DNA of 64,000 nucleotides. Source: a virus. The notes under the pieces are model-generated. The model ran no database searches and was not told the origin of the DNA. It saw nothing but the letters and a program-made list of their open reading frames with translations. Below, one piece after another: positions 1 through 64,000 of this stretch. The position numbers and the translations under genes are program-made. Within the stretch, counting starts at the first letter, position 1, and every line of letters starts with the position of its first letter. The stretch spans positions 1 through 64,000 of IMG/VR virus record IMGVR_UViG_3300017818_000007; one strand, written 5' to 3'.

Positions 1-22
1 CAAACGGTTCGCGAACGTTTGG

Positions 23-55
23 AAATGAGCGGCAGAGATGTCGCTCATTTTTTTT
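23..55 (+). terminator. Rho-independent terminator-like hairpin
   Basis: AAATGAGCG-GCA-GAGA-TGT-CGCTCATTT stem (12 bp, one G-U pair) followed by a T run to position 55. Confidence 0.6.
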
Positions 56-484
56 GGCTGAAGAATCTTTTTTGAAAATAAAAAAGGCGAGGGGCTTTAT
101 ATATAAAACCATGGTGATGCAGAATCACCAGGCAGGAGAAAAAATGAAATTTAAAAAAATTGTAGCAGAAAATTTTACATACTATATACCCCTCTCTAAA
201 CAAGGTATTTGAATCGTTTGTATAACTAGTATTTTGGAATGCGTAAACAGTGTACATACTATCCAAAACTTCCTCTAACACAGTATCTACTGCGTACAGG
301 CGCTATATTACCTCTTAAACAGTCTCGGGCAGTCAAACATACTCGTAAGGCTAGTAAGACCCGTGTATGACGCTTATATAGCGTTTAAGACACCACTACG
401 CACACACTGTAAAAGCAACCACCCCCCTGTAGAGTAGTGTATTCAAATTTTTTTTGTACAGATTTTTTTTGATTAACTATACGT

Positions 485-730
485 ATGGCTGAAGAATACT
501 GCATATACACAAGAGACTTTGATCAAGCACAAGGCTTTATAACAGCACTAAGCAACATGGGTATTAGCATAGAACCACACGCTAATCGTACACGTTTTTG
601 GCTAGACTCAAATCAAAAAGAACACTACTTGTTTTATCTGCGTTATAGTCACGTGCTACACCGTGTAAAGGAAGTCACTGCAAGTACTATAACTGCTATA
701 CACGAAAATACTGTTAAATTCAAAGGTTAG
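485..730 (+). CDS. Hypothetical protein (81 aa)
   Basis: ORF track; preceded by TAACTA-N5-ATG, a variant of the late-promoter arrangement. Confidence 0.55.
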   Translation: MAEEYCIYTRDFDQAQGFITALSNMGISIEPHANRTRFWLDSNQKEHYLFYLRYSHVLHRVKEVTASTITAIHENTVKFKG

Positions 731-1121
731 GTGTGTGTACAGCGTATGTTATAAAGTCACGCACAGTGTATATATAACGTTCCAAATCAACAAACAGATC
801 CCTATTGTATAGTCGTTCAGTTGTTAAACGACTGTAGGCCATACGTCCAATCTCTGTCTTGTAGTTGCGTTGTGCTACACCTGGATATACACCTGTAAGC
901 CAAAGAGCACTGTCACCCAACAGTTTAGCACCTGTACTGCCTTCCATTTCCATTATGCTTTCTGCATAGGTTTTGCGTGGTTGGAGGCCGTCTGTCATGC
1001 GTTCTGCTAGGATCATTACAGTGTATGCTTTAAGGTGATATGGCAGTGTTAAACCTGTACGATTTTCCGTGTCTTGCACGAGATTGGTGAAAGCATCGAT
1101 GTAGTGTGCATCGGTTCCCAT
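720..1121 (-). CDS. Hypothetical protein (133 aa)
   Basis: ORF track; TAAATA-CTATT-ATG immediately upstream (1127-1132). Confidence 0.7.
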   Translation of the reverse strand: MGTDAHYIDAFTNLVQDTENRTGLTLPYHLKAYTVMILAERMTDGLQPRKTYAESIMEMEGSTGAKLLGDSALWLTGVYPGVAQRNYKTEIGRMAYSRLTTERLYNRDLFVDLERYIYTVRDFITYAVHTPNL

Positions 1122-1293
1122 AATAGTATTTATGGTGGGAGTAAAAGTTTTGACCGCTAACCGCTACGCGGATTGCGTTGCTCTACCGCTACTGCTTCGC
1201 AGTCTAGAAAAAATTTCCGCGGACGCTTCGCTTGTTTTTGGCTGTTTTGAGCCTATTTCACGGTGTATATGCTTCAGTGTTTTAAATACTTGT

Positions 1294-1394
1294 ACGAGTT
1301 GTTTATTTGAGAGATCAACACACACTCAGTATGTACGTTGCGGTGACACCGTTAAATAGAATTAGGTTGTATAAAACTTCAATAAACAACTCGA
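1294..1394 (+). ncRNA. Candidate structured non-coding RNA closed by a 13-bp stem
   Basis: Perfect inverted repeat CGAGTTGTTTATT (1295-1307) / AATAAACAACTCG (1381-1393), starting right after TAAATA (1283-1288)-N5-A. No family recognised. Confidence 0.35.
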
Positions 1395-1428
1395 TCTACA
1401 TACACTAGGCTAAATACAGTCTATAAGT

Positions 1429-1443
1429 TAAACAGTCTGTTTA
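1429..1443. promoter_or_regulatory. Operator-like palindrome TAAACAG-T-CTGTTTA
   Basis: Perfect 7-1-7 palindrome; TAAACAGT also occurs at 244-251 and 316-323. Confidence 0.3.
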
Positions 1444-1489
1444 CTATACACCCGCACTAGATTAAATAATTATATAGGAGGGTGTTATT

Positions 1490-1750
1490 ATGAAAACCCT
1501 AATCATACTATTCATAAGCGTTTGTGTTAACACAGACTGCGTATGGTTTGAAATACAAGATCCAGTGTTTGAATCACCTGAACAGTGCATAGAAGCAGGT
1601 GGTAGAACAGCACAAGAGTTGCAAGAAGCAATGCCTTACTCTAGTGGTGAAATACACTGTGTACCTGAAGATAGTATAGATGATTTTAAAGAATATCTTG
1701 AACAACGAGGATATAGATTAAACCCCAAAGAGACCGGCATTAAAGTATAA
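1490..1750 (+). CDS. Small Cys-motif membrane/secreted protein
   Basis: SD (AGGAGG) upstream; hydrophobic N-terminus followed by spaced Cys residues. Confidence 0.75.
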   Translation: MKTLIILFISVCVNTDCVWFEIQDPVFESPEQCIEAGGRTAQELQEAMPYSSGEIHCVPEDSIDDFKEYLEQRGYRLNPKETGIKV

Positions 1751-1776
1751 TAATAAAAACCGGTTTTATCAATTTA

Positions 1777-1932
1777 ATGAAGAATAAAAAACGTACCAAT
1801 CCGCGTGAACGCATACGTGTTCTACAAGAACAAATACGCAAAACACTCGACACATATGACCGAGAAAGACTAGAACAAGAACTGTTCCACTGGCAACAGG
1901 TTGTTAATCGTAAACCTCAATCGGACTCGTGA
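1777..1932 (+). CDS. Small hypothetical protein (51 aa, MKNKKRTNPRERIRVLQEQIRK...)
   Basis: Hand-translated ORF below the track cutoff; helical, charged composition. Confidence 0.4.
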   Translation: MKNKKRTNPRERIRVLQEQIRKTLDTYDRERLEQELFHWQQVVNRKPQSDS

Positions 1933-2125
1933 CCCAAACATAATTGTGTTCAAAACCCTGTGGTAGCATCACATAGTCTTGGTGTAGGCAACTCATGCCA
2001 CCGTACTGTTCGCTTAATACAAGATCGTAATAGGTTTGTGCTTGTTCGCAGTTGCGGAATGTTCCTATATAGGTATCGCAACACTGCTCCCATGCCAGGC
2101 TCACTGTGAGTATAAACTCCAGCAT
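1904..2125 (-). CDS. Small Cys-motif hypothetical protein
   Basis: GGAG SD upstream; hydrophobic N-terminus plus Cys residues, same style as 1490..1750. Confidence 0.55.
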   Translation of the reverse strand: MLEFILTVSLAWEQCCDTYIGTFRNCEQAQTYYDLVLSEQYGGMSCLHQDYVMLPQGFEHNYVWVTSPIEVYD

Positions 2126-2194
2126 GGCTGTTCTCCATAATGGTTATTGGTGTGTTTATTTATTTTGTGCATACCACCTATGCTAAATACGTAT

Positions 2195-2238
2195 ACGTTC
2201 AGCCACAAGGCCGGAAGTAGCATAATGCGAAGGAACGC
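2195..2238 (+). ncRNA. Glutamine riboswitch (glnA-type aptamer)
   Basis: CGTTC-A-GCC(ACAA)GGC-CGGAAGTA-GCA(TAA)TGC-GAAG-GAACG: P1 CGTTC/GAACG, P2 and P3 hairpins, and the CGGAAGUA...GAAG E-loop core of the glnA RNA motif. Lies between a TAAATA promoter and an SD plus ORF. Confidence 0.8.
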
Positions 2239-2265
2239 ACCTAAACTTTAACCGGGGAGGGTGAC

Positions 2266-2460
2266 ATGAATAGATTCGATCATTTACATCGAATGTACCG
2301 CGAAGAAAAACAGCGTGAACGTAAACGTAAGATCCTAAATCATTCTAGATCTGAAGTTGATATAAACGCAAATGGTACATCAGGATATGTTGTAAAGCAC
2401 GGACCTAATGTGGGTAAGATACTCGCACATCGCAGTCCAAAGTCTACTAACAACTGGTAG
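2266..2460 (+). CDS. Small basic protein downstream of the glutamine riboswitch (64 aa)
   Basis: GGAGG SD at 2256-2260; Arg/Lys-rich N-terminal helix. Confidence 0.8.
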   Translation: MNRFDHLHRMYREEKQRERKRKILNHSRSEVDINANGTSGYVVKHGPNVGKILAHRSPKSTNNW

Positions 2461-2503
2461 TCAAAACACAGCGTCATGCAAGTCACAGATTTTAAATACT
2501 TGT

Positions 2504-3274
2504 ATGACGCAGTTAACAGCCACACAGATTCCTATTACACAAGACCTTGACACCAATGTTGAAACATTAATTTCTCTTATTGACAACAGTCAGGGTTTTG
2601 TGTTAACGGGTGAAGGTAGTCTAAGTGGATACTTTGCTCCTCCTGTAATTAATCAATGCAACAACTTTACAGAACTAAGCAGTGCAGAAAGATATGTAGT
2701 AGGTCACGCAACCACACAAGGTGTACATCTATTACTAGGAACTGGTTGGATGGAACCAGATGGTATGCCCTACAATCAAGTAAGGATATATCACAATGGG
2801 TTTCAAGGTGCTTATTCAAAACGTCTACTCACAACTACTCTACAAGGTGGTGGAGAACGTAATGCTTACATACCTGGTTTTTCAAATAGTGTGTTTCCTC
2901 TAAACGACAGCACACTTGCAGGAGTATTGATCTGCAACGACATATGGGCAACACCTAGTGTGAGTCCAAATGGTAATCCCTATTATGTAAATGAATATGC
3001 ACAGCAAGGTGTTCGTGTATTGTTTTGTAGTGTTAACTGTAATGTAGGTGGGCGTGTTAGTTGGGATCCTGTAATCTATACGTGGCATGAAAATCATCTA
3101 CAGATGTATGCTAAAACATTTGGAATGTACATTGTGGTAAGTGGTAGCAGTTTATCAATGACTGGCGAGCCTATAGAAAAACTACAATGTCCATTAGGTA
3201 TCATTGGTCCTGACGGCGAGTGGATAGAAAAACTAGAACTTGGTCAAACGTCTTGTACCACTAAAATTCAATAA
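2504..3274 (+). CDS. Carbon-nitrogen hydrolase (nitrilase superfamily)
   Basis: Glu-Lys-Cys triad motifs TGEGSLSGY, YSKRLL, LICNDIW. Start moved to ATG 2504 (TAAATA-N5-ATG). Confidence 0.85.
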   Translation: MTQLTATQIPITQDLDTNVETLISLIDNSQGFVLTGEGSLSGYFAPPVINQCNNFTELSSAERYVVGHATTQGVHLLLGTGWMEPDGMPYNQVRIYHNGFQGAYSKRLLTTTLQGGGERNAYIPGFSNSVFPLNDSTLAGVLICNDIWATPSVSPNGNPYYVNEYAQQGVRVLFCSVNCNVGGRVSWDPVIYTWHENHLQMYAKTFGMYIVVSGSSLSMTGEPIEKLQCPLGIIGPDGEWIEKLELGQTSCTTKIQ

Positions 3275-3282
3275 ATATTACT

Positions 3283-3828
3283 ATGGACATGACTGGAAGA
3301 CTACTAGTATCACAACCCACGAGTAAATCGGAATTCTTTAAAGAAAGCGTTATACTCTTAGTGCAACACGACGAACGTGGGGCATGGGGTATACAGATTA
3401 ATAAACCTTTAGATACGTTGTCAATTAAAGATGTAATTACAGATCCTGAGGTGGGTATTACAAACGATACCAAATGTTATCTTGGCGGACCTGTAGAGCA
3501 ACAGGCAATACATCTATTGCATTCAAGTGATTGCGTTATGAGTAATAGTTTGCCTATTACAGATACGCTTACAATTACAAGCAATGCTACAATGTTTAAA
3601 GAAATGGAAATGGGCAGAGGCCCTAGTAAATGGATTTGTACACTAGGTATGTGTACGTGGGCACCAGGACAACTAGATGGTGAAATGAGAGGTGAACATC
3701 CTTGGACACCTCAGCATCAATGGTTAGACACTGCTATACCAAAGGATTTACTTGATAGAAATCCTCGTATGCTATGGAAAGAGTGTGTTAAAACCTGTGT
3801 AGAAAATGCTACATCAACCTTCTTTTAA
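3283..3828 (+). CDS. algH: YqgE/AlgH (DUF179) family protein
   Basis: LLVSQP, F.ESVILLVQH...GAWGIQINKP, YLGGPVE, G.CTWAPGQLDGEM..W motifs. Confidence 0.85.
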   Translation: MDMTGRLLVSQPTSKSEFFKESVILLVQHDERGAWGIQINKPLDTLSIKDVITDPEVGITNDTKCYLGGPVEQQAIHLLHSSDCVMSNSLPITDTLTITSNATMFKEMEMGRGPSKWICTLGMCTWAPGQLDGEMRGEHPWTPQHQWLDTAIPKDLLDRNPRMLWKECVKTCVENATSTFF

Positions 3829-3857
3829 CAATAAATAATAGCACAGGAGAAACCAAG

Positions 3858-4043
3858 TTGTATACACTAACAAGAGATAAATCACCGCAAGGCATAATCT
3901 ATTATTATGTCACCGGTCGTGCGAGTAATAAAGATCTAGAAGAATACTGGAAGACGCAGTATCCTAGTATTAAAACGTATGCGTATACGACTGAAATTTT
4001 AGAAAACGGAGATACTAGAATTAAAGTATTTCAAACAAGATAG
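3858..4043 (+). CDS. Hypothetical protein (61 aa)
   Basis: TAAATA (3832-3837) plus AGGAG SD; TTG start. Confidence 0.6.
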   Translation: MYTLTRDKSPQGIIYYYVTGRASNKDLEEYWKTQYPSIKTYAYTTEILENGDTRIKVFQTR

Positions 4044-4052
4044 GAATAGACA

Positions 4053-4292
4053 ATGGCGGCAAATGGTATATCAACACTAACAACTAAGAGAGCAAGACAA
4101 GATGCTAAACTTGCTCTAGCAGAAACAGACAGAACAAATCGTAATGCTGTTGAGCCAGGACGTTATGCTGATACAACAGCAGATGCAACACAACTTCCAA
4201 CTCGCTATGCTGTTGGTGATAACGACACAAACAATGTAGTTGACAATGCAAATACTGGCGGATTAAAAACTGGTAGGCCTTGGGCAACTTAA
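4053..4292 (+). CDS. Hypothetical phage protein (79 aa)
   Basis: ORF in operon order with SD-like AGGA. Confidence 0.7.
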   Translation: MAANGISTLTTKRARQDAKLALAETDRTNRNAVEPGRYADTTADATQLPTRYAVGDNDTNNVVDNANTGGLKTGRPWAT

Positions 4293-4295
4293 TAG

Positions 4296-5054
4296 ATGGC
4301 TAATAGAAAGCACTACGATCTAAAACAAATGGTAGCATCAGGCTACTCATCAGATCACACATTCAATCACAAGTTTGGTGCTGTACCGCAGTTAAGCATC
4401 AACACCACAGGCACAATCTGGGACGTATCTAACACACTGTATCCTTGGACGGCATTGGACACACCAGCAGTAGTAAATGTAGAACGCAACGATGCCGCAG
4501 ATAACGGATTGGTTGTCACAGTACAAGGATTAGATGCCGACTGGAACTTCCAAAGCGAAGACATCACAATCACAGGTGCAGACCAAGTAGGCACCAAACT
4601 ATGGCGTAGGGTGAATAGAGCCTACGTCAGTTCAGGCACAGCCGTAGTGAACGTAGGCAACATTGACATCGAAGCAGGAGCCGCAGGCGGCACCACAGTT
4701 GCTCGTATCACAGCCGACCTTGGACAGACACTGATGGCTGTCTATACTATACCAGCAGGATACATTGGATACTTGTATCACGGAACTATGACTGTACAGG
4801 CCAACGCAGATGCCACAGGCTTTATGTTTATTCGCAGAAACACAGTAGGCACAACCTTCCGTGTTGCTCATACCTTTGAAGTTGCTGGCGGATCACAGTA
4901 TATGTACGATTTTGCTTTTCCGCCACCAATACCAGAGAAAAGCGATATTGATGTAAGAGCCACAGTTAGAAGTAATAATGCTAGGGTCACAGCCGCTTTT
5001 GATATCTTGCTTGTCGAGAACGATCCAGAAGCACCAATTACTGATTTAATCTGA
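4296..5054 (+). CDS. Hypothetical beta-rich phage protein (252 aa), GC-enriched
   Basis: Long ORF, Thr/Gly/Val rich; locally higher GC than flanks. Confidence 0.75.
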   Translation: MANRKHYDLKQMVASGYSSDHTFNHKFGAVPQLSINTTGTIWDVSNTLYPWTALDTPAVVNVERNDAADNGLVVTVQGLDADWNFQSEDITITGADQVGTKLWRRVNRAYVSSGTAVVNVGNIDIEAGAAGGTTVARITADLGQTLMAVYTIPAGYIGYLYHGTMTVQANADATGFMFIRRNTVGTTFRVAHTFEVAGGSQYMYDFAFPPPIPEKSDIDVRATVRSNNARVTAAFDILLVENDPEAPITDLI

Positions 5055-6473
5055 TTCAGTATTAATTGATTTAATAAGATCTCTAAGTTTAGTTGATTGT
5101 GTTTTACCACTAACTTTACCTACTGTTGATCCTTCTGTTGGATCACTTCTAGTAGTTTCTTCACTGTTATCAACTGTACTTTGTTTTTTGATGTTATTGT
5201 ATATTGAAGAGCCTGTACTTGTATATGTTGATGATTGCGAATCTTCTTCTGCAAGATCACTAATACGTAAAGTATCAATATTAAAATCTAAATCTACTTT
5301 TTGTCCTACACCACTTGAACTACGTGTTTTCATAAACTGTATTTGATAACGTCCACGTTCTTTCATTGCTCGTGATGTAAAGATACCAATCACGTTATCA
5401 GCAGTTTGAATCTTACTCAAACCACCTGAGATATGCGAATGATCAAATTCAATTTCTTCAACAGCCGCTCTGTTTAACTGCGATGCTGTCACAAATACTG
5501 TTTGTGTTTCCATTGCTAAGTTTCTTAGTTCTTCAGATACATACTTGTCTTTAATAAACAAGTCACTTGGTGAAACTTTTCTACTCATAGGCATCAACAA
5601 GTCTAAGTAATCAATTAGTAATACATCTGCTTGTACACCGTTTTTAATTTGCCACTCTTTAACATAAGAACGTAAGTCATTTGCAGTCTTACCACTTGGC
5701 ATATATTTGATTTGAATCTTTCCTGCTTTCTTACCTTGCACTTTAACTTTCATTTCAACATCGTCAATATTTTTAAATATGTCACGTGTTGCCATTCCTG
5801 TTAACATTGCATCAACACGCATTGCTACAAGTTCTTCACTAAGTTCTAATGATATGTACAATACGTTCATGCCGTCAAGTGCAAAGTTAACAGCCATATT
5901 TTGTAGGAACAACGATTTACCTGCACCTGAACCACCTGCCCAAATGTTTAGTTCACCTCTGTTGAATCCACCAAACAACTTCTTATCTAAACTTGGCCAT
6001 CCTGTGCTTACTTGTCCGTTGTTGTCTTTTAGTTTCATTAGTCTTGCTCTTGGGTCTAAGAAATAATCAGTACCCATGTCTTTTGCAAGACCAATTTGGA
6101 TTGCGTCTTTAATTAAACCTTCTACTGGACCATACTCACCTTTTTCAAGTAAGTCAGCACTTTGTAAAATTGCACGTTCAAGTGCTTTCTTTCTACTAAA
6201 CTTTTCAAATGTATCTAATAGCCAATCGTGATGCTCTTCTCCAACATTACTTGCATCTTGTAAACCAACACCACAACTTTTGTTAACAATATCAAGTTCA
6301 GGCATAACTTTATATTCATCAACATATGTTTTAATAAATGTTGCTGTGTCTTTTAGTTTTTGGTCAAAGTTATCTGGATCAAATATTCCTTGACAACGCA
6401 CATAACTTTCTGCATTGCTTAGAAACATTTCTAAAAACAGTTTTTGTATATCTTCTTTAAATTCTTCAGCCAC
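5046..6473 (-). CDS. dnaB: Replicative DNA helicase (DnaB / T4 gp41 family)
   Basis: Walker A GGSGAGKS, LLIDYLDLL, TASQLNR motifs; GTG start. Confidence 0.93.
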   Translation of the reverse strand: MAEEFKEDIQKLFLEMFLSNAESYVRCQGIFDPDNFDQKLKDTATFIKTYVDEYKVMPELDIVNKSCGVGLQDASNVGEEHHDWLLDTFEKFSRKKALERAILQSADLLEKGEYGPVEGLIKDAIQIGLAKDMGTDYFLDPRARLMKLKDNNGQVSTGWPSLDKKLFGGFNRGELNIWAGGSGAGKSLFLQNMAVNFALDGMNVLYISLELSEELVAMRVDAMLTGMATRDIFKNIDDVEMKVKVQGKKAGKIQIKYMPSGKTANDLRSYVKEWQIKNGVQADVLLIDYLDLLMPMSRKVSPSDLFIKDKYVSEELRNLAMETQTVFVTASQLNRAAVEEIEFDHSHISGGLSKIQTADNVIGIFTSRAMKERGRYQIQFMKTRSSSGVGQKVDLDFNIDTLRISDLAEEDSQSSTYTSTGSSIYNNIKKQSTVDNSEETTRSDPTEGSTVGKVSGKTQSTKLRDLIKSINTESD

Positions 6474-6485
6474 TAATTCTTTACC

Positions 6486-7469
6486 TTATTTGTTTGTATT
6501 ATTATACCATAAATCTTGCGGAATGTCAACCTGTGTTTTTGTTTTGGCGAAAACAGCACCTAAACAACTGCCGGGATCGCCTGGATGTTTTGGAACGTGT
6601 ATTTTCTCAAACATACCGGCTTCACGTACTTTGTCAATAGCAGGTTTGTTTAATGCACACCCGCCCATAAAACATACTTGATCATATAGGTGTTTTTCTT
6701 TTAACCAAACACTAATGCCCATAATTAATTCTTCAAATTTCTTTTGTACACTTGCCGCTAAATCTCTTACGTTAGCATCTGGAAGCCAAGCATTTAATCC
6801 TCTATGCATATTAACATTGAATTTAATGCTAGGATATTTTATATCAAACAGTTCGTTAATCTCTTTCATATAACGATCTGGATCTCCTTCTTTAGCCATT
6901 TCAGCAATAATGTATTCATCTCTATTTGCTTTTAATCCAATGCGTTGAGTCATTGCACTGTACCACAATCCAATTGAGTGAGGATAGCCTTGACTGTGAA
7001 TACGTTTGATGCGTCCACCTAGTCCGTCCCATATAGTATACGTTTCAAACTCGCCAATACTATCTAGTACAACTATACCCCAACGAGTATTTCCTTTTGG
7101 TGCAGAGTAATATCCATATGCCGCATGACTCTCGTGATGTTTTGTAAAAGATAGTTTACAATCCTTGCTTATTCCGTAGTTTTGTAAATAATAGTTTACA
7201 TTTGTATCACTGTAAGGAATACCTTGTCCTGCCCATAATTGACGCAACCATTTTAGTTTTGGATACTCGTACCATACTATCTCATCTGGCATACCGTAAG
7301 ATTCTTTTGCTACACTTACCATTGTGTAATTTAAATGAGGATCATTTTCAACGCCAGTGAAGTCTTTTGCTAAACAGGCCCATACAGGGTGTATACCTTT
7401 AAACACAGCCAAACTAGCATCGTGACTGTTTGCTACTATACCCCAACGTGTTTTATAATCGTTTATCAT
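6486..7469 (-). CDS. Carbamoyltransferase N-terminal (Kae1-like) domain protein, NodU/CmcH family
   Basis: SHDASLA, HHESHAAYGYY, LDSIGE, GGCALN, PGDPGSCLGA motifs; ends without the C-terminal domain. Confidence 0.82.
   Translation of the reverse strand: MINDYKTRWGIVANSHDASLAVFKGIHPVWACLAKDFTGVENDPHLNYTMVSVAKESYGMPDEIVWYEYPKLKWLRQLWAGQGIPYSDTNVNYYLQNYGISKDCKLSFTKHHESHAAYGYYSAPKGNTRWGIVVLDSIGEFETYTIWDGLGGRIKRIHSQGYPHSIGLWYSAMTQRIGLKANRDEYIIAEMAKEGDPDRYMKEINELFDIKYPSIKFNVNMHRGLNAWLPDANVRDLAASVQKKFEELIMGISVWLKEKHLYDQVCFMGGCALNKPAIDKVREAGMFEKIHVPKHPGDPGSCLGAVFAKTKTQVDIPQDLWYNNTNK
6501..6529 (-). promoter_or_regulatory. Sigma70-consensus promoter for the helicase
   Basis: TTGACA-17 nt-TATAAT with extended -10 (TGG), inside the 3' end of the upstream gene. 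Confidence 0.75.
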
Positions 7470-7711
7470 GATATACCCTTATACTTTTTCCAAAACGAGT
7501 GTAGTACATAAAACCACACGCCGTTAATGATAGGCTCAACAACAGCATCAACAGCCGCTAATTCAAAAGAAGCACCTGTAATTACATTATTGCTAATCAT
7601 TGCAATAACAATATGTCCAAGTGTATAGATAACAGCAAGTGTAAAACTACTACCACCTATAAGTCTTTTTAGTAAATTAAAAATACCTTCTTTAAATTCT
7701 GTCATAAACAT
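7466..7711 (-). CDS. Small membrane protein (DUF2061-like)
   Basis: Two hydrophobic helices; YTLGHIVIA...EPIINGVWFYVLH..W pattern. Confidence 0.6.
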   Translation of the reverse strand: MFMTEFKEGIFNLLKRLIGGSSFTLAVIYTLGHIVIAMISNNVITGASFELAAVDAVVEPIINGVWFYVLHSFWKKYKGIS

Positions 7712-7825
7712 CTACTTGTATATAAAAGGATCCTTCTCCTGTAATTTTTTAAGTTTCTTTTTTAATGCTCTCTTTGATTGCCATGTCACGTACCAAAGTT
7801 TAATTTTTATCCAATAGTGTTTCAT
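7712..7825 (-). CDS. Small basic protein (37 aa, MKHYWIKIKTWY...KDPFIYK)
   Basis: Hand-translated; ATGA overlap with the upstream gene and abuts the downstream start. Confidence 0.6.
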   Translation of the reverse strand: MKHYWIKIKLWYVTWQSKRALKKKLKKLQEKDPFIYK

Positions 7826-8586
7826 AAGTTTTCCTCGATATATTTTACGAGCAAACGACTATAATCACCGTGTGCTTTTTCTACAGGATGATGTAAAGCC
7901 ATTCTATTATAATTGTTTGTTGTTGCCCATTCGTTAAAACTTTCGCCGGTTGGGTCGTAATAGTTAACAGTATCATACACATCACTACGTACTTCACAAG
8001 GATGTATATTATTATGAAACAAAAAGTTGCCTACATTGTTTTGTAAGTAGTTTCTTAACAATAAAATGTTTGTATACCACTTTTCGTATTCAAGTTCATA
8101 GTCCCACATATACTTACCAAAAAAGTTTCTTGCTTGCCAGTAAGTGTCAATAAAAATTTCACCATCACCTTTTGTCTTATTAGGAGTCACATTAGGGTTA
8201 ATAAACAGTGTATCAAAGTGATTCATTTCAGCACACACTATATCAGATGTAAATTCTAATTTAAGATCTTGATCGTGCTGTACACTGTCTTTGATAGATC
8301 TAATACTAATTTCTCCTCTATTAATACTACTCCAACCTACTATAACAAAATAGTTTTTTAAATCTTCTCCTGCACGTTTAAATTCTTCTAAATCTTGAAC
8401 ACAACGTCTAGCAATCCATTCATTGTTTGCACCCGGCAATGCTCTATTAATACATTCGTCGTAGTTTAATTTGTTAGCAACGTACATAGGATAAGCATGG
8501 CGTTTGTTTGCTTCTGACATATCGCTGTCAGCAATACATTCGGCACCTGCTGTTAAACTGTCTCCTATTGCATATATTTTTTTCAT
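7822..8586 (-). CDS. SGNH/GDSL hydrolase-like protein
   Basis: N-terminal IGDSLTAG, internal G.NN, C-terminal HHP...H. Confidence 0.65.
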   Translation of the reverse strand: MKKIYAIGDSLTAGAECIADSDMSEANKRHAYPMYVANKLNYDECINRALPGANNEWIARRCVQDLEEFKRAGEDLKNYFVIVGWSSINRGEISIRSIKDSVQHDQDLKLEFTSDIVCAEMNHFDTLFINPNVTPNKTKGDGEIFIDTYWQARNFFGKYMWDYELEYEKWYTNILLLRNYLQNNVGNFLFHNNIHPCEVRSDVYDTVNYYDPTGESFNEWATTNNYNRMALHHPVEKAHGDYSRLLVKYIEENL

Positions 8587-9371
8587 AGACAGTGTTCCTT
8601 TATGTATGGCAATATTAGGTTTTTAAATTCTGTATGCACTTGCTTGTTAAAGTGTCCTTCGCGACGCATACCATAGTTGTGATGTTGTTTTGCCCATTGA
8701 CTAAAACTAAACGTATCGAACTTATAGTAATGTTCGTCAAATGCTTTATCTATTAAAATGTTAGGTCTAATTTTAAGTCCTCTGTTCCATTCATGAACGT
8801 TATTATGCATAAAGTATTTGATGTTATTTGATTCACAAAAGTTCTTTACAAGCATTATATAACCAAACCATTTTTCGTGTTCTAGGTCTTCGTCCCAAAG
8901 AAACTGAGCACAAAACATTTGTGCATCGTCACCAAAATTACAAACTAGTTCACCGTTGCCGTCTTTCATCCATTTAGTAGTATTCGGGTTAACAAAGTTG
9001 GTTCCAAACATTTCAATTTCAGTTGATAGCATACCAAGTGGAGGCCATGCTCCAATCTTTTTTAAATTTTTAATTTCTTCTTTTGCTGTAATTTCTAATC
9101 TGTTAATACCACTCCAACCTACTATAACAAATACTTTAGAAAGATCTTGTCCTTCCTGTTGAAGTTTCATTAAATCTAATACAGTTGTACGTGCAATCCA
9201 TTCATTAGGCGCACCAGGCAATGCACTGTTCATATTATTTGCAATACCTAGATCATCTGTAATTTGCATTGGATAAGCATGGTATTTGTTTTCTTCGCTA
9301 ACGTTAGCATCACCTAAAATTTCCATTCCGTGTGTAAAACTATCACCACAAGCATAAACTAAATCAAACAT
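8583..9371 (-). CDS. SGNH/GDSL hydrolase-like protein (tandem paralog)
   Basis: CGDSFTHG; shares HAYPM, ALPGA.NEWIAR, VIVGWS.INR with 7822..8586. Confidence 0.65.
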   Translation of the reverse strand: MFDLVYACGDSFTHGMEILGDANVSEENKYHAYPMQITDDLGIANNMNSALPGAPNEWIARTTVLDLMKLQQEGQDLSKVFVIVGWSGINRLEITAKEEIKNLKKIGAWPPLGMLSTEIEMFGTNFVNPNTTKWMKDGNGELVCNFGDDAQMFCAQFLWDEDLEHEKWFGYIMLVKNFCESNNIKYFMHNNVHEWNRGLKIRPNILIDKAFDEHYYKFDTFSFSQWAKQHHNYGMRREGHFNKQVHTEFKNLILPYIKEHCL

Positions 9372-9375
9372 TTTT

Positions 9376-9900
9376 TCACCTATAATTAAACGTTATTACA
9401 AACCTATATCCAGGCTGTCTTGGACTGCTACTGCTATGATATTGTAGTCCGTTAAATGTAATTAGCGTATTTTCTTGTGGCTTAACAGTGTTTTGAACTG
9501 TGTAGTTTTTAGCCGTTGTAGGGTAAAACTCGTTGTAAAACACAGTTGGAGCATCGCTATTGTTTACGTAAAATAAACTAGTTGTATGTTCAGTTTCAAA
9601 GTCAACGTGCGGAGAATGATATTCATTTTCTTTTTGTCCTGAATAAAATATAAATCCTACACGACAACGTATAAGTTGCTTATTATTTAAATGTTCTAAA
9701 ATAGGATTTAACAAATATGCTAGACTTGGATTTTCTAATTTATTATCGTCAAACACAGTTGTACTAAACCCATATTCCATATTTCCGCTTCCGTAAGCAA
9801 CGTTATGATTAAACGTCCACGGAATAAGATTGCTAGTTAAATTTTGTTGTAGCAATAACAGATCTGTTTTTTCTAGTACGTTTTCCTTAATATCAATCAT
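9376..9900 (-). CDS. 2OG-Fe(II) oxygenase
   Basis: HxD (PHVDF), distal His (YHSSS) and R..I.FN motif. Confidence 0.75.
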   Translation of the reverse strand: MIDIKENVLEKTDLLLLQQNLTSNLIPWTFNHNVAYGSGNMEYGFSTTVFDDNKLENPSLAYLLNPILEHLNNKQLIRCRVGFIFYSGQKENEYHSPHVDFETEHTTSLFYVNNSDAPTVFYNEFYPTTAKNYTVQNTVKPQENTLITFNGLQYHSSSSPRQPGYRFVITFNYR

Positions 9901-10897
9901 TGAAATATGTCTTTGCTACTACTTCTATTTTAAGTTTATTTGTTTCAATACTGTTTATAATTTGTTTTAGTGTATATATTCTACCATACTTTCTAACAGC
10001 ATCATTAACATCTTTTATGTCTTTATCCCACGGCGGAAAACTAACACACCAACCATAGTGCAATGCACTTTCTACAAGATCCTGTCCTGCTTTATCTCTA
10101 TCAGGAACAACAACTACTTGCCGTTGTAAACTGTTAATTAACATTGCTTGTTGATCGCTGATGTCATTACGTAGTACAGCAACACCGTCAATTGAAATAG
10201 CATCAATTGGTCCTTCAACAACAAAACAATAACGTCTATAATAGTTTTGTCTATCTAAATTAAAAACATACCCTGGTTGGCTATCTGTAATATATTTGGG
10301 GGAGCCGTCTCCTATCTTTCGAGCAGTGTATCCGACTATGTCCCCTTGATAATAGAATGGTATAATCAGCCTTGACTTATATGAACCCTCTGGAGTCCAC
10401 ATAAAATCATAATCATCTACCATCAGGCCTCTGCCTAAAATATATTCAACGGCTCCTATGAATTCTGATTCTAAGTCTTCAGGTTTAACATCATCTCGTC
10501 TTAACCTGTCTGCTATTAGACTAGCCCCTGACGCAAGTTTCTTAGTTTCAAATGTTGGTGTAATAATTACGTGTTCATCATTTGAATTCTCTTTTAATTT
10601 TAAAGCCTCAAGACTGATTCTTGTAATCTCAGAATCTGGCATACCTAACCATCCTAATAGTTTACGCATCTTATAAGATATGTTTCTACCAGGAACATAA
10701 CTGGTTGTATACCCGCAGTTAAAGCAATGATAACTTATAGTACCATCACCATTAAACATCATACCACCACGCTTACGCTTGTCTGCACCTTCGCCATTGT
10801 GTATACAGCAAGGTGCATCAAAAGAAATCCACCCACTAGGAGTTTGTTTTCTTTTCGAAGGTAATGCGGCGGTGACACTAGATTGAATCGAATTCAT
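9893..10897 (-). CDS. DNA primase (T4 gp61-like)
   Basis: N-terminal Zn ribbon (PCC...HCFNCG); TOPRIM VVEGPIDA, DRD.AG, KDVND. Confidence 0.9.
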   Translation of the reverse strand: MNSIQSSVTAALPSKRKQTPSGWISFDAPCCIHNGEGADKRKRGGMMFNGDGTISYHCFNCGYTTSYVPGRNISYKMRKLLGWLGMPDSEITRISLEALKLKENSNDEHVIITPTFETKKLASGASLIADRLRRDDVKPEDLESEFIGAVEYILGRGLMVDDYDFMWTPEGSYKSRLIIPFYYQGDIVGYTARKIGDGSPKYITDSQPGYVFNLDRQNYYRRYCFVVEGPIDAISIDGVAVLRNDISDQQAMLINSLQRQVVVVPDRDKAGQDLVESALHYGWCVSFPPWDKDIKDVNDAVRKYGRIYTLKQIINSIETNKLKIEVVAKTYFND

Positions 10898-10906
10898 ACT
10901 AGTATT

Positions 10907-11713
10907 TTACGATCTTACGAGGACTTTGTCAAGTGTTCCGGTGTTCGAAATGGAAGGAATATGTTTAATTCTTAGCCAACTATATACTCCATTTACATTT
11001 ATATAATTGGTTTCTGTAGAATTAGATAGTGCTACACTTTTAACTTCAACCCAATCTGTTCCATTACTAGGTTGTACATCAAGTGTTGCTTCAACGTATA
11101 AAGTTCCGTCATATCCAGTAGTTTCATATTGGATAGTATGCAATGGGTTTGCTCTTTTAAATCTTGCATTTGCATCAATATGACTGCTTGTGTATGTTGT
11201 GATATTTGTATCATAATCTGTAATACCACTAAACGTTGTAATACTATCGCTTTCAGTGTGCGTAGTAAAGCAGTTGTCTACAATAGCAATTCTACCACAA
11301 GCATCATGATATGTGTTCGTATATGTAGGTTTCTGAACATTATTTACTGTACGTTTGATAGAAAATCTATAAGTTTGTGATACTAGATCAACAGTATCGC
11401 TTTCGCTTAAATCTATTGTAATAACACCTTTAGTAGAACGTGTACTTCCGTCATCGACAACAGTCATCGACTTATTTAAAAACGTTGATCCTGTTTCCTT
11501 GTCTAGCAACATAAATGTGAATGTGTTTCCTGAACTAATGTCAATAGGTTTTTGGTCTTGATTTTTGACCGTAAATTTAAGGGTATTTGACACCCCCTTA
11601 AACACTTTTAAATCGCTTTGATACATAGGTGCATATCCTTGTTCTACTCCGGAGTCCAAATCACTGTAAATGGTACTACCGGTTTCATAAATATATATTG
11701 GTACTTTGAGCAT
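10907..11713 (-). CDS. Hypothetical, probably virion-associated beta-sandwich protein
   Basis: Ser/Thr-rich beta composition; TAAATA at 11735-11740 upstream. Confidence 0.6.
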   Translation of the reverse strand: MLKVPIYIYETGSTIYSDLDSGVEQGYAPMYQSDLKVFKGVSNTLKFTVKNQDQKPIDISSGNTFTFMLLDKETGSTFLNKSMTVVDDGSTRSTKGVITIDLSESDTVDLVSQTYRFSIKRTVNNVQKPTYTNTYHDACGRIAIVDNCFTTHTESDSITTFSGITDYDTNITTYTSSHIDANARFKRANPLHTIQYETTGYDGTLYVEATLDVQPSNGTDWVEVKSVALSNSTETNYINVNGVYSWLRIKHIPSISNTGTLDKVLVRS

Positions 11714-11751
11714 ATCATTGTGTCATCCTACTTGTATTTATATGAAAGACT

Positions 11752-12123
11752 ATGGCAATTAGAAACGAAGAATTAGAACAATCAATACCGTTTATTAGCG
11801 GTATCAAACACGCAAACAACGAGTACGTTGGGATCATTATTAATCAAGATCACAGCGTCACAAGTATTTACGATCTTGCGAATTGCACTGACGAAGAAAA
11901 AACATTAATCTTACAGTGCGGTGAAGTATGGTGGTGGGAATCAAACAGAAAACTTCCTATTAACATTTTCCTTAAAAGAGAAATGCAGTTGTTCAAACAC
12001 ATGATTAAAAGTTTCAATACAAAAGATGTTGAGATACTTTTTGGTCCTGTTGTTAGATTACACGATATTGCACAAAAACGTGTTAAACGCAAAAGCATTC
12101 AACTAGTTCGTAAATTAAAGTAA
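11752..12123 (+). CDS. Conserved-looking hypothetical phage protein
   Basis: ORF; WWWESNR..PINIFL motif; function not recognised. Confidence 0.7.
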   Translation: MAIRNEELEQSIPFISGIKHANNEYVGIIINQDHSVTSIYDLANCTDEEKTLILQCGEVWWWESNRKLPINIFLKREMQLFKHMIKSFNTKDVEILFGPVVRLHDIAQKRVKRKSIQLVRKLK

Positions 12124-12381
12124 TTAGTTAAACTTTTCGTGTAGGTTAGCACAGTCTACACACAGTTCCACTCCCGGTACTACTTTTCTTCTTGCTTCAG
12201 GAATTTCATTTCCACACTCAATACATTCTTCTAAACTTGGTTTAGATTGCTTTTCACTCATCATATCTCTATGCTTTCGTAATGCGGCTTCGTTTTCAAA
12301 TAGTGCGGCAACTTGTGCTACTTCTGCCTCTTCTTCGTTATTGTATTCAAAAATAAAATGTTCTTCGTTGTTATTATTCAT
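12124..12381 (-). CDS. DksA/TraR C4 zinc-finger protein
   Basis: CIECGNEIPEARR..PGVELCVDCA with an acidic N-terminal helix. Confidence 0.85.
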   Translation of the reverse strand: MNNNNEEHFIFEYNNEEEAEVAQVAALFENEAALRKHRDMMSEKQSKPSLEECIECGNEIPEARRKVVPGVELCVDCANLHEKFN

Positions 12382-12943
12382 ATAGTTCTTCGCAAATTAA
12401 ATTCATATGTACCACAATCGCATGAGCATATGCTACTGCGTGTGCTTTTTTAAAATAATAGGATCCGTCTTCAGGTTTCGTCCAAACGTTCTTCATCACC
12501 GTATCCCACGGTTGTCCAAGCAAACTCCTCTTCGCGGGACGTATAATCGCTAGTACCGCCGCCAGTTGCTCTATGCTCGTTGGTTTCATTTCTTTTAGAA
12601 TGTCGCTGTGTTCTGCGACGTGAAATAAGTTGTTGCTGAAGTCTGGCTCGGTAAGTAATTCCCATAACGGTTCCTTTTGTAATAGTGTATTTAAATGATT
12701 TTCGTCTTTTACTTTCTCATAGATATGAACATTTAACATATCTATTTTAAAATATCCTCTTTCGTCTGCTTCTTTGTGATCGATAGTACAGATATCTGTA
12801 AAAGGATTGACAGGTGCATTATGAAAATAAATTCCTGTGTTGTGCTTTTTAAGAGTTCCTTTTTCTATTCGCGAGGCCTTAATGTGCTTGAAATTTTCTA
12901 GCACTTTTTCACGATCAAAAAAATCTAAATCAACATCAGGCAA
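12374..12943 (-). CDS. Miniature DnaE (Pol III alpha)-like nucleotidyltransferase core, 189 aa
   Basis: PDVDLDF, KHNTGIY, GYFKIDML, LAAVLAIIRP, YYFKKAHAVAYA match C-family polymerase motifs in order. Confidence 0.8.
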   Translation of the reverse strand: MPDVDLDFFDREKVLENFKHIKASRIEKGTLKKHNTGIYFHNAPVNPFTDICTIDHKEADERGYFKIDMLNVHIYEKVKDENHLNTLLQKEPLWELLTEPDFSNNLFHVAEHSDILKEMKPTSIEQLAAVLAIIRPAKRSLLGQPWDTVMKNVWTKPEDGSYYFKKAHAVAYAHAIVVHMNLICEELYE

Positions 12944-13619
12944 TGTTTGCTTCCTTTATTATTTCTTTTACTAGTTTAACATCATCTTTGTTATTTGTAA
13001 AGTGTTTTTTCCAATATATAATATCTAAAACAGGTTCAATAATATTCAAGTGTTCGTCGTTAAAACTTTCTAAAAGTTGAACACCTTCTGCAGAATTTAA
13101 TAACATCCATGGACTAATACGACCATATCTAATATCATTAACTGCTCTATTATGATTTACATATTTGAAATAATCGTTATATGGTGCTTGGTTTTTATCT
13201 CCCCAATCCATCATAGTTTCTAACGAACGTTTAACTGCACCCTCTACAGGTTCTACTTTGATCATCTCAAATAGATATGTGTCATACAATTCATCACGAC
13301 ACCAATGATCTAATTTAACTCCGCTTTTAATTACAAAGTCAATAAATTTCTCTGGGTATATACAACTTACGTTTGTCACAAAACTACCAAATTTAACAAA
13401 CGCATTATAGTAAGAACTTTTACAAAATTCTTCGTATGTTTTAGGTTTACTCTTTTGTACAGTTTGATAGAACTTATTAAATGTTAAAAAGCCAACTTGT
13501 ACACGCTTTTCATCTTTTTGCAAATGTCGTCTCTTTGGTTCGCACAAGTGAGCAACAAGGGTCTTTTCTTTTTGAAACCCTTTGCCACAATGTACACACT
13601 CAAAGTCACGTTTATTCAT
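12936..13619 (-). CDS. C2H2 zinc-finger hypothetical protein
   Basis: FECVHCGKGF......HLC at the N-terminus; start set at ATG 13619, overlapping the upstream stop. Confidence 0.65.
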   Translation of the reverse strand: MNKRDFECVHCGKGFQKEKTLVAHLCEPKRRHLQKDEKRVQVGFLTFNKFYQTVQKSKPKTYEEFCKSSYYNAFVKFGSFVTNVSCIYPEKFIDFVIKSGVKLDHWCRDELYDTYLFEMIKVEPVEGAVKRSLETMMDWGDKNQAPYNDYFKYVNHNRAVNDIRYGRISPWMLLNSAEGVQLLESFNDEHLNIIEPVLDIIYWKKHFTNNKDDVKLVKEIIKEANIA

Positions 13620-14061
13620 TTGGATCACGTTCTTCCATATATTCTTTTTGTTCGCTTTTTGACATAATAGTTGATAAGGCTGTTGCATCGTCTACCTTCA
13701 TATTAGGATTTTTATCTAGTACGTATTGTTCAAATTTATTCTTTGCTTGTTTCTTTGGAGCCGCAACATACTGATGGAAAAAGTTTTCATAAGCACCACA
13801 CATTGCCATTAGTTTCCATAGCAGTCCTTTGTGATTTTTGCTTAATGTCCAATGATGCTTATTGACAAATTCGTTTGTCATTTCTAAATAATGTTCTTGG
13901 AAAAACTGATCGCCTTTTACATTGCTTACATAACGCATTGCAATAAACGGTGCAAATAACTTTTTATCGTCATCACTAAGTTTATTATACCAGTCTTTGT
14001 CTCTACGATCAACTGCTCGTAGCATTGCTTTTAAATCAAGAAACTTTTTCTTTTCAGCCAT
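13612..14061 (-). CDS. Probable clamp-loader small subunit (T4 gp62-like)
   Basis: Size and F.PFI..R..S / NE..N.HH pattern resemble gp62 of marine T4-like phages. Confidence 0.5.
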   Translation of the reverse strand: MAEKKKFLDLKAMLRAVDRRDKDWYNKLSDDDKKLFAPFIAMRYVSNVKGDQFFQEHYLEMTNEFVNKHHWTLSKNHKGLLWKLMAMCGAYENFFHQYVAAPKKQAKNKFEQYVLDKNPNMKVDDATALSTIMSKSEQKEYMEERDPNE

Positions 14062-14650
14062 GCTTTACTCCTACAATATTCATACTCATTACAATTCTAT
14101 TTTCACTTACAGTGTTTTCCTGTACTCTATGTGATAACCAAGCAGGAAATAATAATATATCGTTAGTATTACATTTTACTTCCTGCCAGAAGTCTTGTCT
14201 ACTGAAATCTGCATGACTTCTTGGCATATATGTCCAACTTGAATGCAATGGATTTCTAAATTCAATATTTCCACTGTTTTGGGGTTTTTCTAAGTAGATA
14301 CTTGCCGCCATATGTGCAGGACTATGATCGTGTTCAATTACGTATCCACCTTTATTAGTTATATTTGTCCAACTGTTCATTACTTCTAACGGAATATCTT
14401 GCATATCCCATTCTTTCCAAACTGATTCTACAACTGGTTGAAGCCATACCATAAAGTCGTGTAGTTCTTCCCACATATGTGGATCTTGGTCGTTATGATT
14501 AGCGTTTGTTTTTCCACCACCACGCATACTACCTGCATCTGATGGCATAAGCATTGTTTGTTTAGTAGCACGAACAACCGCAGATGAGAAATCTCCTGGA
14601 TAAGTTGCTTTCCATACTAGCGTTGGTGTTGTGCTAATTGGTTGAATCAT
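14054..14650 (-). CDS. 2OG-Fe(II) oxygenase (TIGR02466-like)
   Basis: SWTN......HDH......IY, LLFPAWL.H.V, R..MSMN. Confidence 0.8.
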   Translation of the reverse strand: MIQPISTTPTLVWKATYPGDFSSAVVRATKQTMLMPSDAGSMRGGGKTNANHNDQDPHMWEELHDFMVWLQPVVESVWKEWDMQDIPLEVMNSWTNITNKGGYVIEHDHSPAHMAASIYLEKPQNSGNIEFRNPLHSSWTYMPRSHADFSRQDFWQEVKCNTNDILLFPAWLSHRVQENTVSENRIVMSMNIVGVKHG

Positions 14651-14867
14651 TTTCTTTACTCAAATCATAAACTGTTTTAATTTGTTTGAACATTTTTTGC
14701 AATGTTCTATTACCTTCGTTTGCCATTTCTTGCATTTCAATAAATTCGTAATTATCAATATGCCATTCAGGACAATGTGGTTCGCAAACAAGTACACGAG
14801 TCCCGGTATCAGTGTCACGTTCATAAACAGTTTCACCACCATCCGGAGACTCGTATATCTTGACCAT
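14634..14867 (-). CDS. Hypothetical protein (KIYESPDGGETVYER motif)
   Basis: ORF in operon order with SD. Confidence 0.7.
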   Translation of the reverse strand: MVKIYESPDGGETVYERDTDTGTRVLVCEPHCPEWHIDNYEFIEMQEMANEGNRTLQKMFKQIKTVYDLSKENDSTN

Positions 14868-14868
14868 A

Positions 14869-15489
14869 TTATCCTTGTTCTTTATCTGCTAACTTGCCCT
14901 TAAGGTAGTTAAGTAGAACACCGTATGCTGGTAAGAAAATAATCAAACCAACTACAATTTTAAGAACAACTTGTGAGCCTGCAATTTCAACCCAATGTGT
15001 TGCCATATATTCATCAGCACTGTTATTAAATGCAACAGCGAAGAATGTATACGTGTCAATTACGTTAGCAACAATAGTTGATAATGCCGGTGCCGCCCAC
15101 CATGCTTTTGTATATGCTTCTCTGATATATTGAAAAACATAAACGTCTAAAAATGTACCAATAGCATAAGCAGTTGCTGATGCAAAGCCAATACGTAGTG
15201 CTACACTTTCAGGTGCACCTTCAGCAAGTACTACTGCAATAGATCCAATAATGGCTAAAGGATATGCCGCCGCAATAGTTGCTCGTGCAATTGATTTACC
15301 TAACAATCTAACTGTTAAGTCAGTTGCTAAGATTACTAACGGGAACGTAAATGCCGCCCAAGTTAGTTTAACGCCTGCGATCTCAACTGGAATGTTGACT
15401 AGGGCGTTTGAGATTGTGATAACAACAACATGAAGAAATGCTAATTTCAACATCATTGCTTTATCAACGTCTTTAAAAAGTCCAAACAT
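14869..15489 (-). CDS. yhhQ: Queuosine-precursor (preQ0/preQ1) transporter, YhhQ/VUT family
   Basis: Multi-TM protein; ISNALV, TW.AFTFP...LATDLTVR..G...AR, RI..AS..AY..G...DV.VF, ST...N..DT..FF..AF. Confidence 0.88.
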   Translation of the reverse strand: MFGLFKDVDKAMMLKLAFLHVVVITISNALVNIPVEIAGVKLTWAAFTFPLVILATDLTVRLLGKSIARATIAAAYPLAIIGSIAVVLAEGAPESVALRIGFASATAYAIGTFLDVYVFQYIREAYTKAWWAAPALSTIVANVIDTYTFFAVAFNNSADEYMATHWVEIAGSQVVLKIVVGLIIFLPAYGVLLNYLKGKLADKEQG

Positions 15490-15490
15490 A

Positions 15491-15856
15491 TTACTTCTTT
15501 CCTTTTACTATGGAGCCGACTGTTCGACGAACAATATCGTCATGATTAAATTCTGCCCAGTATAGTTCAAAAGCGACTCCATCTTCCAAACCTTCAAACT
15601 GGTGAATTTTGCCGGGTTTCACTTGCGTGAACTCCCCTGGACCAAGTATAGTTTCATCAACTAATCCATCTTGGTCATCCTGCCAAACACGGACAATCAT
15701 CTTGCCCGATTCAACAAAGAATCCGTTCCATTTATATTTGTGTTCATGTTCTGAACATTTATACCCTGCCTTATATTCAATGCGATGAAACTCTAGTACA
15801 CCATTTGCATGAATAAGTTCTGTTTGTCCCCATATCTTACCTGCCTTCATAGTCAT
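15491..15856 (-). CDS. Cupin-fold protein
   Basis: CSEHEH..KWNGFFVESG and PG..HQF cupin motifs. Confidence 0.75.
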   Translation of the reverse strand: MTMKAGKIWGQTELIHANGVLEFHRIEYKAGYKCSEHEHKYKWNGFFVESGKMIVRVWQDDQDGLVDETILGPGEFTQVKPGKIHQFEGLEDGVAFELYWAEFNHDDIVRRTVGSIVKGKK

Positions 15857-16563
15857 TACCCTTTCTCCTTCTGTAATCGTAGACGTTCTTTAAAGTTATT
15901 AATTCTCCATCCTTTGTAGTTGTCTAGGCGATGAAGTTCCTCTGTTGTAATTAAATGATGATTAATTTTAATAGGTCTATTGCTTAAAGGAATTAGTTGA
16001 GCAACAGGTTCTCCTGGTTTAATTGATAATCTACTTCCTTGCGGTAAAAAGAAATTAAACTCAGCAACGTGTGTATATTTAAAATCAATTGTTCCAGGAC
16101 TTGACCAATGACTTAAAGGATTTGATTGATGCCATGTTGGTTGTGTCCACAGCCATTCAATACTCTCGCTTGTTTTAATTCTCCAAGGTAGCGGAAACTT
16201 AATATGATGAAAACCTGGTTTGTGATCAGCATAGTCATCAGATGTATGACTGCTAGGTTGTTTGAATTTTTCAGGTAAGACATCAAAAGCAATTTTTCCG
16301 TCCATAAATCTTTGAACAACAAAACTTGCTGGACTAGGCATAATAATACCTTGTTTCATATAACCAATAATTGCTGGACAGGTTTTCATACCTGCAACAT
16401 CTAGGTCCTGTACATGAACGTGTGGGTGATTGTCTTCTCTACTAGTAGGAAGTTTTTTCCACCACTCAGGAATAAACTTTTTTGATAAGTCTGGTTTAAA
16501 CAAATCAAAAGAATGTTGATCGTCAGTATAAAAATCTACTGTTATTGGTTTTTTAAAAAACAT
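15856..16563 (-). CDS. Hypothetical protein (beta-rich, possibly dUTPase-like fold)
   Basis: P.WWK.LP, KTCPA, KF..PW, I..G.P.AQLIP motifs; fold is a guess. Confidence 0.5.
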   Translation of the reverse strand: MFFKKPITVDFYTDDQHSFDLFKPDLSKKFIPEWWKKLPTSREDNHPHVHVQDLDVAGMKTCPAIIGYMKQGIIMPSPASFVVQRFMDGKIAFDVLPEKFKQPSSHTSDDYADHKPGFHHIKFPLPWRIKTSESIEWLWTQPTWHQSNPLSHWSSPGTIDFKYTHVAEFNFFLPQGSRLSIKPGEPVAQLIPLSNRPIKINHHLITTEELHRLDNYKGWRINNFKERLRLQKEKG

Positions 16564-16564
16564 A

Positions 16565-17068
16565 TTAAAACAATAAACTGTAATCCAATGTTTCGCAAGA
16601 CCTTGAAACTTCTTTTACAAAGAAAACACATTCAGGATTTTCTCCGTCATGTAAAGGCGTAGTTAGTAGTTGTCCTGCTTTAAGTTTAGGAAAATACCAT
16701 TTTACATCTTGATAAACATTAACAACGTCTACTGGTGTAAAGTCTGGTCTAAAGCCTGTTAACGGATTAAAAGTATATGCTTCAAACCCTCTATCATTTA
16801 AACTTGTTAAAGGCAATACTTCTAAATCATTTCCTTCACTGCCACCAATTAGCATTGACCATTCTAACGGCATTTGTACTTGATGTTTACCTATTTGTAA
16901 AACAACTGCTGGCGATGAAAAACTTTCTAAATAGATCAACGGCATAAAGAAATAGTCTGGTTCTTTAGGATCACTGTTGTCTAAGACACTGTACCTAATA
17001 TCTTCATTTATTTCTTTAGGAAGATTATTTAGATTAAACATTTTATTTTCTAGTGTTAGTATATTCAT
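16565..17068 (-). CDS. Hypothetical protein downstream of UvsW
   Basis: ORF abutting the uvsW stop. Confidence 0.7.
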   Translation of the reverse strand: MNILTLENKMFNLNNLPKEINEDIRYSVLDNSDPKEPDYFFMPLIYLESFSSPAVVLQIGKHQVQMPLEWSMLIGGSEGNDLEVLPLTSLNDRGFEAYTFNPLTGFRPDFTPVDVVNVYQDVKWYFPKLKAGQLLTTPLHDGENPECVFFVKEVSRSCETLDYSLLF

Positions 17069-18523
17069 TTAATCAATTTCAATCCTTTCTATTGTAAAGG
17101 GGTAATTAGCCTCTTTATAAAACTTTTTACGTTGTGTAAGATGTCGTTTGGCATACTTACATCTGCTTGTAATGTCCCAAATTTGGACATGGTCTTTGTC
17201 CTCAGCCTTTCTAATTCCGCGGCCAATTGACTGAATAACACGTACAAAAGACTTACCAGGCTCAATAAGAATAAGGTTAAAAATGCGAGGAATATTAATG
17301 CCAACTGCGGCAACACCGTAAGTTGCAATAATAACTTTTTTATCAGCAGTTTTAACTTCATCATAATGTTCTTTCCTTGTGTCTGCTTTTGTTTCTCCAC
17401 TAATGAAGACACTGTCATTAATATATGATTGTAGCATATTACCTGCAGAAAGTCTATCAACAAGTACCAAAGTATTGCCATTTTCGCTTATTTTGGCAAT
17501 TAATTTTGAAACCCATTCCATTCTTTTTTCGTTTGTTGTTAAATATTTTAATTCTTCTTGGTATGATCTAAACTCTTGTACATCTTCAGTTTGAATAATG
17601 TTTACATCACATTGTGCAAGTACACCCTTTGCTTGTAGATCACTTGCACTAATGTTATTAATAACATCACCTAAACTTGCTCTAATGCCTTGAAACTCAA
17701 ATTGCTCTTTAGGTATAGTACCTGTTAGTCCCCAGCGAATAGGAACGTGTGCAAAGTTTTGTGTAAGCAAGTTTTTAAGTACATCTGCTTTTGCTTGGTG
17801 TACTTCGTCAACAATAATACAACGAACATCTTCCATTGCTTCTTGGAAAGTCACTGCCGCTTCGTGATTCTTAGTTTTCTTGCTAAGAATGTTTAAACTT
17901 TGCCAAGTACAAATTGTATGAGTGTGACCCAACTCTTTTCTATCACCAAAGTACACACCTACGTCTAGGCCGCAATTGACATAGTCTTCTTCTGTCTGCG
18001 TCACCAACGATTTGTTAGGAACAATAACTAGGCTACGCCCATATGGTTCACATAAACGCGAAAGTGTAGCAGTGATAATAGTTTTACCTGCACCAGTTGC
18101 AACTTCTTGTAGTGCTTGTGGATTAGATAAAAAGTTATTAATAACTTCAAGTTGGTAGTCACGTAAACGAATAGGTTGTCCTTCTGCAGGATGTCCTTTA
18201 GGCCAACAAGTGTCACCCCAAAACTCTTCATCAATTGTTGCAAAGTTAAGTTGTGTTGGTTCACGCAAATCTTCTACTTCTACATATACTCCTTTGCTAT
18301 CTAGTTCAACAAGAACTTCTTCAAGCATACTAATATATGTTGTACCACCTAGTCCAAAGAAACTTACAGTACCGTCCCATCGTCCTAGTTTATATGCAGG
18401 CAAATATCTTGCATACGGAATCTCATATTTAAATTTGTTTACAAGATGTTTACGCATTTGAAGATCAAGACCTTCAAACTTTACGTTTACTTCATCTTTA
18501 ATAATAAGTTTACAAGATGCCAC
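17069..18523 (-). CDS. uvsW: SF2 DNA helicase (UvsW-like)
   Basis: LRDYQ, ATGAGKT, IVDEVH, GLTGT, GINIP, QSIGRGIR. Confidence 0.92.
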   Translation of the reverse strand: MASCKLIIKDEVNVKFEGLDLQMRKHLVNKFKYEIPYARYLPAYKLGRWDGTVSFFGLGGTTYISMLEEVLVELDSKGVYVEVEDLREPTQLNFATIDEEFWGDTCWPKGHPAEGQPIRLRDYQLEVINNFLSNPQALQEVATGAGKTIITATLSRLCEPYGRSLVIVPNKSLVTQTEEDYVNCGLDVGVYFGDRKELGHTHTICTWQSLNILSKKTKNHEAAVTFQEAMEDVRCIIVDEVHQAKADVLKNLLTQNFAHVPIRWGLTGTIPKEQFEFQGIRASLGDVINNISASDLQAKGVLAQCDVNIIQTEDVQEFRSYQEELKYLTTNEKRMEWVSKLIAKISENGNTLVLVDRLSAGNMLQSYINDSVFISGETKADTRKEHYDEVKTADKKVIIATYGVAAVGINIPRIFNLILIEPGKSFVRVIQSIGRGIRKAEDKDHVQIWDITSRCKYAKRHLTQRKKFYKEANYPFTIERIEID

Positions 18524-19715
18524 TATTGGTATCCCCTTTGTGTGTAAAATTTACAACTAACGGCTTGTTAGCAATATACGATTGTGTTTTATAATGACTT
18601 GGTTCCACAGGCAAATCAACTAAAACTAAATTTGGTTTTATATCATTTTTAACAAATGTTTTAGGAATCTTTTCATTTGTAATTAGTATTTTATTTGTAG
18701 GATCAAACAAATTAACACCCTTTTCTTTTATAAACGTGTTTGCTTCGTTGTCTTTTTTGTATCTAAAACACACAGATGTTTTGTTAGTTAAATTATGTAG
18801 TTCAAACATATTGATCCACTCATACAAACTATCAACATCAGTTGAACTAACAAGAATAACAGTTTGCTTACTTGCTTTGATAATGTTCATCAAGTCTGAA
18901 CGTTTATGAACTTTTTTGTTAACAATATATTTGTTTTTATGATCTAACAATATTTTGTTAAGTGGATGGTTTTTTAATTGTACTGCAACGGCATCATCAT
19001 AAACATAACAACCTAGCATTTTACTAAACATAATTGCTTGAGCAGGATCTGTAATACTTGCTAGTTCTGAAGCATACGGTTCAGGTATATTAACATTTTT
19101 AACAATAAATTTATTATCATGCGTAAGAACAGGATAATAGTCTAATCCGTCGTGCTTAATTTGTTTTGTTTTATCTTCAATTTTTTTAAGTTGAGGATCA
19201 ATGTCAAACCCCTTACCTTTTGTAGCATTTAATAAAAACTGCACGTTTGTTTCATTAAGTTGAAACGACCACGATTTGTTTTCACCGTCATATACTCCTG
19301 CGGTATAACTAGGCTTCTTTCTTTTCTTAAATTTGTTAACTAGGTCAGCAATGAATGGACTTTTACAAACAATATACTCTCCATCAATGTGTAGTGTTTT
19401 TGTTTTATCAATAACTCTAAATGGTTTTGAAAAAGGTTTCTTTGTAAGTAATTCGTCTGTATCAAACCCATATTTTTTAAGAATTGGTTGATAATTTTTT
19501 ACAAGTCTAACACCAATAGTTCCTTGTTTCTCAGTCAACGCAAGACCTCTTTCAAGTTGTTCAGAAAGACTTTTTACAATAGGCAAGTCGTATTGATTAA
19601 TTGCTATTGTTGTTATTTCCCAAGAGTTAGTGTATCCAATACCACGTCCTCCAAGAAACATGATTGCGTCGTCGATTGTGTTAGTTGCCCCTTCGGGTAA
19701 TGTGGAATTCACCAT
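18510..19715 (-). CDS. Hypothetical protein (401 aa)
   Basis: Long ORF overlapping the uvsW start; sigma70 promoter upstream. Confidence 0.75.
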   Translation of the reverse strand: MVNSTLPEGATNTIDDAIMFLGGRGIGYTNSWEITTIAINQYDLPIVKSLSEQLERGLALTEKQGTIGVRLVKNYQPILKKYGFDTDELLTKKPFSKPFRVIDKTKTLHIDGEYIVCKSPFIADLVNKFKKRKKPSYTAGVYDGENKSWSFQLNETNVQFLLNATKGKGFDIDPQLKKIEDKTKQIKHDGLDYYPVLTHDNKFIVKNVNIPEPYASELASITDPAQAIMFSKMLGCYVYDDAVAVQLKNHPLNKILLDHKNKYIVNKKVHKRSDLMNIIKASKQTVILVSSTDVDSLYEWINMFELHNLTNKTSVCFRYKKDNEANTFIKEKGVNLFDPTNKILITNEKIPKTFVKNDIKPNLVLVDLPVEPSHYKTQSYIANKPLVVNFTHKGDTNSGIL

Positions 19716-19752
19716 GACTATGTCACCAATGTTTATTAATTATATATCTTAT

Positions 19753-19780
19753 ATTATAACAGATTCCTATGAAAAGTCAA
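19753..19780 (-). promoter_or_regulatory. Sigma70-consensus promoter
   Basis: TTGACT-16 nt-TATAAT with TGn extended -10. Confidence 0.65.
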
Positions 19781-20612
19781 CCAATTTTGGCATTAATCTT
19801 TCCAAAGGTTTTCCAGTTGCTATTTCTTCAACTGTCCATTCTGTATGTGCGTAATCGTTGAGCCATTGCTCTCTGTCGGGTTTGATTGGATTTACAATAG
19901 TATCAAATGTTTGATTAGCAACTGGCCATGCTAAACTACTAGGGCCAACAAAAGCAGGAACTCCACCTATAATACTTTGTATTCCTGGATTACTAGTCCA
20001 ACTTACAACTGCGTGAGCATCTTTAAATGAAAAATCAAAATCATCATATGTGCCTGTAATGTGTATTGGTATTTGCCTGTATACATTTTTAAACTCGTGT
20101 TCAATGCCAGGCAATGTACAACGTGGATGTGGTCTAAAGTAAACAGTCATGTCTGTGTGTTTTCTAATTTCGTCAATAACGTTAGAAACCCACGCACTCA
20201 TAGGAGGCATATCTCTCCATTGATGACTCTTATCATGTTGACCACATACAACAATATGTTTTCCAGTTGTCCAGGGTTTTAGTTCTAATCCGAGTCGTTG
20301 AGCCCGACTGCTATCATTACCGCTATTGCCAAAAAAAGCATCTCTATTGATTCCATTTATACCTACCTTCCATGTTGTGCCTCTTTTAATTCCGCCAACT
20401 TCTAAAACAATTACAGGTTTATTATTTTGCTGACAATAATCCCAAATTGGTTTATTCTTTGACATACGACCGTTCCACAGAACACTCCAAATAACAGCCA
20501 CATCAAAATCTTCGTGTTCTGTATGGCCTAATTGTGTTAATCCTGTGCTAAATGCATCAAACACAGGTTGACTGTTTAATGCACCATTCTCTCTGAATAA
20601 TTTGAACTTCAT
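19767..20612 (-). CDS. KpsS/capsule-biosynthesis-like GT-B glycosyltransferase (paralog 1)
   Basis: GQH.KS, FRPHP, AVVSWTSN.G..S.I.GVPAF, R.QWL..YA..EWT..EI..G. Confidence 0.6.
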   Translation of the reverse strand: MKFKLFRENGALNSQPVFDAFSTGLTQLGHTEHEDFDVAVIWSVLWNGRMSKNKPIWDYCQQNNKPVIVLEVGGIKRGTTWKVGINGINRDAFFGNSGNDSSRAQRLGLELKPWTTGKHIVVCGQHDKSHQWRDMPPMSAWVSNVIDEIRKHTDMTVYFRPHPRCTLPGIEHEFKNVYRQIPIHITGTYDDFDFSFKDAHAVVSWTSNPGIQSIIGGVPAFVGPSSLAWPVANQTFDTIVNPIKPDREQWLNDYAHTEWTVEEIATGKPLERLMPKLVDFS

Positions 20613-20658
20613 CTAATACCTACTAAATATACGTATATTATATTTATTAGAGGATAAA

Positions 20659-21474
20659 ATGTCAAGAAAATTTGCGGTAGTCACAACGTTCAATGAAGAT
20701 GGTATGAACTTGTACGGGCAGAATATGATCGACAGTTTTGAAAAAAATTGGCCCGAAGAAATCGATTTATATGTGTACGCAGAAAACTGTGCACCACTAC
20801 ACACTAAAACTAATATTCATATTAGAAACTTGATGGAGAATCCGGGTATTGTAAAGTTTAAAGCAAAATGGAAAGATGTACCTAAAGCAAATGGTAAAGA
20901 AAATCCAAAAGGTAGAGTAGATTCACACAAAGGATTTAAATGGGACGCTATTCGTTTTTGTCATAAAGTTTTTGCAATATTTGATTGTGCAAAAAGTTTA
21001 GAAGGATCAGATGTGGATACATTAATTTGGATGGACGCTGATACACTGTGTCATAGTGCAATGCCAATTAATTTTTTAGAAAACTTTGTTCCAGCAAACA
21101 AACATATTTGTTATTTTAGTAGAGAACCAAAATGGCCAGAATGCGGGTTTTATTCTATGGCAATTAAAGAAGAAGTTGTTAAACGTTTCTTAAGTAGATT
21201 CCAATGGGTTTGGGATCATGCAGAGGAAGGAATTTTTACAATGAAAGAATGGCACGACAGTTTTGTGTTTTATGAAATTGTAAAAGAGTTTAGAAATGTA
21301 GAAGGCTTTATGGAACATAGTTTAAGTAATGTTTCAATCCAAGGAGAAGGACACCCTATTATCAACAGTAGTATTGGTGCATACATTGACCATATGAAAG
21401 GTAATAGAAAAGTAGATGGAAAATCCTATAATAAAGATCTTAAAGTAGAACGCACTGAGAGTTATTGGAAATGA
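20659..21474 (+). CDS. GT-A glycosyltransferase-like protein (paralog A)
   Basis: RF.HKVFA, WMDAD (DxD), ECGF, WHDS.VF, HMKG.RK. Confidence 0.65.
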   Translation: MSRKFAVVTTFNEDGMNLYGQNMIDSFEKNWPEEIDLYVYAENCAPLHTKTNIHIRNLMENPGIVKFKAKWKDVPKANGKENPKGRVDSHKGFKWDAIRFCHKVFAIFDCAKSLEGSDVDTLIWMDADTLCHSAMPINFLENFVPANKHICYFSREPKWPECGFYSMAIKEEVVKRFLSRFQWVWDHAEEGIFTMKEWHDSFVFYEIVKEFRNVEGFMEHSLSNVSIQGEGHPIINSSIGAYIDHMKGNRKVDGKSYNKDLKVERTESYWK

Positions 21475-22103
21475 AAAAACATCTGTTTGTGCCGTGGATG
21501 CAATTACTAGACAAGGTGTTTAGTGACAGCGAAGAACTAACAATTTGTGAAATAGGAACACATAGAGGTAAGACAGCAGAACAATTATGTAAGTATGTAC
21601 TTGATAATCATTCTAGCAAATTACACTATGTTGGCTATGATGCATTTGAACTTGCAGATCAAGATACAGATTTAAAAGAGATTAACGGTAAAGGTCCGGG
21701 CGACTATACTTACGCAAACCATTTATTAAAAAGAATATCTAATAAAAGATTTACATACGAACTTGTTAAAGGATGGACACAAGATACCCTAAAAGAAAGC
21801 AAGTATGATTTAGTTTACATTGATGGCGGACACAGTTATGAATCTGTAAAACACGATCACGAAAAACTTGAGATGAGTAAAGTTGTTGTGTTTGATGACT
21901 ATCAAATTCCTGATGTAAAAAGATATGTAGACGAATATATTCATAAACATAAACTTCCACAAGTTGCTTGGGACTTAAATGCAATTAAAGAATTAAAAGA
22001 CGACACAGTGTACACTTTTATGCCACACAAACAAAAAATGAAAAAAGAATTTAAGTTAGGTCAAAAAGTAGATCACATTCAGCCAATTATTTTTAGGACA
22101 TAA
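21471..22103 (+). CDS. Class I SAM methyltransferase (Methyltransf_24-like)
   Basis: EIGT..G, YDAFE, LVYIDGGHSYE.V..D, VVFDD; start at the ATGA overlap. Confidence 0.8.
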   Translation: MKKHLFVPWMQLLDKVFSDSEELTICEIGTHRGKTAEQLCKYVLDNHSSKLHYVGYDAFELADQDTDLKEINGKGPGDYTYANHLLKRISNKRFTYELVKGWTQDTLKESKYDLVYIDGGHSYESVKHDHEKLEMSKVVVFDDYQIPDVKRYVDEYIHKHKLPQVAWDLNAIKELKDDTVYTFMPHKQKMKKEFKLGQKVDHIQPIIFRT

Positions 22104-22104
22104 T

Positions 22105-22974
22105 ATGATCATTGATGCTTTTCCTTACTTTAACGAAAAAGAGTTGTGTACTATTAGACTTAATTACCTAAGTGATGTAGTAGATAAGTTTATTATTGTA
22201 GAAAGTAATCAAACATGGAGATGTCGTCCAAACAAACAAAAGTTTTTAGAAGTTTTAGAATCATTACCGCAAACAATTAAAGATAAAATTATATATAAAT
22301 GGGTTGAACATCCTGATGAATATTTAGATAGTGAAGAACACACAAATCTTAAAACAATACAAAATATTACACGTGATCATTTAGTATATGAAGCACGTAA
22401 AATAACTGATAAAGCAATTTTCTTTTACAGTGACCTAGATGAAATTTGGGATAAAAGAGGATTGGCAGAAATTAAACGTTTGTTAAAAGCAGGCGAAAAA
22501 CAAATTGTTTGTGATCAAGATTTAAGAGTTGTATATCTTGATTGGTATGCACGTATGCGTAATTGGCCAGGTACACGAATTACTAATTTAGAAAACCTAC
22601 CAGAAGAAAAGCCATTAAGCACAGGTGCGTTCAAGTACACAAAAGCAGGTGCTTTTAAAAGACACACTGTAATTAAAAACGGTTGGCATTTTAGTTATTT
22701 TGGAAATGATACACAACGTACAGAAAAAATTGCAAACATTAAAAATGCAATGGACTGGGAACGCAAAGCAGGAATGAGTTATGCACAAATCGCCACTAAG
22801 GTGCAAACAATACAAGACTGGAATAGAGTGGTTAGAAAAAAGAAAATTCAAGGACGTCAACTGGAAACAGATTTACAAGTAGATTCTTTATTATTAAAAG
22901 AATTTTTAAAATATAACTTGTTTAGTCCTTGGTATAAAGATAGATACGGAAAGCACTTACGAGGAGACAAATAA
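22105..22974 (+). CDS. Glycosyltransferase family 17-like
   Basis: FNE.EL..IRL..L.DVVD.F.IVES..T, SDLDEI, GWHFSY. Confidence 0.8.
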   Translation: MIIDAFPYFNEKELCTIRLNYLSDVVDKFIIVESNQTWRCRPNKQKFLEVLESLPQTIKDKIIYKWVEHPDEYLDSEEHTNLKTIQNITRDHLVYEARKITDKAIFFYSDLDEIWDKRGLAEIKRLLKAGEKQIVCDQDLRVVYLDWYARMRNWPGTRITNLENLPEEKPLSTGAFKYTKAGAFKRHTVIKNGWHFSYFGNDTQRTEKIANIKNAMDWERKAGMSYAQIATKVQTIQDWNRVVRKKKIQGRQLETDLQVDSLLLKEFLKYNLFSPWYKDRYGKHLRGDK

Positions 22975-23675
22975 TGAAAAAATCAGGCGATTGGTGGATA
23001 TGTGACGAAGAACAAAATATGATGAAGTATACAGAGGTAGCCATGCGTGGTGATCCTAGTTGGCAAGGAAACTTTCCTTTATACTTAAACAAGTTTGTAC
23101 CTGAAGATAAACGAGGAGTATTTGTTGACATTGGTGCTAATTATGGATTTATGGCAACTGCTATGTCAAAGTTTTATGACACAGTAGAAGCATTTGAAGT
23201 TATTCCTAAAACATTTGATTGTTTAAAATTAAACTGTGAAGGCTATGATAATATTGTATTACATGACTGTGGCTTAGGTGAAACAAATGATAAGATGTAT
23301 GCTAAACGTAGAAAAAAGACAGCAGGACACAGTCAAATTATTAATGATCCTGAGCAGTTAGAGTTGTATCTAGCAGGTAAACATCCTAAACAACATATGG
23401 TAGAAATTGTTGAAATTCCTATTAGAACCCTTGACAGTTTTAATTATGATAGAATTGATTTAATAAAAATTGATGTAGAAGGTTTTGAAGAATTTGTACT
23501 TGCTGGTGCAGAAGAAACTATTAAAAGATGTAAACCTGTAGTTGCACTAGAAGTCACACGAAGCAAGAAAACAACTGTACGACGTAGCAGTATTGATACT
23601 GTAAAATTAGTTGAAAGTTGGGGGTATAAGTTTGCAGAACAACGTAAAGATGACTTTATGTTGATCCCTAATTAG
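22974..23675 (+). CDS. FkbM family methyltransferase
   Basis: FVDIGANYG, AFE, LDSF....IDLIKIDVEGFE..VL.GA..TI....P. Confidence 0.9.
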   Translation: MKKSGDWWICDEEQNMMKYTEVAMRGDPSWQGNFPLYLNKFVPEDKRGVFVDIGANYGFMATAMSKFYDTVEAFEVIPKTFDCLKLNCEGYDNIVLHDCGLGETNDKMYAKRRKKTAGHSQIINDPEQLELYLAGKHPKQHMVEIVEIPIRTLDSFNYDRIDLIKIDVEGFEEFVLAGAEETIKRCKPVVALEVTRSKKTTVRRSSIDTVKLVESWGYKFAEQRKDDFMLIPN

Positions 23676-24598
23676 ACGTATTTTTTCATATGGCGCCAAC
23701 AGTTGCCATTTTTTAGATCGTCTAAGTTCCAATGACTAGCACAAAGTTTCCATAACCACTTTTCTCTATCAGGACGTGTTGGATTTTCAATTTGAGTAAG
23801 GTCTGTATTTGCTAACGGTCCTGCTTGACAATAGTTGCGATCAGTCACAAAGATTGGAACACCGTTCATTAGTGACGCAACTGTTGGACTACTATTCTTA
23901 ACAACCATTGCCCAACACTTATCTAAATCATCCAATAAAGAAACTTTTGTAGTATCGCTTACACGAACACCAAATTCTTTTTCAATTTGTTTTCCGTAAT
24001 GTAATGCAGTTTTATCTCCCGGATGACAACGAATTTTTATTGGCCTATCAGTATGCTTTCTTAATGTAGATAATGTTTCTCTAAGCCAATCAATTACGTG
24101 TTCGCCACGCATACTCCAACCACCATTTCTTTGCAAACAAATTAAAACGTGTTTTCCTTTATTAGTATATGGAAGTAATTCTAAACCGTATCTATTTCTT
24201 AATCTATCCCAATGTTCTGGTGTTTCAACATCGTAATTACAGTAGTCACCGGTTGCTGGAAATACACCGTCATAACTAAAACGTATTAGTTCACTATCGT
24301 TAAACTTTCCAGTAGCATAACTGAACATATTACTATCAATAATAACACAACGTTTAGGTTTTACAGTATTGCGTGTATGTACTAGTTGTCTAAAAGCCAA
24401 ATGCGGTGCATTTTTTCCGTGCTCGTGTACAAATCCTTGAAGTACTGCAACATCACACTCTTCGTATGTTGTTCCTTCGTGTGCAATGCCCACGTCACCT
24501 GCGGCATTTACACCCTGGACATATGCATGAAGCATTGCTGGTTTTGCTGGATTGTTATTTCGAGGCGGAATACCTCCTAAAAAACTTACTACTTTCAT
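23672..24598 (-). CDS. KpsS/capsule-biosynthesis-like GT-B glycosyltransferase (paralog 2)
   Basis: LQRNGGWS, IRCHPGD, NSSPTV.SL.NGVPIF, R..WL..L...HW...DL..G. Confidence 0.6.
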   Translation of the reverse strand: MKVVSFLGGIPPRNNNPAKPAMLHAYVQGVNAAGDVGIAHEGTTYEECDVAVLQGFVHEHGKNAPHLAFRQLVHTRNTVKPKRCVIIDSNMFSYATGKFNDSELIRFSYDGVFPATGDYCNYDVETPEHWDRLRNRYGLELLPYTNKGKHVLICLQRNGGWSMRGEHVIDWLRETLSTLRKHTDRPIKIRCHPGDKTALHYGKQIEKEFGVRVSDTTKVSLLDDLDKCWAMVVKNSSPTVASLMNGVPIFVTDRNYCQAGPLANTDLTQIENPTRPDREKWLWKLCASHWNLDDLKNGNCWRHMKKYV

Positions 24599-25551
24599 TA
24601 TAACACTGCCTTGACTCTAGTCCAAAAGTCGTTTGTTGCTTGTCTGCATTCAGCAAGAGCATTAGGATGTGTAGACACTTCATCTAACATTTCTTCCCAA
24701 CCGGCTGGTTTGGCTTTTAAGTAAGGTTTGTGTTTTAATGTGTAGAATTTAGAACTCCACGGCGAAAGTACAATAACTTTTTTACCTAAAAGTGTACCCC
24801 AATATGCTCCGTGATAACTGTTTGTTAAAATAGTATTTGCTGACCCTAGTAATTCAATTGTTTGGTCCATGTTAGCACCAGAATTTACAAATCTTGGTAC
24901 TGCACCATTTCCAAAATCATTACCTTTTATTAGTTGTTTCTTGTGTTCGAACACAATTACATCATTCTTAATTTCATATTTTTTATTAAAAGCCGGATGC
25001 ATACAACTTGCACAAGGCACCCAATCAAAAAGTGGATTTCTTGCTTTCCAAGAATCGTCCCAATAATCTCTAATACCAATCATATCGTAATCTTTGAGTT
25101 TTTTAGGGTATCTTGCATCATCACTTGTGCTTGGATTATAATCTCGTTGATTATGTCCTGCACCCCAAACTATTCTTTTAGTTGAAACGTTTTGTTCAAT
25201 CTCTCTAATAGCATTTGTAAGATGATCTTTTAAATTTTTGTTAAATGCTTCGTATAACTTTTGATATTTTGTATTACATAATCTCCATCTATGATCCCAC
25301 ATTTCTTCTAACTGGTTAATATCTGGATGATTAAAAACTAAATCCATTGATTCACCAAAAAATTCATTGGCTAACAAACCACCACCACCAAATATTACTG
25401 GAAGGTCATCTGGATATTGTTGTCTGCCAATGTTAACAATATCAATTTTTTCATATTCGTCGTCATTTAAAAAATATTGCAACGGATCTGACATAATATC
25501 GCCAATATTATTTGGGTCTCTACGATGTATTACAACTGCTTTCTTTTTCAT
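24598..25551 (-). CDS. Polysaccharide pyruvyl transferase-like protein
   Basis: N.GD, VIFGGGGL, WGAG.N, IGIRD, TNSYHG...G.LLG. Confidence 0.65.
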   Translation of the reverse strand: MKKKAVVIHRRDPNNIGDIMSDPLQYFLNDDEYEKIDIVNIGRQQYPDDLPVIFGGGGLLANEFFGESMDLVFNHPDINQLEEMWDHRWRLCNTKYQKLYEAFNKNLKDHLTNAIREIEQNVSTKRIVWGAGHNQRDYNPSTSDDARYPKKLKDYDMIGIRDYWDDSWKARNPLFDWVPCASCMHPAFNKKYEIKNDVIVFEHKKQLIKGNDFGNGAVPRFVNSGANMDQTIELLGSANTILTNSYHGAYWGTLLGKKVIVLSPWSSKFYTLKHKPYLKAKPAGWEEMLDEVSTHPNALAECRQATNDFWTRVKAVL

Positions 25552-25559
25552 ACTAGTAA

Positions 25560-26294
25560 TTATTTCCTTATCTCAAAGTCTTCGCTTTTCTTGACTTTGC
25601 CTTTATAGTGGGTCATGTACTCTGCTAGGATTGTGTGCTTAAAAATGGTGTTATGATGACGATTTCCAAGGTCTCTAAAGATCTTCCCATGGCTTTCAAA
25701 CTCACTTACTACTGCACCAAACACATCTCCGTCATAAAAACGTCTTAAACTTTCACCATATCCTCTCATATAGTACTCACGGTAGCGATTTATGAAGTCT
25801 TCGTAATAGTAATGATGTCTATTGATAACATAAAAGCCTGTTTCACCACAAAGAACAGGTTTTATTTTCTTAAATCCTTCGCCTTTTACTTTTTTATGGT
25901 CATAAACAACAGCCATGTATGTTGCAAGTACATTATCTGGACATAATTTCCATAAAAATTCTTTAGGAATAGGTTTATAGGTAATTACATCACTATCAAT
26001 CCAAATTAAACGATCAGTACCTTCAAATTGACAGGCTCTTAACCAACTAAATGCTTTATAACTAAAAATTTTAACACGTTTTTTGTAATCTTTGGTTTGA
26101 AATTCTCTAAAATCTTCGTCTAGTTCGTCAAAACTGTGATACATTACATTATCGTGATTTTCTAACATAAAGTCTTCAGCAAAAACATGAAGAGTCACAT
26201 CTTTTGGCCAATATTTTACAAAAGAGTCAATACTATCCTTGCCTAGTTTATCATAGTATGCTTTATTTTGTGTAGTGACCGCTAAAATTTTCAT
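25560..26294 (-). CDS. GT-A glycosyltransferase-like protein (paralog B)
   Basis: FSYKAF, WIDSD (DxD), ETGF, YDGDVF, HYKG.VK; N-terminus similar to 20659..21474. Confidence 0.65.
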   Translation of the reverse strand: MKILAVTTQNKAYYDKLGKDSIDSFVKYWPKDVTLHVFAEDFMLENHDNVMYHSFDELDEDFREFQTKDYKKRVKIFSYKAFSWLRACQFEGTDRLIWIDSDVITYKPIPKEFLWKLCPDNVLATYMAVVYDHKKVKGEGFKKIKPVLCGETGFYVINRHHYYYEDFINRYREYYMRGYGESLRRFYDGDVFGAVVSEFESHGKIFRDLGNRHHNTIFKHTILAEYMTHYKGKVKKSEDFEIRK

Positions 26295-27073
26295 AATTCT
26301 AGTATCTTTCTTGCTGTACCGTCTTTTAACTCACTATTATGAAACTGTCCATAGGCTAGATGACACGCCCACTTATAAACAAAGTCTGAGTCTGGGTATA
26401 ACGGGTGTTCAATACCTTCTAAACTAGACGACGATAATAATGATGCGGCGTTTGGTGCTAGTGTAAACGCAGGAACACCGTAAAGTATGGCTTCAGTAGC
26501 GGCTACACTTTGCAAAGTGACCACAGCAAATGCATTATCTAGTTCTTCGTAGATAGATTTACTAAGTCTGACTTTTCTCTTTTCTTTTTCTCGAACAATA
26601 ATTGGTCTATCAGTAAACTTTTTTAAATTAGTTAATACAGTGTTCTTCCATTCTTGAAGATTTATATCATAGAATATAGCAGGTTTTTCACTAGGCATAA
26701 CAACAAGAATATTACGCCCATCTTTCTTCCATTTTGGAATTTTATACTTTAATGCTTCCCATCTATCACTCGGGCGTTCAACAATGACGTTATGTTGTAA
26801 ATCATTTTTTACAATTCTGTGAAAAATTTTATAACCCATAGGATTAATAGGAGATTTATAATTACCCATATATCCACTATCAATGTAATAAAAGTCTCGT
26901 TTATCTTCCCAACACTTTTTCATAATGTCGTGACGAAGAATTCCTCTTAAAACAATAGGATCAGAAGAATTATTATAATCAAAGTTGTCTAAATTTATTG
27001 AACCGTGCTGATCAAAACTTGATGCAAACATATTGACATATTCGTCGGTTCCGCCTTTGCTTATAAACTTCAT
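26291..27073 (-). CDS. KpsS/capsule-biosynthesis-like GT-B glycosyltransferase (paralog 3)
   Basis: YIDSGY, IVREK, AVVT.QS.AA.EA.L.GVPAF, W..HLAYGQF...EL..G. Confidence 0.6.
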   Translation of the reverse strand: MKFISKGGTDEYVNMFASSFDQHGSINLDNFDYNNSSDPIVLRGILRHDIMKKCWEDKRDFYYIDSGYMGNYKSPINPMGYKIFHRIVKNDLQHNVIVERPSDRWEALKYKIPKWKKDGRNILVVMPSEKPAIFYDINLQEWKNTVLTNLKKFTDRPIIVREKEKRKVRLSKSIYEELDNAFAVVTLQSVAATEAILYGVPAFTLAPNAASLLSSSSLEGIEHPLYPDSDFVYKWACHLAYGQFHNSELKDGTARKILEL

Positions 27074-27765
27074 TAAATTGGTTTCCAGTTAGGATTTACT
27101 TTATTTGCTCTTTCAATCCACTGGTCACCATATTCAACATCTTTACAATTTTCAAACCAAGGACCGCCTTCGGTGTAATGTAATGCTTTAGGTTTGCCGT
27201 CTTTTGACTCGTTATACCAACCGACTAACCAATTCCACTCGTGACTTACTTCGCCTATTTCTTTATCTTTCAACCAACTAAAGCGATGTAAGAATTGTCC
27301 TGTTTCTTTGTTTACCATACTAGGAATAAGTCGTGCGTTGCTAGGATGTCCGCAATTCCAAAGAATCATCGAACTCCAGTTTTTACGTGGATATGGTAGT
27401 TGTGCTTTACCATCCATCTTTGTTCCCTCTTTTACATTATATTCGTGTTTAGCAACCATAACAGCATACTTGTCATCACGTTGTGCAAATAATTTATCAA
27501 TATCTTCTAACCATAAAAAATCACAATCACAAAAAACTGCCCAACCCTTATAGTTCATTAGGAACGGAATAAGAAAACGTGTAAATGTAAATTCAGTTGA
27601 ACTTAATTTGTCAACTGATCGTGTGTAAATTCCTTGATTTCTTAACTCGTGTTGTTTTAAATGCTTAACGTCGATTATTTCTTCAGTGCTATGACATAAA
27701 CTATATTCGCAAACATCACTAGCAATAGGTTCACGGCTATCGTAGCCTATAAACACAGTATTCAT
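27073..27765 (-). CDS. GT-A glycosyltransferase (GT8-like)
   Basis: VFIGYD.RE, STEFTF.RFL.P, FCDCDFL, YPRKNWSS..L.N..H, HYT.GGPWF. Confidence 0.75.
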   Translation of the reverse strand: MNTVFIGYDSREPIASDVCEYSLCHSTEEIIDVKHLKQHELRNQGIYTRSVDKLSSTEFTFTRFLIPFLMNYKGWAVFCDCDFLWLEDIDKLFAQRDDKYAVMVAKHEYNVKEGTKMDGKAQLPYPRKNWSSMILWNCGHPSNARLIPSMVNKETGQFLHRFSWLKDKEIGEVSHEWNWLVGWYNESKDGKPKALHYTEGGPWFENCKDVEYGDQWIERANKVNPNWKPI

Positions 27766-27766
27766 G

Positions 27767-28567
27767 TTATTTTCCTTCTTTCCCGTAATCGTCGCTTACA
27801 CCTATACGACTTATATCATCTTCAATACAATTATCACCGTATTGTATTTCAATAATTCTTAACGGCTTTTTTGTTTTATTTTCTAATTGGTGCCATTCCC
27901 CAACGCCTATATTTAATTTATCAAATCTATTAAGCGTATCCATTTCTTCTAAGTCAGTTGAGCCGTCAATAGTATTAACTGTTGCAGTTCCTTCACTTAC
28001 AAACCATAGTTCGTTTCTGTGTTTATGTTTTTGCATACTCAACCGTTTACCCGGATCGACTGTAAGTTCTTTTAATTTAACTTCGTTGCCAACACCAAAT
28101 AAAACTCTGTAATATCCCCATGGGCGTTCAGTTTTAGGATACTTATAATCTTCTAGTATCCAACTGCTTGAATTCTTTTTATCACTGCCGCCTACACCAA
28201 ATTGAAATGATAGTCTACTATCGTCAATTAACATCTCAGGAATGTTTGTTTTAGTTCTATCTCCACCATTAGCAAAGATAACACTATCGCTTAAAAAGTT
28301 GTGTTCGTTAAGTACTTGCTGAATAGCATCGTTAGCAGTGTTATCGCTATCGTCAAAATCAATAACTTTGTCAACTACTGAAAGGTTTTCAATAATAGTT
28401 GCACGTTCCTCAAAAGGCATAAATGGCTTGCCTTTTTTACGTGTTAACCAATCATCTGAGTTAACACCAACAACTAGATAATCTCCTAGTTCTTTTGCGG
28501 CTTTAAAATAGGCAATGTGTCCTGAGTGTAAAGGATCAAAGCCTCCTGTGACTAATACTATCTTCAT
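27767..28567 (-). CDS. Cytidylyltransferase-like domain fused to a mannose-6-phosphate isomerase-type cupin
   Basis: TGGFDPLHSGH (HxGH), FANGGDR; C-terminal ERPWG.Y, LSMQ.H.HR.E.W, IIEIQYG....EDDI.R. Confidence 0.85.
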   Translation of the reverse strand: MKIVLVTGGFDPLHSGHIAYFKAAKELGDYLVVGVNSDDWLTRKKGKPFMPFEERATIIENLSVVDKVIDFDDSDNTANDAIQQVLNEHNFLSDSVIFANGGDRTKTNIPEMLIDDSRLSFQFGVGGSDKKNSSSWILEDYKYPKTERPWGYYRVLFGVGNEVKLKELTVDPGKRLSMQKHKHRNELWFVSEGTATVNTIDGSTDLEEMDTLNRFDKLNIGVGEWHQLENKTKKPLRIIEIQYGDNCIEDDISRIGVSDDYGKEGK

Positions 28568-28575
28568 GTTAATAT

Positions 28576-29298
28576 TTATTTGGTATTAGTTTTGCTAAGA
28601 GCAATGCTGATTATGTCTTCAAATATTTCATTTCCGGTCATATTTTTACGTAATTCTTTAGGAGTTTTGCTACCGTAATGCAAAAACCCTGTATCGTAAT
28701 AATGAAACCCTCTTTCACAATCTGTATTTCTTATTTTATATCTTGGATAATCATCAAATAAACTTTCAACAGCATCACCGTCATATGGACGATACAAGTC
28801 AAATATTTTACCACTGTTCCATAAGTTTTCGTATGTATTGATTAACACTTCTGTGTCTTTGCAGTTAGGATCTAACATAATGAATCCGCTGTCGTGCTTA
28901 TCTTGTTTAGATGTGCCACACCCCCATAATAATTTTGATTGCTTAAATTGTTCTATCTCATTATATAGTTTTTCTTCATCAAAATTTATAACTTCTATGT
29001 CAGTATCTAACAAAATTATGTAATCATACTCTTTTAGATTTCGAAATGCCCATACTTGGCTTTGCATTTTTTTCCAAAAGTTTGTAGACTTCCTTACTGT
29101 ACGCGGGTGTTTTAAAAAAGAGCAGTTTCTATCTAAAACAGATTCTAATTCAATTATTTTTGTTTGTTTAAGATTGATCTTATTACTATCATGAATAATA
29201 AATTTATCTCCAGGCAACTGTTCCCAACTTGGTAAACAATGCTGTGCAATTAGGTTCCAATATCCTTCGTCTGCTAATCCTGACCATGCTATTTTCAT
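28576..29298 (-). CDS. GT-A glycosyltransferase-like protein (paralog C)
   Basis: FW.KM.SQ, LLDTD (DxD), DSGF, YDGD.V, HY.SK..K. Confidence 0.55.
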   Translation of the reverse strand: MKIAWSGLADEGYWNLIAQHCLPSWEQLPGDKFIIHDSNKINLKQTKIIELESVLDRNCSFLKHPRTVRKSTNFWKKMQSQVWAFRNLKEYDYIILLDTDIEVINFDEEKLYNEIEQFKQSKLLWGCGTSKQDKHDSGFIMLDPNCKDTEVLINTYENLWNSGKIFDLYRPYDGDAVESLFDDYPRYKIRNTDCERGFHYYDTGFLHYGSKTPKELRKNMTGNEIFEDIISIALSKTNTK

Positions 29299-29909
29299 TA
29301 TATAAACAATTTCCTTTTAAAATATTTTACGTCAAACAGTACACTATTAAACATAACACGCGGTATCATATAACCATACTTAACAACTATATCTAATGCT
29401 TTTTTACATCCTAACGGGGTTATTAGATATGCATCAAAGTTAGATAAACTTCTAGGAACAAACCCTGCATTATAGTCGTCATGCTGTCCAATATGCCAGT
29501 TATTATGATTTTCTAAACTAACAATACTATTTTCAAATTCCCATTCACCTGCACTTAGATTGAGAACTTCTGTATAATGTTCATTTATGTTTCCAGGAAT
29601 TGGCCACTGTTGCCAGCGGTAATCTTCTGTTATTAAAACAGATTTATCTAATTCAATACACTTCTTCCATGCACGAAAGTGATTATAAAACTTTTCAAAA
29701 TCAGAATCTGTCTTGTGTTTAGACATTCTGTAGTTTTTGTACTTTCCGTGTGTACTGCTTATTAGATTTTGTGATAAAGGGTTTAGTGTTATTATGCTTT
29801 GAATATTATCTCTATTATAACCTAATTCAACAAAGCGATCATAACAATCTTGATATGTTTTTTCAGTAGTTGTGGTATTGTTAAGTATTATAACATCAAA
29901 TTGATGCAT
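29298..29909 (-). CDS. GT25-like glycosyltransferase (divergent)
   Basis: NH..AWKKCIE....LI.ED and AY.ITP.G..K patterns. Confidence 0.5.
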   Translation of the reverse strand: MHQFDVIILNNTTTTEKTYQDCYDRFVELGYNRDNIQSIITLNPLSQNLISSTHGKYKNYRMSKHKTDSDFEKFYNHFRAWKKCIELDKSVLITEDYRWQQWPIPGNINEHYTEVLNLSAGEWEFENSIVSLENHNNWHIGQHDDYNAGFVPRSLSNFDAYLITPLGCKKALDIVVKYGYMIPRVMFNSVLFDVKYFKRKLFI

Positions 29910-30354
29910 CTTCCATTCCTGCTACACGTAGTTTCGTAATATTAGTTATCTGCCATTGCTTTTGATCAAGGCCTTTTAAGATTCCTAACCACTTATTACG
30001 TAGCAGTGCAAACTCGTTGATAATTTTTTCCATATCAACAACGTCTGATTCACCGTCAACATATTTTTCAACGTCGCGGCTACTTAATGCTCTTTGATAA
30101 GATTCTAAATATGTTTTAAAGAATTTTGATCGTGTTCTTCGAAGTTCGATGTTTAGGTATTCAAGGATCGCTTCGATCTCTTGTAGTTGTCCAAAACGCT
30201 TTTCTACAACACCAGGAAGGTTTCCAGCATTCTTTTCAAGGTTTCCCTTTAAAGAACACTCAATTCTGGCTTCTTGCATTTGTTCCTCATACCATATAAT
30301 AGCATCAGGAATGTTAGAAATGTCTTGCGATATCCTTGAATACCAATTTATCAT
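29896..30354 (-). CDS. uvsY: Recombination mediator UvsY
   Basis: YLE.Y.RALSSRD.EKYVDGE.DV, LD.KQWQI.N..KLR.AG.ED; downstream of uvsX. Confidence 0.8.
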   Translation of the reverse strand: MINWYSRISQDISNIPDAIIWYEEQMQEARIECSLKGNLEKNAGNLPGVVEKRFGQLQEIEAILEYLNIELRRTRSKFFKTYLESYQRALSSRDVEKYVDGESDVVDMEKIINEFALLRNKWLGILKGLDQKQWQITNITKLRVAGMEDASI

Positions 30355-30618
30355 CTAATAATCTTCCGAATCGTATCTATCATCATAGTCTTCATCATCG
30401 TAGTCATTATCGTATACACCTTCTGAGCCGTATACTTCTTCTACGGCTTCTTTAAGGTATGGATCCTGGTCGCCCATAGCATACAAAACGGATTCTTCAG
30501 CACCGTTATCTACACACCAGTTTACAAACTTCATAGCACTGTCTTGTTTATTTTTTACGTCTATAAAGTCAGCAAACGAATCCCATAGGTCAATTAACTG
30601 TTCTTCACTTAGATTCAC
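30355..30618 (-). CDS. Hypothetical protein with acidic C-terminal tail
   Basis: ORF between uvsX and uvsY; Asp/Glu/Tyr-rich end. Confidence 0.65.
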   Translation of the reverse strand: MNLSEEQLIDLWDSFADFIDVKNKQDSAMKFVNWCVDNGAEESVLYAMGDQDPYLKEAVEEVYGSEGVYDNDYDDEDYDDRYDSEDY

Positions 30619-31723
30619 TTAGAGTCTCCTGTTCAACGGGTTCAACATCATCAACTTGCGATTCTTTTTCTGAATCGTTGTCGAGTTCGTTATACTTATC
30701 ACCGTTGGCAGAATAATCTTTCATAATGATTTCAAGTTGTTCACCGTCCCAATCTTTACGATAGTGTAAGTGTTCTTCACCTTGTGAATCTACAAATTTA
30801 AGTCTATTTCCTTGTTGTTTTAATAGTCCTTGTTTTTCAAACAATTCAACTAATCCACTGTAAGGATTCATACCTGTTTCGTATGGAATCTTTACTTGTA
30901 CACCTTCAAAAGGTTTTGCGTATCGTGTTTTCATTACCTTACAAGCGGCTCTGATACCACGTACATCTGTGACCTTTTTACCATCTTCATCTTCTTTTAG
31001 TTTTAGTTTTTTCATTGCTACAACAATTGAAGATGCATAGATAAAGCCTTGACCGCCTGAGATTTTGTCATCTGGGTCAAACATATCTTGCGATGCGTAA
31101 GTGTGGTTAGTTGCTACAAGTCCTACGTTATAACTACCAAACATATTAACACAGTTTCTTACAAGTGCAGTTAGTGCCTTAGGCTTACGGCCCATATCAC
31201 CTTTCAAATCACCTTTATCAAACTGATCAACATCTGTTGGTGTTAGTAGCATACCAAGTGAATCAACTACAAACAATACTTTAGGACGATCCGCTGGATC
31301 CATAGCATCGTAATCATCACGATACTCTTTCATAAAGTTTGAAATAGTTTTTGCTACATCATCGATCATACTCATCGATAACTTTAACAATTTTTCTTCA
31401 CTTGTGTCAACATTAAGTGCCTGCAACCATTTTTCATCAAGTGCATTTTCACTATCAATTAGCACAACAAAGATACCTTGTTCTTGTGCCGCTTTAACAA
31501 TGTTAGCACTTGCGAAGTATGATTTACCTGCACCGGATTCACCTGCAAACACTGTGACCTTACCTAGCGGAACACCCTTATGGAAGTCACCACTAATAAG
31601 ATAGTTTAGTGCAAAGTTGCCGGTTGATACCCAATCGGTTGGATCGTTAAAGCCTACACCAAGTCCTTGAATGGACTTGGTCAGACCCTTACGAAACTTT
31701 GATACATCAAATGGTTTCGCCAT
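30605..31723 (-). CDS. uvsX: RecA-family recombinase (UvsX)
   Basis: AGESGAGKS, IDSENALD, VVDSLGML, TNHTY, SGG.GF.YASS. Confidence 0.93.
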   Translation of the reverse strand: MAKPFDVSKFRKGLTKSIQGLGVGFNDPTDWVSTGNFALNYLISGDFHKGVPLGKVTVFAGESGAGKSYFASANIVKAAQEQGIFVVLIDSENALDEKWLQALNVDTSEEKLLKLSMSMIDDVAKTISNFMKEYRDDYDAMDPADRPKVLFVVDSLGMLLTPTDVDQFDKGDLKGDMGRKPKALTALVRNCVNMFGSYNVGLVATNHTYASQDMFDPDDKISGGQGFIYASSIVVAMKKLKLKEDEDGKKVTDVRGIRAACKVMKTRYAKPFEGVQVKIPYETGMNPYSGLVELFEKQGLLKQQGNRLKFVDSQGEEHLHYRKDWDGEQLEIIMKDYSANGDKYNELDNDSEKESQVDDVEPVEQETLSESK

Positions 31724-31732
31724 GATTACTCC

Positions 31733-32740
31733 TTACGATTGACGTGAACGGATCATGTTCAAAATGTCTTGAGCACGTTCACTTGAAGGTTTATCATCAG
31801 TATCAGCAGTTGCAGTTGTTTCAACTGTTCCTGTTTCGTCTCTAGTCACTCCAGCATTAGCATCTTCTTCAGGTGCTGTCATCGGAGCAGGCTTAGACTC
31901 TGCTACTGGTTGAGTTGGTTTAGCACTATTTGGATCACCAGTTGGAGCACTCATGCCTGGAGCACGAAAGTACTGACCCCATTTATCTGGATCATATGCT
32001 TCGCCATCAACAGATGCTTCAAACATCTCTTGAATAACCTTAACTTCAACTTCAGTTGGTTTCTTAGGAAGGAAATCATTTAGATTGTACAATCCATGTG
32101 AGTCAACTGCCGCTTTCTCTTCATCAGTTAAAGCACGTTCTCTACGTGACCATTGTGATGTTGAGTAATCAGCATAACCACCTTTAGAAGTTTTCTTAAT
32201 GCGGAAGTCTACACCTCGTGCATAATCAGTTGGCAATTCTTCCATCTCAGGATCCATTAATGCACCCTTAATGATTTGGAAAATTTGTGGTCCAATGATA
32301 AAACGTCTAATTGGATTCTCTGGAGTAGTATCTTCAGAGATAGGATTGTCTGCTACAAAACCTTGGAAGATGTAAGAACGTTTCTTCCAATATTTACGAC
32401 CTTGGTCTTCTAGTGAAGGGTCTTTAAACCAACCACGTACTTCTGAAAGTACAGGGCAAGTTTCGCCATACATTTCCATACATGGAACGTTAACTGTCAC
32501 TGGGCGTGAGTCAGTTTGGCCTTTGATTCCCGCAAAAGGAAGTTTGATCATTAAACGTTCTTTCCAAAAGAATACGTTTTCAGGATCAGCGTCAGGTAAG
32601 AAACGAAGTACTGCTTCGCTACCTTCTGCCATATTCCAATGTGGGTAAATTGCGTTGTCGCCGCCGCTTGTTTGATTACCGCCGCCTTTACGATCTTCTT
32701 GTTCACGTAATTTTGCACGGATTTCTGCTAGTGTTGCCAT
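31733..32740 (-). CDS. Single-stranded DNA-binding protein (T4 gp32 family)
   Basis: RFLP, CPV Zn ligands, YWKKRSY, F.I...SKGGY.DY..S, acidic tail. Confidence 0.88.
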   Translation of the reverse strand: MATLAEIRAKLREQEDRKGGGNQTSGGDNAIYPHWNMAEGSEAVLRFLPDADPENVFFWKERLMIKLPFAGIKGQTDSRPVTVNVPCMEMYGETCPVLSEVRGWFKDPSLEDQGRKYWKKRSYIFQGFVADNPISEDTTPENPIRRFIIGPQIFQIIKGALMDPEMEELPTDYARGVDFRIKKTSKGGYADYSTSQWSRRERALTDEEKAAVDSHGLYNLNDFLPKKPTEVEVKVIQEMFEASVDGEAYDPDKWGQYFRAPGMSAPTGDPNSAKPTQPVAESKPAPMTAPEEDANAGVTRDETGTVETTATADTDDKPSSERAQDILNMIRSRQS

Positions 32741-32808
32741 AATTTAAGCCTCCTATATTTTGCCTTTATGTGCCTGTTGTAGATACGTCTTTCTAACAAC
32801 ATATCTAT

Positions 32809-32837
32809 ATTATATTTAGTCTTTATCTAAAAGTCAA
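32809..32837 (-). promoter_or_regulatory. Sigma70-consensus promoter with overlapping TAAATA for SSB/uvsX/uvsY
   Basis: TTGACT-17 nt-TATAAT; TAAATA overlaps the -10. Confidence 0.75.
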
Positions 32838-33485
32838 CTACTTTTTAAGATAAGTTTGCCAAAAATTCCATGCAGGCATCCAAACCATATTGATTACAAT
32901 ACGTCTTGGTACAACTGTTGGTGTTGCACTTGCATGAAATTGGTTTGATGGAAATAGTATTGCTGATCCTTTTTTTGGAACGTTTGCAATCAGTTCCTTC
33001 ATATCATCTTGAGGACCTAAATGGTCTGGCTTCCCATATGGATTTGCTCCAACATTTTTATCAAAAATTCTTGTTGGTCCATCTGCTTCATTAACATAGT
33101 AAACCATACTTAATGATTCTTCATATGGTTGATCAATATGTGGCGGATGAAACATTGTCTCATCTGAACCGTCTGGCGTTAATAAATTGGCCTTAATTCG
33201 AGTAAGTTCTTTTACAGGAATTCCCGTTTCTTTTTCAAAAAAGTAAAAGATAGGTTTGATCATTTCAAACGTTTGGCTAGCATGGCCAGTTTGAGGATTT
33301 AGTATGTCATGAACAAACTGTGGACTTTCTTTTATTTTTTCTTTATTTGCTAAGAATTGAAATTCCCAACTAGAAAAGCCACTTGTGTTATCCTGCCAAG
33401 TCCAAGGTAAAGAAGGATCCATAAAGATTGCTTCTAAATGGTCCTGCATACTTTTAGGTATTAAGTCTTCAAATATATGATACAT
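32838..33485 (-). CDS. 2OG-Fe(II) oxygenase (paralog of 9376..9900)
   Basis: HPPHID, YYVN..DG.T, FHAS..P, R..IN. Confidence 0.75.
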   Translation of the reverse strand: MYHIFEDLIPKSMQDHLEAIFMDPSLPWTWQDNTSGFSSWEFQFLANKEKIKESPQFVHDILNPQTGHASQTFEMIKPIFYFFEKETGIPVKELTRIKANLLTPDGSDETMFHPPHIDQPYEESLSMVYYVNEADGPTRIFDKNVGANPYGKPDHLGPQDDMKELIANVPKKGSAILFPSNQFHASATPTVVPRRIVINMVWMPAWNFWQTYLKK

Positions 33486-33517
33486 ACACTTACTTATTAA
33501 GTATGTTTATGAGTCAG

Positions 33518-35584
33518 TTATTTTCTGATTCCAGCAAGTGTTTTGATTCTATTTAGATCTTCGTTTGTCTTACGTAGTGCTTTTTTCACACCAGGGTGAT
33601 CTGATAAACCTTTTGCAATTTTTTCAATTGTATCAACAGCACCACTATAATTTCCGCCTTTGTAGCGTTTATCGTTTAGCACACCATAAGCCATTTTAAT
33701 TTGTTTATCGCTAAACCCGTGGTTGTCTTTTTCAGCACCCTTTTCTTCCTCTACTTCGTCGCCAAGTTGTACCTTATTCCCGGTCAGTTTGGATACAAAC
33801 TTTTCAACTAGATCCCCTACGGAATCACCAAAACGCTTACGAGCGGAAATAACCACACCTGTTTCGCCTTTTGGAAACGCTCCAGTTTCTTTGTCATAGA
33901 ATGAGCGAACAAACTCTAATACTTCTTCTGCAGAAGATTTAGTGTCTTTAGGTTCTTCTTCTTGTCCAGCAAGACTCATAGAACCGTCTTTACCAATTAC
34001 AACATCTGTTGTATCTGCTTCAGACATATCACCAAAGTCTAAGTCATCCATAGCCTCTGGCATATTGTTTTTAACATAAGAGTAAATCAAAGGTTTAGCA
34101 TCAGCATCAGCATCTTTTTCTGCTAGTGCTTTGATGTCATTTACAAATGTTATATCATCAATGATTCCTTCTAAACTGCTAATTGCGTTTGTTCCATCTG
34201 GACCAACTGGTAGGTCTCTTTGTAGAAGTTTGTTTAATACAGCAATACGTTGGTTGTCTAAGTTTTCGTCAACAACATCGTTTGCCCATGATTCAAATTC
34301 ATCAATGTCTTCACCGTGTGCGTATTTGTTATCACGGTTTGCCCATCGATCGTCTGCATCTTCTTGTGCCGCGGCCATAAGTTCGTCTGGATCTTGCATT
34401 TCAAGATCCGTATCAGCATCGTAGCCTAGTTTGCTATTACCGTCCATAGCACAACTTAAATGAAATGACTTTGGATGTACAACTGGTCTGCCGTCAACTA
34501 TTGTTGCTGTGTAATAAAGAGTACAGCCTGTAGTTTCACCGTCATCACCTACACCCTCGAAATCAACTTCACCATCAAAATGCTCTGGATCAAATCCTTC
34601 GTTAGCAAGTTTATCAAGATCTACTGTTGTTTCACTAATACGCTTTTGATGAATACTGTGTAGTAATGGGAACATATCAGTTAGGTCCTCATTAAATTGA
34701 GGAATAGTAAATGCATTGGTTAGATCGTTTACAACGTCATCACCCAATTGGTTGTCCATATCAGTTGCGACAAAGTTTTCTTTTTGTTGTGTATAGTATG
34801 ATTGGGTTTGTAATTTTTTAATGTGTGTTCTTAGGTTTTCAAGTTCAGCATTACTACCTTCAATAATATCATTTGAAGTTTGATTCATAAAGTCTTTGTT
34901 TTGTACATATCTTTTGAACGCTGTTAGTTTAGCAATGTTTGATGAAGTTTCAATAATGTGTTTACCAAACTCATCATGTGGAAGTCCGCCGTTTGCAACG
35001 TGACGTGACATTGCTCTAGCACCTGCTAAGTGATTGTATGGATACTTAAATCTTTCTCCTGCTTCGTTTTCAATAAAAAGTGTTTGAATATTTCTAGCAC
35101 GAGCACCCATTTGCTCTGCATTAATTTCCTTTTTATGTCTAATAATTAATCTTGTTCTATCTAAGTTTTCATAACTAGATTTTGTAGTACCATACATTGC
35201 TGACTCCTGAACTTTATTTCCTAAATATTTATAGTCACGTTTGTCTAAATTACTTTTAGCAATATCCTTAGCATCAAATCCCATCATATGTTTCTTAGAA
35301 AAGAATCTCATATCTTTTAAGAAATCATACCATGCATCTTCTGTTGCTTCGTTAGCGTTTTCGAGCATTCCCTGGCTAAAATACAGTTTTAATGTATCAG
35401 GATCCTTAATGCTTATGCTTACAGCACCTTGATTCTCTCCATCGACTACATAGTCAAAATCAAAGAATCGTGCCTTGCTCTCCTCGCTAGTAGGAGCACC
35501 GTTTTCGTCACCCATTTCAATGCGTGGAAAACGTGATCTAATTTTCTCAAATAGAGATGATGCTATTGAATCTAAACCCTTCAT
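33518..35584 (-). CDS. Large hypothetical protein downstream of terminase, probable internal head protein
   Basis: Start set at ATG 35584 (TATAAATA-N5-ATG); acidic modular C-half; ends NEDLNRIKTLAGI. Confidence 0.7.
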   Translation of the reverse strand: MKGLDSIASSLFEKIRSRFPRIEMGDENGAPTSEESKARFFDFDYVVDGENQGAVSISIKDPDTLKLYFSQGMLENANEATEDAWYDFLKDMRFFSKKHMMGFDAKDIAKSNLDKRDYKYLGNKVQESAMYGTTKSSYENLDRTRLIIRHKKEINAEQMGARARNIQTLFIENEAGERFKYPYNHLAGARAMSRHVANGGLPHDEFGKHIIETSSNIAKLTAFKRYVQNKDFMNQTSNDIIEGSNAELENLRTHIKKLQTQSYYTQQKENFVATDMDNQLGDDVVNDLTNAFTIPQFNEDLTDMFPLLHSIHQKRISETTVDLDKLANEGFDPEHFDGEVDFEGVGDDGETTGCTLYYTATIVDGRPVVHPKSFHLSCAMDGNSKLGYDADTDLEMQDPDELMAAAQEDADDRWANRDNKYAHGEDIDEFESWANDVVDENLDNQRIAVLNKLLQRDLPVGPDGTNAISSLEGIIDDITFVNDIKALAEKDADADAKPLIYSYVKNNMPEAMDDLDFGDMSEADTTDVVIGKDGSMSLAGQEEEPKDTKSSAEEVLEFVRSFYDKETGAFPKGETGVVISARKRFGDSVGDLVEKFVSKLTGNKVQLGDEVEEEKGAEKDNHGFSDKQIKMAYGVLNDKRYKGGNYSGAVDTIEKIAKGLSDHPGVKKALRKTNEDLNRIKTLAGIRK

Positions 35585-35600
35585 ATATGTATTTATACTA

Positions 35601-37190
35601 TTAGAAAGAAACAAACACCGGCATTGGTGTTATCATTTCTGTGTCTAAGTCCTTCATTTTCTCGTAAATTGCTGGATCCCAATCCGCTAATATTTGTTGC
35701 ATTCGAACGTTAAGCAATGTAGCACTAACAAGGTCATCGTGTTCCCCTGTCTTAGCACCAAATGTAGTGCCGTGTGCTACATATGCTTTAAGTTCTGAAA
35801 TAAGCGGTTTACTTTTAATTTTTAGTTTGCTTGTTTCTAGCAAGTGCTTAAATTTAGCACAAGCACTCATTTTAGTTTTGTGTGTTGTATTAAATCCTTT
35901 TCTAAACTTTCGCACATGGCCTTTTCTAATAGGCTCACTCAAAAACATACCGTAAATGTTTTCTTCACCGTAGTCATTGATGGTCACTAGTGCGGCTTCG
36001 CCTATGGCGTTATTTTCGACTGAATAATACACCTGAGGCAAACTGCCAGACAGTTCTTCGCATTGTTCTTTTATATTTTTTGTTATATCTGCTAATATCC
36101 TGACTTGCCCTTGGATAGGTGTAGTGTTGTGTTGCCACTCTGCTACTTGTTCAAAAGTAGGTAATTCAAATACTTGAATTGCCGCATAGTCTCCTCCTGT
36201 ACCTAAACTTGGGTCCATACTTACAACATACGTCATCTTAGGATTACAATCTTTATACCACCTAGTCTGACCCATTCTTTTTGAAGGTTCTAAACCTTCA
36301 AGTTCTGCAAGTCGAACACTGTTGATTAATGTTTCGTCAAAGATTAAGAATTCACATTCGTGTTCTCGACGGAAACGTTCTTCACCAATACGTGATTTTT
36401 CTTCAGCCGCCCATTGATCATCTCGATCTGGATGTTCACTCCAATGAGCAGTAAACGCATAAAAGCCATTGATACCAACTTCAGTATCATTACCATGTTC
36501 GTCAAATCTTTTTGTTGCTTCAGTCCAAATAAGTGCAAATTGATCTTCGTCACTGTTTGGTGTTGAAGTAATAATTGCTTTACCACCTGTTGCTAGTGTA
36601 GGTGAAATAGCAGTCCAGAATTCTTTAGCAATAGTAGGATTAACGAATGCAAACTCATCACAGTATAGTAAAGATATTGACATACCTCGTCCCGTGTTGT
36701 CTGTGGTTGTTTGTGATACAATACGTGATCCGTTATCAAATTCCATTGATCCCTTGTTATACGATACAACACCGCAACGTATATGATCTGGACAGTCTTC
36801 ATATGCATATCTTATTCTATGCATGATTTCTTGAGCGCCTGCATACTTGTGTGCCGCAATAAGCACAGTCACATCAGGGTTAAACATTGCGTACCATAAT
36901 AGATATCCTGCCGCCGTTGTAGACTTACCTGTCTGTCTTGGTAGCATATTAATATTAAATCTATAACTGTGATATGAATCTACAAGTCTTTCTTGGAATT
37001 CAAAAGGTTGAAACAACAACTTACCTTTAGTAGGATGTTGAATGTAAAAGAAGTTATCCATAAAGTACTTGGGTCCAGTAGTTGGATCCATGCAGGCTTT
37101 AAGGTCTTCAATTTGTTCTTTTGTATATCTTGTCTTACTGTGTGCTTTTTTAACTAGTACACCGTCAAGACTTTTTCCTGTCTGTGCCAT
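35601..37190 (-). CDS. terL: Terminase large subunit (T4 gp17 family)
   Basis: PRQTGKST, LYCDEFAF, ITSTPN, RFRREHECEF, nuclease DPS.G.GGDY and HDDLV. Confidence 0.95.
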   Translation of the reverse strand: MAQTGKSLDGVLVKKAHSKTRYTKEQIEDLKACMDPTTGPKYFMDNFFYIQHPTKGKLLFQPFEFQERLVDSYHSYRFNINMLPRQTGKSTTAAGYLLWYAMFNPDVTVLIAAHKYAGAQEIMHRIRYAYEDCPDHIRCGVVSYNKGSMEFDNGSRIVSQTTTDNTGRGMSISLLYCDEFAFVNPTIAKEFWTAISPTLATGGKAIITSTPNSDEDQFALIWTEATKRFDEHGNDTEVGINGFYAFTAHWSEHPDRDDQWAAEEKSRIGEERFRREHECEFLIFDETLINSVRLAELEGLEPSKRMGQTRWYKDCNPKMTYVVSMDPSLGTGGDYAAIQVFELPTFEQVAEWQHNTTPIQGQVRILADITKNIKEQCEELSGSLPQVYYSVENNAIGEAALVTINDYGEENIYGMFLSEPIRKGHVRKFRKGFNTTHKTKMSACAKFKHLLETSKLKIKSKPLISELKAYVAHGTTFGAKTGEHDDLVSATLLNVRMQQILADWDPAIYEKMKDLDTEMITPMPVFVSF

Positions 37191-37217
37191 ACTAATATTT
37201 AGTGAGGTTTTGTGGGG

Positions 37218-37391
37218 TTAAGAGTTTTTCTTTGCCATCTTAGTTGCAGTAGCATACATTACTGCTTCTGCATCTTTGCCATAGCGGTCTTTAAAATCGC
37301 CTTTGGCTTTTTTCATACCTTTGACGTATTTTTCTTTGGTCTTTTCTTCTTTCTTAGAAAGTTTACGTTCTGTTAGTTCGTATATACGCAT
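37218..37391 (-). CDS. Small basic probable internal head protein (57 aa, MRIYELTE-RKLSKKEEK...)
   Basis: Hand-translated; start overlaps the upstream stop; N-terminus resembles the T4 capsid-targeting sequence. Confidence 0.7.
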   Translation of the reverse strand: MRIYELTERKLSKKEEKTKEKYVKGMKKAKGDFKDRYGKDAEAVMYATATKMAKKNS

Positions 37392-39496
37392 TATGGAACA
37401 AGGGTAATGCCGCTTGGTGACACTCCTCTACTTGCTCCCGGACCTTTTGCCGCAGTTTGAAGAGCCTTCCAAACAGCAGAAACATCGTCAACTTCTTTTC
37501 CAACATTTTTAAGAAGATTAATAACTTCTCTATTTTTTGGATCTAAAAATAGTGATTCGCCAGTTTTTAAGTTTTTAACAACAACTTGTCCTACATTATT
37601 TAAATCTACCATTAACTCAGATCCTTTAACAGCCTTGTGTGCTTCTGCCGCTTTTGCAGTAAGTTTTTTAACTTCTGCAAGGATTTCAGCACTTGTTTTT
37701 TCTGTTGCTTGTGTTGCTTGAGCAAGTTTTTTTGAATTAACAAGTTCGTCAACAATACCTTTTCCTAAGTCTTGCATTTCTTTTGCTTTTTTTGCTTTAG
37801 CCGATAATGCAAGTTTAGAACCAATTTTTATGCCTCCGCCGCCAACAAAAGTTAACCCAACAAAGAAGTAGAAACTATTAAGTTCACTTTCCATTGCTGG
37901 ATCCGGACCGTCGCCATTATCTTGTGTAAATTGACACCAACCTGGTTTAAAGTATTTGTTTTGTTTATAGAATGCACCGCATTGTGCAGATGATTCTCTA
38001 GTGCCACTAAGTCCAAATGGAATAGCATCAACAAAAATGCTAAAGTCGTTTCCGGCTTGTTCGTACATATTAATTGCTTGATCAACTGTAAGATATACGC
38101 CGCCGACAAATAATAAAGCGCCAAGGACAAACCAGATCCACTCGGTTAAAATTTCTTCTTCAGTTAAGGTTTCTAGATATTGTTTGTCGTAGCCTGACTC
38201 AATTAAATTTTTTTTTTGGTCTGCTGTTGACAGTGTTAAACTTTCATTTATGAACGAAATGTAGTCGCTCCTGAGTGCTTCTTCAATATCTTCAAGTGGG
38301 TTATCTCCCTGCTTTGAAAACTTGCGAGGCAATTTCTTAAGTTCTGTCTTACCGTATTCATCTTCTAATTCTTCGTCTGAATACTTTTCGCCTTCTTTCT
38401 CATTGCCCATTGAGTTAGCATAACCTTCTTGTTGTGCAGGATCTTTAACACGTAAGTCTTGTGGATGCTTACTGCCGTTTAGTCCATTAAGTCCTGCTAG
38501 TCTAGTAATGTCTTCAACATCACTGTACTGTTCGTTAGGCTGATTTTCGTATTCTGCTTCTTCTGTGTCTCCACAACCGCAGTTGCCGTTAATGTTGTCA
38601 TCACCTTTCATAGTCATGTCAGGTGCATCATCTTGTGGCATCATGTCTTGGCTTACTGGTTTCATTCCAGCAAGTTGCATAATTCTTTGTAGTGCTGGTA
38701 AGTCTTCTGGACTATCAGCAGTAATAGTAATTGCTTCGTTTACTGATTCTTTCATTGCTTTGTTTTTAGCATAGCAATCGCAGTGTTCACAATCTGGACC
38801 GCATTTACATTCTGTGACTGGCTTACCGCAACAAGCCTTTGGACACATCTCAACGCCTTCTTTAACAGGTCCTTTTTTCTTTTTATCTTTAAGTGCCTTT
38901 TTCATAGGCTCTTTTTTGTCGCCATCTTTATCAAAGTCTAAGTAATCTGGTTTTGCTTTCTTACCTTCTTCAACCGACTCGTGTTCAATGCTTTCAAAGT
39001 TCCCTTGATTTAAGTTCCACTTCAAATACTCTTGTGCATTATTGAACTTAATCTTTTGTCCATTAATGTTCATCTCTTGAGGAAATGGAATTGTTTGATT
39101 TTTTCCTGTTGGAGTTTTAAATGTAATGCGTTTTAAATCATCAGCAATGTCTACAATCTCTCCACTGCCGAACACCTTTTTACCAATAAGTTTAGCAAAT
39201 CTGCTAGTAGGTGCTTGTGCCTTCTGTGCGTTAGGGTTAGGTTGTACTGGCTTACCTGGTGTTGTTTGTGTTTGTGGTGTTGTTTGTGTGCGTGTATTGA
39301 CAGTAGCCGCATCTAATTCATCAAATGCACCCGCCGCTCTTGCTCTCATTGCATCCGCTTGTTGTTTAGTTAGCGGTGCTTCATTAACACTACCGTTCAT
39401 GCGTGTTGTATTATCGATTGCATCCACTACGTTAGGATTCTTTGCATCTAGTTCACGTAATCTTTTTAATACATCATGCATTTCAAATGTTGCCAT
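37391..39496 (-). CDS. 701-aa modular protein, probable processed internal/ejection protein
   Basis: Low-complexity linkers, Cys-rich module, DFDKDGD motif, two hydrophobic segments, repeated (V/I/L)xE sites. Confidence 0.65.
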   Translation of the reverse strand: MATFEMHDVLKRLRELDAKNPNVVDAIDNTTRMNGSVNEAPLTKQQADAMRARAAGAFDELDAATVNTRTQTTPQTQTTPGKPVQPNPNAQKAQAPTSRFAKLIGKKVFGSGEIVDIADDLKRITFKTPTGKNQTIPFPQEMNINGQKIKFNNAQEYLKWNLNQGNFESIEHESVEEGKKAKPDYLDFDKDGDKKEPMKKALKDKKKKGPVKEGVEMCPKACCGKPVTECKCGPDCEHCDCYAKNKAMKESVNEAITITADSPEDLPALQRIMQLAGMKPVSQDMMPQDDAPDMTMKGDDNINGNCGCGDTEEAEYENQPNEQYSDVEDITRLAGLNGLNGSKHPQDLRVKDPAQQEGYANSMGNEKEGEKYSDEELEDEYGKTELKKLPRKFSKQGDNPLEDIEEALRSDYISFINESLTLSTADQKKNLIESGYDKQYLETLTEEEILTEWIWFVLGALLFVGGVYLTVDQAINMYEQAGNDFSIFVDAIPFGLSGTRESSAQCGAFYKQNKYFKPGWCQFTQDNGDGPDPAMESELNSFYFFVGLTFVGGGGIKIGSKLALSAKAKKAKEMQDLGKGIVDELVNSKKLAQATQATEKTSAEILAEVKKLTAKAAEAHKAVKGSELMVDLNNVGQVVVKNLKTGESLFLDPKNREVINLLKNVGKEVDDVSAVWKALQTAAKGPGASRGVSPSGITLVP

Positions 39497-39498
39497 AA

Positions 39499-39993
39499 TT
39501 ATTCCCCTGATTGTCTTTCTTTTGCTTCTTTAGCAAGACTTTGTAAAAACGTTTCTTTACCTTTTTCTGTGACAACTAACTCATCTTTATTAACATCAGG
39601 TGCATCTTTGTATTCTGGATCACCAAGTTTTGCTTCGTATGGCTTATTGTCTGATTCTTTTTGCATTTCCTCATAGTCTTCACCTGGCTTACGAACTCTT
39701 AAGTTCTCAACACTTACATTACAGAAATTTGCAATGTAATGTCTTAGGTGATCCTGTGTTGTAGGATAGTTTAAAGTAGTTTCATAAACTGTGACTTCTG
39801 AGTTTGGATTTTGTGGAAAGTCTAAAGGTAAACTTTGAATAGGAGTTTTTTTACCTGAAGATAGATTAGCAATTTCAAACTTTTTAAGTGCAGTTTCTAA
39901 ACGGTCGTCAAACCCTTCAGGTAATTCGCCCGCCAGTTTAATAACAAAATCGTATTGTTTTGATGCTTCTGCAAGATACTTTTTAAAATCCAT
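39499..39993 (-). CDS. Hypothetical protein with CTS-like N-terminus (MDFKKYLAE-A)
   Basis: ORF with SD and upstream TAAATA. Confidence 0.7.
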   Translation of the reverse strand: MDFKKYLAEASKQYDFVIKLAGELPEGFDDRLETALKKFEIANLSSGKKTPIQSLPLDFPQNPNSEVTVYETTLNYPTTQDHLRHYIANFCNVSVENLRVRKPGEDYEEMQKESDNKPYEAKLGDPEYKDAPDVNKDELVVTEKGKETFLQSLAKEAKERQSGE

Positions 39994-40014
39994 GTTAACT
40001 CCTAATATATACAG

Positions 40015-40506
40015 TTATTTATCTTCTTTCTTATTTAAAATCTCTTCTATGAGCGAGTTGCGATCTATGATAATGCCCTCACTATCAACAGTATTAGCGC
40101 CATCGCCCATTTTTTGGTCTAATGATTGCTTTTTAAGTTGTAATTCAATCATTTTTAACTTTTTATCCATTTTTTGGCTCTTAGCATCAATAGCATTTTT
40201 AAGCATAGTACCTGCTACTTCAAAAATACGTCCTGCATAGCGGCTTTCTACATTCATACCCAGATCCATTAGATCTTCATATGTAGTTTTGGCTTTATCT
40301 GCTAGTTCATCTAGTTCTTTATCTGCTAATTCACCAAGTCCTTTAACCATAGGAAGTGCCGCCGATATTTTATCAAACTCTGCAATGCTACGTTCCATTT
40401 GTTTGGTTTGTTTAATTGTATTAACGTCTGGAGCAGGTTCTTCAACTTGTTCCATTGTTTCTTTAACTTCTGGAAGTTCTAACAACTCTTCTAGTTTCTT
40501 TGTCAT
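40015..40506 (-). CDS. terS: Probable terminase small subunit (T4 gp16-like)
   Basis: Helical; RIFEVAGTMLK resembles the RAYEVAGQLIK motif of gp16-like proteins; near terL. Confidence 0.55.
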   Translation of the reverse strand: MTKKLEELLELPEVKETMEQVEEPAPDVNTIKQTKQMERSIAEFDKISAALPMVKGLGELADKELDELADKAKTTYEDLMDLGMNVESRYAGRIFEVAGTMLKNAIDAKSQKMDKKLKMIELQLKKQSLDQKMGDGANTVDSEGIIIDRNSLIEEILNKKEDK

Positions 40507-40514
40507 ACTATTAC

Positions 40515-40955
40515 TTACCTTCTTTTGCCTTGGTGGAATAAATCTTTTTCTGTCACAATCCTAAAAAACACGCCATTTTGTTTAGCATACTTTGCCGCGG
40601 CTTCCCATTTTGCTTTATTTTTAATAAACTGTGCTTGATTATATGTATTCTTACCAACACTTTCACGTACAGTTTGATTCTCTGGTTTTATTTCAATTAT
40701 TTCTGCTTTTGTTTTTCCTTTTTTATTAGCATACACAATAAAAAAGTCTGGAACATAAATTGTATACTTTCCTGTAAGAGGATCTCTATAAGGTATCTTT
40801 ATACTTTCACTTGCCCATTTTGCAATAGCAGGATGTTCGTCACACATTTTCATAAAGTGCCATTCCCAACTACTGCGGTACATTGGTGTTTTTATCCCAA
40901 CATACTTGTCGGGATTTTTCATTTCAAATCTGCCTTGAGCAAACTTTAAGGCCAT
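40515..40955 (-). CDS. Head completion nuclease (T4 gp4 / TnsA-like)
   Basis: NP.KY.G, YRSSWE, WASE...IPY, Y.PDF, EIKP, N.AKW.AA, F...TE. Confidence 0.88.
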   Translation of the reverse strand: MALKFAQGRFEMKNPDKYVGIKTPMYRSSWEWHFMKMCDEHPAIAKWASESIKIPYRDPLTGKYTIYVPDFFIVYANKKGKTKAEIIEIKPENQTVRESVGKNTYNQAQFIKNKAKWEAAAKYAKQNGVFFRIVTEKDLFHQGKRR

Positions 40956-40957
40956 AA

Positions 40958-41338
40958 CTACTCACCACTATCAATGATGTTTCTTTTTGCACTGTTCCAA
41001 ACACTTACTCGTGCAGTACCTAATGTGCTAGACTTTGGCCTATTAATATTTAAAATTTCTCCTAAGAGATCAGTTAATTCCATATTAGGTGTTTGTCTAA
41101 TTTCTTCATAAACTACCATTGGATCAAGTTCATCAATATTACACTGTGTTAAGATAATGTTTGTTGTTTCTTTTGCAGTTTCTTCGCCCATACCTTTTGA
41201 TTTTAAAATATTAACAAACGCGGCAACATCTGATGTTTTTAAATTAATTTGCTGTCTATTAAAATTATTAAAAAAGTCAGTTGTTGTATCTGCACTATTG
41301 GCTGAAACATTATTAGTGTAAATATTTTCTGTTCCCAT
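40958..41338 (-). CDS. Hypothetical virion-associated protein
   Basis: ORF inside the structural operon. Confidence 0.65.
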   Translation of the reverse strand: MGTENIYTNNVSANSADTTTDFFNNFNRQQINLKTSDVAAFVNILKSKGMGEETAKETTNIILTQCNIDELDPMVVYEEIRQTPNMELTDLLGEILNINRPKSSTLGTARVSVWNSAKRNIIDSGE

Positions 41339-41347
41339 AATTTATTC

Positions 41348-42484
41348 CTATTTTACAGATTCTGTACTTGCAGTAGACGAACTGTTATTTGTACCTGCGT
41401 TATTATTTAATTGTCCGGGTTGAGTTCCTGAAGGATTACCGGCTTCTGCTTTAGTACGTTTTGCTTGATCAAACTTGTCAGCACCTTTTTGATCTAAAGT
41501 TTGTCTTGCAGTATTAGTTAAACTTTGTTCAGTAATAGCAGTGACTTCTCTTTTGATGCCTTCTTTAGTTAAATTTTTAGCATTGTCAATAGTATTTTTT
41601 GCTTTAATAGCAGTACCAATAAAAGCAAAAGGATCAGCGAATGCAGAACCATCTGAGATACTACCAAAAACATCTAAGCCGCCAGCAAGTACTCCATTAG
41701 CACCAAACAGTCCTCCACTACCTCCGCCCATTACACTTAATGGACTTGGTGTTCTATCATAATGCAGTGTTGCAAATCCTGTAGGATTATCTGTTGTAAT
41801 TCTACCTGTTGCATATTTTACACCTTCATAGATCACAGTCATTTGATTTTCTGCAGGCTGTGAACTTCCAGCACTCATGCTTGGTGGATCCCAACTTTGT
41901 ATCATTGGATTAATTAATGTAAATTCAAAAAATCTATGTCTACTTAATTGATAAATGCTTACACCTTCGTTTTGGAAAAAGTTTACATTTCTATCACTGT
42001 TTAAACCAAACTTAACATATTGTTCTGAATTTTGATAAGGTGTTTGCTTATAAAGTTCCTGCCAATATAAACTGTCGTTGTAGTTTGCTTTAAAATACTG
42101 TTGCCAAAATGCACTTGTTAATCCGTCATTATCATCATGAAAGTTAATTGTGACTGGTGCATATGTGACTGCTGTTTGATAATTTGTTTTTTTACCGTAT
42201 TGATTTTTTGTATCTGTTTGTACCTGTATTCCCGGAAGTTTTACATCTTTAACTAGCATACCACATTCAATTTGTGGACTTGCTTTATTAAAAATACCGT
42301 CAGGTGATCTTAGTGCCGCATTTTGTATATTAAATGTGACATGATATAAAAATTGTACTTTTGGTGCAAGACGCATATAGTCGTCAGTGAACAAACGAGC
42401 CGCGTGTTGATAATCACGCATATCGCCTTCACTACCAAAAATACCTCCGAAAACATTTCCTAAAAATTTTGTTAACTTGGCCAT
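41348..42484 (-). CDS. Tail tube initiator / baseplate protein (gp54/gp48-like)
   Basis: Tube-like motif LVKDVKLPG......NQYG......Y.PV.I.FHDD; downstream of the tail tube gene. Confidence 0.6.
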   Translation of the reverse strand: MAKLTKFLGNVFGGIFGSEGDMRDYQHAARLFTDDYMRLAPKVQFLYHVTFNIQNAALRSPDGIFNKASPQIECGMLVKDVKLPGIQVQTDTKNQYGKKTNYQTAVTYAPVTINFHDDNDGLTSAFWQQYFKANYNDSLYWQELYKQTPYQNSEQYVKFGLNSDRNVNFFQNEGVSIYQLSRHRFFEFTLINPMIQSWDPPSMSAGSSQPAENQMTVIYEGVKYATGRITTDNPTGFATLHYDRTPSPLSVMGGGSGGLFGANGVLAGGLDVFGSISDGSAFADPFAFIGTAIKAKNTIDNAKNLTKEGIKREVTAITEQSLTNTARQTLDQKGADKFDQAKRTKAEAGNPSGTQPGQLNNNAGTNNSSSTASTESVK

Positions 42485-42500
42485 ACTATTATTTAGTCGT

Positions 42501-42535
42501 AAAAAAAGGCCGGCGATTTTTACGTCACCGACCTT
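42501..42535 (-). terminator. Rho-independent terminator after the tail tube gene
   Basis: Minus strand AAGGTCGGTGA-CGTAAAAA-TCGCCGGCCTT then T run; the two non-Watson-Crick pairs are U-G only in this orientation. Confidence 0.75.
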
Positions 42536-42553
42536 AAATTTTAATTATAGTTA

Positions 42554-43180
42554 TTAACCAGTTGCTAAAGTTCTAATTGTTCTGCCAATTGCGCCGCCTA
42601 AGCCGCTTGGTTGACCAGCACCATTAGTTTGGATAGCATTATCATACTGAATCTGTAGTTGAATATCAACTGGATTTGAATCACTGTATGCTAATTGGTT
42701 GTAGTTAATGTCTTGTACAAAGCAACCTACTAACTCGAAGGTTTCTAATACGCTAGGAGCATTCGCGCCATTACCACCATCAAGTATTTCGATTCTACCT
42801 TTAAATTTGTAATCAACACCACTTGCCGCACTTGACTGTTCGAAGAAGTCGAACTGCTTCTGTAGTTGCTCACCACACAGTTTGTTAACTGAGTTGTTCA
42901 CATCGTCACGTAGTGTAATTGTAATTGGTTGCCATGTATGTTTACCTGCGTAAAACACTTTTGAGTTGTATACGTCAATTGCAACAGACTCAAAGTTTAC
43001 GTTAGGTCTTGTGACATCAATTACCTGCTTTGTTAATTCTACTGTTGGACTTCCAGCACCAAAGTTTTCAAGTGATACTCTAAAGCGATACTTTAGTTTT
43101 GGCATCAACAAGCCTTGTGTACTTGCTGATTGGTCACTTGCTAATGGAACTGTAAATCTACTTAAACTTGAAATTGCCAT
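42554..43180 (-). CDS. Tail tube protein (T4 gp19 family)
   Basis: KYRFRV, GKHTW..I.I..RDD, IEILDG, L.GCF....Y..L.Y; follows the sheath gene. Confidence 0.85.
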   Translation of the reverse strand: MAISSLSRFTVPLASDQSASTQGLLMPKLKYRFRVSLENFGAGSPTVELTKQVIDVTRPNVNFESVAIDVYNSKVFYAGKHTWQPITITLRDDVNNSVNKLCGEQLQKQFDFFEQSSAASGVDYKFKGRIEILDGGNGANAPSVLETFELVGCFVQDINYNQLAYSDSNPVDIQLQIQYDNAIQTNGAGQPSGLGGAIGRTIRTLATG

Positions 43181-43214
43181 TATCTTGCTCCTTTTACAGT
43201 TTTATTTATCTTCA

Positions 43215-46200
43215 TTATTGAGCCCCCAAAGTTGCAATTTCACCTGTGTTCTTAAGTCTTAGTGGAATGTAAATAAACTCCACAGCCTTAACTGGTTCAA
43301 TCGCTACATCTAAGTATAACTCGTTTCTATCAATTCTTGATGGAGTGTTGTTTGTTTCATCACAAACAACTAAGAAGTCATACAGTGCTCTTTGACCTAC
43401 TAGTTCAAGTAATAAACTTTCAGCCGCTTGTTTGATCTCATCACGTGTAATTTTATCGTTTGGTTCAAACAAGAACGGTTTAGCAAGTAGATTTAATTGA
43501 CGTCTTAAATATGCAGTTAAACGTGCTACGTTAATTCTATCTAACGCACTTGCATTTCTCGCTCTAGTCACCTGACCAAAGTTAACAATACCACTTCCTG
43601 TGATAAACGTAATTGGATTCATTTTAGCACTTTGCATTGTATCTCTAACACCGTCGTTTAGTGATACTGGAGTAAACTCGCTTTCGCTGTTAATGTATCC
43701 AACACTTGATGCATTGCTAATACCACCGCGTCTTGTTCCTGCTGGTGCAAACCATGGGAACGATACCTGATCGCTAAGTGCAATAGTACGTAGCATCATG
43801 TGACTTGGTGGAACAACAATGTTGTTTCCATTTAGGTCTGTTGTGAATCCTGATGGATAAAATGTTGCCATATATTCATCGAATGTTAAGAACCCGTCTT
43901 CACCGTCTGCTAGTGCGTTTGCTGAGTTATTACCCCATGCTTGTAATTCTGTTGCACTTGCTTTCAATCTAAACGGAGTATCTGCTACTACAAAGCCTGT
44001 GATACCTCTGTCAATGTTTAGTGATACTAGATTGCTTGTTAACTCTGGATAACCAGGAGCCGATAGCAATGTGTATGCTCTAGTTTCTTCATCTCTAATA
44101 TCGTCATTAGTATCAACAATAGACTTCATTGCCGCGACCACTGTCTTACGTTGTGCTTTTCTACCAAATAAGCCTGAACCATCTTCAGCAGTTGTGTTCC
44201 AGCCTACCCATCTATTAACTTTATAAGATGCCATTGACTCTTCAGATCCACCATTAAATGTTGAACCTGTACCTTCAAATCTCTTATTCTTACCAGAGTT
44301 TTCATTGATGTCAATGTGTGTAGTTCTAAAGATTTTAACGTTATTTCCAGAACGTCTTGTGTTCCATAGCAACATACCTCTTGGGTAAAGTGCTGGGTCT
44401 GGAGCATCAGGATCTAAGTAATCTGAAGTTAACATATCTGTAATGTCTGCTTTAGTATCACCTGTTGCACCTGTTTTACCAAAACGTGCATCTGCAAATA
44501 AAATACCATCTTCTGATGTTTGATCAGTTGTGTCAACTGCCACCCATTCTAGATTTAAGCCATCGTACTTGTAAATTTTCTGACCATATGTTTCAGTATC
44601 GCCTGTGTCAATCCAAAGATCACCGTTTACTAATGAAGTACCATCACTTTGTTGTGTTGGCTCAGTAGCACTAATGATTGGACCTTCAGGATCTGATTCA
44701 CTGTAAACATTAATGTAGCCTCTCCAAGTTGTTCCATTGTGTACCATAATGTCAACTTCATCTAAGTTTGTGTTGTACCATAATGTACCATCTTCTGGAT
44801 CACTTGTTGGAGCACCAGCACTTGCTTCATATGATAATGGTTTCCAGTTAGAAATTACAAAATCATCTGAACTTTCAGAGCCAGCGTCGTAAACATTATC
44901 TAGTGAAGAACTAACACCAATCTGTGCAAGTGGTGTACCGCTACCATCTTTTAGTCTAATTTCTCCGCCTAGTGTATGTGAAATTTTAGCCTTACCATCT
45001 GCTGTCACAGTAGCAGTCACGTTAGTTAAACCTGCTGAACTAATTGCTTCAACAAATGAATCAATATCTGTTCCTGTGAAACTTACACCTGAACTTGTAA
45101 ATGTGTCCGAGTTTGCAGTTGTTTCGCTAATTGTAAATGTTTTAGTACCTGCACCAATAGTTGGATTAGCAGTTCCTGTTGTTGCACTTGTAGGACTAGG
45201 AACTAGTCTTCTGTACAATTTAAAGTCTGCTAAAGGTTTAGTATCTTCTGTTGTGTTCGCTAAAACAAAAACTGTTCCTGTTGGAATATTTTGACCACCT
45301 TCTGAATCAAGTGCTTTAATTGCTTCTGCTCTTGTGTTATAGATTGGTGCTTCAACAGTTGAGAACAAACCAGTTCCTGAACTGTATAATTTAACTTTCC
45401 AACTTGCACCTACGTTAGGCTCAGTTGTTTTAATGTAAAGTGAACCTGTAGGTCTTAAACCACTGTATGAAGAACCTGCAATTTCAACTCTGTCAGTTGC
45501 TCTCCATAATGGAACTGAACTGTGTGCTGAAATTTGTACTTCAGGTGAGTGATAATAACCAGCATCAATACCTAAGTCAGTTAAAATTGTGCCTGACCCC
45601 TCTTCAATTAAAATTGCACCGTCAGTTGTTGTACCGTCTGTGCTTGAAGTTCCGTCTGAGTAGATTTTAACTCTATCATTAGAATCAAGTTTAGCACCAA
45701 CACCTGGAATACTAGCATCATTAATTGCTTGTACAAATGTTGCTGGTGTTGCACCTGCATTGTTAACTTGTGTATTGTTAATAATAACGTTTGTGCTACC
45801 TAATGCACTTGGTGTTAGTGTAGCAGTAATTGTTGGCCAACTTGTTTTCCAAGTTGTTGAAGTCCAAGTTGTTGCAGTATCAAAACCAACAGCATCAAAT
45901 GCTGATTCATCGTATGTTCCTGCTTGTACCCAAACATTGTCCTCATTTTTGTACCAAATTTTATTTTCTGTGTTCCATACAACAACAGCATAATCACCAA
46001 TAGCACCTACGCTACCTTTAATGCCTGTGTATGTTGCTCCGCTTACACCTGTTAGATCTGATGAAGAACTAATAACAGTTGGTGTTTTGTTAGCAAAAGT
46101 TTGTGTTGAACCATTCCACTGGAAAAGTCCGTATAATGTATCGTCTGTGTCAAACCAGTATGTACCGTCTGCTGGTGCACCTGCAGGAGCATCTGTATCT

Positions 46201-46562
46201 CCTTCTAGTTGACCTAGGTCTACATCCGCTCTTACTACATACGCTCTGTTAGCCACTCCAAGATATGAATAAGCCGCTTGTAAACCATACTCGTTTAATT
46301 CATTTCCGTGTAGTGGGTTATTAGATGAGTCTGTGTAGAAAGTCGGATTACCAAAAGTTTCTGTCAACTCTCTTTGACTTGTAATTAGGTATACTTTGTT
46401 CTTGTTGGCCGCAGTAGTGCCTGCCGCAGTTCCTGTTCCTGTGCCAGATGGTTTGCTTTCAGCAGTTGCGACAACAATTAAAGGTGTTGTTGCACCGGCG
46501 GCAGGGGTATAGAAACTTTCGTCAATTACACTTACTTCAACGCCTGGTGATGATAGTGCCAT
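43215..46562 (-). CDS. Tail sheath protein (T4 gp18 family) with large internal insertion
   Basis: SPGVEV..IDES N-terminus; C-terminal PWFAPAG.RRG, DRINV.RL, LFEPND..TR, DRNEL..D.AIEP.KA.EFIY. Confidence 0.93.
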   Translation of the reverse strand: MALSSPGVEVSVIDESFYTPAAGATTPLIVVATAESKPSGTGTGTAAGTTAANKNKVYLITSQRELTETFGNPTFYTDSSNNPLHGNELNEYGLQAAYSYLGVANRAYVVRADVDLGQLEGDTDAPAGAPADGTYWFDTDDTLYGLFQWNGSTQTFANKTPTVISSSSDLTGVSGATYTGIKGSVGAIGDYAVVVWNTENKIWYKNEDNVWVQAGTYDESAFDAVGFDTATTWTSTTWKTSWPTITATLTPSALGSTNVIINNTQVNNAGATPATFVQAINDASIPGVGAKLDSNDRVKIYSDGTSSTDGTTTDGAILIEEGSGTILTDLGIDAGYYHSPEVQISAHSSVPLWRATDRVEIAGSSYSGLRPTGSLYIKTTEPNVGASWKVKLYSSGTGLFSTVEAPIYNTRAEAIKALDSEGGQNIPTGTVFVLANTTEDTKPLADFKLYRRLVPSPTSATTGTANPTIGAGTKTFTISETTANSDTFTSSGVSFTGTDIDSFVEAISSAGLTNVTATVTADGKAKISHTLGGEIRLKDGSGTPLAQIGVSSSLDNVYDAGSESSDDFVISNWKPLSYEASAGAPTSDPEDGTLWYNTNLDEVDIMVHNGTTWRGYINVYSESDPEGPIISATEPTQQSDGTSLVNGDLWIDTGDTETYGQKIYKYDGLNLEWVAVDTTDQTSEDGILFADARFGKTGATGDTKADITDMLTSDYLDPDAPDPALYPRGMLLWNTRRSGNNVKIFRTTHIDINENSGKNKRFEGTGSTFNGGSEESMASYKVNRWVGWNTTAEDGSGLFGRKAQRKTVVAAMKSIVDTNDDIRDEETRAYTLLSAPGYPELTSNLVSLNIDRGITGFVVADTPFRLKASATELQAWGNNSANALADGEDGFLTFDEYMATFYPSGFTTDLNGNNIVVPPSHMMLRTIALSDQVSFPWFAPAGTRRGGISNASSVGYINSESEFTPVSLNDGVRDTMQSAKMNPITFITGSGIVNFGQVTRARNASALDRINVARLTAYLRRQLNLLAKPFLFEPNDKITRDEIKQAAESLLLELVGQRALYDFLVVCDETNNTPSRIDRNELYLDVAIEPVKAVEFIYIPLRLKNTGEIATLGAQ

Positions 46563-46679
46563 GTTCTATTCTCCTTGTATGGTTTAATTCTATATCTAAA
46601 TGTATTTATGTATTTGTAGGAAAAAGTACGCTAATAATCACTATCAAAAGGGGTAAAAAAGGGCGTGTTAAATACAGTT

Positions 46680-47018
46680 ATGAGTAGACCTTTATGTAAA
46701 CAATGCCGGAAACGTCCTGTTGCTATTAACTACTACAAGGGCAAAAAAGCATACTATAGAAGCAAGTGTGACCACTGTGCTAGTGGTAGGGCATCAGGTA
46801 TACCACTTTGGAAACAAGCAGGGTATGAACAAAAAGAAAAATGTGATAAGTGCGGGTTTACTAGTAAGCACAAAGAACAGTTTAACGTGTATCATATAGA
46901 TGGAAACTTATCCAACTGTAGACACAGTAATTTAAAAACTATATGTGCTAATTGTCAAAGATTATTGCAAATGCAGGGTGCTATTTGGAAACAGGGAGAC
47001 CTAACACCTGATTTCTAA
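46680..47018 (+). CDS. HNH-type zinc-finger endonuclease-like protein
   Basis: CxxC pairs and VYHIDGN..N....NL.T.CANC; start at ATG 46680 (TAAATA-N5-ATG). Confidence 0.75.
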   Translation: MSRPLCKQCRKRPVAINYYKGKKAYYRSKCDHCASGRASGIPLWKQAGYEQKEKCDKCGFTSKHKEQFNVYHIDGNLSNCRHSNLKTICANCQRLLQMQGAIWKQGDLTPDF

Positions 47019-47643
47019 CTTTGTTATGTAGGTCTTCAAGATCACCGTCGTTTTCAATAACATCGTCAACTTTTTCGCCTACCCAAGCATATTCGCTAAT
47101 ATGTACATCTGGGTGATGTTCTCGCATCTTGTCAACCCATACCATATTTTTAGTAGTTTCTGACATCTTGTTTGCTTCGTTTTGCTTTAATGCATCTTCA
47201 AACCATTCAGGATCAGACCCACGTTTAACACGGAATACTTTACCACGCAAACGTTTGATCATTTTAATTTCGTTGGGAAAACGTACATCGCTAATAACAG
47301 CATCTTGCTTCATTTGTAATAGTTTGCTTTCTAAACTAGCAATCCATATGTCGTCATGAAATCCTTTACGTAGAACATCTGTACCCCAGTATTGTAATAC
47401 CCAACGCGGAGTAAGTTTAGGCATATCTAGTTTTTCTGCCCACCATTCATCTACTTCTTCACGCCAAGCACGTGACTCTTCTGTATTACCTTCTAGTGCT
47501 TCGCGATCCCAGCCAAATACTGCTGAAACAGCATCTTTAAGAGTAGTAGCAAAACTAACACGTTTAAACCCCCCGTCGCTGACTAGTGTATCAGCACAGG
47601 TATCTTTTCCAGACCCAATCAGGCCTACGAAACCAATAATCAT
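46981..47643 (-). CDS. Deoxynucleoside monophosphate kinase (T4 gp1-like)
   Basis: G..GSGKDT, SFA..LKD, PR..LQ.WGTD, ISDVRF.NE, H.SE. Confidence 0.9.
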   Translation of the reverse strand: MIIGFVGLIGSGKDTCADTLVSDGGFKRVSFATTLKDAVSAVFGWDREALEGNTEESRAWREEVDEWWAEKLDMPKLTPRWVLQYWGTDVLRKGFHDDIWIASLESKLLQMKQDAVISDVRFPNEIKMIKRLRGKVFRVKRGSDPEWFEDALKQNEANKMSETTKNMVWVDKMREHHPDVHISEYAWVGEKVDDVIENDGDLEDLHNKVRNQVLGLPVSK

Positions 47644-47673
47644 AGTAAGTTTATGTATCCCATGTAAAAGTTT

Positions 47674-47702
47674 ATTATATGCTGTTAGAATGAAAAAGTC
47701 AA
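47674..47702 (-). promoter_or_regulatory. Sigma70-consensus promoter for the dNMP kinase
   Basis: TTGACT-17 nt-TATAAT. Confidence 0.75.
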
Positions 47703-47708
47703 GTACTT

Positions 47709-48470
47709 TTAGCCAATTATGAACGATAATGGTGTAGAACCATCAACATAATTTGCCAAATCTTGCTCTAATTTTTCAATATCACCTTGTGCATCTGCTT
47801 TAAGGGCATCACCATTTAAACTAGTGCCGCCTTGAGGAGTTGCGATTGTTGCAAATTTACCACGTGCTTCACCAATCATATATTTGCAAGTTGCTAGAGT
47901 ATAATCTTTTAACCATTGTCCTGCATAGGGATCACCTAGTAGAACAAAATCTGGTCTTTTATTATACACTGCTAACATCACAGACTCAGCACCCCGTGGT
48001 CTTTGCATAATTGTTAGTTTGTGGTTTACAGGATCAAATTTAAAGTTAATGAATGAGCCAAACATTTTACCTACAAGTTCTTGATAACCAGCAAAAGCAA
48101 AGTATGTTGCTAGTCCTCCCATTTGTGTTGAACTTAATAGATAGGTATTTGTGTATGCAAGGTTAAATGGTTCAAATACAGTACCACCTTGTCCGCCACC
48201 GCTTCTTGATCCAATACTTCTGCGGAATACTTCTTTTACACTTTGAATCTCATCAGGTAAAATATAGTCATTTGTATCTTCCTGAAGTTCTAAAAATGCG
48301 TATGATTCTTCTACAGAATTCTCTGCTCTTTGTCTATATTTGCCTAATGCTTTTTCTAATGCAACTTCATAGTGATCAACGTCAAGTTCAACATCAATCA
48401 TGCCATCACCTAGCATTTTGCCAACATAGTTAAAAAGTTTTGCTTTTGCGGTATCTAATTGTGTGCTCAT
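47709..48470 (-). CDS. Neck protein (T4 gp13-like)
   Basis: LG..MIDVELD..H, WLK.Y.LA..K...GEARGKF..I..P.GG..LNG.AL. Confidence 0.85.
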   Translation of the reverse strand: MSTQLDTAKAKLFNYVGKMLGDGMIDVELDVDHYEVALEKALGKYRQRAENSVEESYAFLELQEDTNDYILPDEIQSVKEVFRRSIGSRSGGGQGGTVFEPFNLAYTNTYLLSSTQMGGLATYFAFAGYQELVGKMFGSFINFKFDPVNHKLTIMQRPRGAESVMLAVYNKRPDFVLLGDPYAGQWLKDYTLATCKYMIGEARGKFATIATPQGGTSLNGDALKADAQGDIEKLEQDLANYVDGSTPLSFIIG

Positions 48471-48512
48471 GTAATTATTTATTCGATCGCACTTCCAATA
48501 AATACATTTGTT

Positions 48513-49628
48513 ATGCCAAGATTGAGTTTATACAAACCAGAGAAATCCGCTGACTATCGCTTTATAGATAAGAACATATATGAAGCATTTCAGATCGGCG
48601 GTACAGACATATTTGTACACAAATACGAAGGCCCTGTTGAGCCAGGCGTAGGTACACCTGCAGAACCAAAAGGTGTTAGTGATATACCTGAAACAAAAAT
48701 ACAAGATTTGCTATTTTTAGAAAATAGAGATAGAAAATATTCCGACGATGTATATACACTTCGTGGAATTTACAATGTGCAAGATTTAGACTTTGATTTA
48801 TCACAGTTTGGTTTATTTTTACAAAACGATACTGTGTTTATTACATTTCACTTAAACAAGAGTGTTGAAGCAATTGGTAGAAAACTAATGAGTGGCGATG
48901 TTTTAGAATTGCCTCACTTAGTAGATGATTACGCATTAAACGATTTTCAAGTATCACTAAAACGCTTTTATGTTATTGAAGATATAAGTCGTCCAAGTGA
49001 AGGATTTTCACAAACTTGGTATCCACATTTATTACGTGCAAAATGTAAACCTATTATGGATAGTCAAGAATTTAAAGATATTTTTGACAAAGAATCAGGT
49101 GAAGAAGGTAAGACATTACGTGATGTGCTTTCAACATACGAAAAAGAAATGCAAATCAACGAACAAGTTATTGCACAAGCAGAAGCAGACGCACCAAAAA
49201 CAGGATACGATACAGAAGAATTTTTTGTTGTTCCAACTGATGATGCAGGTGATGTAAATATTAAAGATGACGGAGTAAACACTCCTACACTACAAACACC
49301 GGGCGGAAATTATTATATTGCATATGGTGGCGGCGATGGTTTACCTGCTAATGGTTCACCATATACATTTGGTACTTCATATCCAAATAGTCCTGCTAAA
49401 GGTGCATACCATTTAAGAACAGATTACTATCCTAATAGACTGTTTAGATATGATGGCAATCATTGGATTAAAGTTGAAGATGGAGCAAGAATGAGCCTTA
49501 CAAATACAGTTCAAAACAGTTATGTCACTGACTTTGTTAATGAAGATGCAACTAGAACTGAAGATGGACAAACAAAAAATGTACGTACTGCATTAAGTGA
49601 AGCACTTAAACCGGAGGCAGATAATTAA
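48513..49628 (+). CDS. Neck / head-closure protein (T4 gp14-like)
   Basis: Divergent from gp13; IQDLLFLENRDRKY, LSQFGLF, GD.LELPH; start ATG 48513. Confidence 0.6.
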   Translation: MPRLSLYKPEKSADYRFIDKNIYEAFQIGGTDIFVHKYEGPVEPGVGTPAEPKGVSDIPETKIQDLLFLENRDRKYSDDVYTLRGIYNVQDLDFDLSQFGLFLQNDTVFITFHLNKSVEAIGRKLMSGDVLELPHLVDDYALNDFQVSLKRFYVIEDISRPSEGFSQTWYPHLLRAKCKPIMDSQEFKDIFDKESGEEGKTLRDVLSTYEKEMQINEQVIAQAEADAPKTGYDTEEFFVVPTDDAGDVNIKDDGVNTPTLQTPGGNYYIAYGGGDGLPANGSPYTFGTSYPNSPAKGAYHLRTDYYPNRLFRYDGNHWIKVEDGARMSLTNTVQNSYVTDFVNEDATRTEDGQTKNVRTALSEALKPEADN

Positions 49629-51049
49629 TGGATCATTTTTATGACGGACAAATAAGAAGATTTGTCACACAGTTTATTCGTGCTTTTTCAAATTTTTCTT
49701 ATAAAGACAATGCTGGTACATTGCGTAAAGTTCCTGCTACATACGGAAACTTAACACGTCAAGTAGCACACATTATTCGTGACAATAGTGAAAACAAAGT
49801 TATTAGTGCACCTCGTATTGCTTGTTATATCACAGGATTAGAGTATGCACGTGAGCGTGTACAAAGTCCGACACACGTTGATAAATTACATTTTAGAAAA
49901 CGTGATTATAACGAAGCAACACAGCAATACGAAGATGTTCAAGGGGTTGGTAATACTGTTGAACGTTTGATGCCTGTACCATTTACACTAAGAATGAAGG
50001 CAGATATTTGGTCAACTAATACAGATCAAAAATTACAAATTATGGAACAAATACTTGTTCTATATAACCCTGCACTAGAAATACAAACAACAAACAACTA
50101 TGTTGATTGGACTTCACTTAGTTTAATTGAACTAGCAAGTGTAAACTATTCAACTAGAAGTATTCCGCAAGGAACTGAAACAGAAATTGATATAGGTGAA
50201 ATGGAATTTACAATGCCTATATGGATTACACCTCCTGCTAAAGTTAAAAAACTTGGAGTCATTGAAAAAATTATTATGAATATTTTTGATGAGTCAGGAA
50301 GTATTAGTGACGGCTTTATTGATGCAACTATTCCAATGGCAACAGTTGTTAAATCTCCAGGCGATTTTAAATTACTTGTATTAAACAATACTGCTAAACT
50401 ACTGCATACCGGAGAAGGTGTTTCAGAATCAAATACAGGTATCTTTACTAGAACAGGCGATCCTATTAGTTGGTTTAAACTATTAGATCAATATCCAGGG
50501 AAATTCACTGCCGGTACTAGTAGTATTAGATTACTAAAGAGCGATGGTAATGAAGTTGTTGCTACAATTAGTTTAAACCCTACAGATGACAACGAAATGG
50601 TTCTTTCAATTGATAGTGATACTGTTCCAGAAAACACAGTATTAGCAGACAGTGTTAATAGTAGAGGAACAATAGATGCTATTATTGATCCTACAAAATA
50701 TGCCCCAGACTACTCTACAATAAGTGCTGGAACAAGATATCTAATACTAAATCCAATTAATCCAAATGTAAAAGGTGATAGTTCTGACGCAAATGCAAAT
50801 GCCTGGCAAAATGCTGATGGTTCTGTATTTAAAGCAGAAGAAAATGACATTATAGTTTGGACTGGAACACAATGGGAAATTGTGTTAGACGCAAGTGGCA
50901 CAAATAGCGGAGCCGATTCTGCTTCCTCACCAGACCCAGTGTATATAACTAATACATATACTGGTATTCAGTACAAGTTAGATAATGGTGCTTGGCTGAA
51001 GAGTTTTGAAGGTGAATATGAGGCAGATGAATGGAGACTAGTTCTGTAA
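49628..51049 (+). CDS. Tail sheath stabiliser / completion protein (T4 gp15-like) with C-terminal extension
   Basis: FYD.QIRRF..QF, MPVP..L, QKLQI.EQI..L.NP, F.MPIWI.PP. Confidence 0.75.
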   Translation: MDHFYDGQIRRFVTQFIRAFSNFSYKDNAGTLRKVPATYGNLTRQVAHIIRDNSENKVISAPRIACYITGLEYARERVQSPTHVDKLHFRKRDYNEATQQYEDVQGVGNTVERLMPVPFTLRMKADIWSTNTDQKLQIMEQILVLYNPALEIQTTNNYVDWTSLSLIELASVNYSTRSIPQGTETEIDIGEMEFTMPIWITPPAKVKKLGVIEKIIMNIFDESGSISDGFIDATIPMATVVKSPGDFKLLVLNNTAKLLHTGEGVSESNTGIFTRTGDPISWFKLLDQYPGKFTAGTSSIRLLKSDGNEVVATISLNPTDDNEMVLSIDSDTVPENTVLADSVNSRGTIDAIIDPTKYAPDYSTISAGTRYLILNPINPNVKGDSSDANANAWQNADGSVFKAEENDIIVWTGTQWEIVLDASGTNSGADSASSPDPVYITNTYTGIQYKLDNGAWLKSFEGEYEADEWRLVL

Positions 51050-51477
51050 AAGATATAATTTGTAGTGGTGCATTGTTTTATGCAAAGGACACCAGTCGCT
51101 TTTTATTCCTACAAAGAACAAAACATAAAACAGCAGGCCAATGGGGTCTTGTTGGTGGCATGAGTGAAGAAGGCGAAACGCCTTGGAAAGCACTTGAAAG
51201 AGAAATCTTAGAGGAAGTTGGCAAAACTCCAAAATTTGAAAAAATTATTCCTTTAGAATTATATACTTCAAAAGACGAAAAGTTCTTTTTTCACACTTAT
51301 ATTGTTGTAGTAGAAAAAGAGTTTATTCCTACATTAAACAACGAGCATTCAGGATATGCATGGACATATGCTAAAGATTATCCAAAACCTTTACACGTTG
51401 GCTTACGTAATACACTTCAAAGCAAAGTAAATCAAACAAAAATTGAAACAATAGTTGAAGTAGTTAAAAGTTTATGA
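51031..51477 (+). CDS. Nudix hydrolase
   Basis: Nudix box GMSEEGETPWKALEREILEEVG. Confidence 0.9.
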   Translation: METSSVKDIICSGALFYAKDTSRFLFLQRTKHKTAGQWGLVGGMSEEGETPWKALEREILEEVGKTPKFEKIIPLELYTSKDEKFFFHTYIVVVEKEFIPTLNNEHSGYAWTYAKDYPKPLHVGLRNTLQSKVNQTKIETIVEVVKSL

Positions 51478-52709
51478 TCAAAGTTATTGGCGACATAATG
51501 TTAGATCGATGGATCTATGGTAATGCTGATCGTGTCAGTCCCGAGGCTCCGGTACCTGTATTAAAAGAAGAAAGTCAAGAATACAGTGTAGGTGGTGCAG
51601 GAAATTTAGCACTTAATCTTGCAAATTTAAATGTAGAACTAGACTTGTACTCAGCACTTTCTCAAGATAAAGAAGGGTTTAAAGTCTTAGAATTATTAAA
51701 AAATTATACAACGTTAAGCAGTAATATTGTTCTTGATTCTAAAACAACTACAACAAAGACTCGTTTAGTTGGCCAAGGTGGACAACATATAATGAGATGG
51801 GATAGAGAAGAACATTACATTGGCGATTTAAAAAATAGAATAGATTACAATGAAGATTTTTATGTTATAAGCGATTATAATAAAGGTGTTATTGACTTAG
51901 AATTAATGAGCAAATTAAAGAATAAAAAAGTTTTTGTTGATCCTAAGCAAATGCCACAAATGTATAAAGATGCATTTTTAGTTAAACCAAATATGTTTGA
52001 GTTTAGATCATGGTTTGGAGATTTTTCAGTTTCAAAAGCAAGACAAAAATTAAATGATTTTTATTGGACTTGGTTAGTAGTGACTGACGGTGCTAACGGT
52101 GTTTACGTTATCAACGAAACAGATGATTGGCATTTTAAAGAAGAAGTAAGAGAAGTGGCTGACGTCACGGGGGCAGGAGATACATTCCTAGCAGTGTTAG
52201 TGTATGCTTATGCTACAAAAAACATGACTATACCTGATGCTTGTAAACTAGCCTGTTATGCTAGTGCTAGGAATGTTGAAAAAAGAGGTGTGCATTTAGT
52301 TTCTTTTGAAGATTTAAATAGAGGAATTGTTTGGACAAACGGTGTATTTGATATACTACACCCTGGACATTTAGAGTTATTAAAATACTCAAAAAGTCTA
52401 GGAAGAAAACTTATTGTTGGTATTAATGATGATGAAAGTGTAAAAAGATTAAAAGGTCCTACAAGACCTATTAATAACTTTTTAATTAGAAAACGACAAT
52501 TAGAAATGCTACCATGGGTCGATGAAGTTGTTGTTTTTACTGAAGATACTCCGCAACAAATATTAGAAGATATTAGGCCTGATATTATTGTTAAAGGTGG
52601 GGACTATACAACAGAAACAACAGTTGGACACGAACTTGCTGAAGTTAAAATTTTTCCAACTATTGAAGGTCACAGTACAACAGATATCATTGGAAGGATT
52701 AAAGAATGA
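51474..52709 (+). CDS. hldE: Bifunctional heptose-7-phosphate kinase / heptose-1-phosphate adenylyltransferase
   Basis: IGD.MLD....G...R.SPEAPVPV, GGAGN.A.N, DVTGAGDTF; then TNG.FDILH.GH, KG..RPI, VKGGDY. Confidence 0.92.
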   Translation: MIKVIGDIMLDRWIYGNADRVSPEAPVPVLKEESQEYSVGGAGNLALNLANLNVELDLYSALSQDKEGFKVLELLKNYTTLSSNIVLDSKTTTTKTRLVGQGGQHIMRWDREEHYIGDLKNRIDYNEDFYVISDYNKGVIDLELMSKLKNKKVFVDPKQMPQMYKDAFLVKPNMFEFRSWFGDFSVSKARQKLNDFYWTWLVVTDGANGVYVINETDDWHFKEEVREVADVTGAGDTFLAVLVYAYATKNMTIPDACKLACYASARNVEKRGVHLVSFEDLNRGIVWTNGVFDILHPGHLELLKYSKSLGRKLIVGINDDESVKRLKGPTRPINNFLIRKRQLEMLPWVDEVVVFTEDTPQQILEDIRPDIIVKGGDYTTETTVGHELAEVKIFPTIEGHSTTDIIGRIKE

Positions 52710-53197
52710 TTGTTGAAGCATATTTGCCTAACTGGAAAGACTACGAAGAGATTTATAATGAGTGGTCAAACAAATCTTCTGACAACTGGAAAACACAGTC
52801 AACAACAGTAGGGTTTGATATTGGCCAACCTGGTATTCCTAATTCTTTTGATGTAAAACTAAAAGAAGATTATAATAAAGCAATACAACAAATTATTCCT
52901 AATTGGTCATTTGGAAAAATATTAAACATTTGGGGTGTTTATTATAGAGATTATGGATATCAAACTGTACATAGGCACAACCAAGACAGTGTAGCAACTA
53001 TTCTTTATTTTGATACACAACCTGAAGAAGATAAGTTGACAACACTTAATGGTTTATTTTATACTATACACGACGATCAACACAAAACAATTAAACCAGA
53101 ACCAGGAAAATTATTATTAATTAATTGGGACGTTTGGCACGGAGTGTATCCTGCTAAAGAACCTAGAAGAAGTTTTATGGTGGATTTTGCTACATGA
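52706..53197 (+). CDS. 2OG-Fe(II) oxygenase-like protein
   Basis: HRH..., ILYF, WHGVYP....RR. Confidence 0.6.
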   Translation: MIVEAYLPNWKDYEEIYNEWSNKSSDNWKTQSTTVGFDIGQPGIPNSFDVKLKEDYNKAIQQIIPNWSFGKILNIWGVYYRDYGYQTVHRHNQDSVATILYFDTQPEEDKLTTLNGLFYTIHDDQHKTIKPEPGKLLLINWDVWHGVYPAKEPRRSFMVDFAT

Positions 53198-54024
53198 ATA
53201 TTTTAATTACAGGAAACGAAGGATTTATAGGACAAAACTTATCAACGTATTTGGTAAGTAAAGGACACACAGTAGAAGGATTCGAATGGAAAGGAGATGG
53301 TATTATACCTGACCCAAGTACATATGATTGGGTTATACACCTTGGCGCAATTAGTTCAACAACTGAAACAGATGTTGAAAAGATCATGAAACAAAATTAC
53401 GAATTTACAATGAATCTTTTACAAATTTGTGATAGAATGGGTGTTAATATACAACTTGCAAGTTCAGCAAGTGTGTATGGTCCTGGTTTAGACGGATTTA
53501 AAGAAGAGTCTAACTGTTTACCAAAAAGTCCATATGCTTGGACAAAGTATCTAATTGATCGTTGGTTAAAAGAAGCAGGAGTAAATGACTTTAATATGCT
53601 TGTACAAAGTTTTAGATACTTTAATGTTTACGGACCGCACGAAGATCATAAAGGCGACCAAGCAAGTCCTGTGCATAAATTTACACAGCAAGCCAAAGAT
53701 AATAAAGTTATTAAATTATTTGAAAACAGTGACAAGTATGTAAGAGATTTTGTTTGTGTTAGCGATGTATGTCGAGTACATGAAGAAATGTTAACACAAG
53801 ACACTAGTGGTATTTTTAATGTAGGCACAGGAACAACTACAAGTTTTAAAGAAGTTGCTGATGTAATTGCAAATAAGTGGGGAGCAAAAGTAGAAACTAT
53901 TCCTATGCCAGAAAATTTAAAAGGACAATATCAAGAATATACTTGTGCAGACTTGACAAATTTAAATAAACATTGTAAAATAAACGATTATATGACAGTA
54001 AAGGAATATATTAATGCCTACTAA
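53194..54024 (+). CDS. hldD: ADP-L-glycero-D-manno-heptose 6-epimerase (extended SDR)
   Basis: ITG..GFIG, HLGA.S.TTE, ASSASVYG, YAWTK, RYFNVYGP.E.HKG.QAS, RDFV.V.D. Confidence 0.88.
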   Translation: MNILITGNEGFIGQNLSTYLVSKGHTVEGFEWKGDGIIPDPSTYDWVIHLGAISSTTETDVEKIMKQNYEFTMNLLQICDRMGVNIQLASSASVYGPGLDGFKEESNCLPKSPYAWTKYLIDRWLKEAGVNDFNMLVQSFRYFNVYGPHEDHKGDQASPVHKFTQQAKDNKVIKLFENSDKYVRDFVCVSDVCRVHEEMLTQDTSGIFNVGTGTTTSFKEVADVIANKWGAKVETIPMPENLKGQYQEYTCADLTNLNKHCKINDYMTVKEYINAY

Positions 54025-54406
54025 TGATGAAAATACACCAGAACGTTTAAACGGTAAAGTTGAAAAAGCGTGGGGGTATGAATTAATTTGGGCAACCAAC
54101 GACAAGTATTGTGGCAAAATACTTTTCTTTGAAAAGAAAGGCTCTAAGTTTTCAATGCACTTTCATAAGGAAAAAGACGAAAGTTGGTTTGTTAATAATG
54201 GAAAATTTCTTTTACGTTATATTGATCCACGCACTGCAACTATGCACACAAAAGAACTTAATCCCGGCGATGTTTGGAGAAACCCGCCATTATTGCCGCA
54301 TCAATTAGAAGCATTAGAGGATAACAGTTCAATTACTGAAGTGAGTACTGCTGATAGTGTTGCTGACAACTATAGAATTTTACCAGGCGATTCGCAAACT
54401 ACTTAG
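54014..54406 (+). CDS. Sugar-isomerase-type cupin
   Basis: VEK.WG.E, SMHFH..K.ESW, PH, EVST.D...D.YR. Confidence 0.75.
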   Translation: MPTNDENTPERLNGKVEKAWGYELIWATNDKYCGKILFFEKKGSKFSMHFHKEKDESWFVNNGKFLLRYIDPRTATMHTKELNPGDVWRNPPLLPHQLEALEDNSSITEVSTADSVADNYRILPGDSQTT

Positions 54407-54524
54407 TTTTCTTTTTAATCCAACGATAGGCCGTATAGCCTAACAATAGTACAATAATAGTACCAATTCCATCTATCCAAGATGTTTCGTTCATTGCTCT
54501 GATTAGATCTGCTGTAATTTCCAT
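54399..54524 (-). CDS. Small single-TM membrane protein (41 aa)
   Basis: Hand-translated MEITADLIRAMNETSWIDGIGTIIVLLLGYTAYRWIKKKTK; start overlaps the upstream stop. Confidence 0.55.
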   Translation of the reverse strand: MEITADLIRAMNETSWIDGIGTIIVLLLGYTAYRWIKKKTK

Positions 54525-57500
54525 TATGCTTGTGCCTCTGACCAACGTAGAATAAGTTCGCCTGATACAGCACTACCTGATGTTTTATACACGTTAATTG
54601 CTAGTACGTCTGGACCGTTCGGGAATGTACCTCTACCACCTAGTGTGGTATTAGTTAATTCTTTAATGAACGACAAGTCTAGTGTTGAACGCTCTCCAGG
54701 TCTAGCAACAAAACCAAATATTGTTTCACCTGGTTGTGCATACGGTGGTGCTGTAAAGTCAAATGTCACTGTTGTAGTACCTTTATTAATAGTACTACTA
54801 TCTGTACTTTGTGAGAATGAAACTGCATAATATTCCACGTTGTTCCATTCTTTTAGTTCAACTGTAGAAACAGATGTGTTAGCAGGAAAACGTGTTTCAC
54901 TTGATGCTACTGATGTACCTTGTGTTGCGCCTGATGCTTCCCAAGTTGCTTTTGTAAAATACATTTCAGATGTTGGTGCATCTTTGAATGTATTTGTAAT
55001 TGTAGTAGTGACTGCTGTATTTTGGCCAACTGTACCGCTTGGTCTTTGACTAATATCCAACCTAACACCATTTACATACTGTCCAGCGACATGGTCATAT
55101 AAAAAGTCACCTGTATTAACTCTTGTAATCGTTGTACCTGCGGCAATATTTGTACCAGTAATTGGTTTACCAATTGAATCATTAATTGTCGCTTGATTTG
55201 CTAGATAGTCAGTTTCTTTAATATACAGTGTTTGTCTTCTATCTGAAACTGATCTCCAATACGATTGGTTAGTATTATATTTTTGCCATACTTGAACGTT
55301 AAATGTAATTGGTGCCTGTGTTGTTGCTGTTGTTGTGACTGTTGAAGCGCCGCCGTTCCAGTTAACAGAACCACCCGGTGCAATCTGTGCGAAACTTGGC
55401 TGTCCACCTTGTGCAACACCTGTTAGACCCTGCCAACCAATGTCATCTGGATTGACTGGATAGTTTTGCGGATTAAGCACACCTGCAACAACAATGTTTC
55501 CTGTTTGTCCACTAGCGTTTGGTTCTGTAGTAATTTCAAGACCTTCTAGTAGCAACTGTGCTCTGTTAATAAGTTCTCTTTCGCCCAAGTCACCTGTTAG
55601 TGCATTAGATACACTAGGTGCTAGTCTAATTAGGAAAGACGTAAATGGTGTTGTACTAAACTGTGTACCTGTGGAAGTATATGAGAATAAGAATCCTCTA
55701 TCTGAATCAAAACCACCGTCTGTAATAAACGAAGAACCCCAGTGTTGAATAATTGGCGTTGTAGTATTACTTGCTAGTACCATTCCTGTCTTAGCACTGT
55801 GCGAATCCGCTGGGCCTGCTGTGTATGTTCTGGTTGCACCTGAAGCAAATTGCTGTAATGGTGCTTCACGTGTACACCCGATTAACGTGTTTCCGTCAAT
55901 ACTTGAATATGTAATTAATTCGTTGTCAATGTATACTGTACCGCCATCTTCAGGAAAATCACTAGCATCTTCTAACTCAATACTTGTGTCACTAAAACTG
56001 ATATTTGATTTTAGTTTACCAATAGCACTTTCGTTAATGACTTCATAACGCACAGGTTGGTTTCCTGTTCTCATATATGCTTCTGTGTTAATATTTGAAT
56101 TACGCATTCTATGAGCCATGATAAAATTACCATCACTGCCTCTAAACATATAATCAATAAATCCAGCACCATACCATGAGTATTGAATTCCAATCATCTG
56201 CATATATGAAATATCTAAATCATAACCCGATTTGCCTGTTCCATCACACTTATCTCTATTCCAATGATCTTGTCTTGCTTTTTTATCAACAACTTTAGCC
56301 ATCTTAGCACCACTAATATTGCTAATACCTCTATAGTCAGGCGATACGTTAATACTTGATTGATTGTTAACTTTTGTCACAACGTGAGTCATACCACGAA
56401 TAACAATTCTATCACCAACACTTAATTGGTCTTGAAATCTAGTATTTGTTCCTGTAATTTCGTTTTGATCTTTATATGCTGTACAAGTACCCGATAACTG
56501 GAAAGTAGCACTTCGTTGTACACAATACAAGTGTTTACCAGTGTATTCAAAGAAGATACCATTTTGATCATCATATGTTCCTGCTCTAACAACAGCACCG
56601 TGCCATAATCTAGTTTGACACTGTGGATTATCTGTAAGTGTTGCAGTAGTATCACCTAAGATATATTTTGCTCTTACAGTAAAACTACGTTCGTCAATAA
56701 CACTATCTACAGCATACTGCCCGTTATATCCTGCTGTTTCAATACCTTTAATTCGAATAGTTGCTCCAACTTGTAGACCGTGATCTACATCATCTGTTGT
56801 GACTGTAATTGTACTATTAACCGCAGTTCCGTCTGCAGATGCATTTAAAATATCATAACTTGGTGCAAACAAAGCACCAGTTGTGTACATAATACCTTTA
56901 CCTGACTGGTATCTAATATATTTTTTACTTTGACGTATTGCCTGTGCGCCATGTACCGGTGAACCTGTTCCTAATTGTACACCACCGTCAAATGGTCTAT
57001 GTACAAAGAATGCATCCGGTCTAGGATAAACTGTTCCTCGAATTGGGTTGTCATTATTTGTTCCAGTATCGATAGCACCAACCGACAGTGCTTGATACGA
57101 AATTTGATCTAAAGCACTTACTGCCGTTGCAATAAATGATCCTGCCGCTAGGTAGTGATTGTTTCCTGTTCCATCAGTTAAATCATCTCCTGATTCAACA
57201 CTAACAATAAATGTTGAACCTGGTAGTAGACCATGAGGACTACCAAACGCAACACTAATTGTTGCTAGAGCATCAAAATCAACATCACTTCCTTGTGCTA
57301 GAGCACCTGTTGTTGATTCAGACATCGAAATTGTACTATAAACACTTATTGTATCACCTGCTTTTGCGGAACCTGTTCCACTTGCTGTTGTAAAACCACC
57401 AGTACCGTCAACTGTATCAGCAGACACTATTAAATCATTTGCAGGAGACTCTCCACCTAAATTATTGCCTGCAATAGTAATTCTATTTCCAATCTTATAA

Positions 57501-60382
57501 CCACTACCAGGTGTGTTAATAGCACTAATAGTATAAACACCGTTGTTTCTATTAATGTCAAAACTTGCACCATTTCCTGCCGGAGCATCGTTAAATCCTT
57601 CTACGCTTGTAAATGATCCATTACCACTTACAGCACTACCACTTGCACTTACGTTAATAACGCCACCAATACTGTCAACACTTCCAGTGACTGTTAATGT
57701 TGCATCGTTAACGCCGTTTGTACCTCCAAGATCACTACCTTGAATTACAATTTCGTCATTAACTGCGTAATCTTGGCCAGCGTCAACTACTGTTGCACTG
57801 TAATTTCCGCCGCTTGTTGAAATATTAAATAGAGCACCGCTACCAACTAACAGTTCGTAGTTATTATTATCAACACTTTCATATGTTTGACTGTTTAAAC
57901 CTGTACCACTTTGTGAAAATGTTTGAATTGTTCCATTAACATCAACACTGTCAACTGTTAATGTTAAATCATTTGTAGGACTTGTACCACCTAATTGGTC
58001 ACCTGAAATAACTAGTGTATCACTAACAGCAAAGTTTGAACCACCATCTTGTAAAGTGACAATGTATGTTGTTGCATCTTTTTGTACATCAATACCAGCA
58101 AGTGTTCCAGAACCTCCTGTTGTATAACTTAAACCTGTATAATTTACGTTTGCATCAGTTGCAGTACCACTAACACTAACTGTTAAAATATTACCAAAAC
58201 TGTCAACACTAGTCACAGTAATTAAACAGTCATGTGTTCCATCGAGGCCGCCAAGTACACTACCTCTTACATTGATTCTATCGTTTACAATAAAATCAGT
58301 AGAAGCATTTGGACTAAAAATTTCAACACTGTAAGATCCACTAGTTTTTGTAATATTAAACTGTGCGTTAGTACCATTACCACCTTGTGTTGTACCGCCT
58401 AAGTTATTATATGTAGCAACACCGTCAAAACCTGTTCCACTAGCAACAAAGTTAATAACAGCGCCTGGAGTATCTGAGTCAGTGACTCTAATTTCAATAT
58501 CATGTGTTCCTGACTGGCCGCCAACACTACTTCCGTCAATTATAATATAGTCACCAATTTCATAACCACTACCAGGTTGATTTCCTACGACATTATAAGT
58601 TCCATTAGTTAATGTGACATCAAATGTTGCTCCAAGACCTTGTGGACTAACATTAAAACCTTCAACTCCAGTATAATCAATATTATCACCAGCATAGGTT
58701 TTTCGTGTTCCGTTTGCAAGGTTAACTTGTGTTCCTGCAATACTATTAATAAAGTTTGCTTGGCTGTCATCGTCTATGGCCATATTTTGTAAAAGACCAG
58801 TAGCATCAGAAACCGTAATTGTTTGGCTTCCTTGCGGAGCATCTTCTGCAATCGTAAGTGTAAGTTCAGGATTACCACCATCACCAATAACACCTGTGAC
58901 TTGCGTTCCTGTTGGAATAAATGCTGAGCCAACATCATCTAGAGGAGCACCTAGTTCTGGAACACTACCATAAAATGGCAATCTACTAGAACTAGTTGGT
59001 GTTGCTAGTGCTAGAGTAAATGTTCCTTGGCTACCGTTTGATGTGACTGTAAACGAAGGTGAATCAGAAATATTTGATCCTGTATAAAATCCGCCTTGTC
59101 TTAGTTGAATGTACGGAGTATACAGTGTTTCTGGATCAGTGACACCAACTTTTGCTTTTGCATAATATTCAAATGTACTATCAGATGGTACGCCTGTAAT
59201 AATAAACGAACCTTCTGCTCTGTTAAAACCTTTTACACTTGGTTCTAAACCTTTAATAGTAATTGGTTGTCCAATACTAAATCCATGATTACCTAGTGTT
59301 GTGACTGTAATTTTTGATTGACCAATTCCGCCTGTACCTGACGATACGTCTGAAGTCACGTTTGCAACAGTAGCATCAGTTCCTGGAACTTCATAAATTG
59401 AAGGATAACCTCTTAGCATTCCAATCGCTTGCCATTTAGTAGGCTGTAGGCCATACTCAAAGTCAGCGTCAAGCATTGATAATGGATTAGCAACACGATT
59501 ACGTTCAATAGCATCAGTACCAAAATCAAATGGTCTTGTAATTGTTTCTTGTTTATCTACAAAAATTTGAATGTTATCAGTTGATGCATTTCCTGTTGTA
59601 TCTGCATATAGTTGGATTGTTGTTAAGTAATCTGAAGTTTGTGTATAGTCATAATAATCATCATCGTGTTCAAAGTCTAACTGAGAAAAATCTCTTTCTC
59701 CATTATCAAACTTTTTAAATTTTGTTTCGGCTAATAGGTTGGTATCAGTAAAGTTATATAATACTTTACCCCTTGTGACGTTTGAAATTAATAGAATATC
59801 TTCTAAATTAACTTTTCCAAGTATCTTAATTCTTGTATATCCGTTATACTCTGTGTCTGGCAGTTGCCCTAGGCCACTAGTAATAACATTGATGATAATA
59901 TCAGCAAGGACTCCAACAGCAGTTGAAGCATCTGCTTCGCCAGTTTCACCTGTTGTGACTTGTGGAACTGCTGATTGATACGGACTGCTTTGAACAGTTT
60001 TTGTAAGAATATTACTTTGAATTAATCCTTTTAAAAACGTATGTGTTTCAATTTCTGGAGTTCTAGAACCGTCTACTTGAGGAGTGTCGCCGTCCCAATA
60101 TCTATTAGCAACATATACAGTTTCTTCATTACCGCCATAACGTAAATCGTTTTGATATGCATTGATTACGTATCCAACGTCTCTATCACACTTGGCTGAA
60201 TCGTAAGTATATCCATTCCAATCACCCAATCCCTCTGCAACTTTTGCGGAAATAAAGGCTTTGACTTCTGCTTTCATAAAAGCAATGTTAGCATCAAATA
60301 ATGTCCAAGCATTTGGATATTTGTTCCCTGCAAAGGATATACCTGGTGTAAATTTATATTCTGTAATTCGGGTTCTTGCCAT
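54524..60382 (-). CDS. Giant virion structural protein (1952 aa; baseplate/fibre-like)
   Basis: Gly/Ser/Thr-rich beta composition, internal repeats, location in the tail module. Confidence 0.75.
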   Translation of the reverse strand: MARTRITEYKFTPGISFAGNKYPNAWTLFDANIAFMKAEVKAFISAKVAEGLGDWNGYTYDSAKCDRDVGYVINAYQNDLRYGGNEETVYVANRYWDGDTPQVDGSRTPEIETHTFLKGLIQSNILTKTVQSSPYQSAVPQVTTGETGEADASTAVGVLADIIINVITSGLGQLPDTEYNGYTRIKILGKVNLEDILLISNVTRGKVLYNFTDTNLLAETKFKKFDNGERDFSQLDFEHDDDYYDYTQTSDYLTTIQLYADTTGNASTDNIQIFVDKQETITRPFDFGTDAIERNRVANPLSMLDADFEYGLQPTKWQAIGMLRGYPSIYEVPGTDATVANVTSDVSSGTGGIGQSKITVTTLGNHGFSIGQPITIKGLEPSVKGFNRAEGSFIITGVPSDSTFEYYAKAKVGVTDPETLYTPYIQLRQGGFYTGSNISDSPSFTVTSNGSQGTFTLALATPTSSSRLPFYGSVPELGAPLDDVGSAFIPTGTQVTGVIGDGGNPELTLTIAEDAPQGSQTITVSDATGLLQNMAIDDDSQANFINSIAGTQVNLANGTRKTYAGDNIDYTGVEGFNVSPQGLGATFDVTLTNGTYNVVGNQPGSGYEIGDYIIIDGSSVGGQSGTHDIEIRVTDSDTPGAVINFVASGTGFDGVATYNNLGGTTQGGNGTNAQFNITKTSGSYSVEIFSPNASTDFIVNDRINVRGSVLGGLDGTHDCLITVTSVDSFGNILTVSVSGTATDANVNYTGLSYTTGGSGTLAGIDVQKDATTYIVTLQDGGSNFAVSDTLVISGDQLGGTSPTNDLTLTVDSVDVNGTIQTFSQSGTGLNSQTYESVDNNNYELLVGSGALFNISTSGGNYSATVVDAGQDYAVNDEIVIQGSDLGGTNGVNDATLTVTGSVDSIGGVINVSASGSAVSGNGSFTSVEGFNDAPAGNGASFDINRNNGVYTISAINTPGSGYKIGNRITIAGNNLGGESPANDLIVSADTVDGTGGFTTASGTGSAKAGDTISVYSTISMSESTTGALAQGSDVDFDALATISVAFGSPHGLLPGSTFIVSVESGDDLTDGTGNNHYLAAGSFIATAVSALDQISYQALSVGAIDTGTNNDNPIRGTVYPRPDAFFVHRPFDGGVQLGTGSPVHGAQAIRQSKKYIRYQSGKGIMYTTGALFAPSYDILNASADGTAVNSTITVTTDDVDHGLQVGATIRIKGIETAGYNGQYAVDSVIDERSFTVRAKYILGDTTATLTDNPQCQTRLWHGAVVRAGTYDDQNGIFFEYTGKHLYCVQRSATFQLSGTCTAYKDQNEITGTNTRFQDQLSVGDRIVIRGMTHVVTKVNNQSSINVSPDYRGISNISGAKMAKVVDKKARQDHWNRDKCDGTGKSGYDLDISYMQMIGIQYSWYGAGFIDYMFRGSDGNFIMAHRMRNSNINTEAYMRTGNQPVRYEVINESAIGKLKSNISFSDTSIELEDASDFPEDGGTVYIDNELITYSSIDGNTLIGCTREAPLQQFASGATRTYTAGPADSHSAKTGMVLASNTTTPIIQHWGSSFITDGGFDSDRGFLFSYTSTGTQFSTTPFTSFLIRLAPSVSNALTGDLGERELINRAQLLLEGLEITTEPNASGQTGNIVVAGVLNPQNYPVNPDDIGWQGLTGVAQGGQPSFAQIAPGGSVNWNGGASTVTTTATTQAPITFNVQVWQKYNTNQSYWRSVSDRRQTLYIKETDYLANQATINDSIGKPITGTNIAAGTTITRVNTGDFLYDHVAGQYVNGVRLDISQRPSGTVGQNTAVTTTITNTFKDAPTSEMYFTKATWEASGATQGTSVASSETRFPANTSVSTVELKEWNNVEYYAVSFSQSTDSSTINKGTTTVTFDFTAPPYAQPGETIFGFVARPGERSTLDLSFIKELTNTTLGGRGTFPNGPDVLAINVYKTSGSAVSGELILRWSEAQA
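57370..58650 (-). repeat. Five tandem ~85-90 aa protein repeats in the 1952-aa protein
   Basis: Recurrent G.GA.F.....Y......G..Y...D.I.I.G..LGG.....D....V..VD..G unit; boundaries approximate. Confidence 0.75.
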
Positions 60383-60434
60383 GTGTTTTTCCTATTATCT
60401 TATACTATTTACCTTTATTTTCCATCTTTAAGAA

Positions 60435-62288
60435 TTAATCGGATTTGCCCGACAGTGTTGTTCCATATCTTGAATTAAATTTATTAAACAAAAATCTGTT
60501 ATTGCCACCTAAAAGAGACCTGTTATTTGTATATGAAGCATCATCTCCTGGATTATATATAAGATTTGTTTTTGCATTTCCAGTAATCCAGGCCTTTACT
60601 TCTGCCGGTGTTGCTTCTGGATTAACTTGCAAATATAATGCACACATTCCAGCAACTTGTGGACTGGCCATGCTAGTTCCTGAAATATTTACTTGTTTAA
60701 ACTCGCTATTCAAATAATAATCTTGACCGTTGAATCTGTTTGTATTACTACAAGCACTCATAATGTCAGTTCCAGGTGCCCAAACATCTACGCCAGGGCC
60801 GCATTCTGAACTTACATTTTTCTGCTCTTCATCAGAGCCAGCAATTTGAGAGTCAATATTTCCTACAATAATTGCTTCGTCGTCGTATGGAGAAGCACCT
60901 CTATGATAATACCTAGCACCATAAAATGTTGAATTATAATAGTTGTCATAATCATCTCCTCCAGGAACATCAATTTTTTGGTATGAGTTTCCTGCCGCAA
61001 CACAAATATTAATTCCTTCATCAATCATTTCTTGTATTTCTATATCAACTGAACTTACTCTTGTACCATATCTATAACCTGCTAGGCCGTAATAGGCTCC
61101 AACCATGCCATATTGTGTTTCTCTACTTGTTCCTGACCATGGTGTACCTCTATAAGTACCACCATTGATATTTGAAAAATAAGTTCCATATCCCCAACTC
61201 ATATTAACAACTGTTGGTCTAAACTTTTTAGTTGTTGAATAAATTGCTCCAGGCAACGCACTTACAAATTTGTGAGTTGTTGTGTCTGAAGAAATTCCGA
61301 TATTAACAGTAATAGTTGTTGACGTAGTTCCGGTGATTGCAACTTCCTTATCATAGTACGGATCGGTTCCAGTACTATTAGGAACACCAACACCCCTTGG
61401 ATAATCATGTACTGACGCATCGTTGTCTTTTGCACACGTAAATCTTAAACTTCCTGCTACAATTCTTATTTTGTCACCTACAACAAACGGGTGTGTTCCT
61501 AAAGTTAAACTCATTACTCCGGTGCTTGGAGTATATGTTGCCGCTGTTGGTGTAAATTTACTTTGTTTTCTTCTGTGCCATTCTTTAATAACATCAAACG
61601 CATCTGCTGTTGGAATTCCTGTTCCGCTATCTCCACTTCCTTCTAAACCACCAAGTTTTACACTGTATATTCTAGCATTTTTTGCCCAACCATAATTTTT
61701 ACCTGCTACTGTGCCAGCAACGTGTGTTCCGTGGCCGTCATAATCTCTATAATGATTAGCACTCTGTGTTCCAGTTAGACCACTAGCATCATACCAATCA
61801 ATTTGTTGTAAACGAGTATTACCTTGTGCATCTTCCCATTCAGGGTGATCTACTTCTATTCCGCTATCTTGAATTACAACATCTACTCCTGTTCCGTCTA
61901 AATGATATGTGTATCCTCCAGATACATCTGAACCATCATAAGGATTAGTTGTAGCATTAACTCTTGGCAATCCCCAATTTTGAAAATCGCCTGCAGATTC
62001 GGTTGTTTTTGTAAAGTTTCCTGTTTGTTCTACTGATAAACCAATTTCAATATCATCTCGTTGATCTGCTGGAAGTTCAACACAGTAGACTCTATTATCA
62101 GAACGAAGTGTTTCTGCTTCGCTGTCTGTAAGCATATAATGAGTTAGTCTTTGTGAAGCAGGTCTAGGGTTTGCAACAGATACTGCTCTATTAGGAATGG
62201 CTCCTGAGCCTGTTATTCTAATCATTTCAGCGTTAAACTGTACAAAGTCTACGCCTCTATTAAGACCTACAATATATTCTCTTTCCAT
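60435..62288 (-). CDS. Subtilisin-like (S8) serine protease with an inserted beta module
   Basis: Triad VVIQDSG, HGTHVAG, GTSMASP; start set at ATG 62288, after the upstream stop. Confidence 0.9.
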   Translation of the reverse strand: MEREYIVGLNRGVDFVQFNAEMIRITGSGAIPNRAVSVANPRPASQRLTHYMLTDSEAETLRSDNRVYCVELPADQRDDIEIGLSVEQTGNFTKTTESAGDFQNWGLPRVNATTNPYDGSDVSGGYTYHLDGTGVDVVIQDSGIEVDHPEWEDAQGNTRLQQIDWYDASGLTGTQSANHYRDYDGHGTHVAGTVAGKNYGWAKNARIYSVKLGGLEGSGDSGTGIPTADAFDVIKEWHRRKQSKFTPTAATYTPSTGVMSLTLGTHPFVVGDKIRIVAGSLRFTCAKDNDASVHDYPRGVGVPNSTGTDPYYDKEVAITGTTSTTITVNIGISSDTTTHKFVSALPGAIYSTTKKFRPTVVNMSWGYGTYFSNINGGTYRGTPWSGTSRETQYGMVGAYYGLAGYRYGTRVSSVDIEIQEMIDEGINICVAAGNSYQKIDVPGGDDYDNYYNSTFYGARYYHRGASPYDDEAIIVGNIDSQIAGSDEEQKNVSSECGPGVDVWAPGTDIMSACSNTNRFNGQDYYLNSEFKQVNISGTSMASPQVAGMCALYLQVNPEATPAEVKAWITGNAKTNLIYNPGDDASYTNNRSLLGGNNRFLFNKFNSRYGTTLSGKSD

Positions 62289-62289
62289 A

Positions 62290-63294
62290 CTATGCCCCAA
62301 ACACTATCGAATAAACAATGTCAGCAGAGTCAACATATTCTCTAGTTGTCACTGATTGTGGATCACTTGATCTTGTAATATTCTCTGACATTAATAATTC
62401 TGTAAATTTTCCTGTAGAAGGTTTACCCGCTCCTATTCTAGTATTTTCAATTGATGTATTCACAACTGGTAAATTGCTACCAGAGGAAGTAATTCTTCCT
62501 TGTTCAATATCGTTAACAGTAAACACAACAGCATTACCTGCTTTAAATTCTAAATTAGACTGAGATTCTAATGTTGGCTCACCCGCTGAATCAATTTTAA
62601 AACTTTTTGCAATAACATTTCCGCCAACAAATAAGTCTTTTGCAATACCTACGCCGCCAGCAGTAATTAATGATCCAGTAGTAGGACTTGTTGACTGTGT
62701 AGTATTTGTTAGTGTTAATTGTCCACTTTGAGAAATATTTGCATTAACAGCAAGGTCATCTCTAAATTCACTAGTTCCAGTGACTAATAAACTAGTAAAA
62801 CTACCAATACCTGTAATTTCTGGATCTACAAAAACAAAATCGCCTCGAATAGCATTTGCTACATCAGCATAATAATATCCACTTGCAGTTGCAGGAACTA
62901 CCCATTCAACATATCCATCTTGTTTATTATGTGCTAAATTACCTGTAGAAACAGTACCGTCTTTAACGTGTTGAATATCTGCTGTGACTAAGTTATCGTT
63001 TTCGTCTCTAATATTAAAACTAATAGATGTTAGATCTAAATTAAAACGATAAGTTCGGCCTTTTGTTAATGTAATATCTGGATTTCCGTCTGTTCCATCA
63101 ACAGTAAAGTTTCCATTTGATTCACCTATTGCAATTTCAACTGTTGTGAGTGTATCAGAAACCTGTTGAATAATATCTTCAATTGGTGTTTCACTTGATA
63201 AACTTTTTACAGATACATTACCGTCAGCATCAACCGTAAATCCCGGTCCTTTGAAGCCATATTTACTGAAAAATGGATTTAGTGTGACTGCCAT
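62290..63294 (-). CDS. Tail fibre-associated structural protein
   Basis: NP.ITL..G.TY.F, STS.TTG.L...GGVGIAK.L.VGG, T..YVD fibre motifs. Confidence 0.65.
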   Translation of the reverse strand: MAVTLNPFFSKYGFKGPGFTVDADGNVSVKSLSSETPIEDIIQQVSDTLTTVEIAIGESNGNFTVDGTDGNPDITLTKGRTYRFNLDLTSISFNIRDENDNLVTADIQHVKDGTVSTGNLAHNKQDGYVEWVVPATASGYYYADVANAIRGDFVFVDPEITGIGSFTSLLVTGTSEFRDDLAVNANISQSGQLTLTNTTQSTSPTTGSLITAGGVGIAKDLFVGGNVIAKSFKIDSAGEPTLESQSNLEFKAGNAVVFTVNDIEQGRITSSGSNLPVVNTSIENTRIGAGKPSTGKFTELLMSENITRSSDPQSVTTREYVDSADIVYSIVFGA

Positions 63295-63337
63295 TTAAAA
63301 TCTCCTATACACATATTTACCAAATTGTAGTAAACTG

Positions 63338-63757
63338 TTATACAGGAGGATTAATGGTTTTAAAGTATGTTGCTTGAAATAGCACTTTTGCACCAGCCAT
63401 ATCTGTGCTATCTTCTTCTTGTGGAGTGACAATTAAGTCTACATAAGAGTTATTGACTGTTGCTTTTACTTCCAAAATATGCTGTCCTAGATTACTACGT
63501 CCGTATACGGTTAAATCTGCTGTATTTTTACCTGCTGTGACTATACATTTTATAATTTCTCTATTAAATGTGTCATAGTCAGCAACAATTGAATATTCAA
63601 CAGCACAAAACTCTCCTAAATGCCACCTATCTAATCGTGTTTCAATAGGCAGACCCGCAAGTTTTTGCCACGGGCCTACATATGAAAAATTAGTGCCGTT
63701 TTTGAGAGCAAGTGTGTTTTTTGCACCTTTACTGAAAAAATACTTTAACCATTCCAT
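63338..63757 (-). CDS. Hypothetical structural protein
   Basis: Beta-rich; TAAATA-N5-ATG. Confidence 0.65.
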   Translation of the reverse strand: MEWLKYFFSKGAKNTLALKNGTNFSYVGPWQKLAGLPIETRLDRWHLGEFCAVEYSIVADYDTFNREIIKCIVTAGKNTADLTVYGRSNLGQHILEVKATVNNSYVDLIVTPQEEDSTDMAGAKVLFQATYFKTINPPV

Positions 63758-63765
63758 GTTAGTAT

Positions 63766-64000
63766 TTATTGATTCTTTAACGTAATCAACTTACCATGCT
63801 CTGGAAGATACAAGTATTCAATATCGCTTTGTTGTAGTGTCCAAAAAGCATCTTCTAGGGTTTCTACTAATGGTTCACCACCTAGATTAAAACTAGTATT
63901 AAAAATAATTGGAACTCCAGTTTTATCTTTAAATGTTTTAATTAAATCATAGTAGTGTTCGTTTTGATCTCTGTTAACACTTTGAATACGGCAAGTACCA
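63766..64000 (-). CDS. Carbamoyltransferase C-terminal end (gene runs off the window)
   Basis: Hand translation GTCRIQSVNRDQNEHYYDLIKTFKDKTGVPIIFNTSFNLGGEPLVETLEDA..., a NodU/CmcH C-terminal signature. Confidence 0.85.
   Translation of the reverse strand, partial: GTCRIQSVNRDQNEHYYDLIKTFKDKTGVPIIFNTSFNLGGEPLVETLEDAFWTLQQSDIEYLYLPEHGKLITLKNQ

Follow-up and report, generated by a model that had tools for sequence, protein, structure and literature searches.

A small structured element stands close to the start of a phage contig, just in front of a short gene. The question raised by this locus is which gene the element controls, in which direction, and what the product of that gene might do. 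To our knowledge, experimental understanding of glutamine riboswitches is limited to cyanobacteria, in which they turn on inhibitors of glutamine synthetase (GS). Here we analyse a stretch of 64,000 nucleotides, hereafter the window, from an IMG/VR record of 181,867 bases. An earlier note, made from the letters of the window, had described a glnA-type riboswitch with a translational platform upstream of a basic open reading frame (ORF) of 64 amino acids, and had suggested a loose kinship of the product with the GS inactivating factors IF7 and IF17. The riboswitch and its platform are upheld by what follows; the kinship is not, as DUF4278 is missing. Our main reading, to which we assign a probability of roughly 0.75, is that the locus encodes a glutamine-ON translational switch on a late mRNA, the product of which is the phage version of a basic SAR11 protein of small size.

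The record derives from an uncultured virus, a giant marine phage, and is about 50% complete according to CheckV. It encodes a T4-like set of virion and replication proteins, including the large terminase (TerL), tail sheath, tail tube and helicases. Based on helicase and TerL the closest cultured relatives are the jumbo phages PA5oct of Pseudomonas and Atu_ph07 of Agrobacterium, with 52-56% identity, the TerL being 56% identical to that of PA5oct-type jumbo phages. A nucleotide search with positions 1400-3900 gave no match in 50,697 phage records, and tblastn with the window peptide gave none either; tblastn with a relative of that peptide (P0011) gave weak matches in four Pelagibacter podophages. 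The features on which the argument depends are the following.

2169-2183, plus strand: palindrome or hairpin GCATA-N5-TATGC, abutting the promoter box.
2184-2189, plus strand: TAAATA box, -10 element of T4-type late promoters, TATAAATA-like.
2194-2241, plus strand: aptamer, 6 nt after TAAATA and 24 nt upstream of the ATG at 2266.
2196-2200 and 2233-2237, plus strand: stem P1, CGTTC with GAACG.
2202-2204 and 2209-2211, plus strand: stem P2, GCC with GGC, loop ACAA.
2212-2219, plus strand: junction J2/3, CGGAAGTA (= CGGAAGUA), with the putatively ligand-sandwiching GG at 2213-2214.
2220-2222 and 2226-2228, plus strand: stem P3, GCA with TGC.
2229-2232, plus strand: GAAG of the aptamer core.
2238, plus strand: proposed linchpin C, directly 3' of P1, partner of G2214 in the glutamine-bound state.
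2238-2242, plus strand: putative anti-Shine-Dalgarno tail CACCU (CACC at 2238-2241), the first C of which is the linchpin base.
2254-2263, plus strand: Shine-Dalgarno (SD) region GGGGAGGGUG, the last five bases of which (GGGUG, 2259-2263; GGTG at 2260-2263) are the proposed partner of the tail.
2266-2460, plus strand: peptide ORF of 64 codons, ATG at 2266 and stop at 2458-2460.
2493-2498, plus strand: TAAATA box, 5 nt before the ATG at 2504 of a carbon-nitrogen hydrolase-like gene; downstream limit of the riboswitch unit.
3272-3277, plus strand: TAAATA box, 5 nt before the AlgH-like gene that starts at 3283.

The window was screened with Infernal against all 4227 Rfam families. This yielded a sole match, to RF01739 at 2194-2241 on the plus strand, which at 50.1 bits (E 5e-8) exceeds the gathering score of 35, is far beyond chance and spans the full model (positions 1-53 of 53). 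The element is single in the whole 181,867-base record. RF01704, the Downstream-peptide motif or type-2 glutamine riboswitch, had no match in the Rfam scan of the window, nor was a tmRNA found in its 64 kb. Judged by this match the segment is a type-1 glutamine riboswitch (glnA RNA, RF01739), for which we infer binding of glutamine. The compact aptamer that had been proposed for this site is thus recovered by the covariance model, with each of its coordinates correct to the base. In the solved aptamer (Ren et al. 2015, as summarised in PMC11477058) the junction GG sandwiches glutamine and a G-C linchpin pair forms in a ligand-dependent manner (PMC11477058, PMC6212724). Thermodynamic folding did not recover the aptamer of the window (z -0.96 against shuffles), a result that we treated as neutral. 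Poor thermodynamic recovery is usual for the ligand- and Mg-dependent fold of such aptamers. The P2 and P3 stems of the window aptamer are minimal, with 3 bp each.

Support for the fold comes from comparison. The aptamer lies directly upstream of the gene in 56 of the 88 related loci with a placeable start codon, corresponding to 43 distinct leaders, and two further loci have an aptamer whose P3 contains about 99 extra nucleotides. These related aptamers score 45-64 bits against RF01739. An alignment of 41 distinct related leaders (A2), in which four helices were counted, shows standard pairs in 97.5% of the cells against 82.6% when shuffled and 25-50% in controls with slid partners. Covariation scores 0.370 in this alignment; shuffles give 0.108, and none out of 500 scored as high. 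Compensatory, two-sided changes occur in all four pairs of P2 and all three of P3, and a single P1 pair shifts from C-G to U-A; the covariation across related phage contigs that the note had asked after is therefore present in these stems. The invariant columns of A2 are G2213, G2214, A2216-A2219, GAAG at 2229-2232 and C2238. Since positions that contact the ligand are invariant while stems change in a compensatory manner among 41 diverged leaders, we argue that the fold is under selection.

The box in front of the aptamer is part of a recurrent arrangement. TAAATA or TAAGTA is found 6-10 nt before P1 in 43 of the 44 distinct phage leaders, and the box of the window lies where it had been placed before, at 2184-2189. 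TAAATA is depleted in the window as a whole, with 62 occurrences found against 104 expected. A spacing of exactly 5 nt separates it from terL, which starts at 37190, from the tail tube gene, which starts at 42484, and from those that start at 48470, 63757, 28567 and 3283. A TATAAATA-like box hence recurs before late (virion) genes, as in T4-type late promoters. T4 late promoters start their transcripts about 6 nt downstream of the box. By analogy the transcript is predicted to start at about A2195, one nucleotide before P1, so that a late mRNA would begin with the aptamer. The palindrome that abuts the box has a single other match in the window, inside a gene, and its GCAT..ATGC arms are kept in the closest phage leaders (L002-L006, L021, L048, L056, L069, L078 and others). 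It may be a DNA site, since its arms show no covariation.

The transcription unit appears to be short. Both the hydrolase-like and the AlgH-like gene have a box of their own and they are linked to the peptide gene in only three and 11 related loci respectively, from which we conclude that the riboswitch unit consists of the peptide gene alone. An operon with the C-N hydrolase was considered and rejected on the same grounds, its own promoter box and the lack of a conserved linkage.

How could the aptamer control this gene? A terminator-like site was searched for between aptamer and ORF and none was found. The tail CACCU at 2238-2242 can pair with GGGUG at 2259-2263 in all 41 leaders. Both sides have changed together, to CACU/AGUG, in one related contig (L007) and, independently, in phage Melnitz, and three one-sided changes are compatible with pairing, the terminal U-G becoming U-A in L031 and L034 and a compatible wobble occurring in L067. 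The covariation of this helix rests on two lineages because it is otherwise nearly invariant. Among leaders of the same gene, [AG]GTG stands directly 3' of the SD in 25 of 25 distinct leaders that bear an aptamer and in none of the 12 phage leaders that lack one. The pairing of CACC with GGTG as a translational platform, put forward in the earlier note, thus finds comparative support in its presence throughout the 41 leaders, in its joint change in two lineages and in the loss of GGUG where the aptamer is lost. The local minimum free energy fold of 2229-2275 is exactly the helix of tail and SD, at -6.1 kcal/mol, which is not better than shuffles. The helix is short, with four Watson-Crick pairs and one G-U, and the conservation of GGUG could simply reflect an extended SD, complementary to the 3' end of 16S rRNA.

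The linchpin base C2238 also begins the helix of tail and SD, so binding of glutamine should weaken that helix and expose the ribosome binding site. The comparative evidence supports, at the level of sequence, a glutamine-ON, SD-sequestering design as proposed for the gifB leader of Synechocystis. By analogy with gifB we infer the direction ON rather than observe it, since the helix is short and nearly invariant, GGUG extends the complementarity to 16S rRNA and the energies are neutral. The sequence of events that we propose would be as follows. Late in infection the TAAATA promoter would give rise to a short mRNA with the type-1 glutamine riboswitch at its 5' end. At low glutamine the 3' half of the SD region, GGGUG (2259-2263), would be taken up in a helix with CACCU (2238-2242), and translation of the 64-codon gene would be held down. 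Upon binding of glutamine G2214 would insert under P1 and pair with C2238, forming the linchpin. This pair would remove the first pair of the sequestering helix, the ribosome binding site would be freed and the peptide would be made.

The ORF is a real gene under purifying selection. Compared with eight relatives it shows 129, 113 and 239 differences at codon positions 1, 2 and 3, and the gene in L003 differs from that of the window by 26 synonymous and seven non-synonymous codon changes. Its product is basic, with a pI of 10.7. The relatives form 67 clusters at 90% identity, nearly all of 64-65 amino acids, and the family comprises 192 clusters at 50% identity among 1.84 billion representatives. 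The window protein is 30-91% identical to 59 family members and matches the family profile over its whole length. Conservation is very strong in the C-terminal core, where the pattern G..GY..K.G is invariant. AlphaFold2, run with 26 and 60 sequences, predicts a confident helix for residues 3-27 and gives the conserved core a pLDDT of 52-64; such low confidence is compatible with a core that folds on a partner, but is not evidence for one.

No named family accommodates the peptide. It matches the unnamed PHROG 32989 (E 2e-10) and otherwise unnamed viral clusters only; searches of ESM Atlas together with Pfam, PHROGs, NCBIfam and PDB gave no named family. Twenty-six family members had no match in Pfam even at E<=10, DUF4278 (PF14105) included, and neither the PDB sequence search nor NCBIfam matched the peptide. 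DUF4278 is also absent from the six frames of the 182-kb record, and was found above cut-off in the Synechococcus elongatus control. The core may loosely recall a KOW motif, a likeness that Pfam does not support. Because Pfam with DUF4278, PDB and NCBIfam all lack a match, the resemblance to IF7 drawn by the earlier note is not supported, and the role of nitrogen-status 'effector' given there to the peptide is read from its regulation only.

The family has its home in SAR11. Matches of a motif scan in cellular genomes are restricted to Pelagibacteraceae, and the family profile matches 240 of 301 sampled genomes of that family (a tally that includes one unpublished genome, G225), almost always with one copy. 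A scan of IMG/VR identified at least 254 viral contigs that encode the family. Alignments A1 and A4 place the window peptide, as far as sequence goes, in this unnamed family of small SAR11 and pelagiphage proteins. Its phage carriers include giant-phage contigs like the window record, with a helicase 65-82% identical in 18 loci, Melnitz-like myophages, and T7-like podovirus contigs that carry the gene behind the DNA polymerase module, under a sigma-70-like promoter and without an aptamer. The typical neighbours in SAR11 are a divergent flavodoxin-like gene and, downstream, rlmN. RF01739 was found in two of 151 sampled Pelagibacteraceae genomes, and in both the single copy precedes a gene of the peptide family. 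A prophage origin of the SAR11 glnA-aptamer copy was considered and rejected, its neighbours being ordinary cellular genes.

SAR11 copies without RF01739 have a leader of a different kind. A TTGACA/TATAAT promoter is followed by a conserved leader of two similar modules, each with a hairpin closed by CAU/AUG, an A-rich stretch and three to four bases complementary to the hairpin loop. Concerted changes of loop and tail are seen in both module A (GUC/GAC, CCAC/GUGG, UCAC/GUGA, UCUC/GAGA and CAC/GUG) and module B (CUAC/GUAG, CGAC/GUCG, CGC/GCG, UCGC/GCGA and GAUC/GAUC). Over 47 distinct leaders pseudoknot A is paired in 90% against 64% when shuffled and pseudoknot B in 98% against 75%, with none of 2000 shuffles reaching either value; these percentages follow from a fixed parsing rule that mis-parsed three rows, and are inflated by the relatedness of the leaders. 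This tandem-pseudoknot leader had no Rfam match at E<=5 or at gathering scores and is absent from the motifs of Meyer et al. 2009. Its sequence makes it a candidate for a new cis-regulatory RNA.

What the peptide does can be approached via its regulation and its associations. Our best guess is that its conserved C-terminal core, which does not appear to fold by itself, binds to a conserved partner in the host. The best specific lead to such a partner, if a tentative one, is S-adenosylmethionine decarboxylase (AdoMetDC) and polyamine synthesis, the peptide being for instance a regulatory or accessory subunit by which the phage would tie the supply of polyamines for DNA packaging to nitrogen status. 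Among 5.8 billion clusters AdoMet_dc (PF02675) is the only recurrent fusion partner (P0078-P0080, P0090, P0137 and P0207), L007 and L008 have an AdoMetDC gene immediately in front of the riboswitch and L058 has one close by, and the gene would be expressed late, which is the time of DNA packaging. Against this, fusions and adjacency concern a handful of more than 160 loci and loss of the leader between adjacent genes could have produced the fusions as a side effect; moreover, the 182-kb record has no AdoMetDC gene and it is not the neighbour in SAR11.

We rank this link above a role akin to that of a GS inhibitor, which seems distinctly unlikely: the peptide would be a functional analogue of IF7 and IF17, albeit not a homologue, that is made at high glutamine and shuts down the host GS or another nitrogen-assimilation enzyme. 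The regulatory logic and the size class are those of gifB products (PMC6212724), a core without a confident fold of its own is expected of a partner-binding peptide, the family is near-universal in SAR11, and SAR11 lacks PII, GlnD and NtrBC, which leaves the control of its GS unexplained (PMC3870248). However, there is no sequence relation to DUF4278, the SAR11 neighbours are a flavodoxin-like gene and rlmN rather than nitrogen genes, most SAR11 copies have no glutamine aptamer, and the fusions point to AdoMetDC rather than GS.

Returning to the switch itself, it is very unlikely that it works as glutamine-OFF or that it is a decaying relic without regulatory effect. The direction is assigned by analogy, P2 and P3 are minimal and some phage lineages have lost the aptamer and use a sigma-70-like promoter, all of which would suit such a reading. 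A relic is nonetheless hard to reconcile with invariant ligand-contact positions and compensatory stem changes in 41 diverged leaders, an OFF design with the fact that no alternative anti-sequestor is visible, and either of them with a GGUG partner that is lost along with the aptamer. Least likely is a target other than the peptide gene. One candidate is the downstream C-N hydrolase/AlgH-like operon, in which the nitrogen-related hydrolase gene begins 17-44 nt beyond the stop codon of the peptide gene; another is a neighbouring tmRNA, following the proposal made for Melnitz, the riboswitch of which was described as part of ssrA (Buchholz et al. 2022, PMC9004378). Against such targets, the hydrolase and AlgH genes each have a TAAATA box 5 nt upstream of the start and rarely accompany the peptide gene, aptamer, SD and ORF are contiguous everywhere, the window has no tmRNA, and in Melnitz too an ORF follows the aptamer.

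The preferred reading is therefore a glutamine-ON switch that controls the 64-codon gene, and its significance lies in what is controlled. The aptamer is ordinary and marine phage examples have been published; the target gene appears not to have been recognised before. A sensor of the gifB type with an SD-release platform is apparently wired to an unrelated small protein on a late transcript, and the phages concerned are relatives of SAR11 and OM43 phages. The protein family is near-universal in SAR11, occurs on contigs of myophages, podophages and giant phages and had no annotation in the libraries searched. The cassette thus draws attention to a small protein that is unstudied but evidently important, and offers a first regulatory clue, by analogy with gifB, namely that it would be made at high glutamine. 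The second, uncatalogued structured leader of SAR11 is a testable riboswitch candidate. A broader reading, which we regard as doubtful, is that the 64-residue protein is an unrecognised regulator of nitrogen or polyamine status in SAR11 that has been copied by phages, and that it is governed by the glutamine riboswitch in phages and few SAR11 lineages and, in most SAR11, by the tandem-pseudoknot leader as a new riboswitch class for the same or a related metabolite. If true, the cassette would fill a gap in the nitrogen control of the most abundant heterotroph of the ocean, and would be where phages take over that control. What is new is the target gene, the re-reading of the Melnitz locus given below and the second SAR11 leader; a literature search found no paper that ties the riboswitch to the peptide ORF family or to SAR11 cells.

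Three known systems resemble the locus. The leader of gifB, which encodes IF17 in Synechocystis sp. PCC 6803, turns a reporter ON after an ammonium upshift, and its M1/M3 mutations abolish or restore the response (Klahn et al. 2018, PMC6212724). As in the window, an RF01739 aptamer lies directly upstream of a gene for a small basic protein, and the linchpin C and following bases are proposed to pair with the ribosome binding site, which is freed on binding of glutamine, giving ON (PMC6212724). The two differ in that the window protein is unrelated to DUF4278 and IF17, the promoter is a late TAAATA box in the phage and NtcA-controlled in gifB, and the window genome is that of a giant T4-like phage of non-cyanobacterial lineage in which P2 and P3 are cut to 3 bp. 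The Downstream-peptide motif (RF01704) of marine picocyanobacteria (Weinberg et al. 2010, PMC2864571) is likewise a glutamine-sensing leader, in marine genomes that are streamlined, and also precedes an ORF that is short and conserved. Its aptamer is of a different class and its peptide is DUF4278-like, whereas another family is found here.

Nearest to the window are the glutamine riboswitches that Buchholz et al. 2022 (PMC9004378) described for OM43 phage Melnitz, Pelagibacter phage Mosig and pelagimyophage MAGs. The riboswitch of Melnitz was read as part of the tmRNA gene ssrA, which it was thought to control, and no downstream ORF was named (PMC9004378). Its leader has the same order of aptamer, tail and SD, with the helix of tail and SD in the CACU/AGUG variant, and aligns over 97% of a related leader with 78% identity. 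The aptamer is located at the 3' edge of the tmRNA as annotated, and after it come tail, SD and the ATG of an unannotated 32-codon ORF (L162:1571-1669) that resembles, by eye, the N-terminal helix of the peptide family and would be an N-terminal remnant of it. Melnitz also has a late-transcription co-activator annotated next to its copy. We suggest revisiting the published view that the Melnitz riboswitch regulates a tmRNA. In contrast to Melnitz the window has no tmRNA, its phage is not Kyanoviridae-like, as illustrated by a TerL 56% identical to that of PA5oct-type jumbo phages, and the target would be a full conserved gene of 64 codons.

The glutamine aptamer of the window varies among its relatives in two respects. 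In the alignment of 41 distinct aptamer leaders (A2), 33 leaders carry A and C on the two sides of P2, at window positions 2201 and 2212 (columns 8 and 25); the remaining 8 carry G and U there, and mixed combinations are absent. Such an isosteric exchange of A-C for G-U suggests, at the level of sequence comparison, a non-canonical pair that would extend P2. Furthermore, the P3 loop of the aptamer in two related loci holds an insertion of about 99 nt; with this extra stretch permitted, the aptamer still reaches 43 bits.

Features of the window and aptamers of related loci (L numbers)
Window 2169-2183: palindrome GCATA-N5-TATGC, immediately before the late-promoter box
Window 2477-3274: carbon-nitrogen hydrolase-like gene (weak Pfam match, 25.5 bits), 3' of the peptide gene
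Window 3283-3828: AlgH-like DUF179 gene, 3' of the peptide gene
L014:3837-3976, and L016 at the same coordinates: insertion-bearing glutamine aptamer
L162:1500-1669 (MZ577097.1 46399-46568): riboswitch region of Methylophilales phage Melnitz

The palindrome, a possible binding site for a protein, is essentially unique in the window, and the nearest related phages keep its arms. The hydrolase-like and AlgH-like genes each have a TAAATA box 5 nt ahead of a start codon, a leaderless layout, and the AlgH-like gene recurs close to the peptide gene in 11 related loci. S-adenosylmethionine decarboxylase (PF02675) is recurrently fused in-frame to the peptide, and in one 110-kb viral contig its gene lies directly upstream of the riboswitch.

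Decarboxylase association and other leaders of the peptide gene (P numbers, related proteins)
P0078-P0080, P0090, P0137, P0207; L163:948-1517; L007:3554-3904: decarboxylase-peptide fusions and adjacency
L010:3940-4000, with some 15 loci like it (L011-L013, L015, L017, L019, L020, L025, L032, L033, L040, L045, L047, L049): aptamer-less, podovirus-like
L097:1409-1503 (representative; also L084-L087, L090, L094-L135, L158-L161): SAR11 alternative leader

In the L010-type contigs, which are podovirus-like and have a T7-type DNA polymerase module upstream, the peptide gene lacks the aptamer and stands behind a TGnTATAAT-like promoter. Their leaders retain the former tail CACCUAA within a small hairpin (UUAGG/CCUAA) and have lost GGUG from the SD; judged by sequence, this looks like a riboswitch turned into constitutive expression. 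In most SAR11 genomes the gene is preceded by a structured leader different from the glutamine aptamer and without a match in Rfam. It consists of two tandem modules, each a hairpin, an A-rich stretch and a pseudoknot, whose loop and tail sequences covary with at least five states per module. The leader is a candidate for a new riboswitch or autoregulatory site.

The Melnitz glutamine riboswitch, published as tmRNA-controlling, is followed by the same platform, in the form CACU..AGUG, and by a 32-codon ORF. This ORF, which by eye resembles the N-terminal helix found in the peptide family, is not annotated; at its place the record has an ORF on the minus strand. A two-piece tmRNA gene immediately precedes the peptide gene, on its 5' side, in one lineage of SAR11 (L090:3566-3865), and several single-cell genomes show partial tmRNA-like matches just 3' of the peptide ORF (L084-L087, about 4143-4238). 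This adjacency, which may mark insertion at ssrA, echoes that of tmRNA and riboswitch in Melnitz.
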